Positions 1-53,433 of a stretch of DNA of 53,433 bases are shown here, one piece after another. The stretch spans positions 1-53,433 of the forward strand of contig JAVJWO010000105.1 in NCBI GenBank assembly GCA_040222015.1, in the 5' to 3' direction. Position 1 is the stretch's first letter; every line of letters starts with the position of its first letter. The notes beneath the pieces were generated by a model. That model was given only the letters and a program-made list of their open reading frames with translations, searched no databases and had not been told where the DNA came from. A program made the translations under genes and the position numbers. This stretch comes from Coleofasciculus chthonoplastes F2-STO-03. GTDB lineage: Bacteria > Cyanobacteriota > Cyanobacteriia > Cyanobacteriales > Coleofasciculaceae.

Positions 1-340
1 TCGTCAATTGGAGTATAAGTGCCAGTGGTACGGTCGAATACTGGTTAAGATTGACCGATGGTTTCCCAGCTCTAAGCGCTGTGGACATTGTGGTCACGTT
101 GTTGATAAATTGCCGCTTGATGTTAGGGAGTGGGATTGCCCAGAATGTGGAACTCACCACGACCGAGACATTAATGCCGCAAATAATATTCTAGCCGCAG
201 GGCTTGCGGTGATAGTCTGTGGAGCGAACATAAGACCCGATGGATATAAGTCCAAAGGGCAGTTGCGAAAAACCCCTGAGCTTCGACAGGCTCAGCTACC
301 GCGTAGTCTCAGGGGTAGGAAGCAGAAACTCAAATCGTGA
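1..340 (+). CDS. tnpB: IS200/IS605 family RNA-guided endonuclease TnpB, C-terminal part (5' truncated by window edge)
   Basis: LEYKCQWYGR...RWFPSSKRCGHCG...WDCPECGTHHDRDINAANNIL is the zinc ribbon plus RuvC-III of TnpB; the frame is open from the window start. Confidence 0.93.
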   Translation, partial: RQLEYKCQWYGRILVKIDRWFPSSKRCGHCGHVVDKLPLDVREWDCPECGTHHDRDINAANNILAAGLAVIVCGANIRPDGYKSKGQLRKTPELRQAQLPRSLRGRKQKLKS

Positions 341-380
341 GGTTTGGGAATCCCTCGTCTCCGGCGAGGGAGGATGTCAA
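1..380 (+). mobile_element. IS200/IS605 element, right part, including right-end hairpin and terminal TCAA
   Basis: After the tnpB stop: GGAATCCCTCG-TCTCCGG-CGAGGG-AGGATGTCAA, a subterminal hairpin ending in TCAA at 377-380; unrelated coding sequence resumes at 381. Confidence 0.85.
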
Positions 381-473
381 ATTCAGGATAAGTTCACTGT
401 CCCTATCGGTGGAATGGTAGAAATTGATGCGGAGCGAGGCACAATTCGTTTATTAGAATCGGTAGTAATTTGA
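381..473 (+). pseudogene. C-terminal fragment of an LD-carboxypeptidase (peptidase S66-like) gene cut off by the IS insertion
   Basis: IQDKFTVPIGGMVEIDAERGTIRLLESVVI* begins exactly after the IS end and resembles the S66 C-terminus that follows the catalytic GH motif. Confidence 0.7.
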
Positions 474-571
474 TATATAGCAGTTTAGTCCTGATTGAGG
501 TACGTTATTTTATTCCACGCTGCTGTAAACCGCTGCGCGTCTACATCTGTTGTTTGTGATCCTTTCCCTAA

Positions 572-1441
572 CTAAGCCGCCCGTAACGGCAGTTGCTTGG
601 ACTTATCTGCTAAGAAACCCATTAGATTGTGCAAAAATGAGTGGCTGACTGGCTGATCGGTCGCTTCTGGATGGAGCGGTGTCGCGATCGCGTCCACAGA
701 TTGAGGACAGGGGGCATGAATCACTAAGGGAACTTCTTCCACCAATCCGACTGTCATTAATCGAAAAGCAATCTGCTGCACAGTTTTTACCGAAAGTCTG
801 AGTTGTTTGGCAATTTCCCTCAGGGAAACAGTGCCACTGGTATACTCCCAAACTTGAGACTCTAAAGCGTTTAGGGGATAACGAGGGTGTCCTGTAATAC
901 TGACCAACCCCGCATTGACATCGGGGAATTTATCGCTGAGGGCATCCCAATTACGCAAAGAACGTAATCCTAGTAAATTGGCACCTAGGGTGTTTAAGCT
1001 CAAGCCCGTCATTCCTAACATGGGTAGTTTGACTTCATGGCTGAACTTAAAATGACCTGTTTTGAGTTGAAACAAGGTACAGGTGGGTCGTAAGACTTGG
1101 ATTTGGAACAACCATTTGATTTGTTGAAGGGTTAACAACCGCTGTTTTTGCAGGTATGTACCCAAGGGTTGCTCCTGAGGCAATGACTCACTCAATTGAG
1201 TTAACTGACTTCTATCCATCCATTGGCGTTGAGCAATTAACTTGATTAACCCTAGATGCTTTAACTGAGAATCAACTGCCACAATTCGACCGCGATAGAC
1301 CCAAACATAGCAAACGCCATTGGGGGTGACAGGAGTAGAAACATCAGTATTCACAGTGAGTAAACCCGTATGATGTCCTTTACCAAGGAGCCGAAAGATT
1401 TCGGGTAATGAAAAGTCAGTGAGTGAGCCTGTAATGCACAT
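572..1441 (-). CDS. DUF4388 (PatA N-terminal-like) domain protein
   Basis: MCITGSLTDFSLPEIFRLL..HTGLLTV N-terminus typical of DUF4388; C-terminal wHTH-like SLREIAKQLRLSVKTVQQIAFRL; no receiver domain. Confidence 0.8.
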   Translation of the reverse strand: MCITGSLTDFSLPEIFRLLGKGHHTGLLTVNTDVSTPVTPNGVCYVWVYRGRIVAVDSQLKHLGLIKLIAQRQWMDRSQLTQLSESLPQEQPLGTYLQKQRLLTLQQIKWLFQIQVLRPTCTLFQLKTGHFKFSHEVKLPMLGMTGLSLNTLGANLLGLRSLRNWDALSDKFPDVNAGLVSITGHPRYPLNALESQVWEYTSGTVSLREIAKQLRLSVKTVQQIAFRLMTVGLVEEVPLVIHAPCPQSVDAIATPLHPEATDQPVSHSFLHNLMGFLADKSKQLPLRAA

Positions 1442-1755
1442 TGTTCTTACGTTGATATCAGTTTTGTTATTGAGGATCCAAATAGCAGGGTAACGCCTTT
1501 CAAGTCAACCTGTTTAGCTTGATCCCGAAAAAAATCTGTAGTTTTTGCTACTCTTAGTGTAATCCCTGATGAAAGTTTCATACAATTGCTTTTTACTAAG
1601 TTCTGTTAAGAAAGAAGAATCTTTATTAAATTAAAACTCGAAAAGTTGCGCCTTATAGCCATTGTCATGTTTTGCCGTCATCCATTTGTACCTAAGACGA
1701 TTCTTTCTCGGTTAAAGTTTATTTAACATCCTACTAAAGGCAGACAATATTAAAG

Positions 1756-1900
1756 ATGGGGAAGGTCGGGAAGGTGAGGAAGGTGGGGAAGATAATATTT
1801 TGAAGTTTTACCCTTCACTGGGTTCAAGGGCATGGCGCGTGAATTAACTCACCATCTCCCTCATCTCCCCTATCTCCCCTATCTCCCCTATCTCCCCTAC
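1756..1900. repeat. Two oppositely oriented 9-mer STRR tracts (GGGAAGGTG-like and CTATCTCCC-like)
   Basis: Tandem 9-nt units at about 1756-1793 and 1852-1900. Confidence 0.75.
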
Positions 1901-1972
1901 CCACTCAGTTTCAAGACGTTCCGTGAAAAGTTAGCACCTCCCCCAATGCCCTTACCTGGCGCTCGTCACCAA

Positions 1973-3853
1973 TTAGCTCAGAGCCACTGTCGATGGCATA
2001 TCCAACAGTTTCGTACCACATTCACAACAACATTTATGGGTCGCTGGATTTTCGGTTCCACAGTTAGAACACGTCAGGATAGTGGGTGAAATCGGCTCTG
2101 GGTTATGAGGGTGCAAGCCCATCATGTCGCTATTGGTGTGACCGGGCGCAACCATGGGATAACAGTCCTCATTGCGGGTAACGCGCACGTCTACAAGCAT
2201 TGGACCGTCATGGGCAAGCATTTGAGCGATCGCATCGGGTAAAGCCTGACGCTGTGTCACCTTAATGGCATTAATCCCATACACTTGAGCCAGATTCACA
2301 AACTCCGGTGTGCCGACTTCCAGATTCGTCGCTTCGTAGCGATCGCCATAGAACAAATGCTGCCATTGGCGCACCATTCCCAGCCAACCATTGTTGAGGA
2401 TGACAATCTTGACGCCAATGCCGTACTGGGCGATCGTACCCAGTTCCTGCATATTCATTTGGAAGCTACCATCGCCGCTGATACAAATCACCGATTCCGA
2501 GGGTAGAGCCACTTTTACCCCCACAGCCGCAGGCAAGCCAAATCCCATTGTCCCCAAACCGCCACTAGAAATCCAGCGACGGGGCTTATTTTTCAAGAAT
2601 TGAGCCGCCCACATTTGGTGTTGACCGACGTCAGTGGTGTAGTAAGCCTCAGGGGATTGACGGGCAACTTCCACAATCACTTCTTGGGGCGAGAGATTAT
2701 CCTGGGGATGGGGCAAATCTAAGGGATACTCATCCCGCCACTGTTGCAGGCGATCGCACCACGCTTTCGTTTGTTCTGGATCGATACCATTCCCAAGCTG
2801 ATGAGAACGCCGCAACAGGTCAATTAACACCTGCCGTACATCGCCAACAATGGGTACATCAGTGTTCCGATTTTTCCCCACTTCCGCCGGATCAATATCG
2901 ATGTGAATCACCTTCGCCTCAGCCGCAAACTGTTTCGGCAAACTTGCCACCCGGTCATCAAAGCGGGCACCCAAGGCGATTAACAGGTCACATTCACTCA
3001 CGGCAAAGTTAGCATAGGCGGTGCCGTGCATCCCTAACATCCCCAAAGCCAGAGGATGGGACTCATCAAATGCCCCCTTACCCATCAGCGTCGTCGTTAC
3101 CGGAATCTGGAAATGCTCCGCCAGTTCCAGAAGTTCGCCCTGGGCACTCGCCGCGATCGCACCGCCACCTACATAGAGTAACGGTTTCTTTGCCGCCCGG
3201 ATTAAATCTAGTGCTTTGTTAATTTGGTTAGAATTTCCTTTCACCGTAGGACGGTATCCCGGCAGCTTAATCGTACCGGGTTCCACGGGAAAGTAATCAA
3301 ATTGTTCCATTCCCACATCTTTGGGAATATCAATCAACACCGGTCCCGGTCTACCCGTACTCGCAATGTGAAATGCTTCCGCCACAATCCGGGGAATATC
3401 GCGAGCATCATTCACTAAATAGGAATGCTTGACAATTGGCAGCGTAATGCCGAAAATATCAATTTCTTGGAATCCATCCGTACCGATTGCCCCACGGGGA
3501 ACCTGTCCCGTAATCGCAATCATTGGCACAGAGTCCAAACTCGCCGTGGCTAAACCCGTGACCAAATTCGTGGCTCCCGGTCCGGAGGTTGCCAAACAGA
3601 TGCCCACTTTACCTGTTGCCCGGGCATACCCGTCAGCAGCATGGGCAGCCCCTTGTTCGTGTCGCACCAGAATATGTTGGAGTTCGCCAGCGGATTCCGC
3701 TTGGTAGATTTCATCGTAAATTGGTAGATTCGCACCACCCGGATAACCGAAAATGTGCTTCACACCATGGCGCTTTAAACTATCAATCAGGGCAAAAGCG
3801 CCGGATACACGCCTGACTCTCACAGTTTCAGATTGCACAGCTAGTGCCTCCAT
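1973..3853 (-). CDS. ilvB: Acetolactate synthase large (catalytic) subunit with C-terminal zinc-ribbon
   Basis: [26 protein letters not shown], ThDP motif GDGSFQMN...[13 protein letters not shown]-terminal CSNCG...CCECG. Confidence 0.96.
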
Positions 3854-4082
3854 TTAGTCCAACAATTACATGAGGAACGTTACTAATGAGTGCTAACCCA
3901 AATCTGGGTAAGCTTTTTGCTAATTTCGATACATCTTAGAGTTTGAGTCAATGAGTAGACTTTATTTGAAAGACGATTTTAATTTTTAATTAAAGAATGA
4001 ACTTTGAGCAAAAATTTTATATTTTTTTAATTTCCTCAAATTTAGAGGGGATTACGAGAACTGGATTTAAGTTATAATTTAC

Positions 4083-4724
4083 TTACCAACTCTGTCTTTT
4101 GAGCATCTGTTTTATGTCTGCTTCTAGTATTTTAAAGGCAGACAGACTCCGCAGTGCCGAAAAGTCATCGATAAGTTCAGCGATTCGTTGAATCTTCTCT
4201 CGCTCTCTGGCGCGAAATTTCTTTAGTCGCCGACCCGTAAACCCACTTGCTTGACGCAGAAGTTGACAAAGATATTGTTTTGGATCAGGTAACTCCTCAC
4301 ATTTAGAGAGGTTTGGCAAATTTAAAGGTTGCTGTATTCTGGGATTTTCTGCCGCCTTGCGTATGGCAGCTTCATCAAATAATAACCAAGCTTCTGTCAT
4401 CCGCACAGGTACAACACAGATAACCGGCACAGAAACTGATTCCCTGATACCCTCAACGGATTTTTGAATTTCAGAAACTCGTTTCTCACGAGGTTCTTTT
4501 TCGGCATCCCTGTGTATAAATAAAAGGTCGCAAGGGTAAAGGTTCAAACTTAATTCAATTCTCTCTGAGTGATTCAGTGGTTGTTTTGGTAAGCGCCGAA
4601 AATCAGCCCACTGGGACTGGATAGCACATTCAACTCCATGTAATCGCAATAACCAAGTCAGAATAGGTAGTAGCGCTTTGTCGGAACTCCCATCAGATAG
4701 TAATGTGTATCGCAGTTCCTTCAT
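4083..4724 (-). CDS. DUF4276-like (TOPRIM-related) protein, partner of the upstream ATPase
   Basis: N-terminal LLSDGSSD, FIHRDAE, VPVRMTEAWLL, E...DPK motifs; 4-nt ATGA overlap with the ATPase gene. Confidence 0.7.
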   Translation of the reverse strand: MKELRYTLLSDGSSDKALLPILTWLLRLHGVECAIQSQWADFRRLPKQPLNHSERIELSLNLYPCDLLFIHRDAEKEPREKRVSEIQKSVEGIRESVSVPVICVVPVRMTEAWLLFDEAAIRKAAENPRIQQPLNLPNLSKCEELPDPKQYLCQLLRQASGFTGRRLKKFRAREREKIQRIAELIDDFSALRSLSAFKILEADIKQMLKRQSW

Positions 4725-6265
4725 ACAAATTCTTTTGGGAAGCCTAAAATTAGAGGTTGAATGTCTTCTCTATCCAAAACTCTGCGTTTTTTAGACGGGG
4801 TAGGTTTTAAAGATGAGTTGGTTTCCAGTTGTCCATTGCCATTTAGCTCTGACTGTTCTGGAGGAACTGGATTTAAGTACGCGAGAAGTTTACCTAAAGG
4901 AACAGTACTTGTCTTTTCGGTTTCCGCAACTTTAAGGTGTCGCCAAGTATTCGGTAGACAACTAAAACGTACCCCTTTAAACCATTGTCCTGACGGTGAT
5001 TTTTCTTCCTTCAACTCAGCAACCAAAAGACTATCTTCTGGGACTTGCTGTACAACGGCTGGTGAGTGGGTATTGATGATTACTTGGCGTAGGGGATTGT
5101 CTTGATCAACGGTTTCTTCAACATCCGTAGCGATGTCTTGTAGGAGTTCGAGGATCTTCGGGATACGCTCTGGATGAATACCATTTTCAGGTTCCTCTAA
5201 GCACAATAAACCTTGAGCTTCTGGGTCTAATTCCAGTACCGCTAACGCCAAAAAGCGCATTGTTCCATCTGAGAGAGATCGCGCCGGATGGGTTGTACCA
5301 TCTCTAGTTGTAACCATTAATGTGAGCAGTTCGCGACGATCATCCCGCTCTATTGTCACGGCATCAACATCATCTAATAATTGTGCTAAACGACCTGCCA
5401 CTTGAGCATAAACCTGCGCTTCGGCTTCCTGATCAGATTGACGGAGATTTTTTCTCAGCCGTGCCAAATGATAGAGAGTTGAAGCTAGATGAGAGCCATC
5501 TGTTCCTAATTTTGTCGGAGCCGTAAATTCGTCGGGTTGTCGCAAAGAGGAAGGTTCTAGCTGTAGTAACTGCCAAGATTGCATTTCCCGACGTGCCAGT
5601 AGTGCTGTTGGGCTTTCGGCTGCATTGGTCACAGACAGTACAGTTCGAGGGAGATTAACGGCTGAGCGAGCTAAGGCTCTACCGCTGGTTCCGCCGTCTT
5701 GATGAAGTTTAATCACTCGATTTGTCCCCTCCTTTGCTGTAGAAATAAAATAAGGGACTCGGCGCTGTCCTTTCACAGCAGACTTGCGCCAAGTTTTCGC
5801 CTTGTGATTAAATAGCAAATGTTTAGGGGCATCACCAAGATTAATATGAACTAACTCTTCTTTAAGCAGTTCCAGTGATCCTAATGAGCGGAGACTATCA
5901 TCTTGTCGATAAGCTAACTCTATAGAGTAGCGAAGAAAGGTAATGCTAGCTTTGGCAGTTTGTCCTAAATCATCAACGCCTTCACCTGGCACAATCATCT
6001 CAGCTTCAAATGACATCTGTGGAGCATAGTCATTGCCAATCCGATGAAACAGACTACGGACATCTCCTGTTCTACCTCCCTCATCTCGAACAGCTAAAGC
6101 GGCTTCAATTAGAGGAAGATCAGCCAAGGCTGACAGAAACCTGATCGCATCAAACAAGTTAGATTTACCTACACCATTTACACCGGCTATACAAGTAAAT
6201 GAACCAAAGCGGACATCTACATTAACAAGATTTTTAAAGCCAGAAACTTTTAGCCTGGTTAGCAT
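4721..6265 (-). CDS. ABC-type/AAA_21 family ATPase (AbiEii/RecF-like)
   Basis: Walker A GVNGVGKSN, signature LSDGT, Walker B/D-loop LCLEEPENGIHP, H-loop NTHSP. Confidence 0.9.
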   Translation of the reverse strand: MLTRLKVSGFKNLVNVDVRFGSFTCIAGVNGVGKSNLFDAIRFLSALADLPLIEAALAVRDEGGRTGDVRSLFHRIGNDYAPQMSFEAEMIVPGEGVDDLGQTAKASITFLRYSIELAYRQDDSLRSLGSLELLKEELVHINLGDAPKHLLFNHKAKTWRKSAVKGQRRVPYFISTAKEGTNRVIKLHQDGGTSGRALARSAVNLPRTVLSVTNAAESPTALLARREMQSWQLLQLEPSSLRQPDEFTAPTKLGTDGSHLASTLYHLARLRKNLRQSDQEAEAQVYAQVAGRLAQLLDDVDAVTIERDDRRELLTLMVTTRDGTTHPARSLSDGTMRFLALAVLELDPEAQGLLCLEEPENGIHPERIPKILELLQDIATDVEETVDQDNPLRQVIINTHSPAVVQQVPEDSLLVAELKEEKSPSGQWFKGVRFSCLPNTWRHLKVAETEKTSTVPLGKLLAYLNPVPPEQSELNGNGQLETNSSLKPTPSKKRRVLDREDIQPLILGFPKEFV

Positions 6266-6580
6266 AATCTTAACCCTATACAGTTTTTTTGAATCTGTTA
6301 TATCCTAATCATCAAGTTGCATACAGATGAGAAGAAATTAATTTGAACTCATATCTTTCATCCATTGCAATAAACATAAGTTTGTTGAAAATCCGTAACG
6401 CTTCCGGATTGCCTTGCTATCGTTTTGAGTCGGAGCGGGTTGAGTGACATCAGGGTGAAAAAAACCTTAGTCGTGAAACATGTCCCGATAAGCTCACAAC
6501 TTTTTCATCCCCTACCCTAACCTCCTTGAGAAAGGATTGCTATAGTACAGGAAGGATAGACGCATTAAGGGGCAAACCAG

Positions 6581-8386
6581 GTGATACCATTAGCAGACCT
6601 CAAAGCCTTAATTCAACAAACTGAAGCAAAAGGTGGAAGCCAAGACCCGAGTCTGGCGAACTTATATGCTCAACTCGGACAACTCTACCAAAGCCGACTG
6701 GAAAACGGGGAATTTGAGGATTACCAGCACGAACTTGCCCTCGCCGTTGAATATTTCCATAAAGCGGTTGACCTGCAACGACGATTGGGTTTAGAAACTG
6801 ATTTAGCGACAACTCTGAATCATCTGGCGGAACTCTACAGAACCCAAGGACGCTACGACCAAGCCGAACCGCTTTATTTGCAAGCCTTAGATTTAAGGAA
6901 ACGTAACTTAGGAGAGAACCATCCTGATGTCGCCACCAGCCTCAACAACCTAGGACGACTCTATCACTCTCAGGGACAATATCCCCAAGCCGAACCGCTT
7001 TATCTGCAAGCCTTAGACCTAAGGAAACGCTTACTGGGAGAGAACCATCCCGATGTTGCCATTAGCCTCAACGATATCGCCGCCCTCTACTTTTTCCAAG
7101 GACGCTACGATGAAGCCGAATCTCTTTATCTGCAAGCCTTGGAGTTAAGGAAACGCAATTTAGGAGAGAACCATCCTGATGTTGCTACCAGTCTTAACAA
7201 CCTCGCCTTACTTTACTTCTTACTGGGACGCTATGACCAAGCCAAACCGCTTTATCTGCAAGCCTTGGAACTGAGGAAACGCCTACTAGGAGGAAACCAT
7301 CCCGATGTCGCTACTAGCCTGAATAATTTGGCAGAACTCTACAGAACCCAAGGACAATACACCCAAGCCGAACCCCTCTATCTGCAAGCCTTGGAGGTGA
7401 TGAGACGCTTACTGGGGGATGAGCATCCGGATGTGGCGACTAACCTGAACAATCTAGCTGCACTCTATTTCTTCCAAGAACGCTACGACGAAGCCGAACC
7501 CCTCTATCTGCAAGCCTGGGAAATCAGGAAACGCTTATTCGGTGATAATCATCCGGATGTAGCACAAAGCCTTAACAACTTAGCCGGACTCTACTTCTCT
7601 CAAGGGCGTCAGGATGAAGCCGAACCTCTCTATCGCCAAGCCTTGGAAATATGGCAACGTTTGTTGGGTGATACTCATCCGGATATCGCCACGAATCTGA
7701 ATAATTTAGCATTACTCCACCACTCCCAAGGACACTACGAGGAAGCTGAACCTCTTTATCGCCAAGCGTTGGACTTAAGGAAACGGTTATTCGGCGCGAA
7801 CCATCCCGATGTAGTGACTAGCCTGAATAACTTAGCATTGCTCTACCATTATCAAGGACGCTACGAGCAAGCCGAACCTCTTTATGTGGAGGTGTTGGAT
7901 GTGGGTAGACAGTTATTAGGAGAGGAGCATCCCGATGTTTTAAGCAGCCTGAATAACTTAGCTGCACTCTATAAAAATCTCGCCGAACTTTATTCCACGC
8001 AGGGACGCTACGATGAAGCCGAACCTCTCTATCTGCAAGCCTTAGAGTTGCGGAAACGCTTACTGGGAGATGAACATCCCGATGTGGCACAAAATCTGAA
8101 TAATTTAGCCATACTCTACTTCTTTCAAGGACGTCACGACAAAGCCAAAGACTTCTATTCGCAAGCTTGGGAGTTGGGAAAACGCTGGCTAGGGGATGAG
8201 CATCCAGATGTGGCACAAAATCTGAATAATTTGGCAGGACTTTATTCGTCTCAAGGAGAATATGAATTAGCCGAACCCCTGTATGTCCAAGCGTTGACGA
8301 TTTGTGAAGAACGACTCGGCGTTAATCATCCGACTACAGCAACAATTCGGAAAAATCTCGATGATCTGCGTGCGGCGATGGGATAA
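6581..8386 (+). CDS. Tetratricopeptide-repeat protein (42-aa kinesin-light-chain-like repeats)
   Basis: About 12 repeats of HPDVATSLNNLAxLYxxQGRYxxAEPLYxQALxxxKRLLG; capping motif HPTTATIRKNL. Confidence 0.92.
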   Translation: MIPLADLKALIQQTEAKGGSQDPSLANLYAQLGQLYQSRLENGEFEDYQHELALAVEYFHKAVDLQRRLGLETDLATTLNHLAELYRTQGRYDQAEPLYLQALDLRKRNLGENHPDVATSLNNLGRLYHSQGQYPQAEPLYLQALDLRKRLLGENHPDVAISLNDIAALYFFQGRYDEAESLYLQALELRKRNLGENHPDVATSLNNLALLYFLLGRYDQAKPLYLQALELRKRLLGGNHPDVATSLNNLAELYRTQGQYTQAEPLYLQALEVMRRLLGDEHPDVATNLNNLAALYFFQERYDEAEPLYLQAWEIRKRLFGDNHPDVAQSLNNLAGLYFSQGRQDEAEPLYRQALEIWQRLLGDTHPDIATNLNNLALLHHSQGHYEEAEPLYRQALDLRKRLFGANHPDVVTSLNNLALLYHYQGRYEQAEPLYVEVLDVGRQLLGEEHPDVLSSLNNLAALYKNLAELYSTQGRYDEAEPLYLQALELRKRLLGDEHPDVAQNLNNLAILYFFQGRHDKAKDFYSQAWELGKRWLGDEHPDVAQNLNNLAGLYSSQGEYELAEPLYVQALTICEERLGVNHPTTATIRKNLDDLRAAMG

Positions 8387-8391
8387 TTTTT

Positions 8392-8471
8392 AGGGGAGAT
8401 AGGGGAGATAGGGAAGATAGGGGAGATGGGGAAGATAGGGGAGATGGGGAAGATAGGGGAGATAAGGGAGA
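8392..8471. repeat. 9-mer STRR tract (GGGGAGATA/GGGAAGATA)
   Basis: About 8-9 tandem units directly after the TPR stop codon. Confidence 0.85.
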
Positions 8472-8784
8472 AAAACGAAATCGACAGACAGCTAAAGAGA
8501 ATGTACCCTATAGGAGTGGGTGTTGCTGCCAAACGCTCCGAATCCGGGATAACTCTTGTCGAATGTGCTTAGGATTGATTCGGATTAACGCGATTCACAA
8601 TAACTTTGTCATTTTTTTTAGGTGAACTAGACTATAAACTCTTAAACACAACTAACTATGACTTTAACCGAATGAACCCAAAACACTGGAATTTGGGCAT
8701 AAGCTGTATAGTCTTAATGTTCTAGAGTATGGCAATCGTCAAAACTGATGAGGTTCACCGGATCGTTCAAGAGCGATTACAAGA

Positions 8785-10833
8785 TTGGAGGTTAATTTCA
8801 TGATGACGGAGTTGTCTGACCCGACAGTTGATAATGAAAAAACGTATGGCGATTTACTGACAGCGATTCAAGCCAGTCAAGGTAAGTTGAGTGTAATCCT
8901 AGCGGTTTGTGATGATATCCATTACCGCAACCAACTGATTGAACGCTATGAAACCGAACTCGCCGCCTCTATGCGATCGCATCGCGTTACCTTGGTTAAG
9001 GATGACCCGAACCTGAGCCACGCCATTACTGAACTTGTCCAAACCAATGACGATTTACGTCAGGGGGGAAACGCTGTTGTCACCGTGACGGGTGCTGAAC
9101 AACTTCTCTGGCTCAAATTCGACGCTCAGCATTCAGAACAGGAAATTTTTTTCGCCTCCTTACCAGAAACCCAAGACGCCTTATCCGCCAAGGCTAGTCC
9201 ACTTATCCTGTGGCTCACTCACCAACTAGAGAGTCAGCTAAGTCAAAATGCTCCAGAGTTCCAAAATTGGTGTCAAGCTGTCTTTTGCTTCCACTCCAAA
9301 AAAACAGCCGCTATTCCCATTCAAAACATTGAGCCATTCCGCCATCTTATCGAAGAAAGCGATGCTTGGGAGCCAAACGTATCAGTCTTTCCCGTCGCCG
9401 ATCTCAACGCCTTGATCGAGTATACCAAAGCCAAACACGGCGTCAACGACCCGAATTTGGCAACCTTATATGCTCAAGTCGGACAAGTTTATCAACGACG
9501 CCTAGAACAGGGTGAATCTCTAAATTATCCCCAAGAACAAGCCTTAGCCGTTGAGTATTTGAGTCAAGCCATTCAGCTAAAAAAAGAACTCGGCTTAGAA
9601 ACAACCTTAGCCGAAACGGTGAATAATCTAGCCGAACTCTACAGGCTGCAAGGACGCTACAGAGAAGCTGAACCCCTTTATTTAGAAGCCTTAGAACTCA
9701 GAAAAAGCTGGTTGGGCGATACTCATCCTGATGTCGCCACCAGCCTCAACAACTTGGCAAAACTTTACCAGGCTCAAGGACATTACGCCCAAGCCGAACC
9801 TCTTTATCTGCAAGCCTTGGACTTGAGGAAACGCTTACTGGGTGATGATCATCCAGATATCGCTCATAGCCTCAATGATTTAGCCACCCTCTATTTTTGT
9901 CAAGGACGCTATGAAGACGCCGAACCCCTTTATCTGCAAACCTTGGACTTGAGGAAACGTAACTTAGGCGAGGAGCATCTGGATGTGGCAACCAGCCTTA
10001 GTAATCTAGGCTTACTTTATCATTATCAAAGACGCTACGAGGATGCTGAACCCCTTTATCTGCAATCCTTAGACATCGAAAAACGTTTGTTGGGCGAAGA
10101 GCATCCAGATGTCGCCACAAGCCTGAACAATCTCGCCGCCCTTTATAAGTCCCAAGGGCGCTATGAGGATGCTGAACCCCTTTATCTGCAAGCCTTGGAC
10201 TTGCAAAAACGCTTATTGGGAGATAACCATCCCGATGTCGCCACCAACCTCAACAACTTAGCCGCCCTCTACTTCTGTCAAGGACGCTACGAGAAAGCCG
10301 AACCCCTCTATCTCCAGGCGTTAGACATTAGAAAACGCTTGTTAGGAGAAAACCATCCCGATGTAGCACAAAGTTTGAATAATTTGGCAGGACTTTACTT
10401 TTCTAAAGGACCCAATAACAAAACCGAATCATTCTATTTAGAAGCGTTAAATATTCGGAAACGCTTATTGGGAGAGAACCATCCGGATGTAGCAACGAGT
10501 CTGAATAATTTAGCATTATTTTATCATTATCAGGGACACTATGACAAAGCCGAACCCCTCTATCTGCAAGCCTTACATTTGAGAAAACGTTTATTGGGGG
10601 ATATCCATCCCGATGTAGTCACCAGTATGAATAATTTGGCATTACTCTACCATTATCAAGGACGCTACGAGCAAGCCGAACCTCTCTATCTCCAAGTATT
10701 GGAACTCGGTAAACGCTTATGGGGAGAAGAGCATCCCGATGTCGCGATCAGTTTAAATAATTTGGCAGCCCTCTATAAGTCTCAAGGACGATACGAACAA
10801 GCTGAATACTTAATGTCCAAGCTATGGAATTGA
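8785..10833 (+). CDS. TPR protein with an N-terminal alpha/beta (degenerate P-loop-like) domain; 3' end probably frameshifted; start may be ATG at 8800
   Basis: About 200-aa N-terminal domain followed by about 10 42-aa TPR repeats paralogous to 6581-8386. Confidence 0.88.
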   Translation: MEVNFMMTELSDPTVDNEKTYGDLLTAIQASQGKLSVILAVCDDIHYRNQLIERYETELAASMRSHRVTLVKDDPNLSHAITELVQTNDDLRQGGNAVVTVTGAEQLLWLKFDAQHSEQEIFFASLPETQDALSAKASPLILWLTHQLESQLSQNAPEFQNWCQAVFCFHSKKTAAIPIQNIEPFRHLIEESDAWEPNVSVFPVADLNALIEYTKAKHGVNDPNLATLYAQVGQVYQRRLEQGESLNYPQEQALAVEYLSQAIQLKKELGLETTLAETVNNLAELYRLQGRYREAEPLYLEALELRKSWLGDTHPDVATSLNNLAKLYQAQGHYAQAEPLYLQALDLRKRLLGDDHPDIAHSLNDLATLYFCQGRYEDAEPLYLQTLDLRKRNLGEEHLDVATSLSNLGLLYHYQRRYEDAEPLYLQSLDIEKRLLGEEHPDVATSLNNLAALYKSQGRYEDAEPLYLQALDLQKRLLGDNHPDVATNLNNLAALYFCQGRYEKAEPLYLQALDIRKRLLGENHPDVAQSLNNLAGLYFSKGPNNKTESFYLEALNIRKRLLGENHPDVATSLNNLALFYHYQGHYDKAEPLYLQALHLRKRLLGDIHPDVVTSMNNLALLYHYQGRYEQAEPLYLQVLELGKRLWGEEHPDVAISLNNLAALYKSQGRYEQAEYLMSKLWN

Positions 10834-10974
10834 GGAACGGTTGATGAGAAGATAAGGCGGACAAGGAAGACAAGGCAGATCAATTACTATTACTATATCC
10901 TTGAGAGAAGCGAAGGGTCAAAACTTACGTCTCTTCGTTGAGCAACATACGGTGAAAAGTAAGAAATATGGACT

Positions 10975-11832
10975 TCAACTTCCAGTATTATTTCTTGAGG
11001 AGAGGTGATCTAAATCAAGCGGATCGCTCTCAACATAATCTTTTGCGGTCATGTCTTCCAAAGACACAACTAAACCATGTACAGATTTAAATCGCCCCGA
11101 TTCAGGGAGTAATTTCAACCATTTTTCCAGATATTGATGCCATTCTTTTTCCTGAAACTGAACCTGTTCTTGATTACGGATAAACCAAAACATCAGTTCA
11201 ATTTCATCAGCATTCCAAGATGGTGCTGCACGTACTCTAATTTCTCGTAAGGCACGAAGGGCATCCCCTTCAACGCTTAATTTATCGTGCTTATCTTGCA
11301 TCCGATTTTGAAGTTTTTGTGCAAATGCAATGAAGTCATCAGGAAAAGCAAATCGAACTCGCTTCCGTGCTAATGCTTGTCCTAATATCCTAACCTCGTC
11401 ATCGTTTTGGCATCCTGGTATACGCTCCCATTCTGCAACAACAGCCTTTTCTACTGTCATCACACGATCAAGATCAGCAACAAGAATAAATTCAGAAACT
11501 CCTGGAATATAGGCATACTGAGGTCGTCTACTTCGTTGGATCTCATACAAACGTTGTTGATTAACCTCTACAAGAGGCACTACCTCTATGAATGGACGAT
11601 CATGGCAAGGACGCACAATATCACATGTTTGTGTAACTACAGCAAAACCATTGACCTCGGATTCTGCAAGGTCAATTTCTTCTTGTGCAAGATTAACAGA
11701 GTCCTCTGTCAAAGGACGTTTAGGATTAAAGCGGTAGAGGAACCAATGTTCTCCAAGAGTACAATCACCTTGACGCCACTCTCTAAGAGCAGCGTCTACT
11801 TCCTGAATCCAAACATCACGTTCATTGCTCAC
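10975..11832 (-). CDS. Hypothetical protein with a PemK/MazF-like N-terminal motif pattern; probable start GTG at 11832 (ORF extends to 11913)
   Basis: WRQGD...FAVVTQTCDI...FIEVVPL...LVADLDRVMTVEK; GTG at 11832 overlaps the end of the upstream HTH gene and is preceded by AAGGAG. Confidence 0.65.
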   Translation of the reverse strand: MSNERDVWIQEVDAALREWRQGDCTLGEHWFLYRFNPKRPLTEDSVNLAQEEIDLAESEVNGFAVVTQTCDIVRPCHDRPFIEVVPLVEVNQQRLYEIQRSRRPQYAYIPGVSEFILVADLDRVMTVEKAVVAEWERIPGCQNDDEVRILGQALARKRVRFAFPDDFIAFAQKLQNRMQDKHDKLSVEGDALRALREIRVRAAPSWNADEIELMFWFIRNQEQVQFQEKEWHQYLEKWLKLLPESGRFKSVHGLVVSLEDMTAKDYVESDPLDLDHLSSRNNTGS

Positions 11833-12514
11833 TACTGTTTCTTCGACTCCTTGCAACTCTGGCTGGTCTGGAGCGTCCAACCTCACGATGGATAGTATCT
11901 TGGAGAGCATCAACTAAATCTGCTGGATTTGGTGGCATACGTGACCTATCGGCATATTTGGATAATGGCTTTAGCTGCGGTTTATCAGGAGCATTACCAA
12001 GACCAAGAATCTGTTTTACCTTTTCGTGTTCACCTGCTACCAGTAAATCAAAAGGAGATCTACCATCACTATCCGGTTTCAACAAGAGACTGCGATTGAG
12101 ACTTGCGCTCCCTCGGTTAATGTACTGAATAGTGTTGAAAAGTTGATCCAGTTTCTGCTTATTAGATTGAGATAGCTGTTGTCCACTTGCCCAAGCATGA
12201 AGACTTCTACGAGAAACATCGAAGAGTTTAGCGAGTTGCTCCCAGGTCAATCCACTCAACTTCCTCAGTTGGTTAACAGCTTTCTGCGTCGTTTCTCTAG
12301 AACCAGTGGACGGTAGAGTCACGCCACTTGTTGTCATGTCCAAAGTAACTAACGCACTGGAAAAAACAGTAGTTATGGAAGCCGTTGTGCTAGAACGATC
12401 TCTAAAAATTCTAGAACAAATAAATGGATTAGGATTAGTATCCAATTTACCCATGGCTCCAAGAGCAGAAGTACGCGATGGCTGAGCGTGTTTTTTTTCT
12501 GCAAGAGTAATCAT
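11822..12514 (-). CDS. XRE-type HTH protein with Xre/MbcA/ParS-like C-terminal segment (putative antitoxin)
   Basis: LRKLSGLTWEQLAKLFDVSRRSLHAWASG helix-turn-helix; GRSPFDLLVAGEHEKVKQIL resembles DUF2384; ATGA overlap with the upstream gene. Confidence 0.72.
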   Translation of the reverse strand: MITLAEKKHAQPSRTSALGAMGKLDTNPNPFICSRIFRDRSSTTASITTVFSSALVTLDMTTSGVTLPSTGSRETTQKAVNQLRKLSGLTWEQLAKLFDVSRRSLHAWASGQQLSQSNKQKLDQLFNTIQYINRGSASLNRSLLLKPDSDGRSPFDLLVAGEHEKVKQILGLGNAPDKPQLKPLSKYADRSRMPPNPADLVDALQDTIHREVGRSRPARVARSRRNSSEQ

Positions 12515-13314
12515 AATTTTCCTCCAAATCGCCGCAAAAATTCATCCTGTACTGCCCATCTGAAGAACGTATAAATTCTCTCAGCAAAATTCTGTGCTTC
12601 ACTTATCAATGCCTCAACACTGAATTCTCGGTTCTTTGACTTTGAAGACATATCTATATCAAGTATCCAGCTCGGTTCATCAATAGGTTCAATTGCATTG
12701 GGATCAAACGTTACATCAGCAGACATTAATCCCCACCTAGCAGCGATAATTTGCTCATCTCCATCGGGAATTATAAACCAAGATTCATTAATAGTCTGAT
12801 AAATATATTTTCTAAACTCAGTAGCGACAATACCAGCTATCTCAGGTTTCACAAGTAACGATATATCCTCAAGTTCTTGACCAACAAGTCGATCGATATA
12901 GCGTAAGCCAAATCGTTCAATAACCTTGGGCTTAAAATTTTCATCGAGTGCTTGTAGCGCGTTTTTAAAACGTTTTAGGAAATCGCTACGACTTGAGTAA
13001 GCTGTTGTTTCTATTGCTAAAAAGTTGGGTGCTAATGAGATTCGCCAACTATTTGTTGTGTCTAAAAATCGCCAAGTTAATTGAGGTGCAGTTTCCACGA
13101 TACCTGGGGAACCCAAAACTAACCCCGGAGTCTGTTCCAGATGTAGGATAGGATATGTTTCTCGAATTGCCTCTTGAAATGAACCCACAAACTCTTTTTT
13201 CTCAATCGAAAGAATAGGTGGAAAGCGCACTTGTGCAATCACTCGCACCAAAGGTGCATCTTTCAACGGTACTTCTTGAGGTGGTTGTGCAATGAGTGGA
13301 TTGGTATTGACCAC
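12511..13314 (-). CDS. TIGR04255 family protein
   Basis: PLKDAPLVRVIAQVRFP, TTAYSSRSDF, RFGLRYIDR, WILDID motifs; 267 aa. Confidence 0.82.
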   Translation of the reverse strand: MVNTNPLIAQPPQEVPLKDAPLVRVIAQVRFPPILSIEKKEFVGSFQEAIRETYPILHLEQTPGLVLGSPGIVETAPQLTWRFLDTTNSWRISLAPNFLAIETTAYSSRSDFLKRFKNALQALDENFKPKVIERFGLRYIDRLVGQELEDISLLVKPEIAGIVATEFRKYIYQTINESWFIIPDGDEQIIAARWGLMSADVTFDPNAIEPIDEPSWILDIDMSSKSKNREFSVEALISEAQNFAERIYTFFRWAVQDEFLRRFGGKL

Positions 13315-13584
13315 TTTCTACATCCTTTTTGGGACTTGAGCGAGAAATTGGGCATAGATTCAGATATGAGAGATACTACGCCTATTGCTATCGTAGAGCA
13401 AAAGTGTGAAGTAGAGTGTGAAGTTTAAGAAATGTAAAGCTTAAAGGTTTTTCTGTAGAGTATTGAGCCATAGAGAAAAATTAGAGGCAATCCAATATCC
13501 ACAGCACTTCCAGCATACCCGTTAAAAATAGACGGTTGCGATCGCACGTCCTATAATTGCCAGTAAAACTCAGGATCAACAGAC

Positions 13585-15114
13585 ATGCTTGCCAGGGTTT
13601 GGAGTGCTTCGCTAGTTGGCATCGATGCGGTGAAAGTCGGTGTTGAAGTCGATGTGTCGGGCGGACTACCGGGAATTGTCGTTGTGGGATTACCCGATAC
13701 CGCCGTCCAAGAATCGCGAGAACGGGTGAGGGCGGCGTTAAAAAATGCCGGGTTTGTCTTCCCGATGCGGAAAATTGTGATTAATCTCACTCCCGCCGAC
13801 TTACGCAAAGAAGGACCCAGCTTTGATTTACCCATTAGTGTGGGAATTCTCGCCGCCTCGCAACAAGTCAATCCTGAATTATTAGGCGATTATCTATTTT
13901 TAGGCGAAGTCTCCTTGGATGGCAATTTACGCCCCATTGCGGGAGTCTTACCCATCGCCGCCGCCGCCCAAAGTTTGGGGATTTCTGGGTTAGTTGTACC
14001 CGCTGATAATGCCCAAGAAGCCGCCGTGGTGCGTGGACTCGCGGTTTACGGATTCCAACATCTGGCTGATGTAGCAGATTTCTTGAACCAACCCGAACGC
14101 TATTCCCCGGTAGCGATGGATGAATTCCCTCAATCATCCTCCTATCCGTTTACAGGCGGAAACTTAAACGAAGTCAAAGGTCAATCCCATGCGCGTCGGG
14201 CGTTAGAAATTGCCGCAGCCGGAGGTCATAATTTAATTTTCGTCGGTCCACCGGGAAGCGGTAAAACCATGCTAGCGCGACGATTACCGGGGATTTTACC
14301 ACCCTTGAGTTTTGAAGAAGCCCTGGAAGTCACCCAAATCTATTCTGTAGCTGGATTACTCAAAGATAAAGGCAGATTAATCAGATATCGCCCCTTCCGC
14401 AGTCCCCACCATTCTGCCTCAGGTCCATCATTAGTTGGGGGTGGTAGTTTTCCTCGTCCTGGAGAAATTTCCTTGGCGCATCGAGGGGTATTATTTCTGG
14501 ATGAATTAACCGAATTTAAGCGCAATGTATTGGAATTTTTGCGCCAACCATTAGAAGATGGTTATGTGACCATTTCTCGCACCCGACAATCCGTCTTGTT
14601 TCCGGCACAATTTACCTTAGTTGCTAGTACTAATCCCTGTCCCTGTGGTTACTTTGGCGATACCCTGCAACCCTGCACCTGTTCAGCGCGACAACGGGAG
14701 AACTATTGGGCAAAACTTTCTGGTCCACTCATGGATCGGATAGATTTACAAGTTGCGGTAAATCGCCTCAAACCCGAAGAGATTACTCGACAACCCCAAA
14801 GCGAAGCGTCAGAAGCCGTAAGGGAGAGAGTCAAAGTAGCCCGCGATCGCACTCGTCATCGCTTCAACTCAGAACCCTCCCTACGCTGCAATGCCCAGAT
14901 GCAAAGTAGTCATTTGAGACAATGGTGTCATTTAGATGATAGTAGTCGCAATCTTTTAGAAGGGGCAATTCGCAAACTCGGACTCTCTGCCCGGGCAAGC
15001 GATCGCATCCTCAAAGTCGCCCGCACAATTGCCGATTTATCGGGGGCTGAAACGTTGCAAATGTCACACATTGCTGAAGCTATTCAATATCGCACCATTG
15101 ATCGTATGCAGTAA
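13585..15114 (+). CDS. comM: YifB/ComM Mg-chelatase-like AAA+ ATPase
   Basis: VVGLPDTAVQESRERV, KEGPSFDLPI, GPPGSGKTMLARRL, RSPHHSAS, LFLDELTEF, NPCPCG. Confidence 0.93.
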   Translation: MLARVWSASLVGIDAVKVGVEVDVSGGLPGIVVVGLPDTAVQESRERVRAALKNAGFVFPMRKIVINLTPADLRKEGPSFDLPISVGILAASQQVNPELLGDYLFLGEVSLDGNLRPIAGVLPIAAAAQSLGISGLVVPADNAQEAAVVRGLAVYGFQHLADVADFLNQPERYSPVAMDEFPQSSSYPFTGGNLNEVKGQSHARRALEIAAAGGHNLIFVGPPGSGKTMLARRLPGILPPLSFEEALEVTQIYSVAGLLKDKGRLIRYRPFRSPHHSASGPSLVGGGSFPRPGEISLAHRGVLFLDELTEFKRNVLEFLRQPLEDGYVTISRTRQSVLFPAQFTLVASTNPCPCGYFGDTLQPCTCSARQRENYWAKLSGPLMDRIDLQVAVNRLKPEEITRQPQSEASEAVRERVKVARDRTRHRFNSEPSLRCNAQMQSSHLRQWCHLDDSSRNLLEGAIRKLGLSARASDRILKVARTIADLSGAETLQMSHIAEAIQYRTIDRMQ

Positions 15115-15253
15115 CACAGATTACACAGATTGAATGAGATTCTCCAGAAGACTCACGATTGAATGACACAGATTAAGTAGGTTGGTGGAAATAAACTCGA
15201 CTATATTAAGTTATGTCAACAAACCTCAAACCTTTACAAATGACAAGTGACAA

Positions 15254-16429
15254 ATGACAAATGACATCTGTACAACCGTTGAGTTATTTTGCGGGATTGG
15301 AGGATTCCGGATTGCGGCGGATCAGAGAAATATAGGCACAATCTGGGCAAATGATCGTTGTCCGAAAGCCTGTCAAGTATACCGCGATCGCTTTAGAGAG
15401 ACATCATTATATCCCGGTGATATTTATCAAATCGTTGATGAAATTCCACCTCACGATCTGTTAACGGCTGGTTTTCCCTGTCAACCGTTCAGTAGTGCTG
15501 GCAAAAAAAAGGGAGTACGAGATCCACGCGGTCATATTTTTCAAGTGATTATTGATGTCCTGCAAAGACACAAGCCCAAGTTTTTTATCTTAGAGAATGT
15601 TAAACGCTTGCTGTCTATGGAGGAAGGGACGCATTTTGCCACGATCCTCAATGAGTTAGCGAATTTAGACTATAGAATTGAGTGGCGTTTGATCAACGCT
15701 ATGCATTTTGGTTTACCCCAAAATCGCCAGCGAGTCGTCATTTTAGGTGCTTTAGAAAAGGATACACAGGATAATTTTCCCAATATCCGACTCGCCTCAA
15801 CTGAAAATATCGCTGAGTTATCCGACTCAATGTTTCAAACCTTGACTAATGTTGAATGGTGGAAAAGAATCAAAGACCATGGCACTAGATTTACGACGTG
15901 GGGACTCGCCCAAACAGGTCGTTTTTTCGGCTACAATTTTGCTCAATTTTATCCAGCTACACCCATTTTACCTTTACGGGCAGTTCTTGAGTCAGATGTC
16001 GATTGCCAATTTGATTTTACTGAGTCCACATTAAACCGTTTAACAAACAGTACCCCAGTTAATGATTTTGTTCAAGGTGTACAAATTCTCTATAATCAAA
16101 GTGGGGGAGCGCGAATGGGTTACACCGTATTTGGCATTGATGGTGTTTCACCGACACTTACCTCAACAACGAGTCGGCACTATGAGCGTTATAAAATTGG
16201 CAATCAGTTCCGCCGTCTGACTAATGTAGAATATGCTCGCATTCAGGGCTTTCCAGATGAACATTGTGCGGGGATATCTATCTATGATCAATATGCTCTT
16301 TTCGGAAATGCCATTCCCCCGGTTATGGCTGGGTGGGTTATGGATTGTATCTTAGAAAATAAGATCGTCCAACTCAAAACACCTAAATTTGAACAATTAT
16401 CACTTTTCTCTATAACCGATGCTTGCTAA
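15254..16429 (+). CDS. DNA (cytosine-5)-methyltransferase
   Basis: Motif I ELFCGIGG, IV GFPCQPFS, VI ENVK, VIII QNRQRV, IX RRLT..EYARIQGFPD, X GNAIPP. Confidence 0.95.
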   Translation: MTNDICTTVELFCGIGGFRIAADQRNIGTIWANDRCPKACQVYRDRFRETSLYPGDIYQIVDEIPPHDLLTAGFPCQPFSSAGKKKGVRDPRGHIFQVIIDVLQRHKPKFFILENVKRLLSMEEGTHFATILNELANLDYRIEWRLINAMHFGLPQNRQRVVILGALEKDTQDNFPNIRLASTENIAELSDSMFQTLTNVEWWKRIKDHGTRFTTWGLAQTGRFFGYNFAQFYPATPILPLRAVLESDVDCQFDFTESTLNRLTNSTPVNDFVQGVQILYNQSGGARMGYTVFGIDGVSPTLTSTTSRHYERYKIGNQFRRLTNVEYARIQGFPDEHCAGISIYDQYALFGNAIPPVMAGWVMDCILENKIVQLKTPKFEQLSLFSITDAC

Positions 16430-17408
16430 AGAAGAATTACGCGCTAGATTAAGAGAATCACTGGATACAACAATTCAGGAAGTGAATCGCGCTCTAAAGG
16501 GAGAAAACACGGAACAATTAGCAGACGTATTAACTCGTGTGGGACGAGGAGGAAAACTTCCAAAATGGTATGAGCAGTTACGAACTCAGCACACATTGCC
16601 CAACTTAGATGGTAAGACAATTGGTAGTGTTATTGAAATGTTGTTAATCGCGGTACTCGAAAAGATTATATTTCAAGGTCTTGAGATACCGCCATTACGG
16701 GTTAATCCAGCGCGAGGAGTGGACTTTCCTGATTTTGATCTGGGTATTAAATCCCCTTCAGAAAACTACTGCACCAGCGAACCCTTTTTCTCAGCTTATG
16801 AAAGATTACTCGGTTCTGAGTATGATGTCCTTGTTCTGCTCACTGACTACCAGACTGCCAAGAAAAAGCCACCATTGAGACTGCAAATTATTAAATTTAA
16901 GTACCTATACAAAACTCAGCTAGCGGATTATCGACTTTGCCAAATTGCTAAAAAGCATCGGGAATGGTTGGTGACAGAAAACGAATCTTGGGCAAAGAAG
17001 GTGTTTCGATTTCTGGCGTATGTCAATCAAAGTGACTGGCGTGCCAAGCAACTCCTGCGTTTGCTCGACTGTCTTCAGGATGTGACATTGGTACACCGTT
17101 ATATTCAGCAAGCGGATAAAGATTTTCAGAAAATTAATGAAAAACGCATTGCCAAAGATGCTGAACCCATTCCCCGATCAGATATTGAATCATTACAAAA
17201 AATAAACTCTATTCAGCCTTTTTATCTGGGTGTTATCGATGCGGCTGATAATTGGGTGATCGAGATGCAGAAGGATTTGGCGCGATTTCCTAATAGCAAT
17301 GAATGGTCACGTCTTTTGACCAGTCCGTTGGATGGTCAAATTGGTATGAGTCCTGCGTTGCAGTGGCGATATAATTTCAGTCGCGTTTTTGGTATGACTC
17401 AATCTTGA
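16419..17408 (+). CDS. Putative type II restriction endonuclease (PD-(D/E)xK-like)
   Basis: Overlaps the MTase gene by 11 nt; KTIGSVIE helix and RGVDFPDFDLGIKS catalytic-like motif; assignment mainly from context. Confidence 0.6.
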   Translation: MLAKEELRARLRESLDTTIQEVNRALKGENTEQLADVLTRVGRGGKLPKWYEQLRTQHTLPNLDGKTIGSVIEMLLIAVLEKIIFQGLEIPPLRVNPARGVDFPDFDLGIKSPSENYCTSEPFFSAYERLLGSEYDVLVLLTDYQTAKKKPPLRLQIIKFKYLYKTQLADYRLCQIAKKHREWLVTENESWAKKVFRFLAYVNQSDWRAKQLLRLLDCLQDVTLVHRYIQQADKDFQKINEKRIAKDAEPIPRSDIESLQKINSIQPFYLGVIDAADNWVIEMQKDLARFPNSNEWSRLLTSPLDGQIGMSPALQWRYNFSRVFGMTQS

Positions 17409-17481
17409 TAAGGAGTAAACTAAAGTATCCCTGACTCAATCCTTGGGCTTGGGATAAGGTTACAGCTAAATCTCAAATAGT

Positions 17482-18610
17482 ATGAGTGTAGATTTACTGA
17501 CATTTTTTAAGGCGACAAATCCCGGTCAGACGATTAATATCGCTGATCCTGAAGATCGCAAATACTATATCGACTTTTCTCCGGTTCGCGGTGGGACGAT
17601 TATTGAGGAGTTGAAGGAAAATATTACCATATTCTATGCCAATCAGCCAAGTTGTGATTTGTTTACTGGACATATCGGAGGTGGAGTTGGGTTTGCCGAA
17701 AATGCCAGGGGTTCCCGATGTAAAGATGAAGGCGAATGACAAAGGGGCGTTGTCTTTGGCGTTTGGGATTGGTAAGATTACCGCTAAAGCGCGAGCAGAT
17801 TCGGGATTGCGAGAACGACTGAATCAGTTTTTGGGACCCAAGAAAGCCGAGTTATTAGCGGCGATTAATCAGGAATTGATTGAACCTGCGATCGCGCAGT
17901 TGCAACAGCAGGGAAAAAAGGGATTAGTTGTGATTGTCGATAACTTGGATAGGATTGAGGGTCAAACCAAAGGTTGGGGGCGATCGCAACAGGAATATAT
18001 TTTTATTGATCAGGCGGAATATTTGCAAAAGTTTAATTGCCATGTCGTTTATACCATGCCCTTGGCGTTAAAGTTTGCTGATACCTATGCGCGGTTAACC
18101 CAACGATACAAGGAAGAACCCAAAGTTTTGCCCATGGTACAGGTGCAGCAGGTAGATGGGAGTGACTGTGAGGAGGGGATGAGATTGCTGCGACAGATGG
18201 TATTGGCGCGGGCGTTGCCGGATTTGGACGAACCAGGGCGGTTAAGTCGGGTGAATGACATTTTTGATCATCCGGAGAGTTTAGACCGCTTGTGTCGTGT
18301 CAGTGGCGGTCATGTGCGGGATTTATTACAACTGTTGATCCAGTGGTTGAAGAAGGATCTCAAACAAGGGCGGTTGACTCGTGAAACGTTGGAGGGTTTG
18401 ATTCGTAGTCGTCGCAATGAAATGACGCTTACCATTGATGATCACGAATGGGCGTTATTGCGGAAAGTCCGGGAACGGAAGAAGGTTAGTGGGGATGATG
18501 GGTATCAGAAATTAATTTACAGTCGGTTGGTGTTTGAATATCGCGATCGCGGCGAGTCTTGGTTTGATATTAATCCGGTTTTGGCAGATGCTAAGGAGTT
18601 AAGGGAATGA
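17482..18610 (+). pseudogene. P-loop (AAA/KAP-like) ATPase pseudogene, internal deletion plus frameshift at about 17678
   Basis: First frame stops mid-Walker A (LFTGHIG, no GKS/T); second frame carries Walker B LVVIVDNLDR, SGGHVRD and C-terminal WFDINP. Confidence 0.75.
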
Positions 18611-18625
18611 GTCATTTGTCCTTTG

Positions 18626-19762
18626 TCATTCGTCATTTGTATTTGGGGCAAATCGTTCTAACAATTGTTCACGGGAAAGGGTAGTTAGTAGGGGAGTTAA
18701 TTCTTGGGAAGGTAATTGTAACATGGGCGCGATCGCACTGGCTAATTCGGGGTCAAGTTCTCCAAATCGTACTCTCAGAAACCGTTCTATGGTTTCTTGT
18801 CTTGAGGTTTCGTCTCGCATTGGCAGATTACCAAACCACAGTAACAGTTCCTCACGTTCAAGGTTAAATAACAGCCGAGTCAACTCCTGAGGGGGTAACT
18901 GTAACATGGGCGCGATCGCACTCACTAAGTTTGGGTCAAGTTCCCCAAATCGCACTCGGAGAAAGTTTTCCGCCATTTGGCGTTGTCCTTCAAGTCTGCC
19001 TTCAAGTCTGCCTTCAAGTTTGCCTTCTTGTATCCCCTCTCGCTTGCCTTGTTCTAAGGTTTCTTCTTGCCATTTTAAGTAAGCTGGTGATAAGTTCATG
19101 AGCAATTCCCTGTCCTGTTCACTTAAATTGTCGCTTTCGTTGATCGTGATACGCCAGTTTGCCAGAATCTGTAAAATTGTCTGCCGATAGGGGTTCTGTT
19201 GGGGTAAAGCGACCAATTCATCGATCGCTTGCTTCTGAGTTCCGCGTTTTCCCAAAACCCTTAACCATAGTGTATCTTCAGTGACGGGCAGTTGGTTGAT
19301 GGCGATTAATCCTGTTTTCAGGAACTCTGGCATAAAATATACACCGTCTCCCCAGTTTCCTGACTGCTTCAGTCTTGCACCAAATCCGTTTAATAATCTT
19401 GTGGAACAAGAGGGTGAGAGAATCCACAGGTGGGGCCAATCGGTGTCGGGAAATGAAGTCCTTTCTCGTCTGGCTTTTCGCCGCATTTCACTGCGTACTG
19501 AGTTTAACTTGCTTTGGCAGTCGAGTACCTCGGCGGGGCTGGGTGGATTGCGGAAGGGTTCTAATAGACAGGCGGTTGTTGCCATTCGTCCCAGTAATCC
19601 CAGGTTTTCGGGTGCTGTGGCTGGTGATGGTGTTGGTACAAACCAAACATCAACTTGGCGGATTTCGGGGGATATTTCCCGACTGGTTTCGACGTTTCCT
19701 AGAGGGGCTAATAATTCCTCTAGGTATTGCTTGGCAAATTGATCGTGAGGCTTTCGTGTCAT
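18626..19762 (-). CDS. Rpn/PD-(D/E)xK nuclease-like putative transposase-family protein with duplicated C-terminal (DUF4351-like) domain
   Basis: PHDQFAKQYL, RQVDVWF, LLEPFRN, EGRL repeats, two copies of FLRVRFGELDP..SAIAPMLQLP. Confidence 0.75.
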   Translation of the reverse strand: MTRKPHDQFAKQYLEELLAPLGNVETSREISPEIRQVDVWFVPTPSPATAPENLGLLGRMATTACLLEPFRNPPSPAEVLDCQSKLNSVRSEMRRKARRERTSFPDTDWPHLWILSPSCSTRLLNGFGARLKQSGNWGDGVYFMPEFLKTGLIAINQLPVTEDTLWLRVLGKRGTQKQAIDELVALPQQNPYRQTILQILANWRITINESDNLSEQDRELLMNLSPAYLKWQEETLEQGKREGIQEGKLEGRLEGRLEGQRQMAENFLRVRFGELDPNLVSAIAPMLQLPPQELTRLLFNLEREELLLWFGNLPMRDETSRQETIERFLRVRFGELDPELASAIAPMLQLPSQELTPLLTTLSREQLLERFAPNTNDE

Positions 19763-19781
19763 TTGAATTTAAAGTTGAGTG

Positions 19782-19899
19782 GGGCGGTTGAAACCGCAAC
19801 TACACAAACGAAACCCGCCTTCGCGGGTTCCAAAACTCTTAATTTGTTGTTAGTCCGCGCAGGCGGACTTGGGTTGTCTAGCCGCGAATTCTATTCGCC
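19782..19899. repeat. Cyanobacterial short dispersed palindromic repeat, head-to-head pair
   Basis: GCGGTTGAAACCGC...AACCCGCCTTCGCGGGTT and the inverted related unit AGTCCGCGCAGGCGGACT...GCGAATTCTATTCGC. Confidence 0.7.
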
Positions 19900-20276
19900 A
19901 AGGCTTATTAATGGGATTGATGTAGAACTAATTAGCCGATGTTATTGGATTAAAGCGCGATCGCACTCTATCCCGCAACCTACTAAAACGTAATTTGACT
20001 GACTCTTTAACTTAGTCAGTACTTTTGTGAAGGTTGAGTGAAAGTAACGAAAAATTATTGACAAAATATATTTTTTGTGGTTCTAGTGACAGAGGCATGA
20101 CATTCTTGGTTGTGGATTGGTAACCCTGCCAACAAAGCGTGTTCGTAACATCTCGTTACAATGGACTTGGCGCGATCGCACTCGACCTGCTGAAAATAAT
20201 AAGGATAGAGTTAAGGGAAACCTTCACCCTATACCCTCTACAATGATGAACGTCAGATTCAAGGAGTACCCGCCTA

Positions 20277-21587
20277 ATGTTGCCATACGTCCTCGCGTTA
20301 GTTATCGGTTTTGGTAGCTTTGCCTATTACATGGCAGCATTCTTTTTTCCCGAAGTCCACCGCAAAAGCGACTTCTTCTGGAGTGGTGTCGGATTTTTCT
20401 ACGCCCTCGTCTTGTGGGTATGTGGGGGAAGGATTACGGGGGCGGTACTCCTGAGTCAACTCGCCAGTGTATCCCTATTGGGGTGGTTAGGCTGGCAAAC
20501 GCTGATGCTGCGGCGACAGTTGGCTTTACCTGAAGCCCAAACCGAAATTTCGCCCCAAGTTCAGGAAAAAATAGCAGGTTCTGGGATGTTCCAACTGGCA
20601 AAAAATCTAGTGGTTCAACCCGTCGCCCGGGTGTTCCGTAGAAAACCCGTGACACCAACCCCAGTCGTGACTGTACCAGAATCCGCCACCGAAACCGCCG
20701 CGCCAGAGACGGAAATCGCCACAGCAAAAACGGAAATTGGTGAATCCTTCCCAGAAACAGTGACAGAGATAACAGAGGAGGTGAAACCGCCATCAGCAGA
20801 AAGTGATGTCCCCGTCGCTTCTCCCACACAGGAAACGGAGGAAACCCCCGAAGAAGCCGTAATGGCGGATATCACTGAACCCGCTGACGTCACGGAAACG
20901 GTGGAAACAACGCCAACTGAATTGGTGGAGGAATCGGCTGAGGAAACAACACCGCCTGAACCGATAGGGGAATTTTCTCCAGATGAGTCTCCAGCCGAGA
21001 CACCCTTAGAAGAACAGACAGTAACCGAGATACCGACAGCCGAGACACCTATCGAACCCACCAAACAACCCAAACAACGCCAGGGAATTAGTGGATTTTT
21101 CAATAATCTCTTGGGTAAAAGTAAAGAGAAACCCGCTACAACCCAGGAACCGCAGACAGTCTCGAAGGAGATTCCCCCCTCACCCGAACCCAAACGCCCT
21201 GAATCCAGTCAGCCAGATACCTCACTCCAGGAATCCCCAACTCCAAGTCAGGATATGGAAGAGACAGCCGTAGCCGAGGAACCCCCAATTGTTGACACTA
21301 CCCCAGTCACAGACACACCACCACCGGAAGCGGAACTCCCCCAAAACCAAGACAGCCAACCTCCAGAAACTGTAGAAGAATTCGCCGACTCGGAACCACT
21401 CATCCGCCCAACTCCACCCCAACCGGAACCAGTAGACGAGGTGAACCCTTCCCCAGAATCAGACGCCTCAGAGACTCCAGACATTCCCCCAGAAGCGCCA
21501 TTATCACCCCCCGCTGAACCCATGGATGAAAGTAATCCCAAAACTCAACAATCTCAAGATTCAGAAAATCCTTCCCAGTCAAGTTGA
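20277..21587 (+). CDS. ycf66: Ycf66 family protein with long acidic Pro/Thr/Glu-rich tail
   Basis: AFFFPEVHRKSDFFWSGVGFFYALVLW...LLSQLASV N-terminal membrane domain. Confidence 0.75.
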   Translation: MLPYVLALVIGFGSFAYYMAAFFFPEVHRKSDFFWSGVGFFYALVLWVCGGRITGAVLLSQLASVSLLGWLGWQTLMLRRQLALPEAQTEISPQVQEKIAGSGMFQLAKNLVVQPVARVFRRKPVTPTPVVTVPESATETAAPETEIATAKTEIGESFPETVTEITEEVKPPSAESDVPVASPTQETEETPEEAVMADITEPADVTETVETTPTELVEESAEETTPPEPIGEFSPDESPAETPLEEQTVTEIPTAETPIEPTKQPKQRQGISGFFNNLLGKSKEKPATTQEPQTVSKEIPPSPEPKRPESSQPDTSLQESPTPSQDMEETAVAEEPPIVDTTPVTDTPPPEAELPQNQDSQPPETVEEFADSEPLIRPTPPQPEPVDEVNPSPESDASETPDIPPEAPLSPPAEPMDESNPKTQQSQDSENPSQSS

Positions 21588-22007
21588 ACGAAAGTTGAGC
21601 GCAGTCCCTATCTAGAATCTTTGATTTAGATGGGGTTAGCGAAACAAAATAGCTTGCTTATCGCAAGAGAATTAATATTAGCTGACAACAAGCAAGTTGT
21701 CAATAATAAACTGGCGATTCATCCCACGCTCAATCGAAGATTAGAGCGTGGGGAACCTATCGCCGGATAAGCTAAAATTAAATAGGGCAAGTTCTGTCCA
21801 ATTTTAAGCCTGTGGACTGGAAAGAGTGCCGTCACCGCCAGAGTGAAGCAGGAAGCAATTCGGATGATGTCTAACAATATCCAAATGTTGTCTAGCTTTG
21901 TCCAAATGTTGTAGAACGGATACATCAAACCGCATATTGTAAAAAGGAGTAATCGGGACTAATCCCAACTCCCCTAGACGTACAACCACTAACCAACAGG
22001 TCGAACT

Positions 22008-25000
22008 GTGACAGAAGCTAAATCCTACAAAGACACCGTAAATCTGCCCCAAACCCAATTTAGTATGCGGGCAAACGCGGTCAAACGGGAACCGGAACTG
22101 CAACAATTTTGGCAAGACCAACAAATTTATCAGCGACTGTCACAGACAAATCCCGGTGATATTTTTGTTCTCCACGATGGTCCCCCCTACGCGAATGGGG
22201 CTTTACATATTGGACACGCCCTAAATAAAATTCTTAAAGATATCATCAATAAGTATAAGCTGCTGCAAGGGTATAAAGTTCGCTACGTCCCCGGCTGGGA
22301 TTGCCATGGCTTACCCATTGAACTGAAAGTCCTGCAAGCCATGGACTCTGAAGAACGCCAAGCCCTAACCCCGATAAAACTGCGGCGCAAAGCCCGAAAA
22401 TTTGCCCTGAAAACGGTTGATCAGCAGCGCCAAGGGTTTCAACGGTATGGTGTATGGGGAGACTGGGATCATCCTTACCTGACCTTAACTCCAGAATACG
22501 AAGCCGCCCAAATTGGCGTATTCGGTCAGATGGTGCTAAAAGGGTATATCTATCGGGGCATGAAGCCCGTTCATTGGAGTCCCAGTTCCCAAACTGCCTT
22601 GGCAGAAGCGGAGTTAGAATATCCAGAAGGACATACCTCCCGCAGTCTTTATGCCGCATTTCCCCTGACCAAAGCCACCGACTCGGTGGAAGCAAAGCTA
22701 AAACCCTATTTAGTAGATTTGGGTGTGGCTATCTGGACAACCACCCCCTGGACAATTCCCGGTAACTTAGCCGTGGCGGTGAATCCCGAACTCACCTACG
22801 CCGTCGTGGAAGTGTCGGAGAAATCAGCCAGTCAGGAGGTGGAGAAATCCTCGAAACCCACTAAGACAAAGGCACAAGGATTTGCCCCCACTCAAGACGA
22901 GGAATCCCCAGAATCAGACTCCACCGACTCAGACACGGAAGCTGAAGGGTTTAAATACTTAATCGTGGCGGCGGAATTAGTCGAACGCCTCTCTCAAACC
23001 CTGGATAAAGACCTAACCGTCAAAACCACGCTGAAAGGACAGGAATTAGAACATTGTACCTATCGCCATCCCCTGTTTGACCGAGAGAGTCCGATTGTAA
23101 TTGGTGGCGATTACATTACCACAGAATCGGGAACCGGCTTAGTTCATACCGCACCCGGTCATGGTCAAGAAGATTATATCGTCGGTCAGCGCTACAACTT
23201 ACCGATTATCTCTCCCGTAGATGGAAATGGAGATTTTACCACTGAAGCGGGACCCTTTGCTGGGTTAAATGTGTTGCGGAATGCGAATCCAGCGGTGATT
23301 GACGCCCTCAAAGATGTGGGTTCGTTCCTGAAAGAGGAAAACTATGTGCATAAGTATCCCTACGATTGGCGCACCAAAGAACCAACTATTTTCCGGGCGA
23401 CGGAACAATGGTTTGCGTCGGTGGATGGCTTCCGGGAAGAAGTGATGAAGGCGATTCAATCAGTTAATTGGATTCCTTCCCAAGGAGAAAACCGGATTAC
23501 CGCTATGGTGTCGGAACGTTCCGATTGGTGTATCTCTCGCCAACGGAGTTGGGGTGTACCGATTCCGGTGTTTTATGACGAGGAGACGAATGAACCCCTG
23601 TTGACAGAAGAAACGATTGCCCACGTCCAAAAGATTATTGCTGAAAAAGGGTCAGATGCGTGGTGGGAATTGTCCGTAACCGAATTATTGCCCGAATCCT
23701 ACCAGAATAATGGTCGCACGTATCGCAAAGGAACCGATACGATGGATGTCTGGTTTGACTCCGGTTCGTCTTGGGCGGGAGTTGTCCAAGAACGTGAGGA
23801 ATTATTCTACCCTGTCGATATGTACCTGGAAGGATCTGACCAACATCGGGGGTGGTTCCAATCCAGTATCCTCACCAGTGTGGCGACAAAGGGTTGTGCG
23901 CCCTATAAATCGGTATTAACCCACGGCTTTGTTCTGGATGAACAAGGGCGTAAAATGAGTAAATCTGTGGGGAATGTGGTAGACCCCGCGACGATTATTG
24001 AAGGGGGGAAGAATCATAAACAGGAACCGCCGTATGGTGCGGATTTACTGCGGCTGTGGGTGTCATCGGTGGACTATTCGGTGGATGTCCCCATTGGTCA
24101 AGGGATACTGAAACAGCTTTCCGATATTTATCGCAAGATTCGCAATACGGCGCGATTTTTATTGGGAAATCTGCATGATTTTGACCCCGCCAAAAATGCG
24201 GTGGCGTATGAACAGTTACCGGAATTAGACCGCTATATGCTGCACCGGATGACGGAGGTGTTTGGTGAGGTGACGGAGGCGTTTGAGACTTATCAGTTTT
24301 TCCGCTTCTTCCAAACAGTGCAGAATTTCTGTGTGGTGGATTTGTCCAACTTTTATTTGGATATGGCGAAAGATCGTCTGTATATTAGTCATCCGGATTC
24401 GGTACGACGACGCAGTTGTCAGACGGTATTAGCGATCGCACTGGAAAATTTAGCTCGATCGATCGCGCCTGTATTATGCCATACATCGGAAGATATCTGG
24501 CAATATCTGCCTTATCCCACTCCCTATAAATCGGTGTTTGAGTCGGGATGGGTGCAGTTAGATGAAACCTGGAAAAAGCCGGAATTGGTGGAGAAGTGGA
24601 CAAGGTTACGGACTATCCGCACGGAGGTGAATAAGGTTTTAGAGCAAGCTAGGACAGAGAAGATGATAGGCTCTTCTTTAGAAGCGAAAGTGTTGCTCTA
24701 TGTCCCTGATGCTCAATTACGCCAACAGTTGCGGAAATTAAACCCCAGTGGGATTCCGCGCCTGTGGTTGCAAACCCCGAAACCGGAACTGATGGTGATG
24801 GGGGAGGAACCAGAAGCCGCATTAGCTTCAGAAACTCTGTCCTCAGAGACAGGGGAACAAGAGTGGAGTTTTAATCAAATTCTGTCTAATGTATTGGTGA
24901 CGCTACGCCAAGTTTTCAGCGAAAATCAGCGCGTATGGTTAACGGTGGGGGTAGTGGTAGCGGTACCGATTACGTTAAAAGTAACCGCAACTGTATTAGA

Positions 25001-25517
25001 TTCGATCGCACGTTTACCCTTATTGGCTGATATGTTGCAACTGGTGGGGGTTGGCTACAGTGCTTGGTTTATCAATCGCTATTTACTCCGCGCCCCCAAT
25101 CGGCAAGAATTAGCCCAGAAAGCGCGATCGCTAAAAACCGAGGTATTGGGTGAAGGTTCTCCCCAACCGGAACCTGAAACGGTTGAACCCGCAGTCGCAC
25201 CCCCTCCGCCAGTACAACCGCAACCCCAACCCCAACCTCAACCCAGAATTCTAGGGGAACGGTTTACGGTTCTCAGTAACGGGGTGGATGAGTTGCGCTA
25301 TCTGTTTTTAGCCTCCCAAGTTGAGGTGTTAGATTCCCCGGATGCGATTGAAAATGCTGACTATCGCAGTCAGTCGGATCACGTCTGGGTAGGAGTTGTC
25401 AAAGCTGAGGGGGAAAAGTGCGATCGCTGCTGGAACTATTCACCTTTTGTGGGTAAAATTATCGAGCATCCCACGATTTGTGAACGGTGTCGGGCTGCGT
25501 TGGCGGGTCAATGGTAA
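22008..25517 (+). CDS. ileS: Isoleucine--tRNA ligase carrying an inserted CAAD (CURT1-like) membrane domain
   Basis: HDGPPYANG, HIGH, KMSKS, C-terminal CDRCWN...CERC; inserted hydrophobic segment ...LPLLADMLQLVGVGYSAWFINRYLL...RQEL. Confidence 0.97.
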   Translation: MTEAKSYKDTVNLPQTQFSMRANAVKREPELQQFWQDQQIYQRLSQTNPGDIFVLHDGPPYANGALHIGHALNKILKDIINKYKLLQGYKVRYVPGWDCHGLPIELKVLQAMDSEERQALTPIKLRRKARKFALKTVDQQRQGFQRYGVWGDWDHPYLTLTPEYEAAQIGVFGQMVLKGYIYRGMKPVHWSPSSQTALAEAELEYPEGHTSRSLYAAFPLTKATDSVEAKLKPYLVDLGVAIWTTTPWTIPGNLAVAVNPELTYAVVEVSEKSASQEVEKSSKPTKTKAQGFAPTQDEESPESDSTDSDTEAEGFKYLIVAAELVERLSQTLDKDLTVKTTLKGQELEHCTYRHPLFDRESPIVIGGDYITTESGTGLVHTAPGHGQEDYIVGQRYNLPIISPVDGNGDFTTEAGPFAGLNVLRNANPAVIDALKDVGSFLKEENYVHKYPYDWRTKEPTIFRATEQWFASVDGFREEVMKAIQSVNWIPSQGENRITAMVSERSDWCISRQRSWGVPIPVFYDEETNEPLLTEETIAHVQKIIAEKGSDAWWELSVTELLPESYQNNGRTYRKGTDTMDVWFDSGSSWAGVVQEREELFYPVDMYLEGSDQHRGWFQSSILTSVATKGCAPYKSVLTHGFVLDEQGRKMSKSVGNVVDPATIIEGGKNHKQEPPYGADLLRLWVSSVDYSVDVPIGQGILKQLSDIYRKIRNTARFLLGNLHDFDPAKNAVAYEQLPELDRYMLHRMTEVFGEVTEAFETYQFFRFFQTVQNFCVVDLSNFYLDMAKDRLYISHPDSVRRRSCQTVLAIALENLARSIAPVLCHTSEDIWQYLPYPTPYKSVFESGWVQLDETWKKPELVEKWTRLRTIRTEVNKVLEQARTEKMIGSSLEAKVLLYVPDAQLRQQLRKLNPSGIPRLWLQTPKPELMVMGEEPEAALASETLSSETGEQEWSFNQILSNVLVTLRQVFSENQRVWLTVGVVVAVPITLKVTATVLDSIARLPLLADMLQLVGVGYSAWFINRYLLRAPNRQELAQKARSLKTEVLGEGSPQPEPETVEPAVAPPPPVQPQPQPQPQPRILGERFTVLSNGVDELRYLFLASQVEVLDSPDAIENADYRSQSDHVWVGVVKAEGEKCDRCWNYSPFVGKIIEHPTICERCRAALAGQW

Positions 25518-25635
25518 TTTGTCATTTGTCATTTGTCATTTGTCATTTGTCATTTGTCATTTGTCATTTGTCATTTGTCATTTGTCATTTGTCATTTGTC
25601 ATTTGTCATTTGTCATTTGTCATTTGTCATTCGTC
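25518..25635. repeat. Heptamer STRR (TTTGTCA) x about 16
   Basis: Perfect tandem array immediately after the ileS stop. Confidence 0.95.
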
Positions 25636-25681
25636 TAAGAACAGGGAACAGGGAACAGGTAAGGTAGAGTTTTGAGTTAAC

Positions 25682-25761
25682 TTCCCCATCTCCCCCATCT
25701 ACCCCATCTTCCCCATATTCCCCATATTCCCCATAATACCCAACTTACCCAGACTACCCAC
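25682..25761. repeat. Degenerate 9-mer STRR tract (CCCCATCTN/CCCCATATT)
   Basis: Tandem 9-nt units. Confidence 0.7.
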
Positions 25762-25859
25762 AGCAAGCCCTAAATATCCAACTATTAATCCCCACCCTGT
25801 AAGAGAGTGGGGAATTCCGCCGAATCGATTAATCAAATTATTTTGTCGGGTAGATGCGA

Positions 25860-25931
25860 CTGGGGTGCCAGGATTCGAACCTGGGAATGGCGGGACCAAA
25901 ACCCGCTGCCTTACCGCTTGGCTACACCCCA
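25860..25931 (-). tRNA. tRNA-Gln (anticodon TTG)
   Basis: Reverse complement TGGGGTGTAGCCAAGCGGTAAGGCAGCGGGTTTTGGTCCCGCCATTCCCAGGTTCGAATCCTGGCACCCCAG; acceptor stem, T-loop GTTCGAATC; CCA not encoded. Confidence 0.97.
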
Positions 25932-26452
25932 ATGTGTGTACCTTGCTTATATTAGCAGTTGTGGCTGGGAATATGTCAAGAGATTTTTGAAAATTGGCTG
26001 ATTTCTCCTGATCTCAGGGAACAGAAGGCTCAATTTACGCGGCGGACTCCCATTACCTATTGCCCATTGCCCATTGCCTAGCGCGTAGCGCTATATAAAC
26101 AAGTATTAAGATAAGCTAAGATTATTTAACTCGTTGCCCAGGGTGAAAAAGTTAATATAATCTTTATATTACGCTAGAATCCCCTACAATAAGGCATTGG
26201 CTGCATTAATCAGGGGAACGTAGCTTTTACATACCTTCAGGTTAGGAGGATTTCTGTCCAAGGGTTGAACTAAATTTGTATTCTTTTGTAAAGAAAAAAT
26301 TTGACGGCATGTCGAGTTGTCACCATACCGCCAGATCCAGTAAGGGCAACGCTCTACTGGCGATTTATAGCTAGGGGTGACTGTAGCTGAAGACAACTCG
26401 TCATTAAACCTGGCACAACTTTAACCTACCAATTAACGCTGGAGATTCACTA

Positions 26453-26686
26453 ATGAGATTAATTCGCGAAATTGTTCAAGAAGCGGAAAAGACTGGCTAC
26501 CTGACCCTACAAGCTGAAGACCAATTGCGTCAACTTTTAGCCAACAAGTACGACTGGGAAGACTTTACCGCGTTCATCCAATTACAGCAAGCAGTGATGG
26601 AAGAACGGGTGAAGCAAGAGTCTCGTGAGCTACTCTACACGTTATCCTCTTGCCACACCCCTACCCCTTGCCATCAAGCGGGGTAG
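26453..26686 (+). CDS. Small conserved cyanobacterial hypothetical protein
   Basis: IREIVQEA..TGYLT..AEDQLRQLL...VKQESRE pattern; GGAG RBS upstream. Confidence 0.7.
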   Translation: MRLIREIVQEAEKTGYLTLQAEDQLRQLLANKYDWEDFTAFIQLQQAVMEERVKQESRELLYTLSSCHTPTPCHQAG

Positions 26687-28518
26687 ATTCGCAAGCGGCG
26701 ATTGGGTTCATCGCCGAAACTATCGGACTTGAGGCGATAATGTTCCACCAGTTCGTGCTGCATCTTTCGCACTTTTGGCGATCGCGGTAGTAACTCGACG
26801 GGTTGTCCATTAGGAATCACGATTTGCTCGACGGCTAACCGGGCTTCTTCTAGCGCCTCAATCTCATCATCACTTCCACTTTGGGTAAACAACCGCAAAT
26901 CTGCTGCATCGGGAACTCCAGGATCATCCATATCCAACATCCGCCGCAGGGCGCGACTCACTTGGGGGACAGTACTGGCTTTAACGGCATGAATTGGAAT
27001 TTGCCGGGAGCGGGCAATAGAGCGCAGTTTCGAGTGACTTTTAACATGCGATCGCAAACCTAAAATGGCATCGGCACTATCCATATCCTTGGTTAAGACA
27101 ACGGGTAAATTTAGCACCCGAATCACCTGCTCAATTTGATGGCGACTCACCCCATAGGGATAGACATGGAGGGGCAAATCTTCACCATTGGGTCCAATCG
27201 TGTCTATAACCTCGCCAACGGAATTGGGTTGTTGCCAAGAGTCATGAAGCAGCTGATCAAAATAACTGGTTTGAGCCGCAGCCGATGATGAGGAACGCGA
27301 TAGTGGCTGCATCTGTCCCGACGAACGCCAGCCACTTGGTTGTGCCACTAACCCGGACTGGGTACGGCGCTCCAGGGGAGCGGGTGCATCGGGGAATTCA
27401 CGGGTAATAATTACCTTATTCTGCTCATCCACCGTCCGCACTTGGGGATTCGGTTTGCGTCCCCGCAGTAGCGCATCCACGGTATCCGCCACACTCTCAT
27501 GCACTACCCAGCGCTGACGCTCCAGCATTTCCACGGCAATCTCAAACGTGGGCGGGGCTTTGCGTTCCAATACCGTCTTTTGAGAACCTCGGCGTCTGGC
27601 TTCATCATCACCCAAAGTTACGGCTTGAATCCCACCGACTAAATCAGAGAGCGTCGGATTTTTAATCAGATTGTCGATTTGGTTTCCATGGGCTGTTCCC
27701 ACCAACTGTACCCCTCGTTCTGCGATCGTGCGAGCGGCGAGGGCTTCGAGTTCGGTGCCAATTTCATCAATCACAATCACTTCGGGCATGTGATTTTCTA
27801 CCGCTTCAATCATCACCTGATGTTGAAGTTCTGGACGTGAGACTTGCATCCGCCGAGCTCGACCAATGGCAGGATGGGGAATATCGCCATCGCCGGCAAT
27901 TTCATTGGAGGTATCAATAATTACCACCCGTTTTTGTAGATCATCTGCCAGCACCCGGGCAATTTCGCGTAACGCCGTCGTTTTGCCCACACCTGGACGC
28001 CCCAACATCAAAATTGATTGACCCCGTTCGACGAGATCATGAATCAGACCAATAGTACCAAACACCGCTCGTCCGACGCGACAGGTTAACCCGATAATGT
28101 CGCCGGGACGATTGCGAATCGCGCTAATCCGGTGTAAGGTTTTCTCCAGTCCGGCTCGATTATCCCCACTGAAATGCCCAACCCGCTCAACACAATAGTT
28201 TAATTGTTCAGCGGTGACGGGGGTTTCGGACAGATATTCGGCACCAGAGGGGAAACGCACCTCAGGAAATCGACCCAAATCCATCACCACTTCAATTAAA
28301 TTGTCGCGATGGGGGTGTTGCTCCAGGATTTGGCGAATATCCTCTGGTAAAATAGCGAGTAATTTTTGGAGATCCTCAGTAATCTGCATCCCAGCTAAAT
28401 TGGTGGTGTTAGATAAGGCTTGATTGGATAACGATTGGGGATGGGATGGGTTCATCCCGTTGGCATTCACCATAGGCTTGTCATTCGTCATTTGTCTTAT
28501 GTCATTCGCCTGATGCAT
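26674..28518 (-). CDS. ycf45: Ycf45/SpoIIIAA-like AAA ATPase with C-terminal R3H domain (true start possibly downstream, e.g. about 28389)
   Basis: GRPGVGKTT, IIDTSNEIAGDG, VIDEIG, GTAHG; R3H motif RKMQH. Confidence 0.85.
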   Translation of the reverse strand: MHQANDIRQMTNDKPMVNANGMNPSHPQSLSNQALSNTTNLAGMQITEDLQKLLAILPEDIRQILEQHPHRDNLIEVVMDLGRFPEVRFPSGAEYLSETPVTAEQLNYCVERVGHFSGDNRAGLEKTLHRISAIRNRPGDIIGLTCRVGRAVFGTIGLIHDLVERGQSILMLGRPGVGKTTALREIARVLADDLQKRVVIIDTSNEIAGDGDIPHPAIGRARRMQVSRPELQHQVMIEAVENHMPEVIVIDEIGTELEALAARTIAERGVQLVGTAHGNQIDNLIKNPTLSDLVGGIQAVTLGDDEARRRGSQKTVLERKAPPTFEIAVEMLERQRWVVHESVADTVDALLRGRKPNPQVRTVDEQNKVIITREFPDAPAPLERRTQSGLVAQPSGWRSSGQMQPLSRSSSSAAAQTSYFDQLLHDSWQQPNSVGEVIDTIGPNGEDLPLHVYPYGVSRHQIEQVIRVLNLPVVLTKDMDSADAILGLRSHVKSHSKLRSIARSRQIPIHAVKASTVPQVSRALRRMLDMDDPGVPDAADLRLFTQSGSDDEIEALEEARLAVEQIVIPNGQPVELLPRSPKVRKMQHELVEHYRLKSDSFGDEPNRRLRIYPA

Positions 28519-28552
28519 CTGATGTAAAGGTGTGAGGACTATTTACAGAGCT

Positions 28553-29785
28553 TCATATCGTTGGGTTTATTTCCACCAACCTCCTGAGTTCGTCTGGAAC
28601 AGGCTTAGAAACGGACTTCAGTTGAGATACTAGGGAATGGGCTAGAGCCACGGCTTTTGCCAGCCGATGCGGATCATTTTCCAGGTTTGCCCTTGATGAT
28701 AATGGAAATGATTGGAAATTGATATCATGATTTGCTTCATGGTATTGATCGAGTTGGTCTAAAATTGGAGCCAGTAATACCCGGGCATAGCTTCCGTAAG
28801 CCACACCCGCGACAAAGGGCTGGATGGGGTTAGCGGTAGTGAGGAGTCCTGCTGCTTTGAGTTTACTGACGGTATGGTAATTGGTTCCACCCGCCAGTTG
28901 CACGTATCCAGGTAAGTTGGCGGATAACACCTTTTGTGCCAGTTTCACGGCTTTGCGAGTGGTTCCTGTACCAATATCACCGCTCATGGGCTTGCCATCG
29001 GTTTGCCAGATGAGGGGACAAGGTAAGGGCGTGATCAGATGGTAAAGTTCCCAGAGATAATCAATCAAGCCCTCACCATCCGGACAACTTATAGCCAGCA
29101 ACTTCAAGGTATGCATCCAGGGAGCGATCGCGCCCCAGAGTCGTTTAAAGTCAGTAAAATGCCCGACTTGGGTGTGAATTTCCAAAGCATCAACGCCCGT
29201 TGAAAGAATCAGTTCCGCTAACGTTGTGGGGGTGGATACATAGGAGCGAGTATAGATCAGTTGACTGGGGCAAACGGGTAAGCAACGTCCGCAGCCATAA
29301 CAGCGTTGATCAATAACACCGGAGAATCCCTTGGGCGAGTGAGGATAGGTGAGGGGTTGGTCAGGTTTCGCCTGTTTTAGGGACTCCGGCGGAGTTGGCG
29401 GTGGCTCAAAGACAATGGCTTGAGCCGGACAAATCGTTTGGCAAGGACGGGGACAGTCTGGAGGACAAGCATTGGGATTAAATTCAGCTTTGCGAAAATG
29501 GGGATCTTCCCCATCATTTAAACTGACCATTAACCAGGGTTGATTACTGTATCCCATGCCTTGTGCAAGACCTGACTCCACGAGACTTGTCGCCACCCCT
29601 AAGGCTGTCTTTGCCGCCGCAATTACGGCAGGGTCAGCTGCCACATCAATACAATCAGCCCCAGCTAGAGTATACGCCAAGGTGAGGTTACGAACGGCAG
29701 GTAGGTGCTGAAAACTTGCGCCACAGATGAGCTTGAACCAGCGACCTTCCCTGAGGGATTGTAAGGGAGTGTACAGTTTAGTCAC
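28553..29785 (-). CDS. ldpA: Circadian clock-associated Fe-S protein LdpA
   Basis: WFKLICGAS, DGEDPHFRKA, CPPDCPRPCQTICP and CYGCGRCLPVCP, QLAGGTN. Confidence 0.92.
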   Translation of the reverse strand: MTKLYTPLQSLREGRWFKLICGASFQHLPAVRNLTLAYTLAGADCIDVAADPAVIAAAKTALGVATSLVESGLAQGMGYSNQPWLMVSLNDGEDPHFRKAEFNPNACPPDCPRPCQTICPAQAIVFEPPPTPPESLKQAKPDQPLTYPHSPKGFSGVIDQRCYGCGRCLPVCPSQLIYTRSYVSTPTTLAELILSTGVDALEIHTQVGHFTDFKRLWGAIAPWMHTLKLLAISCPDGEGLIDYLWELYHLITPLPCPLIWQTDGKPMSGDIGTGTTRKAVKLAQKVLSANLPGYVQLAGGTNYHTVSKLKAAGLLTTANPIQPFVAGVAYGSYARVLLAPILDQLDQYHEANHDINFQSFPLSSRANLENDPHRLAKAVALAHSLVSQLKSVSKPVPDELRRLVEINPTI

Positions 29786-30173
29786 CCTTATATGCTAATT
29801 CCTTGTGCCAAAAATGGGGAGATTGATTTCTTTGGAAACCTGGGGGACATGGATTTCATGTTTAATTTTTGTAACATTCATGAATCCTGTTGACCCCGTT
29901 GACAGTAGGGGTTGGGTAACCAAACCCTTTGAAGGATTCCCCATTCCCACAAAAAGACCCCGCTCTGTTCATTTGGCGGAGTCAACCTTAACTCTCTACT
30001 ACACTAAAAAGATTACTGCAATCCCAGGGCTAGATCTATAAAGTTTCGGTAAAGTTCCGGGGGAAAAGGTTAAAGATTCTGTAAAGCTACTCTCGGTTCA
30101 TCGCCATACTCCTCAGTCAGTTAAGGAGAGTAGAGACTCCTCTGGTGGAACGTTTAATTCGGATAGGGGATAA

Positions 30174-30350
30174 GCCTTAGAAACGCAAATTCGAGATCGC
30201 CAACAAGCTGAAGCCGAGGTGCGATCGCTGAATGCACAACTCGAACAGCGTGTCAATGAGCGAACCAAAGAACTCCAACAGGTGAATCACCAATTAGCCG
30301 CTCAAATCCAGGAACGCATTCACGCTGAAGACGCGCTACGCCAAGCCGAA
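30174..30350 (+). pseudogene. Orphan fragment paralogous to the coiled-coil linker of the downstream hybrid kinase
   Basis: Translates as [59 protein letters not shown], colinear with 31052-31228; no start codon. Confidence 0.8.
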
Positions 30351-30664
30351 ATGTTTATTATAGATAAAGTATTCCATGTTAGAGGATAAAGAGTTCTGAC
30401 AAGTTATGCTACTAAATAGACAGAAACGGGTGATTTACCATTAGCTTTTAATCTTTCGCCATTTACTACAGGAAACGGAATTCAATCAAACTATCCCTGA
30501 TTTCCTTTGTTTCGACAGCAGCTTGGACTTGGTGTCCCCCAATCAAGGGAGCCAGGGCGCATCGCTATGCGCCCCTACCCTCAATCGGCTCACAGCAAAA
30601 CAACCTAGAGCATTCATTCCCTTGGATAAGGGAGTCAATTTGCTGAATTATTGAAGGACTGACA

Positions 30665-33600
30665 ATGCCAGATTTATTAACAACACTGTTGTATATTCCT
30701 CACGGTCATTGCTACTTGTGGCAAACGAATTTAGTTTCCCTACATGTTATTTCTGACGCCTTAATCGCGCTGGCTTATTTTTCAATTCCTGTTACTCTGC
30801 TTTACTTTGTTAACCAGCGACAGGATATCCCGTTTCCGAAAGTATTTTTCTTATTCGGTGCTTTTATTATTGCCTGTGGGATGACTCATGCTATGGGAGT
30901 CTGGACGCTTTGGTTTCCAAATTATTGGCTCTCTGGCTTGATTAAAGCAGTTACGGCTTTGGTTTCCTGTTACACGGCGATGGTACTGATTCCGCTGACT
31001 CCCCAAGCCTTGGCGCTACCCAGCTCCGCTCAACTGCAAGCGGCGAATCAGGCGTTGGAAACTCAAATCCGCGATCGCAAACAAGCAGAAGCGGCGGTGC
31101 GTACTCTAAATTCACAACTTGAGCAGCGTGTCAATGAGCGTACCAAAGAATTAACACGGGTAAATGAGAAATTAGAACGGGAAATCAAAGAACGTATTCA
31201 AGTCGCCGACGCCTTGCTGGAAGCCGAAGAAAACTATCGCAGTATCTTTGAAAAAGCGGGTTGGGGTATCTTCCAAACCACCCCCGATGGACAGTATCTT
31301 AGCGCTAACCCGGCTCTGGCTCAGATTTATGGCTATCCCTCCCCCGAAGCCCTGATCAGTCGCCTCACCAATGGTGAACATCAACTCTACGTGGATCAAA
31401 GCCAACGGGCTGAATTTAAACGCCTAATTCATCAACAGGGTTCTGTCTCCAGCTTCGAGTCCCAAGTGTATCGCCAAGATGGGAGTATTATCTGGATTAG
31501 TGAAAATACTCGTGCGGTACGGGATGGAAATGGTGTGTTGCTCTACTATGAAGGCTCCGTCGAAGATATTAGCGATCGCAAGCAAGCCGCCGAACAGTTA
31601 CAAGCTAGTGAGCAAAAGCTACGCCAAATCATTGATCTAGTGCCTCACTTTATTTTCGCCAAAAATTTAGATGGACAGTTTATCTTAGTCAATCAAGCGA
31701 TCGCAGATGCTTACGGGACAACAGTCGAACACTTGCTTAACCACAAAGACGAGGACTTTATTAAATCCCCCGAACAACTGCGCCGCATTCGCGAAGAAGA
31801 ACGGCAAATTATCCAACAGGGACAACCCAAACACATCCCAGAGGAACGGATTACCGATGCTCAGGGTAACATCCGCATCGTGGAAACCACCCGCATTCCT
31901 TTCTATGTCACCGGTTCAGCAACACCCGCAATTTTAGGCATTGCTATTGATATTACTCAACGCAAACACATTGAGCAAGAACTGCGCGAAAATGCTGCCA
32001 TCATTCGCGCCTTATACGAAGTCACAACTGGACAAAATTCTGACTTTGAGCAAAAGCTACAAAACTTACTAACCATGGGACGCCGCCAGTTTAATCTGGA
32101 TGTCGGTATCCTCTCTCATATCGAAAACATTGACACCGAGAACGGGCGTTATGAAATCATCGCCGCCCAAATGCCCAATAATTTGAACTTCAAAGGGGTG
32201 ACTCTTGACCTGAAACAAACCTACTGCGGCGAAATCGTACACGCCAAAAAACCCCTTTGTATCTTATCCGCTAGCACCAGCCAATGGCACAATCACCCCG
32301 GCTTCAAAGTTTTCCAAGTCGAAGCCTATATCGGTGTCCCTGTGGTTGTCGCTGGAGACTTGTATGGTACGCTCTGTTTCGCTAGTCTCACTCCCCGACA
32401 AACGCCATTCAAAGATATAGAAATAGAACTGTTAAGACTGATGGCGCAGTGGATTGGTGGAGAAATTGAGCGTCAACAGGCGGCACAAGAATTGGCACAA
32501 GCTCGTGATGTGGCTTTGGCAGCGACTCGTGCCAAAAGTGACTTCCTCGCCACGATGAGTCATGAAATTCGCACGCCGATGAATGGGGTGATTGGTATGA
32601 CCGGACTGCTGTTGGATACCAACTTAACCTCTCAGCAACAGGAATTTGTTACCACGATTCGTAATAGTGGCGATACCTTACTCACCATTATTAATGATAT
32701 TCTCGACTTCTCCAAGATTGAATCCGGCAAAATGGAGTTGGAAGAAGTCTCCTTTGATCTGCAAGTTTGTATTGAAAATTGTTTGGATCTGTTAGCCGCC
32801 AAAGCCACTGATAAAAACTTAGAACTTGCCTATCAAATTACACCTCAAACTCCCCGGATGATTGTCGGCGATGCGACTCGATTACGACAAATTATGGTCA
32901 ATCTGTTGAGTAATGCGGTTAAATTTACCCAATCAGGGGAAGTGATTGTTTCCGTTAACGCCGAGAAACTCGACTATGAACAATGGGAGCGCCTGGAAAC
33001 AAAAACTAGCCTAACTCCACGGATTACTCCCTCGGCGGCTACCCCTCATTATCGGATTCAATTTGCGGTTAAGGATACCGGGATTGGTATTCCCCCAGAA
33101 CGATTAAATCGATTATTTCAACCTTTCAGTCAAGTCGATTCCTCCACCACCCGCAAATACGGTGGCACAGGATTGGGACTTGCCATCTGTAAGCAATTGT
33201 GCGAAATGATGGGCGGAAAAATGTGGGTAGAAAGTCAAGATGGAGTGGGTTCAACCTTTTACTTCACTCTGGTGGTTCCGGCTGATCCGACTACCCAGCA
33301 GAATACGAATCAGGTTTGTCGGTTGGAACTCGATGGTCAACGACTGCTAATTGTGGATGATAATGACACCAATCGTAAGATTTTGATGCGCCAAGCTCAA
33401 GTTTGGGGAATGGAATGCTATGCGGCACAATCAGGGGTTCAAGCCTTAGATTGGCTACATCAGGGAGAACGGTTTGATCTGGCGATTCTGGATATGCAGA
33501 TGCCAGAGATGGATGGGGTGACATTGGCGCAAAAAATCCGTAAAGTTCCCGGTTGTCAAACGCTGCCTCTGGTGATGCTCTCGTCTCTGGGTGAGTTGCA

Positions 33601-34696
33601 AGTCGATACACCTGATGTGAAGCAGACGTTTGCTGGGTTTCTGACTAAACCGATTAAACAGTCTCAACTGTGTGATGTGCTGATGCAAGCGATGGCGGGG
33701 ATACCGATTAAGGTGAAAATCCACAGCGCCAAGAAACCAGACATTGATGCCAAGATGGGTGAACGGTTGCCCCTACGGATTTTACTGGCGGAAGATAATC
33801 CAGTGAATCAGCAGGTAGCGTTGCATCTGTTGCAACGGATGGGATATCGAGCAGATGTAGCAGGGAATGGGTTAGAAGTCTTAGAAGCGCTACGGCGTCA
33901 GCCTTATGATGTGGTGTTTATGGATGTACAGATGCCAGAAATGGATGGGTTAGAGGCATCCCGGCGCATTTGTCAAGAGTGGTGTGATTTAGATGGGAAG
34001 ACTCAATCACAACGTCCGCGAATTATTGCCATGACCGCTAATGCCATGGTTGGCGATCGCGAAATGTGCATTGAGGCAGGTATGGATGATTATATCAGCA
34101 AACCCATCCGCATTGAGGAATTGGTTGAGGCGTTAAAGAAAGCAGGGGAAGCAGGGGAAGCAGTGGGAGCAGGGGGAGCAGGGGGAGCAGGGGGAGCAGG
34201 GGGAGCAGGGGGAGCAGAGGGAGCTTGTAGAGACGTTCCGGTGGAACGTCTGGGAGCAGAGGGAGAGGAGATTAAAGCCTCTGGGAGTTCTGTTGATACA
34301 ACCCCATCGGATAGTACCACGGTGGCGGGATTGGATCTGTCCGATAAAGCCGTGTTTGACCCGGTAATTTTTCAACAATTACGTGAGATGCTGAATCAAG
34401 AGGAAATATTAGCCGAAGTGATTACTCGCTATCTAGAGGAGGCGCCTAAACTCTTACAAGATTTGTCTGATGGAATAACTCAAGGACAAACAGAACTGCT
34501 GAAGCGAACCGCTCATACCTTGAAATCCAGCAGTGCGATGTTAGGAGCAAGCCGTTTAGCTCATTTGTGTCAGGAGTTAGAAGCCAAGGCGAATCGTGAT
34601 ACCGTTGAATTTAAAGCTGCGCTATTATCGCAGATTAAAGCTGAATATGAACCCGTGAAAAGGGTTTTATTGGAACACAAACCAGACAAAACTTAG
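30665..34696 (+). CDS. Hybrid sensor histidine kinase: ETR1-like membrane domain, 2 PAS, GAF, HisKA, HATPase, 2 REC, Hpt
   Basis: [13 protein letters not shown]...[39 protein letters not shown]; two receiver domains; AHTLKSSS. Confidence 0.93.
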
Positions 34697-34777
34697 TTCG
34701 TAGTCAGGGCTTTAGCCCTAGTTCGTAGTCAGGGCTTTAGCCCTAGTTTGTAGTCAGGGCTTTAGCCCTAGTTCGTA
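34694..34777. repeat. 25-nt tandem repeat x3.3 (TAGTTCGTAGTCAGGGCTTTAGCCC)
   Basis: Three near-identical adjacent units with internal palindrome GGGCTTTAGCCC; the first supplies the kinase stop codon. Confidence 0.9.
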
Positions 34778-34807
34778 ACTATTTCACTCTTTTGGTATAG
34801 TAATCTT

Positions 34808-35401
34808 ATGACCACAGACCTAATTGACCCAACACTTGATCAAGCGATCGCGTTTTTAACCACGTCTTCTACCAAACCCCCTGAATCCAAAGCTGTGGTT
34901 GAGGCACTATTAACCGCTGAGAAGACAGCCAAACAGACGAAAGTACGCCATAGCTATTCCCAGTTGCTGAGAACATGGCGATTAGGATTTATCACTGGAA
35001 CCAAACGCTCTCGTCAACGTGCTGGCGTGGTGTTGGGTGCGGGACGGTTTTTGCCGAAATGGGTAAAGATTCAGTTATCCTACTCCCCCTCAGAAGCGAG
35101 TCAAGACCAAGGAACAGTAGTAAATTCGGTGGAACTGGGATCTCTGCACCTAGTTGTCACTGGACCGACTCAGTTTTTTGCTAAGACGAATATCCTGGCT
35201 TTTGATTTCACCCGCATAAACCTGTCATTATTTGGCTTAAAATTATATAACGGATATATTCGCGGCGGTCAAGAGCGAGAGGCTTCTTTTTATGATAAAC
35301 CGTTAAAAGATAAGGCATTTTTTACCTATTTTCTCGTCGAAAATCAAGCAATTGCCGCAAGAGGACGCGGCGGTGGGTTGGCATTGTGGACAGCATTGTA
35401 G
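34808..35401 (+). CDS. Conserved cyanobacterial hypothetical protein (possibly PAP/fibrillin/lipocalin-like)
   Basis: 197-aa ORF, WRLGFITG near the N-terminus and ARGRGGGLALW at the C-terminus. Confidence 0.65.
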   Translation: MTTDLIDPTLDQAIAFLTTSSTKPPESKAVVEALLTAEKTAKQTKVRHSYSQLLRTWRLGFITGTKRSRQRAGVVLGAGRFLPKWVKIQLSYSPSEASQDQGTVVNSVELGSLHLVVTGPTQFFAKTNILAFDFTRINLSLFGLKLYNGYIRGGQEREASFYDKPLKDKAFFTYFLVENQAIAARGRGGGLALWTAL

Positions 35402-35411
35402 GGATAGCATT

Positions 35412-35475
35412 GTAGGGGCGGGTTTAGGAACTAAATTATCTTGTTATCCCTAACGTACAAACAAAACCCGCCCTA
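35412..35475 (+). repeat. GTAG-type REP-like palindrome (GTAGGGGCGGGTTT-N~37-AAACCCGCCC)
   Basis: Same arms recur at 40234-40295, 41558-41617 and 43170-43227. Confidence 0.8.
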
Positions 35476-35493
35476 TCTCACCTTAAATCAAGA

Positions 35494-37086
35494 TTAAAAC
35501 GTCAATGTAACTCGGATAGTACCAACATAAATCGCATCATTATCATCATTGTGTTCTGGATTAGTAATTACAAATACTCCCGGAGTAATCGAGATATCGT
35601 CATTCAGCGAAAAACGGTAAAATGCTTCTAGATGTAATGCTGTATCCCGATCCTCAAAATCCGTACCCAGTTCATTATCAAGAATCTTCGGCGGTTGACC
35701 AATTACAATACCGACTAAACTATCTTCTTGGCCAAAATCCGGCAAAGCCAACAACATCGCCCAGGTAAAGATATTAGCATTAGGTTGATTGGGTAAGTCC
35801 TTAGCTTGCGCTTGAATTAAACCCACTCGCCCGCCTAAAATAAATCCTGGATTGACTCGTATAGAGGCTTCAGCAGCAAAAGAGTTAGCCCTTACGTCTT
35901 CAGCATCGCGATTAAACGGATCACTGGTTAATTCGCTACCTGTTCCGGTATTAAAACTATTCGAGGAACGGGCATAAGTGAAACTTAAAGACGTGAATTC
36001 ATTAGGTTGCCAGGTTAATTGTGCGATCGCAGCATAAGTATCATTGCCCAAAATCCCATTATCAGCTTCATTCGCATCGATCGCAACATACCCCAAGGCT
36101 AGATTAACAGACTCCCCCAAGTTCTGAGAAATGCCAATTCCTGCCCCTTCTCCTTGACGGCGGATGGGATTCTCTCGCCCAAAGGTAGAAATGGAACCAT
36201 CTCCACTTCCGCTAAATAGAGGATTGACGGTGGGGATTAAATCGCCTAACCCAATCCCTACTGTACCTAAACTCACTTGGGTTTGGGGAGTGACTAAAAA
36301 TCGGTACTCTAATTCATCAATTTCGACTTCATTGTCATCATTTCCATCAAACCCCAAATTCGCCATTTGTGTACCTGTTGCGGCTTCAAATTCTGGAATA
36401 GAACGACCTTGTAAACGAATTTGCAGTCTATCTTTTCCAGTAAAGCTTGTTTCTAAGGTGAGGCGAACTCGATTGCCAAAGGTGAGATTATCGTCAATGG
36501 GTTCACCACTTCCATCGGCTTTTTCTGTACCCTGAACTCCACTGAGCGCAAAAATGACTTCTCCTTCTAATTCAGACGTGGGAGAAAATTGCTGAGATTC
36601 TAATTGAGTTGTGCTAGTTTCTAGGCTGTATAACCCTTCTGTCAGTGTGCTTAATTCGGCAGCAAAATCTTGCTGTAACCGTTGCAATGTTTCTAGATCA
36701 GTTTCGGAAACTGAGTTTGTTGCACTGTTGACATTTTGTTGATAAATGTGATCCAGACAAGCCTTTAATCCAGCGGCAAATTCATAGCGAGTCAGGGTTT
36801 GATTCCCTCGATAGGTGTTATTAGGATATCCGGTGAGGCAACCATAGCGATCAATGAGCGATCGCAATGCCTGAAATGCCCAATCCTCAGCACTGACATC
36901 GGATAGCTCAGACACAGGTGTAATGGCGTTCATCCCCGGATTAGTGGGTTCCTCTATGATGGAACTATTGTGATTAATATCTGTTGGTAGAAACTCGTTA
37001 GCTAGAGTGGTATTTGTTCCCATCATAGGACAAACTAAAACAGACATCACAAGCCCTAGTTTTTGAGATAAACGTTTTACAATCAT
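35494..37086 (-). CDS. Cyanobacterial SLH-domain/OprB-family outer-membrane porin
   Basis: SDVSAEDWAFQALRSLIDRYGCL.GYP...TRYEFAAGL, coiled coil, QFSPT...GEVIF, C-terminal Phe. Confidence 0.9.
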   Translation of the reverse strand: MIVKRLSQKLGLVMSVLVCPMMGTNTTLANEFLPTDINHNSSIIEEPTNPGMNAITPVSELSDVSAEDWAFQALRSLIDRYGCLTGYPNNTYRGNQTLTRYEFAAGLKACLDHIYQQNVNSATNSVSETDLETLQRLQQDFAAELSTLTEGLYSLETSTTQLESQQFSPTSELEGEVIFALSGVQGTEKADGSGEPIDDNLTFGNRVRLTLETSFTGKDRLQIRLQGRSIPEFEAATGTQMANLGFDGNDDNEVEIDELEYRFLVTPQTQVSLGTVGIGLGDLIPTVNPLFSGSGDGSISTFGRENPIRRQGEGAGIGISQNLGESVNLALGYVAIDANEADNGILGNDTYAAIAQLTWQPNEFTSLSFTYARSSNSFNTGTGSELTSDPFNRDAEDVRANSFAAEASIRVNPGFILGGRVGLIQAQAKDLPNQPNANIFTWAMLLALPDFGQEDSLVGIVIGQPPKILDNELGTDFEDRDTALHLEAFYRFSLNDDISITPGVFVITNPEHNDDNDAIYVGTIRVTLTF

Positions 37087-37114
37087 CTTCTATTTGAAAC
37101 TTAGCTAGAGTGGG

Positions 37115-38149
37115 TTAAGTTCCGACTGAGGTGACACACTGTTTCGCCAGACGTTGTTCGCACAGTTCTAATATTGTTTCGGTAAAGGGACACCGTTCCG
37201 GAAACTGTGTGCTGATGTAAATATGTCGCACCAAGGTCAAGGTTGTATAAGACTGAATCGCCGGACGAAGGGCTTCACCCGTAAGCTGAATAAATCTCTC
37301 TGTTAAAGCATTTTCTCGATCCATTAATGCCTCTGGATTCCCCAATGTCCGCAAACTTTGCTCAGTGATATGTCCAATAAAGTTACCAATATCTAAGCCG
37401 GGATTGCCTTGACAATATAAATCCAGATCGAGTAAATAAAGGCGAGTGCCATCGACAATGATTTGGTCAGAATAAAAGTCGCGATGAATACCCAAAAGTT
37501 GAGGTTCTGGGGTCATCGCCGCCACGCGATCGCACCCAGCTAAAATTTGCTCTAAACGGATTTCCCACTGGGGTTTGAGTTGAGCGACTAGGGGGAGACG
37601 TTCGTGCAAAATTCGCAGTTCATCTGCTATGGTGTGGCGGCGCTGGGGCAGAATTTTGGCTTGATGTAGTTTATGGATGGCTTCGGCAATGCGTTTAGCT
37701 AAGGGAATTCCTTTGGGTTGAGGGAGTAGTTTTGTGGCGGTTACTCCGGGTACTTTGCGCTGAAGCCACATCTGAAAGTCGGGAATTACGGCGATGGGTT
37801 CGGGTATACTAATTCCATCGTTACTATTATCGGTAAATCCTTTCTGCCAAAGGGTTTGGTTGAGTTGATAGCTTTTGAAATCGGTGCCTTTTGCCCGGAC
37901 TTTACCGAGAAGGGTGATGGGAATGGTGGAATTATTGGGGTTTTTGATAGTTAGGTCATATTCTATTAAACAACGCCGTCCGGGTTTGTGGCGAATGACG
38001 CGAATGGCACAAAGGTTGCTTTTTTGAAGGGGTTGTGGTAAGTTTTTGGCAAGTTCTTGCTGGACGGTGATTGGGTTAAGGGCTGCGGTAAGGAATGACA
38101 GGTTTGAATCGGTGGTGATGTTGAATGGATCGATTACTGGAATGGTCAT
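37115..38149 (-). CDS. Aminoglycoside phosphotransferase (APH/choline-kinase-like) family protein
   Basis: RHKPGRRCLIEY, catalytic HRDFY..Q, DLD, DIGNF. Confidence 0.82.
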   Translation of the reverse strand: MTIPVIDPFNITTDSNLSFLTAALNPITVQQELAKNLPQPLQKSNLCAIRVIRHKPGRRCLIEYDLTIKNPNNSTIPITLLGKVRAKGTDFKSYQLNQTLWQKGFTDNSNDGISIPEPIAVIPDFQMWLQRKVPGVTATKLLPQPKGIPLAKRIAEAIHKLHQAKILPQRRHTIADELRILHERLPLVAQLKPQWEIRLEQILAGCDRVAAMTPEPQLLGIHRDFYSDQIIVDGTRLYLLDLDLYCQGNPGLDIGNFIGHITEQSLRTLGNPEALMDRENALTERFIQLTGEALRPAIQSYTTLTLVRHIYISTQFPERCPFTETILELCEQRLAKQCVTSVGT

Positions 38150-38343
38150 GGGATTGACGATTTTAGATTGATGCTTTACTTGTGATTGGGGTTAAATTGG
38201 TGGCGTCTAAATGATGTTTTTTTAACGCCGAGGAACGCAGAGGTAAGCGCAGAGGGGCGCAGAGGTATTGGGGGGATTGGGATGAAGGGTTGGGGAAATT
38301 GGAGGAATAAGGGGAAATGATAGGTGTTCCCTTTTAACAGTTA

Positions 38344-40197
38344 TTATTTTCTTGTCCCTTGTAAGTTTATGTCTTGCCTTCTGCTTTCTCTATCGGCTGG
38401 AGATTGCATCTGATATAAGCTGGTATATTTTCCATTGAGTTGCATTAACTGAGAATGAGTTCCTTGTTCGAGTATTTGTCCGTTTTCTATGTAGAGAATT
38501 AAATCAGCATGAGCGGCGAGGGTTAAGTCATGGGTGATGATAAAGGTGGTGCGGTTTTTGGCTACGCTTTCTAGGGCGGTAATCACGGCTTTTTCGTTGT
38601 GTTTGTCTAAACCTGTTGTGGGTTCATCGAGGATGAGAATGGGGGCTTTGCGAATGGCGGCTCGTGCAATGGCTAAACGTTGACGTTGTCCCCCGGATAG
38701 GGTGGAGCCTCGTTCCCCTAAGATGGTGTCGTAGCCTTGGGGAAGCGCTTCGACAAATTCATGAGCATTGGCAAGACGCACTGCTGCTTCAATCTCGGCG
38801 TGGGTAGCATCGGGAACACCGTAGCCGATGTTTTCCCAAACGGTGGCGGCAAAGAGTAAACTGTCTTGCATGACGACACTAATTTGAGTTCGCAATGATT
38901 TGAGGGTATAGTCACGAATATCTCGTCCATCAATCATGACTCGCCCTTCAGTGGGGTCATACAGACGCAAAAGTAGGCTCAGAAGTGTCGATTTACCACT
39001 CCCGGAGGTGCCCACGAGAGCTACTTGTTGTCCGGGTTTTACGTCTAATTCAATGGCTTTGAGTAAGGGATTACCGGCTTGATAGGCAAAGCTGACGCAA
39101 TCAAATCTGACATATCCTTGAAATGGAGGCGCGACAATGGCAAAGGGGGAATCGTCAACCTCCGGTGTTTCATCTAAAATGTCTAAAACACGCTCCCCAG
39201 AGGCTACTGCTTTTGATAGTCGCCCAGTATATTTAGCAAAGTTCTGTATTGGTTTAAAGGCTTGTTTGAGATAGGTTAAGAAAACTAGAACATCTCCAGG
39301 GGTGAGATGATCTCGTAATGCTAACCTGGCACCGTACCACAAGACAATGGCTGTACCAATGGCAATGATCACATCCACAGTACGTTCCAAGCTAGCGGAT
39401 AAGCGTTGGGTTTTCACACTTTCCTTGAGACTGCGGTGATTTGCTTGGGAGAAGACATTGGCGAAGGCGTCTTGCAGGGAAAGGGCTTGCACCAGTTTAA
39501 TCGCACTAATTGATTCGGCTAGAGTGGCGGCGACAGCACCCTCACGCCGACGCTGCTGACGCGAGGCTTGCTGAATTCGCTCACTCAGACGGGTGGCGGC
39601 AAACCAAAAGAATGGTAAGGTAATTAAGGCTAATAATGTTAGATCGCGATCGATCCAAAACATGACTCCAATCATACCTAAGAGTGTCAGAATACTGACG
39701 ATAAGGGGCATGATTGCGGTGAGAACAATTTCTTGTAATCGGGTTGTATCGGTGCTGATTCGCACTAATAAATCACCACTTCTGGCTTTAGTATGGTAGG
39801 AGAGAGATAGGCACTGAAGATGGCGATACAGTTGTTCGCGGATTTCAGTTAAAATACGGCTACTCGCTAGGGCTAAACTCACGGTACTCCAGTATGACGC
39901 CATTGCTCGCAGTGCGGTGATGGCGATTATCCCTAAAGCCGAGAGGGTTAGTAATGTTACTGGATCAAAACGATTTAGAATACCAATATTTGCATCAGGA
40001 GCATCAATTAAAATATAGTCAAAAATAAACTTCAGGGGCCAAGGCTCAAGTAATCGCAACACTACCTCAGCGAATAGAGCGAATACCGCTGTGATTAAGA
40101 GTAAACTTTGTTTCTGAAGATAGGGGGCGAAGCGATGTAATATTCGCCAAAAACTAGGAATAGATTTTTTTGTCATTTGTCTTATGTCATTCGTCAT
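38344..40197 (-). CDS. ABC exporter, fused permease/ATPase (MsbA-like)
   Basis: N-terminal TM helices; GTSGSGKST, LSGGQRQR, ILDEPT. Confidence 0.93.
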   Translation of the reverse strand: MTNDIRQMTKKSIPSFWRILHRFAPYLQKQSLLLITAVFALFAEVVLRLLEPWPLKFIFDYILIDAPDANIGILNRFDPVTLLTLSALGIIAITALRAMASYWSTVSLALASSRILTEIREQLYRHLQCLSLSYHTKARSGDLLVRISTDTTRLQEIVLTAIMPLIVSILTLLGMIGVMFWIDRDLTLLALITLPFFWFAATRLSERIQQASRQQRRREGAVAATLAESISAIKLVQALSLQDAFANVFSQANHRSLKESVKTQRLSASLERTVDVIIAIGTAIVLWYGARLALRDHLTPGDVLVFLTYLKQAFKPIQNFAKYTGRLSKAVASGERVLDILDETPEVDDSPFAIVAPPFQGYVRFDCVSFAYQAGNPLLKAIELDVKPGQQVALVGTSGSGKSTLLSLLLRLYDPTEGRVMIDGRDIRDYTLKSLRTQISVVMQDSLLFAATVWENIGYGVPDATHAEIEAAVRLANAHEFVEALPQGYDTILGERGSTLSGGQRQRLAIARAAIRKAPILILDEPTTGLDKHNEKAVITALESVAKNRTTFIITHDLTLAAHADLILYIENGQILEQGTHSQLMQLNGKYTSLYQMQSPADRESRRQDINLQGTRK

Positions 40198-41462
40198 TCG
40201 TCATTCCCAATCGGCTTCCCCTGTTCCCCTAGAAGGGCGGGTTTTGTCAAGTTATCAGTTTGGTGCAAAATGTTATCTGTCAAACCCGCCCCTACACCCT
40301 CTGCTCCCTCTGCCATACCCGCGATTTCTAATAGACGTTTCGCGATCGCATCCCAGGTATGATGGTGCTGTATCCTCTGTCTGGCGGCTTTTCCTAGCTG
40401 TTTGCCTAATTCAGGATTATGGTAGAGGCGCTCCAGGGTGGCGGCTAAGGCTACGGCGTCGCCTGGAGGACATAATAAACCATTAATTTCATCTTCAATT
40501 AATTCTCTCAATTGTCCAATACGACTCGCCACCACAGGTAATCCGGCTGCCATGTATTCATAGACTTTTAAGGGTGAAAAATAAAAGTCAGATTGGTGCG
40601 GATAAGGGGCAACGGCAACGGTCATTTTTGCTAAAATTTCAGGGATTTTATCAGGAGTAACAGCACCCGTAAAATGAGTCACATCTAATAATCCGCGTGC
40701 TGACAAGTCTGTGACTAAATTATCTCGTTCGGGTCCATCCCCGACAATTAGTAGTCGCGTATTCCTATACTTTTGATGTAGGGTGTCAAAGGCTTCGACT
40801 AAAATCGATAATCCATGCCAAGGCTTGAGTGTGCCAACAAATCCCACGGTGAATGATTCTGGATGAATGGATAAGGCTGATTCAATACTACTGGAAAAAC
40901 GCTCTGGGTTAACGCCATTGGCAACAACATGCACTCGTTGATTTACGCCGGGATATGCTTCTATATAAGTCTTAATTTCTTCAGAAACCGCAATAATTGC
41001 ACTGGCTGTACTAAATACTTGTTGTGCCACTTGTTCTGCTAGCGTGCGCTCTACTAATCCCCGATGTTTTGCCTGTTCTTCAATCAAGGGAGCATTGACT
41101 TCTAAAATCCCTGGTATTCCCATAGACTTGGCATAATCCATTCCGGTAAAACTCCAGAGAGAGTAACGCTCATAAACTAAGTTAAAAATACCGTTATTTT
41201 CAAGTGCCATACGCAGCTCAAGGTTAGCGGATAGGGCAGCTTGTTCACGAGCTGCTATTTCACCTTTGGGAATAGATGGTAAACGATGAACAATAATAGT
41301 TTCTAAATCCGGTGGCGGCTCACCACCGATTCGGGTGGCAAATAACTCAACCTGCATCCCTAGTTTTAGCCAAGCGCGAATCACCTCCTGAACATGAATC
41401 GAGCAACCTTTTTGACCAAAAACAGGAATACCTGGATCAGTGCAAATGTAAGCAATTCTCAT
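40194..41462 (-). CDS. Glycosyltransferase family 4
   Basis: FVGTLKPWHG, FSPLKVYEYMAAGLPVVAS. Confidence 0.9.
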   Translation of the reverse strand: MRIAYICTDPGIPVFGQKGCSIHVQEVIRAWLKLGMQVELFATRIGGEPPPDLETIIVHRLPSIPKGEIAAREQAALSANLELRMALENNGIFNLVYERYSLWSFTGMDYAKSMGIPGILEVNAPLIEEQAKHRGLVERTLAEQVAQQVFSTASAIIAVSEEIKTYIEAYPGVNQRVHVVANGVNPERFSSSIESALSIHPESFTVGFVGTLKPWHGLSILVEAFDTLHQKYRNTRLLIVGDGPERDNLVTDLSARGLLDVTHFTGAVTPDKIPEILAKMTVAVAPYPHQSDFYFSPLKVYEYMAAGLPVVASRIGQLRELIEDEINGLLCPPGDAVALAATLERLYHNPELGKQLGKAARQRIQHHHTWDAIAKRLLEIAGMAEGAEGVGAGLTDNILHQTDNLTKPALLGEQGKPIGNDE

Positions 41463-41557
41463 AATTTATATCCTCAACCAACGATAAAAAAATAATTTTA
41501 TTTATGACCCTAATTTCACTAAACCCGCTATATATCAGGAATAAAATAAATGGGTCT

Positions 41558-41617
41558 GTAGGGGCGGGTTTCACAACTTAACTTTATTCTTAAACCTGAT
41601 GTCAATAAACCCGCCCC
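41558..41617 (+). repeat. GTAG-type REP-like palindrome
   Basis: GTAGGGGCGGGTTT...AAACCCGCCCC. Confidence 0.8.
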
Positions 41618-41703
41618 GTCTCAAGTATGGAATAAAGGGTTATTTGACAAATGACAAGATATCCTATTGGGTTTCAATATCGCTCAACCCAACCTACTTC
41701 TAC

Positions 41704-43044
41704 TTATACATTTTGTGCCAAACTGACATTATCTTGTGGGTCAGACTGGGGCGAGATCTGATTAGATACAACTGGAGAATAATTTAACTTATCTTGATTA
41801 ACGACTTGATGAAAAATAGTTCGCAAAGCCGCAGTATTGCGATGAATATCAAACTCTGACTCAATCAATTGCCGCGCTTTTGTTGCCAGTTTCACCCGTA
41901 AACTTGGATTAATCAGTAAGCGTTCTAGAGCATTTGCCAACGCCGGAGAATCATGTTGAGCTACCATCAATCCCGTGTCTTCATGACGCACAACTTCAGG
42001 AATCCCGGTTACATCGGTAGCCACACAAGGCGTACCCAGTGCCATCGTTTCCAGTAAAACAGTTGGTAAACCCTCACGATTTCCATCGCTACCAATAATA
42101 TAAGGCGCAGCAAATACAGCGGCATTCTGGATATGCTCAAAGACTTCATTTTGAGGGCGCGAACCGATAATTTCAACCGTTGATTCTAAACCGAGGCGTT
42201 GAATTTGCTCTCGTAGCGTCGCTTCCAATGAACCTGATCCAATAATTTTACAATGAAACGAACAGCCGCGATGGGCAAGAATAGCACAAGCGTCAATTAA
42301 AACAGAAACCCCTTTTTTTTCGACCAATCGACTGACTGAAAGAATGGTGGGTGGGCGTTCTTGGGGAGATTTATACCCCAACTGGTTTAAATTTAAGCCA
42401 TTATAAATTCGCTGGATATGGGCGGCGGCTGCACCATACATCTGTTGTAAATAGTTGAGATTATAGTCACTAACCGTAATCACACTTGCCGCATCTTGCA
42501 GCTTCCGTTTCATGTCTTCTGGTTCAACACTTTCATGGAAAATATCTTTAGCATGAGCGGTGAAAGTGTAGGTTATTCCGGCAAAGTGGGCAGCCAGACG
42601 AGCGACACTGGTTGCTACTGTACCAAAGTGGGCGTGGAGATGACTAATATTTTTTAACCGTACCTCTCGTGCTAACCAGGCGGCTTGATAAACGGTACTG
42701 GCTTTTTCCCCTTGAGCAAACTCTAATTTTGTCCAAAAATCGGGGATAATTTTACTGGCTTCCTGAAGTTCTGCCCAGAAAAAGCTCGCGGCTGTTGGGT
42801 TAAGGCTATTGAGAGACTCGCTCACTCGCCCTTGGATGGGTTTACGAATATAGTAAACCGGGGCGCGGACTTGGGAAATAATATTTTGAAAATGAGTCTC
42901 AGCCGGAGGGCGCAGGGCAAATATTTCTATTTCTAATCCAGCGGCTTCATGGGCTAAAATTTCATTGACGACGAATGTTTCTGAGTAGCGTGGATAACGC
43001 TTGAGGACATAACCAACGCGGTTTAATTGTGTGGAAAGCATCAT
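41704..43044 (-). CDS. Glycosyltransferase family 4 (WcaL-like)
   Basis: YPRYSETFVVNE, HLHAHF, RLVEKKG, DGNREGLPTVLLE. Confidence 0.9.
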   Translation of the reverse strand: MMLSTQLNRVGYVLKRYPRYSETFVVNEILAHEAAGLEIEIFALRPPAETHFQNIISQVRAPVYYIRKPIQGRVSESLNSLNPTAASFFWAELQEASKIIPDFWTKLEFAQGEKASTVYQAAWLAREVRLKNISHLHAHFGTVATSVARLAAHFAGITYTFTAHAKDIFHESVEPEDMKRKLQDAASVITVSDYNLNYLQQMYGAAAAHIQRIYNGLNLNQLGYKSPQERPPTILSVSRLVEKKGVSVLIDACAILAHRGCSFHCKIIGSGSLEATLREQIQRLGLESTVEIIGSRPQNEVFEHIQNAAVFAAPYIIGSDGNREGLPTVLLETMALGTPCVATDVTGIPEVVRHEDTGLMVAQHDSPALANALERLLINPSLRVKLATKARQLIESEFDIHRNTAALRTIFHQVVNQDKLNYSPVVSNQISPQSDPQDNVSLAQNV

Positions 43045-43075
43045 TTAAATGGGGGATTGGGTAATTTTTGAATAT

Positions 43076-43227
43076 GTAGGCGCTGGTTTTACCGATAAGG
43101 TTCCGGCTCAAACCACTAACTGAACTAAACCTGCCCCAAGCAAGTCCGAGAATTTTGAATTTTGAATGTGTAGGGGCGGGTTTCACCATTATCGTATGTT
43201 GTCACCTGGATGTTACTAAACCCGCCC
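43076..43227 (+). repeat. Two GTAG-type REP-like palindromes (degenerate 43076-43137, intact 43170-43227)
   Basis: GTAGG..GGTTT...AAACC(T/C)GCCC arms. Confidence 0.7.
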
Positions 43228-43258
43228 TCCTTTCCTTCCTCTATTGACTATTCAACAA

Positions 43259-44671
43259 TTAGGAAACATTAGCTATGGAAACAACGGGGGAAGCCACGAC
43301 AGATTCGAGTAAATGAGGCAAACGTGCCAACCCATGGAAATCGATGCGATCGCGTCGGTGTGTCGATGTTCCGATTGTCCGCGATAGCCATTCACTTAAG
43401 ACTGTAGGCGTGACTTCATCGGGATGCAGCATATCAACTAATCCCAAATCCTGTAACCGTTTAGCCCGAATTAACTGTTCCTGTCGCGGTTTGACTCGTG
43501 GTACAATCAGCGCGGGTTTGTCAAAGGAAAGAACTTCGTAGGTGGTGTTGTAGCCGCCCATCGTAATCACACAATCCGCCCGATTCAACAATTGGGTGGG
43601 TTCAGCCAGAAACTCCAGCACTCGTAAACGGGGATGTTTCGCCGCGATTTGGTGTAAGTGTTGACGCACTGGAAGGGGCATAAATGGTCCGGTTAAAATC
43701 ACCCCATTGGTGTCTGGCGGTAAACTCACTTGGGCAAAGATTTCCGCCAGCTTATCCCCATCTTGCCCACCGCCAACCATACAGAGCGCCAGCCGCCCAG
43801 GGGGAAGGTTCAGTGTGGCTAAGGGATCAACCTCGGGAGTATCCACAAATTCCAGTCGTTTGCGCTGATCAAAACAACCGGTATACCGTACTTTAGCCGC
43901 TATATCTGGGGAAAATTGACAATCCTCAACCAGATCTGAGATTCTAGGATCACCGTAAATCCATACAGCATCGTAATACTTACGAATGATGTCTTCATTC
44001 TCTGCCTGCTGCCATTCGTGCTGTACTTTTATCGGATCATCAAGCACATCCCGTAAACCTAAAACACAACGAGTCTGGGTTTGAGTATGCAAATACTCTA
44101 GGGCTAAATCCAATTCCCGAATTGCCCCCCGTGGCACATTATCGACAATGAAGACATCGGGTTGAAAGGATTCGACAGTCGCCCGGATAATATTAGCCCG
44201 TAGGTTGACAATGTGTTGGAGCGAGAGATCCAAGCGACGGGATTGATATTCTCCATTGGTTCCTTTATGCAGGGCGGGAAGCGCTACATAGTCTACGCCA
44301 TCAGGAATGTGCAGATTACTTGCCTCACTCATGCCACTAATCAGCAGAATGTCCGTGGGTAAAGCAGACTGGGCAAGGGTTTGAGCCATTAATAAGTTGC
44401 GTCGCTTATGACCCAAACCCATCGTATCATGAGAGTACAACACCACCCGCAATTTCTGAGTTCTCACGCTATTCGGTTGGACAATCGCTGGAGACAGATG
44501 GGAAAACCACCCCGTATGAGCAGCATCAGTTGCACGACTTGTTCGTTCTCTGAAATGAAGATGCTGTGCAATTTCAGCGGTTTGAGATGTAAAACTGGCG
44601 GCTCTTGCTTTATTCAAAAAACGTTCAAGTGTTCGCGTTTGTGCTATCATTATTGTCTCCTGATGCTCCAA
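43259..44671 (-). CDS. GT-B glycosyltransferase (COG4671/GT28 C-terminal-like); start uncertain
   Basis: YSHDTMGLGHKRR, VGGGQDG, MGGYNT, VPR...EQLIRA. Confidence 0.85.
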   Translation of the reverse strand: MEHQETIMIAQTRTLERFLNKARAASFTSQTAEIAQHLHFRERTSRATDAAHTGWFSHLSPAIVQPNSVRTQKLRVVLYSHDTMGLGHKRRNLLMAQTLAQSALPTDILLISGMSEASNLHIPDGVDYVALPALHKGTNGEYQSRRLDLSLQHIVNLRANIIRATVESFQPDVFIVDNVPRGAIRELDLALEYLHTQTQTRCVLGLRDVLDDPIKVQHEWQQAENEDIIRKYYDAVWIYGDPRISDLVEDCQFSPDIAAKVRYTGCFDQRKRLEFVDTPEVDPLATLNLPPGRLALCMVGGGQDGDKLAEIFAQVSLPPDTNGVILTGPFMPLPVRQHLHQIAAKHPRLRVLEFLAEPTQLLNRADCVITMGGYNTTYEVLSFDKPALIVPRVKPRQEQLIRAKRLQDLGLVDMLHPDEVTPTVLSEWLSRTIGTSTHRRDRIDFHGLARLPHLLESVVASPVVSIANVS

Positions 44672-44889
44672 AATGTGGTTTTTTGTGATTGATGAATTTT
44701 TTAGGCGAGCAGGATGATAAAATCGAGGCTTTCCCTAAAGTTGATGTTGTTTTCCGCTGTCTTAACTTTAATTTAACAAACCGCCGTGAAAACAAGGTGA
44801 TACTTTTATGAGAACCCTTTCATGTTTGTGATTAGGACGGGAACAAGGAACGGGGAACAGGGAATGGTGAGGGGTGCATATCAACGCAA

Positions 44890-44964
44890 GTAGGTTGGGT
44901 TGAGGAACGAAACCCAACTCCAGGGAGAGCCTTTTGGGTAACGCTTAGGCTCTACCCAACCTAC
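44890..44964. repeat. Inverted pair of GTAGGTTGGG-type REP elements (REPIN-like)
   Basis: GTAGGTTGGGTTGAGGAACGAAACCCAAC ... TTGGGTAACGCTTAGGCTCTACCCAACCTAC; the second unit matches 51626-51656 on the opposite strand with one mismatch. Confidence 0.8.
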
Positions 44965-45122
44965 GAGAATATTTCGTGCTGTCCCTGACATGCTCCCAAC
45001 GGTGAGGGACTTACTTGCCCATAAACGAATAGAAACGTTGAAGGTAACGTCTCTACATTTCTAGGACAAAATTATAATGATTATAATGATAATTGATAAT
45101 TTTGTCCAAGGGAAGCGTCTAA

Positions 45123-45791
45123 TCAAGTGCGGAGGCGATAACCCATTCCTCTAACGGTTTCAATTAAGTCGCTGCCTAATTTTTTGCGTAAATAACCGAT
45201 ATAAACATCAACAATATTAGAACCCGGATCATAATCATACCCCCAAACATGACTGAGTAACTGCTCTCTGCTCATCACTTGTCCGGGATGGCGTAATAGG
45301 GTTTCTGCGAGGGTAAATTCGCGTGCGGAGAGTTCAACAAGTTGACCATTGACCCGAACCCGACGAGTCCGTAAATCTAAACTAACATGACCGATAGTTA
45401 GTACCATCTCCTCCTTTGTTTTCGGCAAATGGTTATTCCGCAACCGCAGGCGCACCCGGGCTAAGAGTTCTTCAAATCGAAAGGGTTTGGTCATGTAATC
45501 ATCAGCCCCTCCCTCTAATCCAGCGACTTTATCACGGATGTCATCACGGGCGGTGAGAATTATAATCGGTATCTGTTCTCCCTGACCCCGTAACTCCTCT
45601 AGCACTTGTAAACCATCTTTACCGGGGAGTCCCAAATCCATAATCAGCAGGTCAAATTCGTGGGAGAGCGCCATATCCAGCGTCTCCCCCGCATCTGTGG
45701 CTACGCTGGTGGTAAATCCTTTAGCCCGCAGTCCTTTTTCCAGAAATGAGGCAATACGGGGTTCATCTTCAGCAATCAGAATTCGATTCAT
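45123..45791 (-). CDS. OmpR-family response regulator
   Basis: ILIAEDE, MDLGLPG, KPF, winged helix VDVYIGYLRKK...TVRGMGY. Confidence 0.95.
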   Translation of the reverse strand: MNRILIAEDEPRIASFLEKGLRAKGFTTSVATDAGETLDMALSHEFDLLIMDLGLPGKDGLQVLEELRGQGEQIPIIILTARDDIRDKVAGLEGGADDYMTKPFRFEELLARVRLRLRNNHLPKTKEEMVLTIGHVSLDLRTRRVRVNGQLVELSAREFTLAETLLRHPGQVMSREQLLSHVWGYDYDPGSNIVDVYIGYLRKKLGSDLIETVRGMGYRLRT

Positions 45792-47292
45792 AGGGTAGAT
45801 TATCCTGTCTTAGCTCTAGGGGAAGAACAATCGTGAATTGAGCGCCAGCACCCAGTCGGCTGTTTAGTTTCACCTGACCCTGATGCGCTTGGGCGATCGC
45901 TTGAACGATAGACAATCCTAAACCCGCGCCTTCAGAACGACGACGGCTATTGGGGAGTCGAGCAAACCGTTCAAAAATCCGCTTTTGGTTAGCTAATTCA
46001 ATTCCTTTTCCAGTATCGCGAACCCAGAAATAGGCGTTGTGGCGATCGATCGCAGAACCCAAGGCGATTTGCTCTCCCGCCTTGGTGTGTTGGGTGGCAT
46101 TTTCAGCCAGGTTCATCATCGCTTGCGTCAGGCGCTGACGATCAGCGACAATTCGACCAGACGCGATCGCATCCAATTGCCAGTCTCGTTCGGCTAAGGC
46201 TTTGGCTTTAGCAAAAAGTTCCTCGGTGAACGAGTCAATATCTATTATTTCAACCTGTAAAAAATCGCGCCATTCTGCTTTCGCCAACAGGAGCAAATCA
46301 TTGACAAATCGGTTCATCCGATCCAATTCATCCAAGACTAATTCTAATGTTTCCTGTTGCGCTTTTGGGTCATCGTCCCATAATTCCAGATGACCTCGGA
46401 TAATAGTGATTGGTGTCCGCAATTCGTGACCCGCATCATTAATAAAATTTCGCTGGCTAGTAAACGCCCGGTGCAGACGATCCAGCATTTGATTCAGCGT
46501 AGTGGTCAGTTCTGCAATTTCACCAGTACCTTGTATAGGAATGCGTTGGGTCAGATCCGTTTCACTAATCGAACGCGCCGTTTCTGTAACCGAACGTAGG
46601 GGGGCGAGTACCCGTCCAGCAGCAACCCAAGCCACAATGGACGCAACCACCATCACAACCAACGTTACTTTAACAATCACCCAAACGACTTCATTGACTT
46701 CTTCCTTTTCATAGGCAATCACATTAGCGACAATAAACAGTCCCCGAATTTCTCCGCCAATTTCCACCGGTTCGGCATAGTAAAGAATCTGACCAACTGA
46801 TGTTTCTTCCCAGCCTTTTGCGGATTGGGTCAGGTTCGTCCAACCTTTAATTAGCCGTGCATCCGGTTGCAGTGGGTCAGGTAATGCTGTCGGACTAGAT
46901 TGGTAGAATTGACCATCAATAATAGTCAGCAGAAACTCACCGTCATTGGGAATATTACGGGATAGAAAAACATCAAATAAAGCCGCCAAATCATCACCAA
47001 ACGGCTGACCAGTCAAGGGATTTTTTCCTTGTTGGAACAATCGCTGAAACTCCTGCACCTCTTGGTTTAGAGAGCTATCAATTCGTTTGTATGCCTCTTC
47101 AAATAGAACTTGACGGATCAGCCCAACTGATGTACCCGTAAAGCAAACCATGAGCAGGACATACCAAGCCAGAATACGAGTTCGTGCTTCCCAAAATAGA
47201 TTACGCCAACCCCAATACCCTTTAGTTGTTGTACTCGCCTCATGATTTTGATCAGGGTTGGCTGAGGCGAGGTTGTTACCCAGCTTAGTCAC
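45769..47292 (-). CDS. Membrane sensor histidine kinase (2 TM, HAMP, HisKA, HATPase)
   Basis: GHELRTPIT, NLAENA, DTGKGI, GAGLGL; overlaps the regulator gene. Confidence 0.94.
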   Translation of the reverse strand: MTKLGNNLASANPDQNHEASTTTKGYWGWRNLFWEARTRILAWYVLLMVCFTGTSVGLIRQVLFEEAYKRIDSSLNQEVQEFQRLFQQGKNPLTGQPFGDDLAALFDVFLSRNIPNDGEFLLTIIDGQFYQSSPTALPDPLQPDARLIKGWTNLTQSAKGWEETSVGQILYYAEPVEIGGEIRGLFIVANVIAYEKEEVNEVVWVIVKVTLVVMVVASIVAWVAAGRVLAPLRSVTETARSISETDLTQRIPIQGTGEIAELTTTLNQMLDRLHRAFTSQRNFINDAGHELRTPITIIRGHLELWDDDPKAQQETLELVLDELDRMNRFVNDLLLLAKAEWRDFLQVEIIDIDSFTEELFAKAKALAERDWQLDAIASGRIVADRQRLTQAMMNLAENATQHTKAGEQIALGSAIDRHNAYFWVRDTGKGIELANQKRIFERFARLPNSRRRSEGAGLGLSIVQAIAQAHQGQVKLNSRLGAGAQFTIVLPLELRQDNLPYESNSDC

Positions 47293-47372
47293 GGTTTCCT
47301 CGCGGTTCGTGAGTTATCTTAACACCTGATGTTGAGTTTAGCGAATATGTTCCTGACTCTAGGTTTGTAGTA

Positions 47373-47564
47373 ATGGTTAGAATTTTAGCGATTGAAGATG
47401 AGGAGTCTGTAGGCGAGAATATCCTGGATCGGAGTAAATCTGTTTTAATTTATGCCAAAAATGTTGATAACAACCATAAAAAAATTCTAATGATCGAAGA
47501 CGAAGAAGCTGTCCGGGAGAATCTCATGGAATTGCTGGAAGCCAAAGAGTTTAATGACAAATGA
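47373..47564 (+). pseudogene. Two tandem N-terminal fragments of receiver-domain genes
   Basis: RILAIEDEESVGENILD and KILMIEDEEAVRENLMELLE; ends in an ATGACAA-type repeat before any phospho-Asp. Confidence 0.6.
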
Positions 47565-47618
47565 CGAATGACCAAGCTACCCTAGGGAAGCGGGATTTGA
47601 CCGATTTGGGTTTCAGTT

Positions 47619-48386
47619 ATGGCAGGACACAGTAAATGGGCAAATATTAAGCGTCAGAAGGCGAGAGTGGATGCGGTGAAGGGAAAAACCTTTGCCAAAC
47701 TCTCACGGGAGATCATTGTAGCCGCCCGTAGCGGTGTTCCTGACCCGAATGGGAATTTCCGGTTACGCACGGCGATTGAGAAGGCGAAGGCGGCGGGTAT
47801 TCCCAATGATAATATTGACCGGGCGATCGCGAAAGGGTCAGGTCAATTTGATAGTGGTAGCGACAACCTGGAAGAGATTCGCTATGAGGGCTATGGTCCG
47901 GGAGGTGTGGCGATTCTAATTGAAGCCCTTACCGATAATCGTAACCGCACGGCGGCAGATTTGCGATCGGCGTTTACCAAAAATGGCGGGAATCTGGGGG
48001 AAACGGGTTGCGTGAGTTGGATGTTTGAACAAAAAGGGGTAGTGACGGTAGCGGGTGAGGTGTCCGAGGAACAGTTATTGGAAGCCTCACTGACTGGTGG
48101 CGCCCAAACCTATGAGTGGATAGAAGACGACGAGGAACCGGGGGTGGAAGTTGTTACCGAGGTAACCAATCTAGAACACCTGAATCAAACCTTACAGGAT
48201 CAAGGTTTCACCGTGGGCGATGCTGAGTTACGTTGGATACCAGGGAATAGCATAGAAATTACTGATCCGGATGTGGCGCGATCGCTCCTAAAATTAATGG
48301 ACGCCCTAGATGAGTTGGATGATGTGCAGAACGTCACCGCCAACTTTGAAATGGCAGATGATTTGGTGTCATTGACGATGGCGTGA
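47619..48386 (+). CDS. yebC: YebC/PmpR family protein
   Basis: [33 protein letters not shown]. Confidence 0.95.
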
Positions 48387-48459
48387 GACGAGGGGATCAA
48401 CCATGACACAGGCACTCTTACACCCCAAAACCCAACAGTTTGTACATTTAAATAAAATC

Positions 48460-48528
48460 GTAGGGTGGGTTAGGCGGTATTTAATCGAGATAATAACGAT
48501 TTCAGTAGATATCCGCCGTAACCCACCA
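48460..48528 (+). repeat. GTAG-type palindromic element
   Basis: GTAGGGTGGGTTAGGCGG...CCGCCGTAACCCACC. Confidence 0.75.
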
Positions 48529-48532
48529 CTCA

Positions 48533-48651
48533 CTTGACGACAACCTTAGCGCCTTGTTGAGCAAATTTATTTATGGGCGGGCGATCGCTTCTCCGATACC
48601 TGTTCGGGCCCCCGTCACGATGGCGACTTTTCCCTCTAGGAGTCTACTCAC
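48533..48651 (-). pseudogene. N-terminal remnant of an SDR-family oxidoreductase
   Basis: GTG-started SRLLEGKVAIVTGARTGIGEAIA, then after a frameshift KFAQQGAKVVV (Rossmann TGxxxGIG). Confidence 0.75.
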
Positions 48652-48911
48652 CAGCCAAACCTCTTCCCCAACTATATTTACTCTGTTCCTGTTTTCTTCT
48701 GGAATCCAGGGTCTCTACATCTATCTGCGGTAGGGTTTCAGTTTCACAGAAGTTCGCAAGTGTATAGCAAGCTGTGTCAATTAATGCTATAATTATGAGT
48801 TTTATAAAAAAAACTGATCAAAAAATTTCTATCGATGGGTAGAAAGTTTACAAAAATTAATGTATGATTACTTTTAGTAAAGATTTGTAAAGCAGCACTC
48901 AGAAAAGAAAA

Positions 48912-49745
48912 ATGGATAGACGCACATTACTCAAGTATTTGTCAATCGGTGTAGCTGGAACCTCCTTAACCACTGCCGTACAGTCCCTCGCCTCTGCGTC
49001 TGGGGGAACAGCGGCGTGGGGTTATACCGGAACAACTGGACCGAGCAATTGGGGAAGTCTTGATCCCGCCTATGCGGTTTGTGGAACGGGAACACGACAA
49101 TCTCCGATCAATGTCAACACGACACAAGCAATCGATGCCACTCCAACAGATTTTGAAGTCAACTATCAATCGTTCTCCCCAACCATTAAAAATACTGGTA
49201 AGACTATTCAGGTTGACTGCCCTTCTGGTAGTACCTTGGACTTAGATGGAAAAACCTTTAACTTATTACAATTTCACTTTCACGCGCCTGCTGAACACAC
49301 CAAAAATACTCAACTCTTCCCGATGGAAGTTCACTTTGTTAATGCATTGTTAGATGCAGCTGGAAACATCGTAGAACTAGCCGTCATCGGGGTTTTTATG
49401 GAAGTGGGTTCCTATAACGCTCAGATCAACAAAATTTTTAATAACATGCCCACTACCTCAGGTGGAACAAACTCACCCTCCGGAGTCTCAATCAATCCTG
49501 AAGATATACTTCCTAAACCGAAGCTTGACGTATTGGGTTTGATAACAGAACCACTTAAATATTATCGATATAATGGTTCTTTAACCACACCGCCTTGTTC
49601 AGAAATTGTAAATTGGATCTTATATGATAGACCAATTAAAATTTCACAAGCGCAACTCGATCAGTTTGAAGCTCTATATGATAATATAGCCAGACCTGTG
49701 CAAAGCCTTGAGGGTCGGTTCGTGCTAGAAGATAAGCTTACTTAA
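48912..49745 (+). CDS. Alpha-class carbonic anhydrase with twin-arginine signal peptide (EcaA-like)
   Basis: MDRRTLLKY; WGY.G..GP..W; QSPIN; QFHFH..EH; EVHFV; YNGSLTTPPCSE. Confidence 0.92.
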   Translation: MDRRTLLKYLSIGVAGTSLTTAVQSLASASGGTAAWGYTGTTGPSNWGSLDPAYAVCGTGTRQSPINVNTTQAIDATPTDFEVNYQSFSPTIKNTGKTIQVDCPSGSTLDLDGKTFNLLQFHFHAPAEHTKNTQLFPMEVHFVNALLDAAGNIVELAVIGVFMEVGSYNAQINKIFNNMPTTSGGTNSPSGVSINPEDILPKPKLDVLGLITEPLKYYRYNGSLTTPPCSEIVNWILYDRPIKISQAQLDQFEALYDNIARPVQSLEGRFVLEDKLT

Positions 49746-49827
49746 ATCCCCGTTTACGGACAAGGGAGACGAGAAAGAGTTTAGCGGGTTAGCGGATATT
49801 TGCTAACCCGAAACAAATCACCAATTC

Positions 49828-50922
49828 TTAACCCCCAACAGCAGCTAGGGTAGTGGGTTCAGCAGGCGTCGGCTCTTGTTCTCCCAGACGATTATGATAA
49901 AGGTCAGCTAAACGATGTTCATAGTCTGCCAACTCCTTTTCAATCTGAGTAAACAGCACCGTTGAGGTGGGATCGGTGAATTGTTTCCGCAGATTATAGG
50001 CATCGACAACACCGGTTTGAATGTCACCCAATGCATGGCGTAAAATTGATAAACTATCGTTGGGTTGCAGCCAATTTTGTAAGGCAGCATAAGCATCTGT
50101 CGCCACTTCCGGAATCGATTCAAATGCCTGCAAATCTCTCAAACGATTCTCCAGCATAATAATATGATGCTGCTTATTTTCGATGATTTCTTGCAGTAGC
50201 GATCGCAACTCTAAATCAGTGGCTTTTTGGGCATAATACTCAAAGGCTTTTCGCCCATATCGTTCCCCGGCTAAGGCAGTATTCAATCCATTCACAATAT
50301 CAAGCTTGCTACTCCCCCCCCAAGCTTCGGCTAATTGCCACCATTGAGCCGTCATATCCGTTTCATCGGGTAAGGCTTGATCGGGAATCCCTAACCCTAA
50401 GCGGGTGAGAATTGCCGTGGTAAATATTGCCAAATCACCGGGTTGACGAGAGGTAATCAGATTCCCATCCACGACTAAGGGTTCATCCACATAGTTAGCC
50501 CCCGCGTTGGTCATATCCTTGCGAATCGAGAGAAATCCGGTAGCATTTTTGCCATGAAGTAAATCCCCTTCAATTAACACTTGGGGACCATGGCAAACCG
50601 CCGCGACGAGTTTATTCAACTCCATTGCCTTTTGCACAAATTGGACGGCATTAGGGTTATTTCGCATCGTATCCGGTGCCATTCCACCTGGGATAATTAC
50701 GGCATCAAAGGTGTCTGGACGGGTTTCGGTGACTGTACCATCCGGTTTAATCGAAACTTTGCCTTGTTTCCCCTGATAGGTGTCATTCATGCGCGAACCC
50801 AGAACCACAACCTGCGCCCCCGCTTGTTGCAGCGCTTGATAAGGAATTTGAAATTCGGCATCTTCAAACTTCTGGTCGATCAGAATGGCAACTTTTTTGG
50901 GTGTATTATCGGTTATCATCAT
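49828..50922 (-). CDS. DJ-1/PfpI family protein fused to a ferritin-like (DUF2383-like) domain; probable start 50922 (ORF extends to 51027)
   Basis: FEDAE, IPGG, AVCHGP, DGNLITSR; helical C-domain LNTALAGE...E..H. Confidence 0.85.
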   Translation of the reverse strand: MMITDNTPKKVAILIDQKFEDAEFQIPYQALQQAGAQVVVLGSRMNDTYQGKQGKVSIKPDGTVTETRPDTFDAVIIPGGMAPDTMRNNPNAVQFVQKAMELNKLVAAVCHGPQVLIEGDLLHGKNATGFLSIRKDMTNAGANYVDEPLVVDGNLITSRQPGDLAIFTTAILTRLGLGIPDQALPDETDMTAQWWQLAEAWGGSSKLDIVNGLNTALAGERYGRKAFEYYAQKATDLELRSLLQEIIENKQHHIIMLENRLRDLQAFESIPEVATDAYAALQNWLQPNDSLSILRHALGDIQTGVVDAYNLRKQFTDPTSTVLFTQIEKELADYEHRLADLYHNRLGEQEPTPAEPTTLAAVGG

Positions 50923-51128
50923 TGGAATTGTTAACGACTTTATTACTTGATCGAAGGTAGAATTTTTCTTGGGTATTCTTTCCGCCACGAAAATTCTACG
51001 GGCTAAACAGGTAGTATTGATAAGCATTTTCAGCTTAGGAATGACTCATAGAGATGTCATCCCTCAAAAGAAATAAATTAGGATTCGCTCTGGGGTAATA
51101 AACTGATGTGCCTGCGAAAGGCTAAGCT

Positions 51129-51563
51129 GTGAGTGCGGATAGTAATATACAAGCCAATATGGAACCTGAAAACATTAACAAATCTCAGTCCAACCCCCTA
51201 TCAGAATCAGGCACACGTAAGGAAACCAACGAAATAGAACCGACTTATGAGGGACTGAGCGATCGCGACACGGCCGATGGTAGACTAATTGAAGAATCGA
51301 GAAATCGTATGGCAAGCGGTGAACCCACCACGAGCGATGTTGATGCCAACCTCTACCAGGCAAAAGTAGGCGGTGAGGAAGCCGTTGGCGGTTTAACGCC
51401 CACGCCGGAGCAAAATGTGACCCAGGAGATGGAGCGAGCCGTTGGTGTCGAAGGCGCTCAAAAAGAACCAGTGCAAGTCACCAATAAGCTCGAACGACGG
51501 GATGAGCAGCGCTGGGAATTAGATCCGAAGTCCTCTGAAGATTATCAAGAACACGGCGTCTAG
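51129..51563 (+). CDS. DUF6335-like small acidic protein
   Basis: DVDA..YQA..GEEAVGG..PTPEQNV...A.G and RRDEQRWELDPKS motifs. Confidence 0.7.
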   Translation: MSADSNIQANMEPENINKSQSNPLSESGTRKETNEIEPTYEGLSDRDTADGRLIEESRNRMASGEPTTSDVDANLYQAKVGGEEAVGGLTPTPEQNVTQEMERAVGVEGAQKEPVQVTNKLERRDEQRWELDPKSSEDYQEHGV

Positions 51564-51625
51564 ACTGTTAATCAGTAGGGGTTGCTGAATCAATAGTGTG
51601 GGGAGGGGAGGGGAGGGAACAGCAA

Positions 51626-51657
51626 GTAGGTTGGGTAGAGCGTAAGCGTTACCCAAC
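51626..51657 (+). repeat. GTAGGTTGGG-type REP element
   Basis: GTAGGTTGGGTAGAGCGTAAGCGTTACCCAAC between convergent genes. Confidence 0.75.
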
Positions 51658-51681
51658 AGGCTAACTGTAGTTAACCCGGAT

Positions 51682-53121
51682 TTAGGATTCAGCGCTAATC
51701 GTATGAATCTTGAGCAAGTTAGTCCCGCCTGAGACTTTTGCCGGAATCCCAGCGATAATTAAAATTTTATCTCCTTCTACCACTAAATTCCGTTTGAGTA
51801 ACTGAGTTTGGGCTTGATTCACTAACTCTTCAAAAGACTCAACTTCTTGCTCGATTAACAGTGGTTTAACCCCCCAAACTAAATTCAAGTTGTGGTAAAC
51901 TTCCCGATTAGGAGTCAGAGCAATTACAGGCACTCCTGGACGCTCAGCGGCGGCTAGTTTGGCGGTGTGTCCTGTACTGGTGAACGCCGCAATACAGCGC
52001 AAATCCAGGATTTTATCAATCGTGTTCAGCGCTTCACTTAGGGCATTGGCTTCACTGGTTGCGGCTGGGGGATAATTAACAAACTTAATTTCTGGTTCCA
52101 CATCCGTGGCAATACGGGCTAGCATCGTCACCGCTTTAAGTGGATATTTACCTACGGCTGACTCCCCAGAAAGCATCACCGCATCCGTGCCATCGATAAT
52201 CGCATTAGCCACATCACTGGCTTCAGCACGAGTCGGACGGGGATTATTAATCATGCTATCGAGCATTTGGGTGGCTGTGATTGCCGGAATCCCCTTTTGG
52301 TTACAAATCCGAATAATTTTCTTTTGCAGAAACGGCACTTTTTCCGGACTCATTTCTACACCCAAATCGCCCCGTGCGACCATGATCCCGTCACTTTCAT
52401 TAATAATGGCTTCTAAATTCGCGATCGCTTGAGGTTTTTCGATTTTGGCAATCACGGGTAGGGATGAGGCATTGTGTTGCTGGAGAAATCCTTTGAGAGT
52501 ACGAATATCTTCGGCAGAACGTACAAAGCTTAAGGACACCCAGTCAACCCCTTGAGCAATGCCAAATTCTAAATCTTGTCGGTCTTTGTCTGTCATAGAG
52601 GGTAGGCGATTTAGGCTCAATCCGGGTAGGTTAACCCCTTTACGGCTTTTGAGTATACCGCCTTCGACGACTTGACATTTAACGGTATTGCCGTCAATTT
52701 CCTCAACCCGAAGTTCTAAAAGTCCATCATCCAGCAGAATCTGCACTCCGGGTTCTGCTTCTTGAGCCAGGTGGGGATAGTCGATAGCAACGGTTTTCGC
52801 TTGATGATTGAATTCAGAAAGGGGAACGAAGGAAATGGATTCTCCTTGAACCAAGTTAAGTCCTGCATCGGGCAGTTTCCCGACTCGAATTTTCGGTCCT
52901 TGTAGGTCTTGGAGTAACGTAATCGGTGTATCTAATTCCTCTTCAATAGAACGTAGCAAAGAAATGGTGTGAGCATGGTCATCGTAGCTACCATGGGAGA
53001 AGTTTAACCGTGCCACATTCATTCCTGCTTGCACCATTTGCTTGAGGATGTCGGGTGAATTACTCGCCGGACCAATAGTGGCAACGATTTTAGTGCGATT
53101 ACTTAGAGGTTTCATTATCAA
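51682..53121 (-). CDS. pyk: Pyruvate kinase (short form without PEP-utiliser domain)
   Basis: [50 protein letters not shown]. Confidence 0.97.
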
Positions 53122-53179
53122 TTATCTCTAAATTGTGGTAGGGGCACGGCAATGCAGTGCCCTATTATTTATCTAATTC

Positions 53180-53433
53180 GGCAAGAAGACCCTCACTTGA
53201 GCGTGATGGGATGAATTGCCAGAGATGCTATAATCAAAATGGTTTGAATCCCCTCGGTGGGCGGTAGTGAAGGGCTTTTTAAGCGGCACCCTAGCACCGG
53301 AAAGTCTGCAAAAGTGGCAAAAAAGTTGGGTAGCGAAAACCAAGTAAAACATAGCGCAGTAAGTCTTCAACAAGGCTGAATGAATAAGAAAGAAACTTGG
53401 GAGTAATCCCCGTACCGTGGGGCGCACGGAAAC
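53180..53433 (+). mobile_element. Probable non-autonomous IS200/IS605-derived element (left end plus ncRNA-like body), truncated by the window edge
   Basis: GGCAAGAAGA-CCCTCAC-TTGAGC-GTGATGGG-ATGAATTGCC left-end-like hairpin, TGCTATAAT promoter, and ACCGTGGGGCGCACGGAAAC typical of tnpB 3'/omegaRNA regions. Confidence 0.5.

Follow-up and report, generated by a model that had tools for sequence, protein, structure and literature searches.

A mobile three-gene cassette of Coleofasciculus chthonoplastes as one instance of a TIGR04255-built family with a putative variant tripartite toxin-antitoxin design

A small accessory cassette in the genome of Coleofasciculus chthonoplastes F2-STO-03, within the 53,433-nt stretch analyzed here (the window), is a real, mobile and conserved operon composed of a TIGR04255 protein (gene 1), a putative antitoxin (gene 2) and a putative effector with a MazF-type fold (gene 3). 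It belongs to a more extensive family, so far undescribed, that centers on TIGR04255 and whose organization points to a variant tripartite toxin-antitoxin design. The reading we favor, at slightly less than an even chance, is that the cassette would be a system resembling toxin-antitoxin-chaperone (TAC) modules in mirror image, probably acting in abortive antiphage defense.

A first-pass annotation of the sequence had proposed three translationally coupled minus-strand genes at this locus. All three ORFs were found (Table 1), along with the ATGA overlap of genes 1 and 2 at 12511–12514 and an 11-nt overlap between the GTG start of gene 3 and the end of gene 2, which is the most frequent spacing among homologues. 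The block is richer in AT than comM, as had been noted: comM has a GC content of 49.7% and the window as a whole 46.1%, whereas the block has only 41.5%, a value as low as in just 2% of 511 segments of the same length, and its GC3 is 27–31% versus 43–46% in both flanking genes. The absence of HIP1 sites from the block was also seen correctly but fails as a sign of acquisition, as finding none against 1.8 expected is not beyond chance (P ~0.16) and carries no weight given that 18% of segments of this length are likewise free of HIP1. Promoter and terminator scans of the locus showed no excess over shuffled sequences and no promoter facing the operon.

Table 1. Features of the cassette and its borders (window coordinates)
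Feature	Position	Strand	Remarks
Gene 1: TIGR04255 protein, putative controller	12511..13314	-	GTG start, 267 aa
Gene 2: putative antitoxin	11822..12514	-	ATG start, 230 aa; from the N-terminus: arm, XRE-HTH, helical segment resembling MbcA, conserved tail
Gene 3: putative toxin/effector	10975..11832	-	GTG start, 285 aa; frame open to 11913
N-terminal arm of gene 2, rich in S/T and with little conservation	12299..12514	-	~residues 1–72
Gene 3 MazF/PemK/CcdB-fold domain	11347..11790	-	residues 15–162
Gene 3 C-terminal domain, minimal-nucleotidyltransferase (MNT)-like shape	11002..11346	-	residues 163–277; without GS and DxD motifs
Accessory cassette, ~2.64 kb, in the interval from TPR-repeat gene to comM	10884..13524	-	congener comparison
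TPR-repeat gene, convergent flank, outside cassette	8785..10833	+	repeats seen in translation; conserved in congeners
comM/Mg-chelatase-like gene, divergent flank, outside cassette	13585..15114	+	Pfam Mg_chelatase, ChlI
HIP1 site, 13 bases beyond the promoter-side border of the cassette	13538..13545	+	variable slot stops just short in all congeners read

Comparison with eight genomes of the same genus supported a recent gain or loss. Two of them have the whole cassette (G806, G808), a third shows part of it where a contig ends (G807), and in three more it is absent between joined flanks (G802, G803, G809); the remaining two (G804, G805) are not decidable. In G809 the flanks are intact and joined at a precise empty site, which sets the cassette borders at ~10884 and ~13524, while G802 and G803 carry ~100 bp of other DNA in its place. 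The DNA upstream of comM varies at five congener loci (including L113, L114, L117 and L118; window 13525–13545), and the sequence they share there starts no more than ~13 bases from one same HIP1 site, delimiting a HIP1-bounded variable slot. Farther afield, all four plasmids read, of six matched, carry the triad (Chroococcidiopsis, Sphingomonas, Rhizobium and Kocuria, representing three phyla), two of these copies adjoining integrases or a relaxase. The triad is also present on both of two viral-collection contigs, and an unannotated record of a P2-family phage ends in a triad of another type (R..S..H, see below). Gene 3 had no match among 50,697 annotated phages, and a second scan of the viral collection using a distant homologue as query found nothing. 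Elsewhere in the window, beyond comM, a C5 DNA methylase gene followed by an overlapping 329-aa gene that matches no family (15254–17408, GC 41–42%) is probably a type II restriction-modification pair, and an AAA_21/AAA_15 ATPase gene, AbiEii/PARIS-like by Pfam family, occupies 4721–6265 upstream of the TPR genes.

The three-gene synteny is conserved, as had been proposed: all three genes occur in order at 21 of 22 related loci, the 22nd having no upstream DNA. Gene 3 is interrupted by transposases at three of the 22, with genes 1 and 2 whole there, and gene 2 is broken at none. At L020, where genes 2 and 3 are whole, gene 1 is missing the initial 93 positions of the profile, and L136 holds an antitoxin and a long effector with no TIGR04255 gene; both loci suggest that the controller may be dispensable. 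Among 76 chosen flanking proteins from 17 loci, a set with no control for defense-island enrichment, several are of defense type (HepT, helicase-DUF2290, GmrSD with HEPN, RloB, type I restriction, Uma2 and pYEATS) and many are housekeeping proteins.

Gene 1 belongs to TIGR04255, to which it had been assigned at first pass, with an E-value of 7.8e-47 and a score of 160 bits against a curated cutoff of 30. Its predicted shape, in which helices accompany a curved antiparallel sheet, appears nearest to the glutamine-synthetase/guanido-kinase fold; the structural matches listed include guanido kinases (the best) and their relatives, AdoMetDC, TBP and others, and none of those listed is SecB. Nothing interpretable came from a viral structure library, whose matches were one unnamed protein (TM 0.46) and others resembling TBP, and a sequence search of solved structures returned nothing significant. 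Complex prediction for genes 1 and 2 scored 0.01 against a mark of 0.32, and counts neither way. Rather than a holdase, TIGR04255 could be an enzyme of the glutamine-synthetase/guanido-kinase fold, acting as a kinase or ligase on the S/T-rich arm of gene 2 or on the toxin and thereby switching the pair on or off, but we regard this as unlikely. No mention of TIGR04255 was found in the full-text literature searched, a body that excludes most subscription papers, nor in the accessible supplements of PMC9122126, PMC13586616 and PMC13069673. The same literature yielded no description of the triad; a member that has been tested could be present in the supplements of other large defense screens or of bioRxiv reports. 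The three-hypothetical-gene system of PMC9122126, in the portion available, was compared by eye and has none of the triad's motifs.

Gene 2 had been described as an XRE HTH joined to a DUF2384-like segment. The HTH_3 match (E 2.8e-6, residues 82–127) is shared by the family, as HTH_3 and Xre-like-HTH are present in 27 of 29 members, and the family profile (positions 85–165, the HTH and following helices) matches MbcA (6fkg_C) with an E-value of 0.0018. An MbcA-like HTH with its C-terminal segment is thereby supported, whereas Pfam PF09722 (DUF2384) itself matched none of the 29. In the alignment, a poorly conserved arm of ~72 residues precedes the HTH and a conserved 60-aa C-terminal tail poor in aromatics ends the protein. 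Serine and threonine make up 27% of the first 60 residues, in agreement with the S/T-rich N-terminal extension of ~75 aa noted earlier. Enrichment of this kind recurs at the start of gene-2 proteins of unrelated types: those of TIGR04255 triads have unlike folds and sizes of 94–242 aa, and over 41 chosen proteins, kin among them not being independent, S/T content is 19.8% in the first 60 residues versus 13.1% in the rest, with 11.8% in the N-termini of gene-3 proteins. A shared [ST][ST][SGA] arm motif was considered and rejected, as its occurrence in 22 of 41 is not above a shuffle mean of 19.

The four motifs from which gene 3 had been called an enlarged MazF/PemK protein were all located, in the order expected of that family: WRQGD (19–23), AVVTQTCD (64–71), IEVVPL (82–87) and ADLDRVMTVEK (119–129). 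Gene 3 falls in no Pfam, NCBIfam or PADLOC family and has no significant match to solved structures by sequence; its relatives number 2494 at 90% clustering and 1201 at 50%. In a structure model with a pLDDT of 94.3, the first domain adopts the MazF/PemK/CcdB-type fold, an SH3-like barrel with a C-terminal helix. The assignment thus holds at the level of fold but not at that of the Pfam signature, as PF02452 (PemK) matched none of 116 family members at E 0.05 and comparison of the family profile with canonical PemK gave 0.1%. V60-x-G62 and P86-L87-V88 occupy the expected sites of MazF motifs, placed by motif order rather than by residue-level structural alignment, and the invariant set of the domain is Q21, D23, G62, C70 and R160, with an invariant Cys-Asp pair (C70-D71) unlike MazF. 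MazF catalysis depends on an Arg, within an RP motif, and a Thr. Neither the Arg-Pro nor the Thr motif was seen in the 116 homologues, and because these catalytic motifs seem absent, an RNase activity for gene 3 can only be called putative. An extra C-terminal domain of ~120 aa had been predicted; it measures ~115 aa and its modeled shape resembles that of MNT proteins. MNT nucleotidyltransferases carry a GS...DxD catalytic motif. In gene 3 both GS and DxD are absent: across the 116 aligned rows neither a Gly nor an acidic pair is conserved. Gene 3 combines a MazF-fold and an MNT-like domain in an architecture that is itself new, and its conserved residues are not those of MazF.

TIGR04255 was detected in 48 of 401 cyanobacterial genomes, its own included, and in 32 of 401 genomes of a second phylum, that of an alphaproteobacterial locus. 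The best-scoring 59 of the 93 matches outside the source genome were read as loci: in 57 of them TIGR04255 opens a coupled triad, and two were not assignable. The third genes of the 57 are short MazF-like (21), R..S..H type (17), long MazF-like (10), a second R..S..H type, in which gene 2 is HEAT-like (4), His/Cys papain-like (4) and canonical PemK (1; L068, Pfam E 1e-18). Six of the ten long MazF-like proteins resemble that of the window, and among the four remote ones only one matches the C-terminal domain significantly. From their motifs, judged by eye, we take the R..S..H proteins to be ADP-ribosyltransferase-like and the His/Cys proteins papain-like, labels with no library confirmation; the R..S..H effectors had no significant match to solved structures by sequence. 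By these assignments there would be at least six effector kinds: long and short MazF-like, PemK, two ADP-ribosyltransferase-like and papain-like, the last three recognized by eye. In a quick tree built from 72 TIGR04255 proteins (two of 74 rows, without a label, were omitted), the six third-gene labels require 11 changes versus a minimum of 5, indicating that partners have been exchanged repeatedly. PADLOC returned two single weak matches over the 74 members.

Several loci from this survey have features of their own. The third genes of L062, L063, L064 and L066 (213–233 aa) share invariant Q-H-G, LAWH and LTC motifs, have no Pfam match and look papain-like by eye. At L068 (2801–3721), the PemK triad directly precedes a DNA-methylase-like gene with a DUF1156-type motif by eye. 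First genes of 242–308 aa at L104, L134 and L137 are missed by the profile but by eye bear a remote likeness to TIGR04255, and the HMM may understate the extent of the family. A MazF-like profile matched 18 of 401 genomes, ten of which were its own training loci. The eight new loci comprise one with TIGR04255 by profile, two with a similar first gene by eye only, two contig ends, one fragment, one antitoxin with a long effector and no TIGR04255, and one MazF-like gene before a helicase.

The closest known design is TAC (HigBAC, MqsRAC, CmdTAC), with which the cassette shares three coupled genes, toxin-like and antitoxin-like members, a constant component common to unrelated toxin-antitoxin pairs and an extra low-complexity segment on the antitoxin. 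TAC modules, in the part of the account available, run in the order toxin-antitoxin-chaperone; their chaperone is SecB-like, and the antitoxin carries at its C-terminus an aromatic ChAD through which it depends on the chaperone (10.1101/2024.02.24.581848). In the window, by contrast, the order is controller-antitoxin-toxin, with TIGR04255 first in all triads read; the variable arm of the antitoxin is N-terminal and S/T-rich, its C-terminal tail being conserved with few aromatics; and the 267-aa controller is matched to guanido kinases and not, among the matches listed, to SecB. The resemblance to TAC suggested at first pass accordingly holds for the three coupled genes, but the order is reversed and the arm sits at the other end, and the cassette is not filed as a TAC because the order differs and likeness to SecB and ChAD is unproven. 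The MazF-type fold is shared with MazEF/PemIK, which differ in lacking the fused MNT-like domain and the third gene and in pairing with AbrB or RHH antitoxins rather than an XRE-HTH/MbcA-like one. MbcTA, RES-Xre and ParST have an antitoxin of the same XRE-HTH and MbcA-like helical build, but there the partner is RES instead of a MazF-fold protein, and the ~72-aa arm and 60-aa tail are additions. HEPN-MNT modules share the MNT-like shape; in gene 3 this domain is fused to a putative toxin, without GS, DxD or a HEPN partner.

In type II Gabija (Liu-DS1; GajC and GajB), the MazF-like GajC is required for defense, has a helicase partner and bears a helical insertion (PMC13069673), whereas gene 3 has a C-terminal MNT-like domain. 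At L139 (1429–3166), adjoining an integrase, a MazF-like protein is followed by a helicase with a Walker A motif near residue 265. This protein shares the QG...CD motifs of the gene 3 family (hhalign 80%), and from its type II Gabija-like layout we infer that it may be GajC, whose sequence was not found in the accessible supplement of PMC13069673. The three window proteins matched no system in PADLOC-DB 2.0.0 apart from an HTH-level match to RmrA (E 0.0019), in keeping with the operon having been called undescribed. The C-terminal domain of protein A and protein B of the PADLOC candidate PDC-M32 resemble genes 2 and 3 of another TIGR04255 triad type (E down to 6e-8), and do not match the window's own proteins. 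A TIGR04255-antitoxin fusion was sought in PDC-M32A and not found, its N-terminal part not being TIGR04255. TIGR04255 accompanies PDC-M32-like pairs by profile at two of 16 loci read; as these pairs also occur without it, the pairs appear to be modules and TIGR04255 an add-on, like SecB in TAC. At L090–L094 the translations show PDC-M32A/B pairs flanked by the genes for the M and S subunits of type I restriction. At L107 (129–1391) a short gene of another kind occupies the first slot before a PDC-M32-like pair, which suggests that other controllers can fill the TIGR04255 position.

These comparisons lead us to a model in which gene 3 would be the effector, a MazF/CcdB-fold protein of proposed toxicity, and its dead MNT-like domain would have a structural or regulatory role. 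By family likeness, gene 2 would repress the operon through its HTH and hold the effector by way of either the MbcA-like segment or the C-terminal tail. Gene 1 would be a dedicated controller common to many unrelated toxin-antitoxin pairs, most likely binding the variable S/T-rich arm along the groove that its curved sheet forms and stabilizing the antitoxin; as in TAC, a trigger such as a phage protein would divert the controller, the antitoxin would be lost and the effector would arrest the cell. This mirror-image TAC reading draws on the fixed, coupled gene order, partner exchange, the S/T enrichment of the arms, the transposase interruptions of gene 3 where genes 1 and 2 are whole, patchy presence in congeners, PDC-M32 kinship, the Gabija-like layout at L139 and the P2-family phage triad. 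Counted against it are the MazF motifs not seen, loci L136 and L020, the lack of a shared arm motif, the many housekeeping flanks and the lack of a gene 3 match in annotated phages.

The cassette could also be read as an addiction or stress-response toxin-antitoxin unit with no phage role, in which TIGR04255 tunes antitoxin level or operon expression. Plasmid copies next to integrases and a relaxase, the patchy, low-GC and self-contained character of the cassette, its MbcA-like antitoxin and several plain housekeeping flanks fit such a unit, but exchange among six effector kinds, kinship with the PADLOC candidate and the type II Gabija-like pair, and defense-type neighbors at several loci (helicase-DUF2290, GmrSD-HEPN, RloB, type I restriction) fit conflict better, leaving this alternative improbable, on a par with an enzymatic TIGR04255. 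Least likely of all is a non-toxic gene 3, its MazF-fold serving for binding or regulation, as it does in MazF-like proteins of the anti-sigma type, within a small signaling unit, which the seeming absence of both MazF and MNT catalytic motifs, the occurrence of the fold in the non-RNase CcdB and the C70-D71 pair unlike MazF would allow, but against which stand the canonical PemK in the third slot of L068, the ADP-ribosyltransferase-like and papain-like motifs (by eye) found in that slot elsewhere and the fact that gene 3 is the one most often broken.

At the level of the family, TIGR04255 might define a widespread undescribed tripartite class of toxin or defense systems, running parallel to SecB-based TAC but independent of it, in which a controller of kinase/ligase-like fold reads or modifies an S/T-rich N-terminal arm grafted onto unrelated antitoxins and thereby subjects at least six effector kinds to a common trigger; we put this forward tentatively, as a possibility well short of even. 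The cassette may represent an undescribed way of keeping toxins or antivirus effectors under control. If TIGR04255 controls toxin-antitoxin pairs, a large unnamed family would gain a function, a second route to the TAC design would exist with another fold and a reversed layout, and TIGR04255 would be a marker leading simultaneously to several families of toxins and antitoxins that are as yet unannotated.
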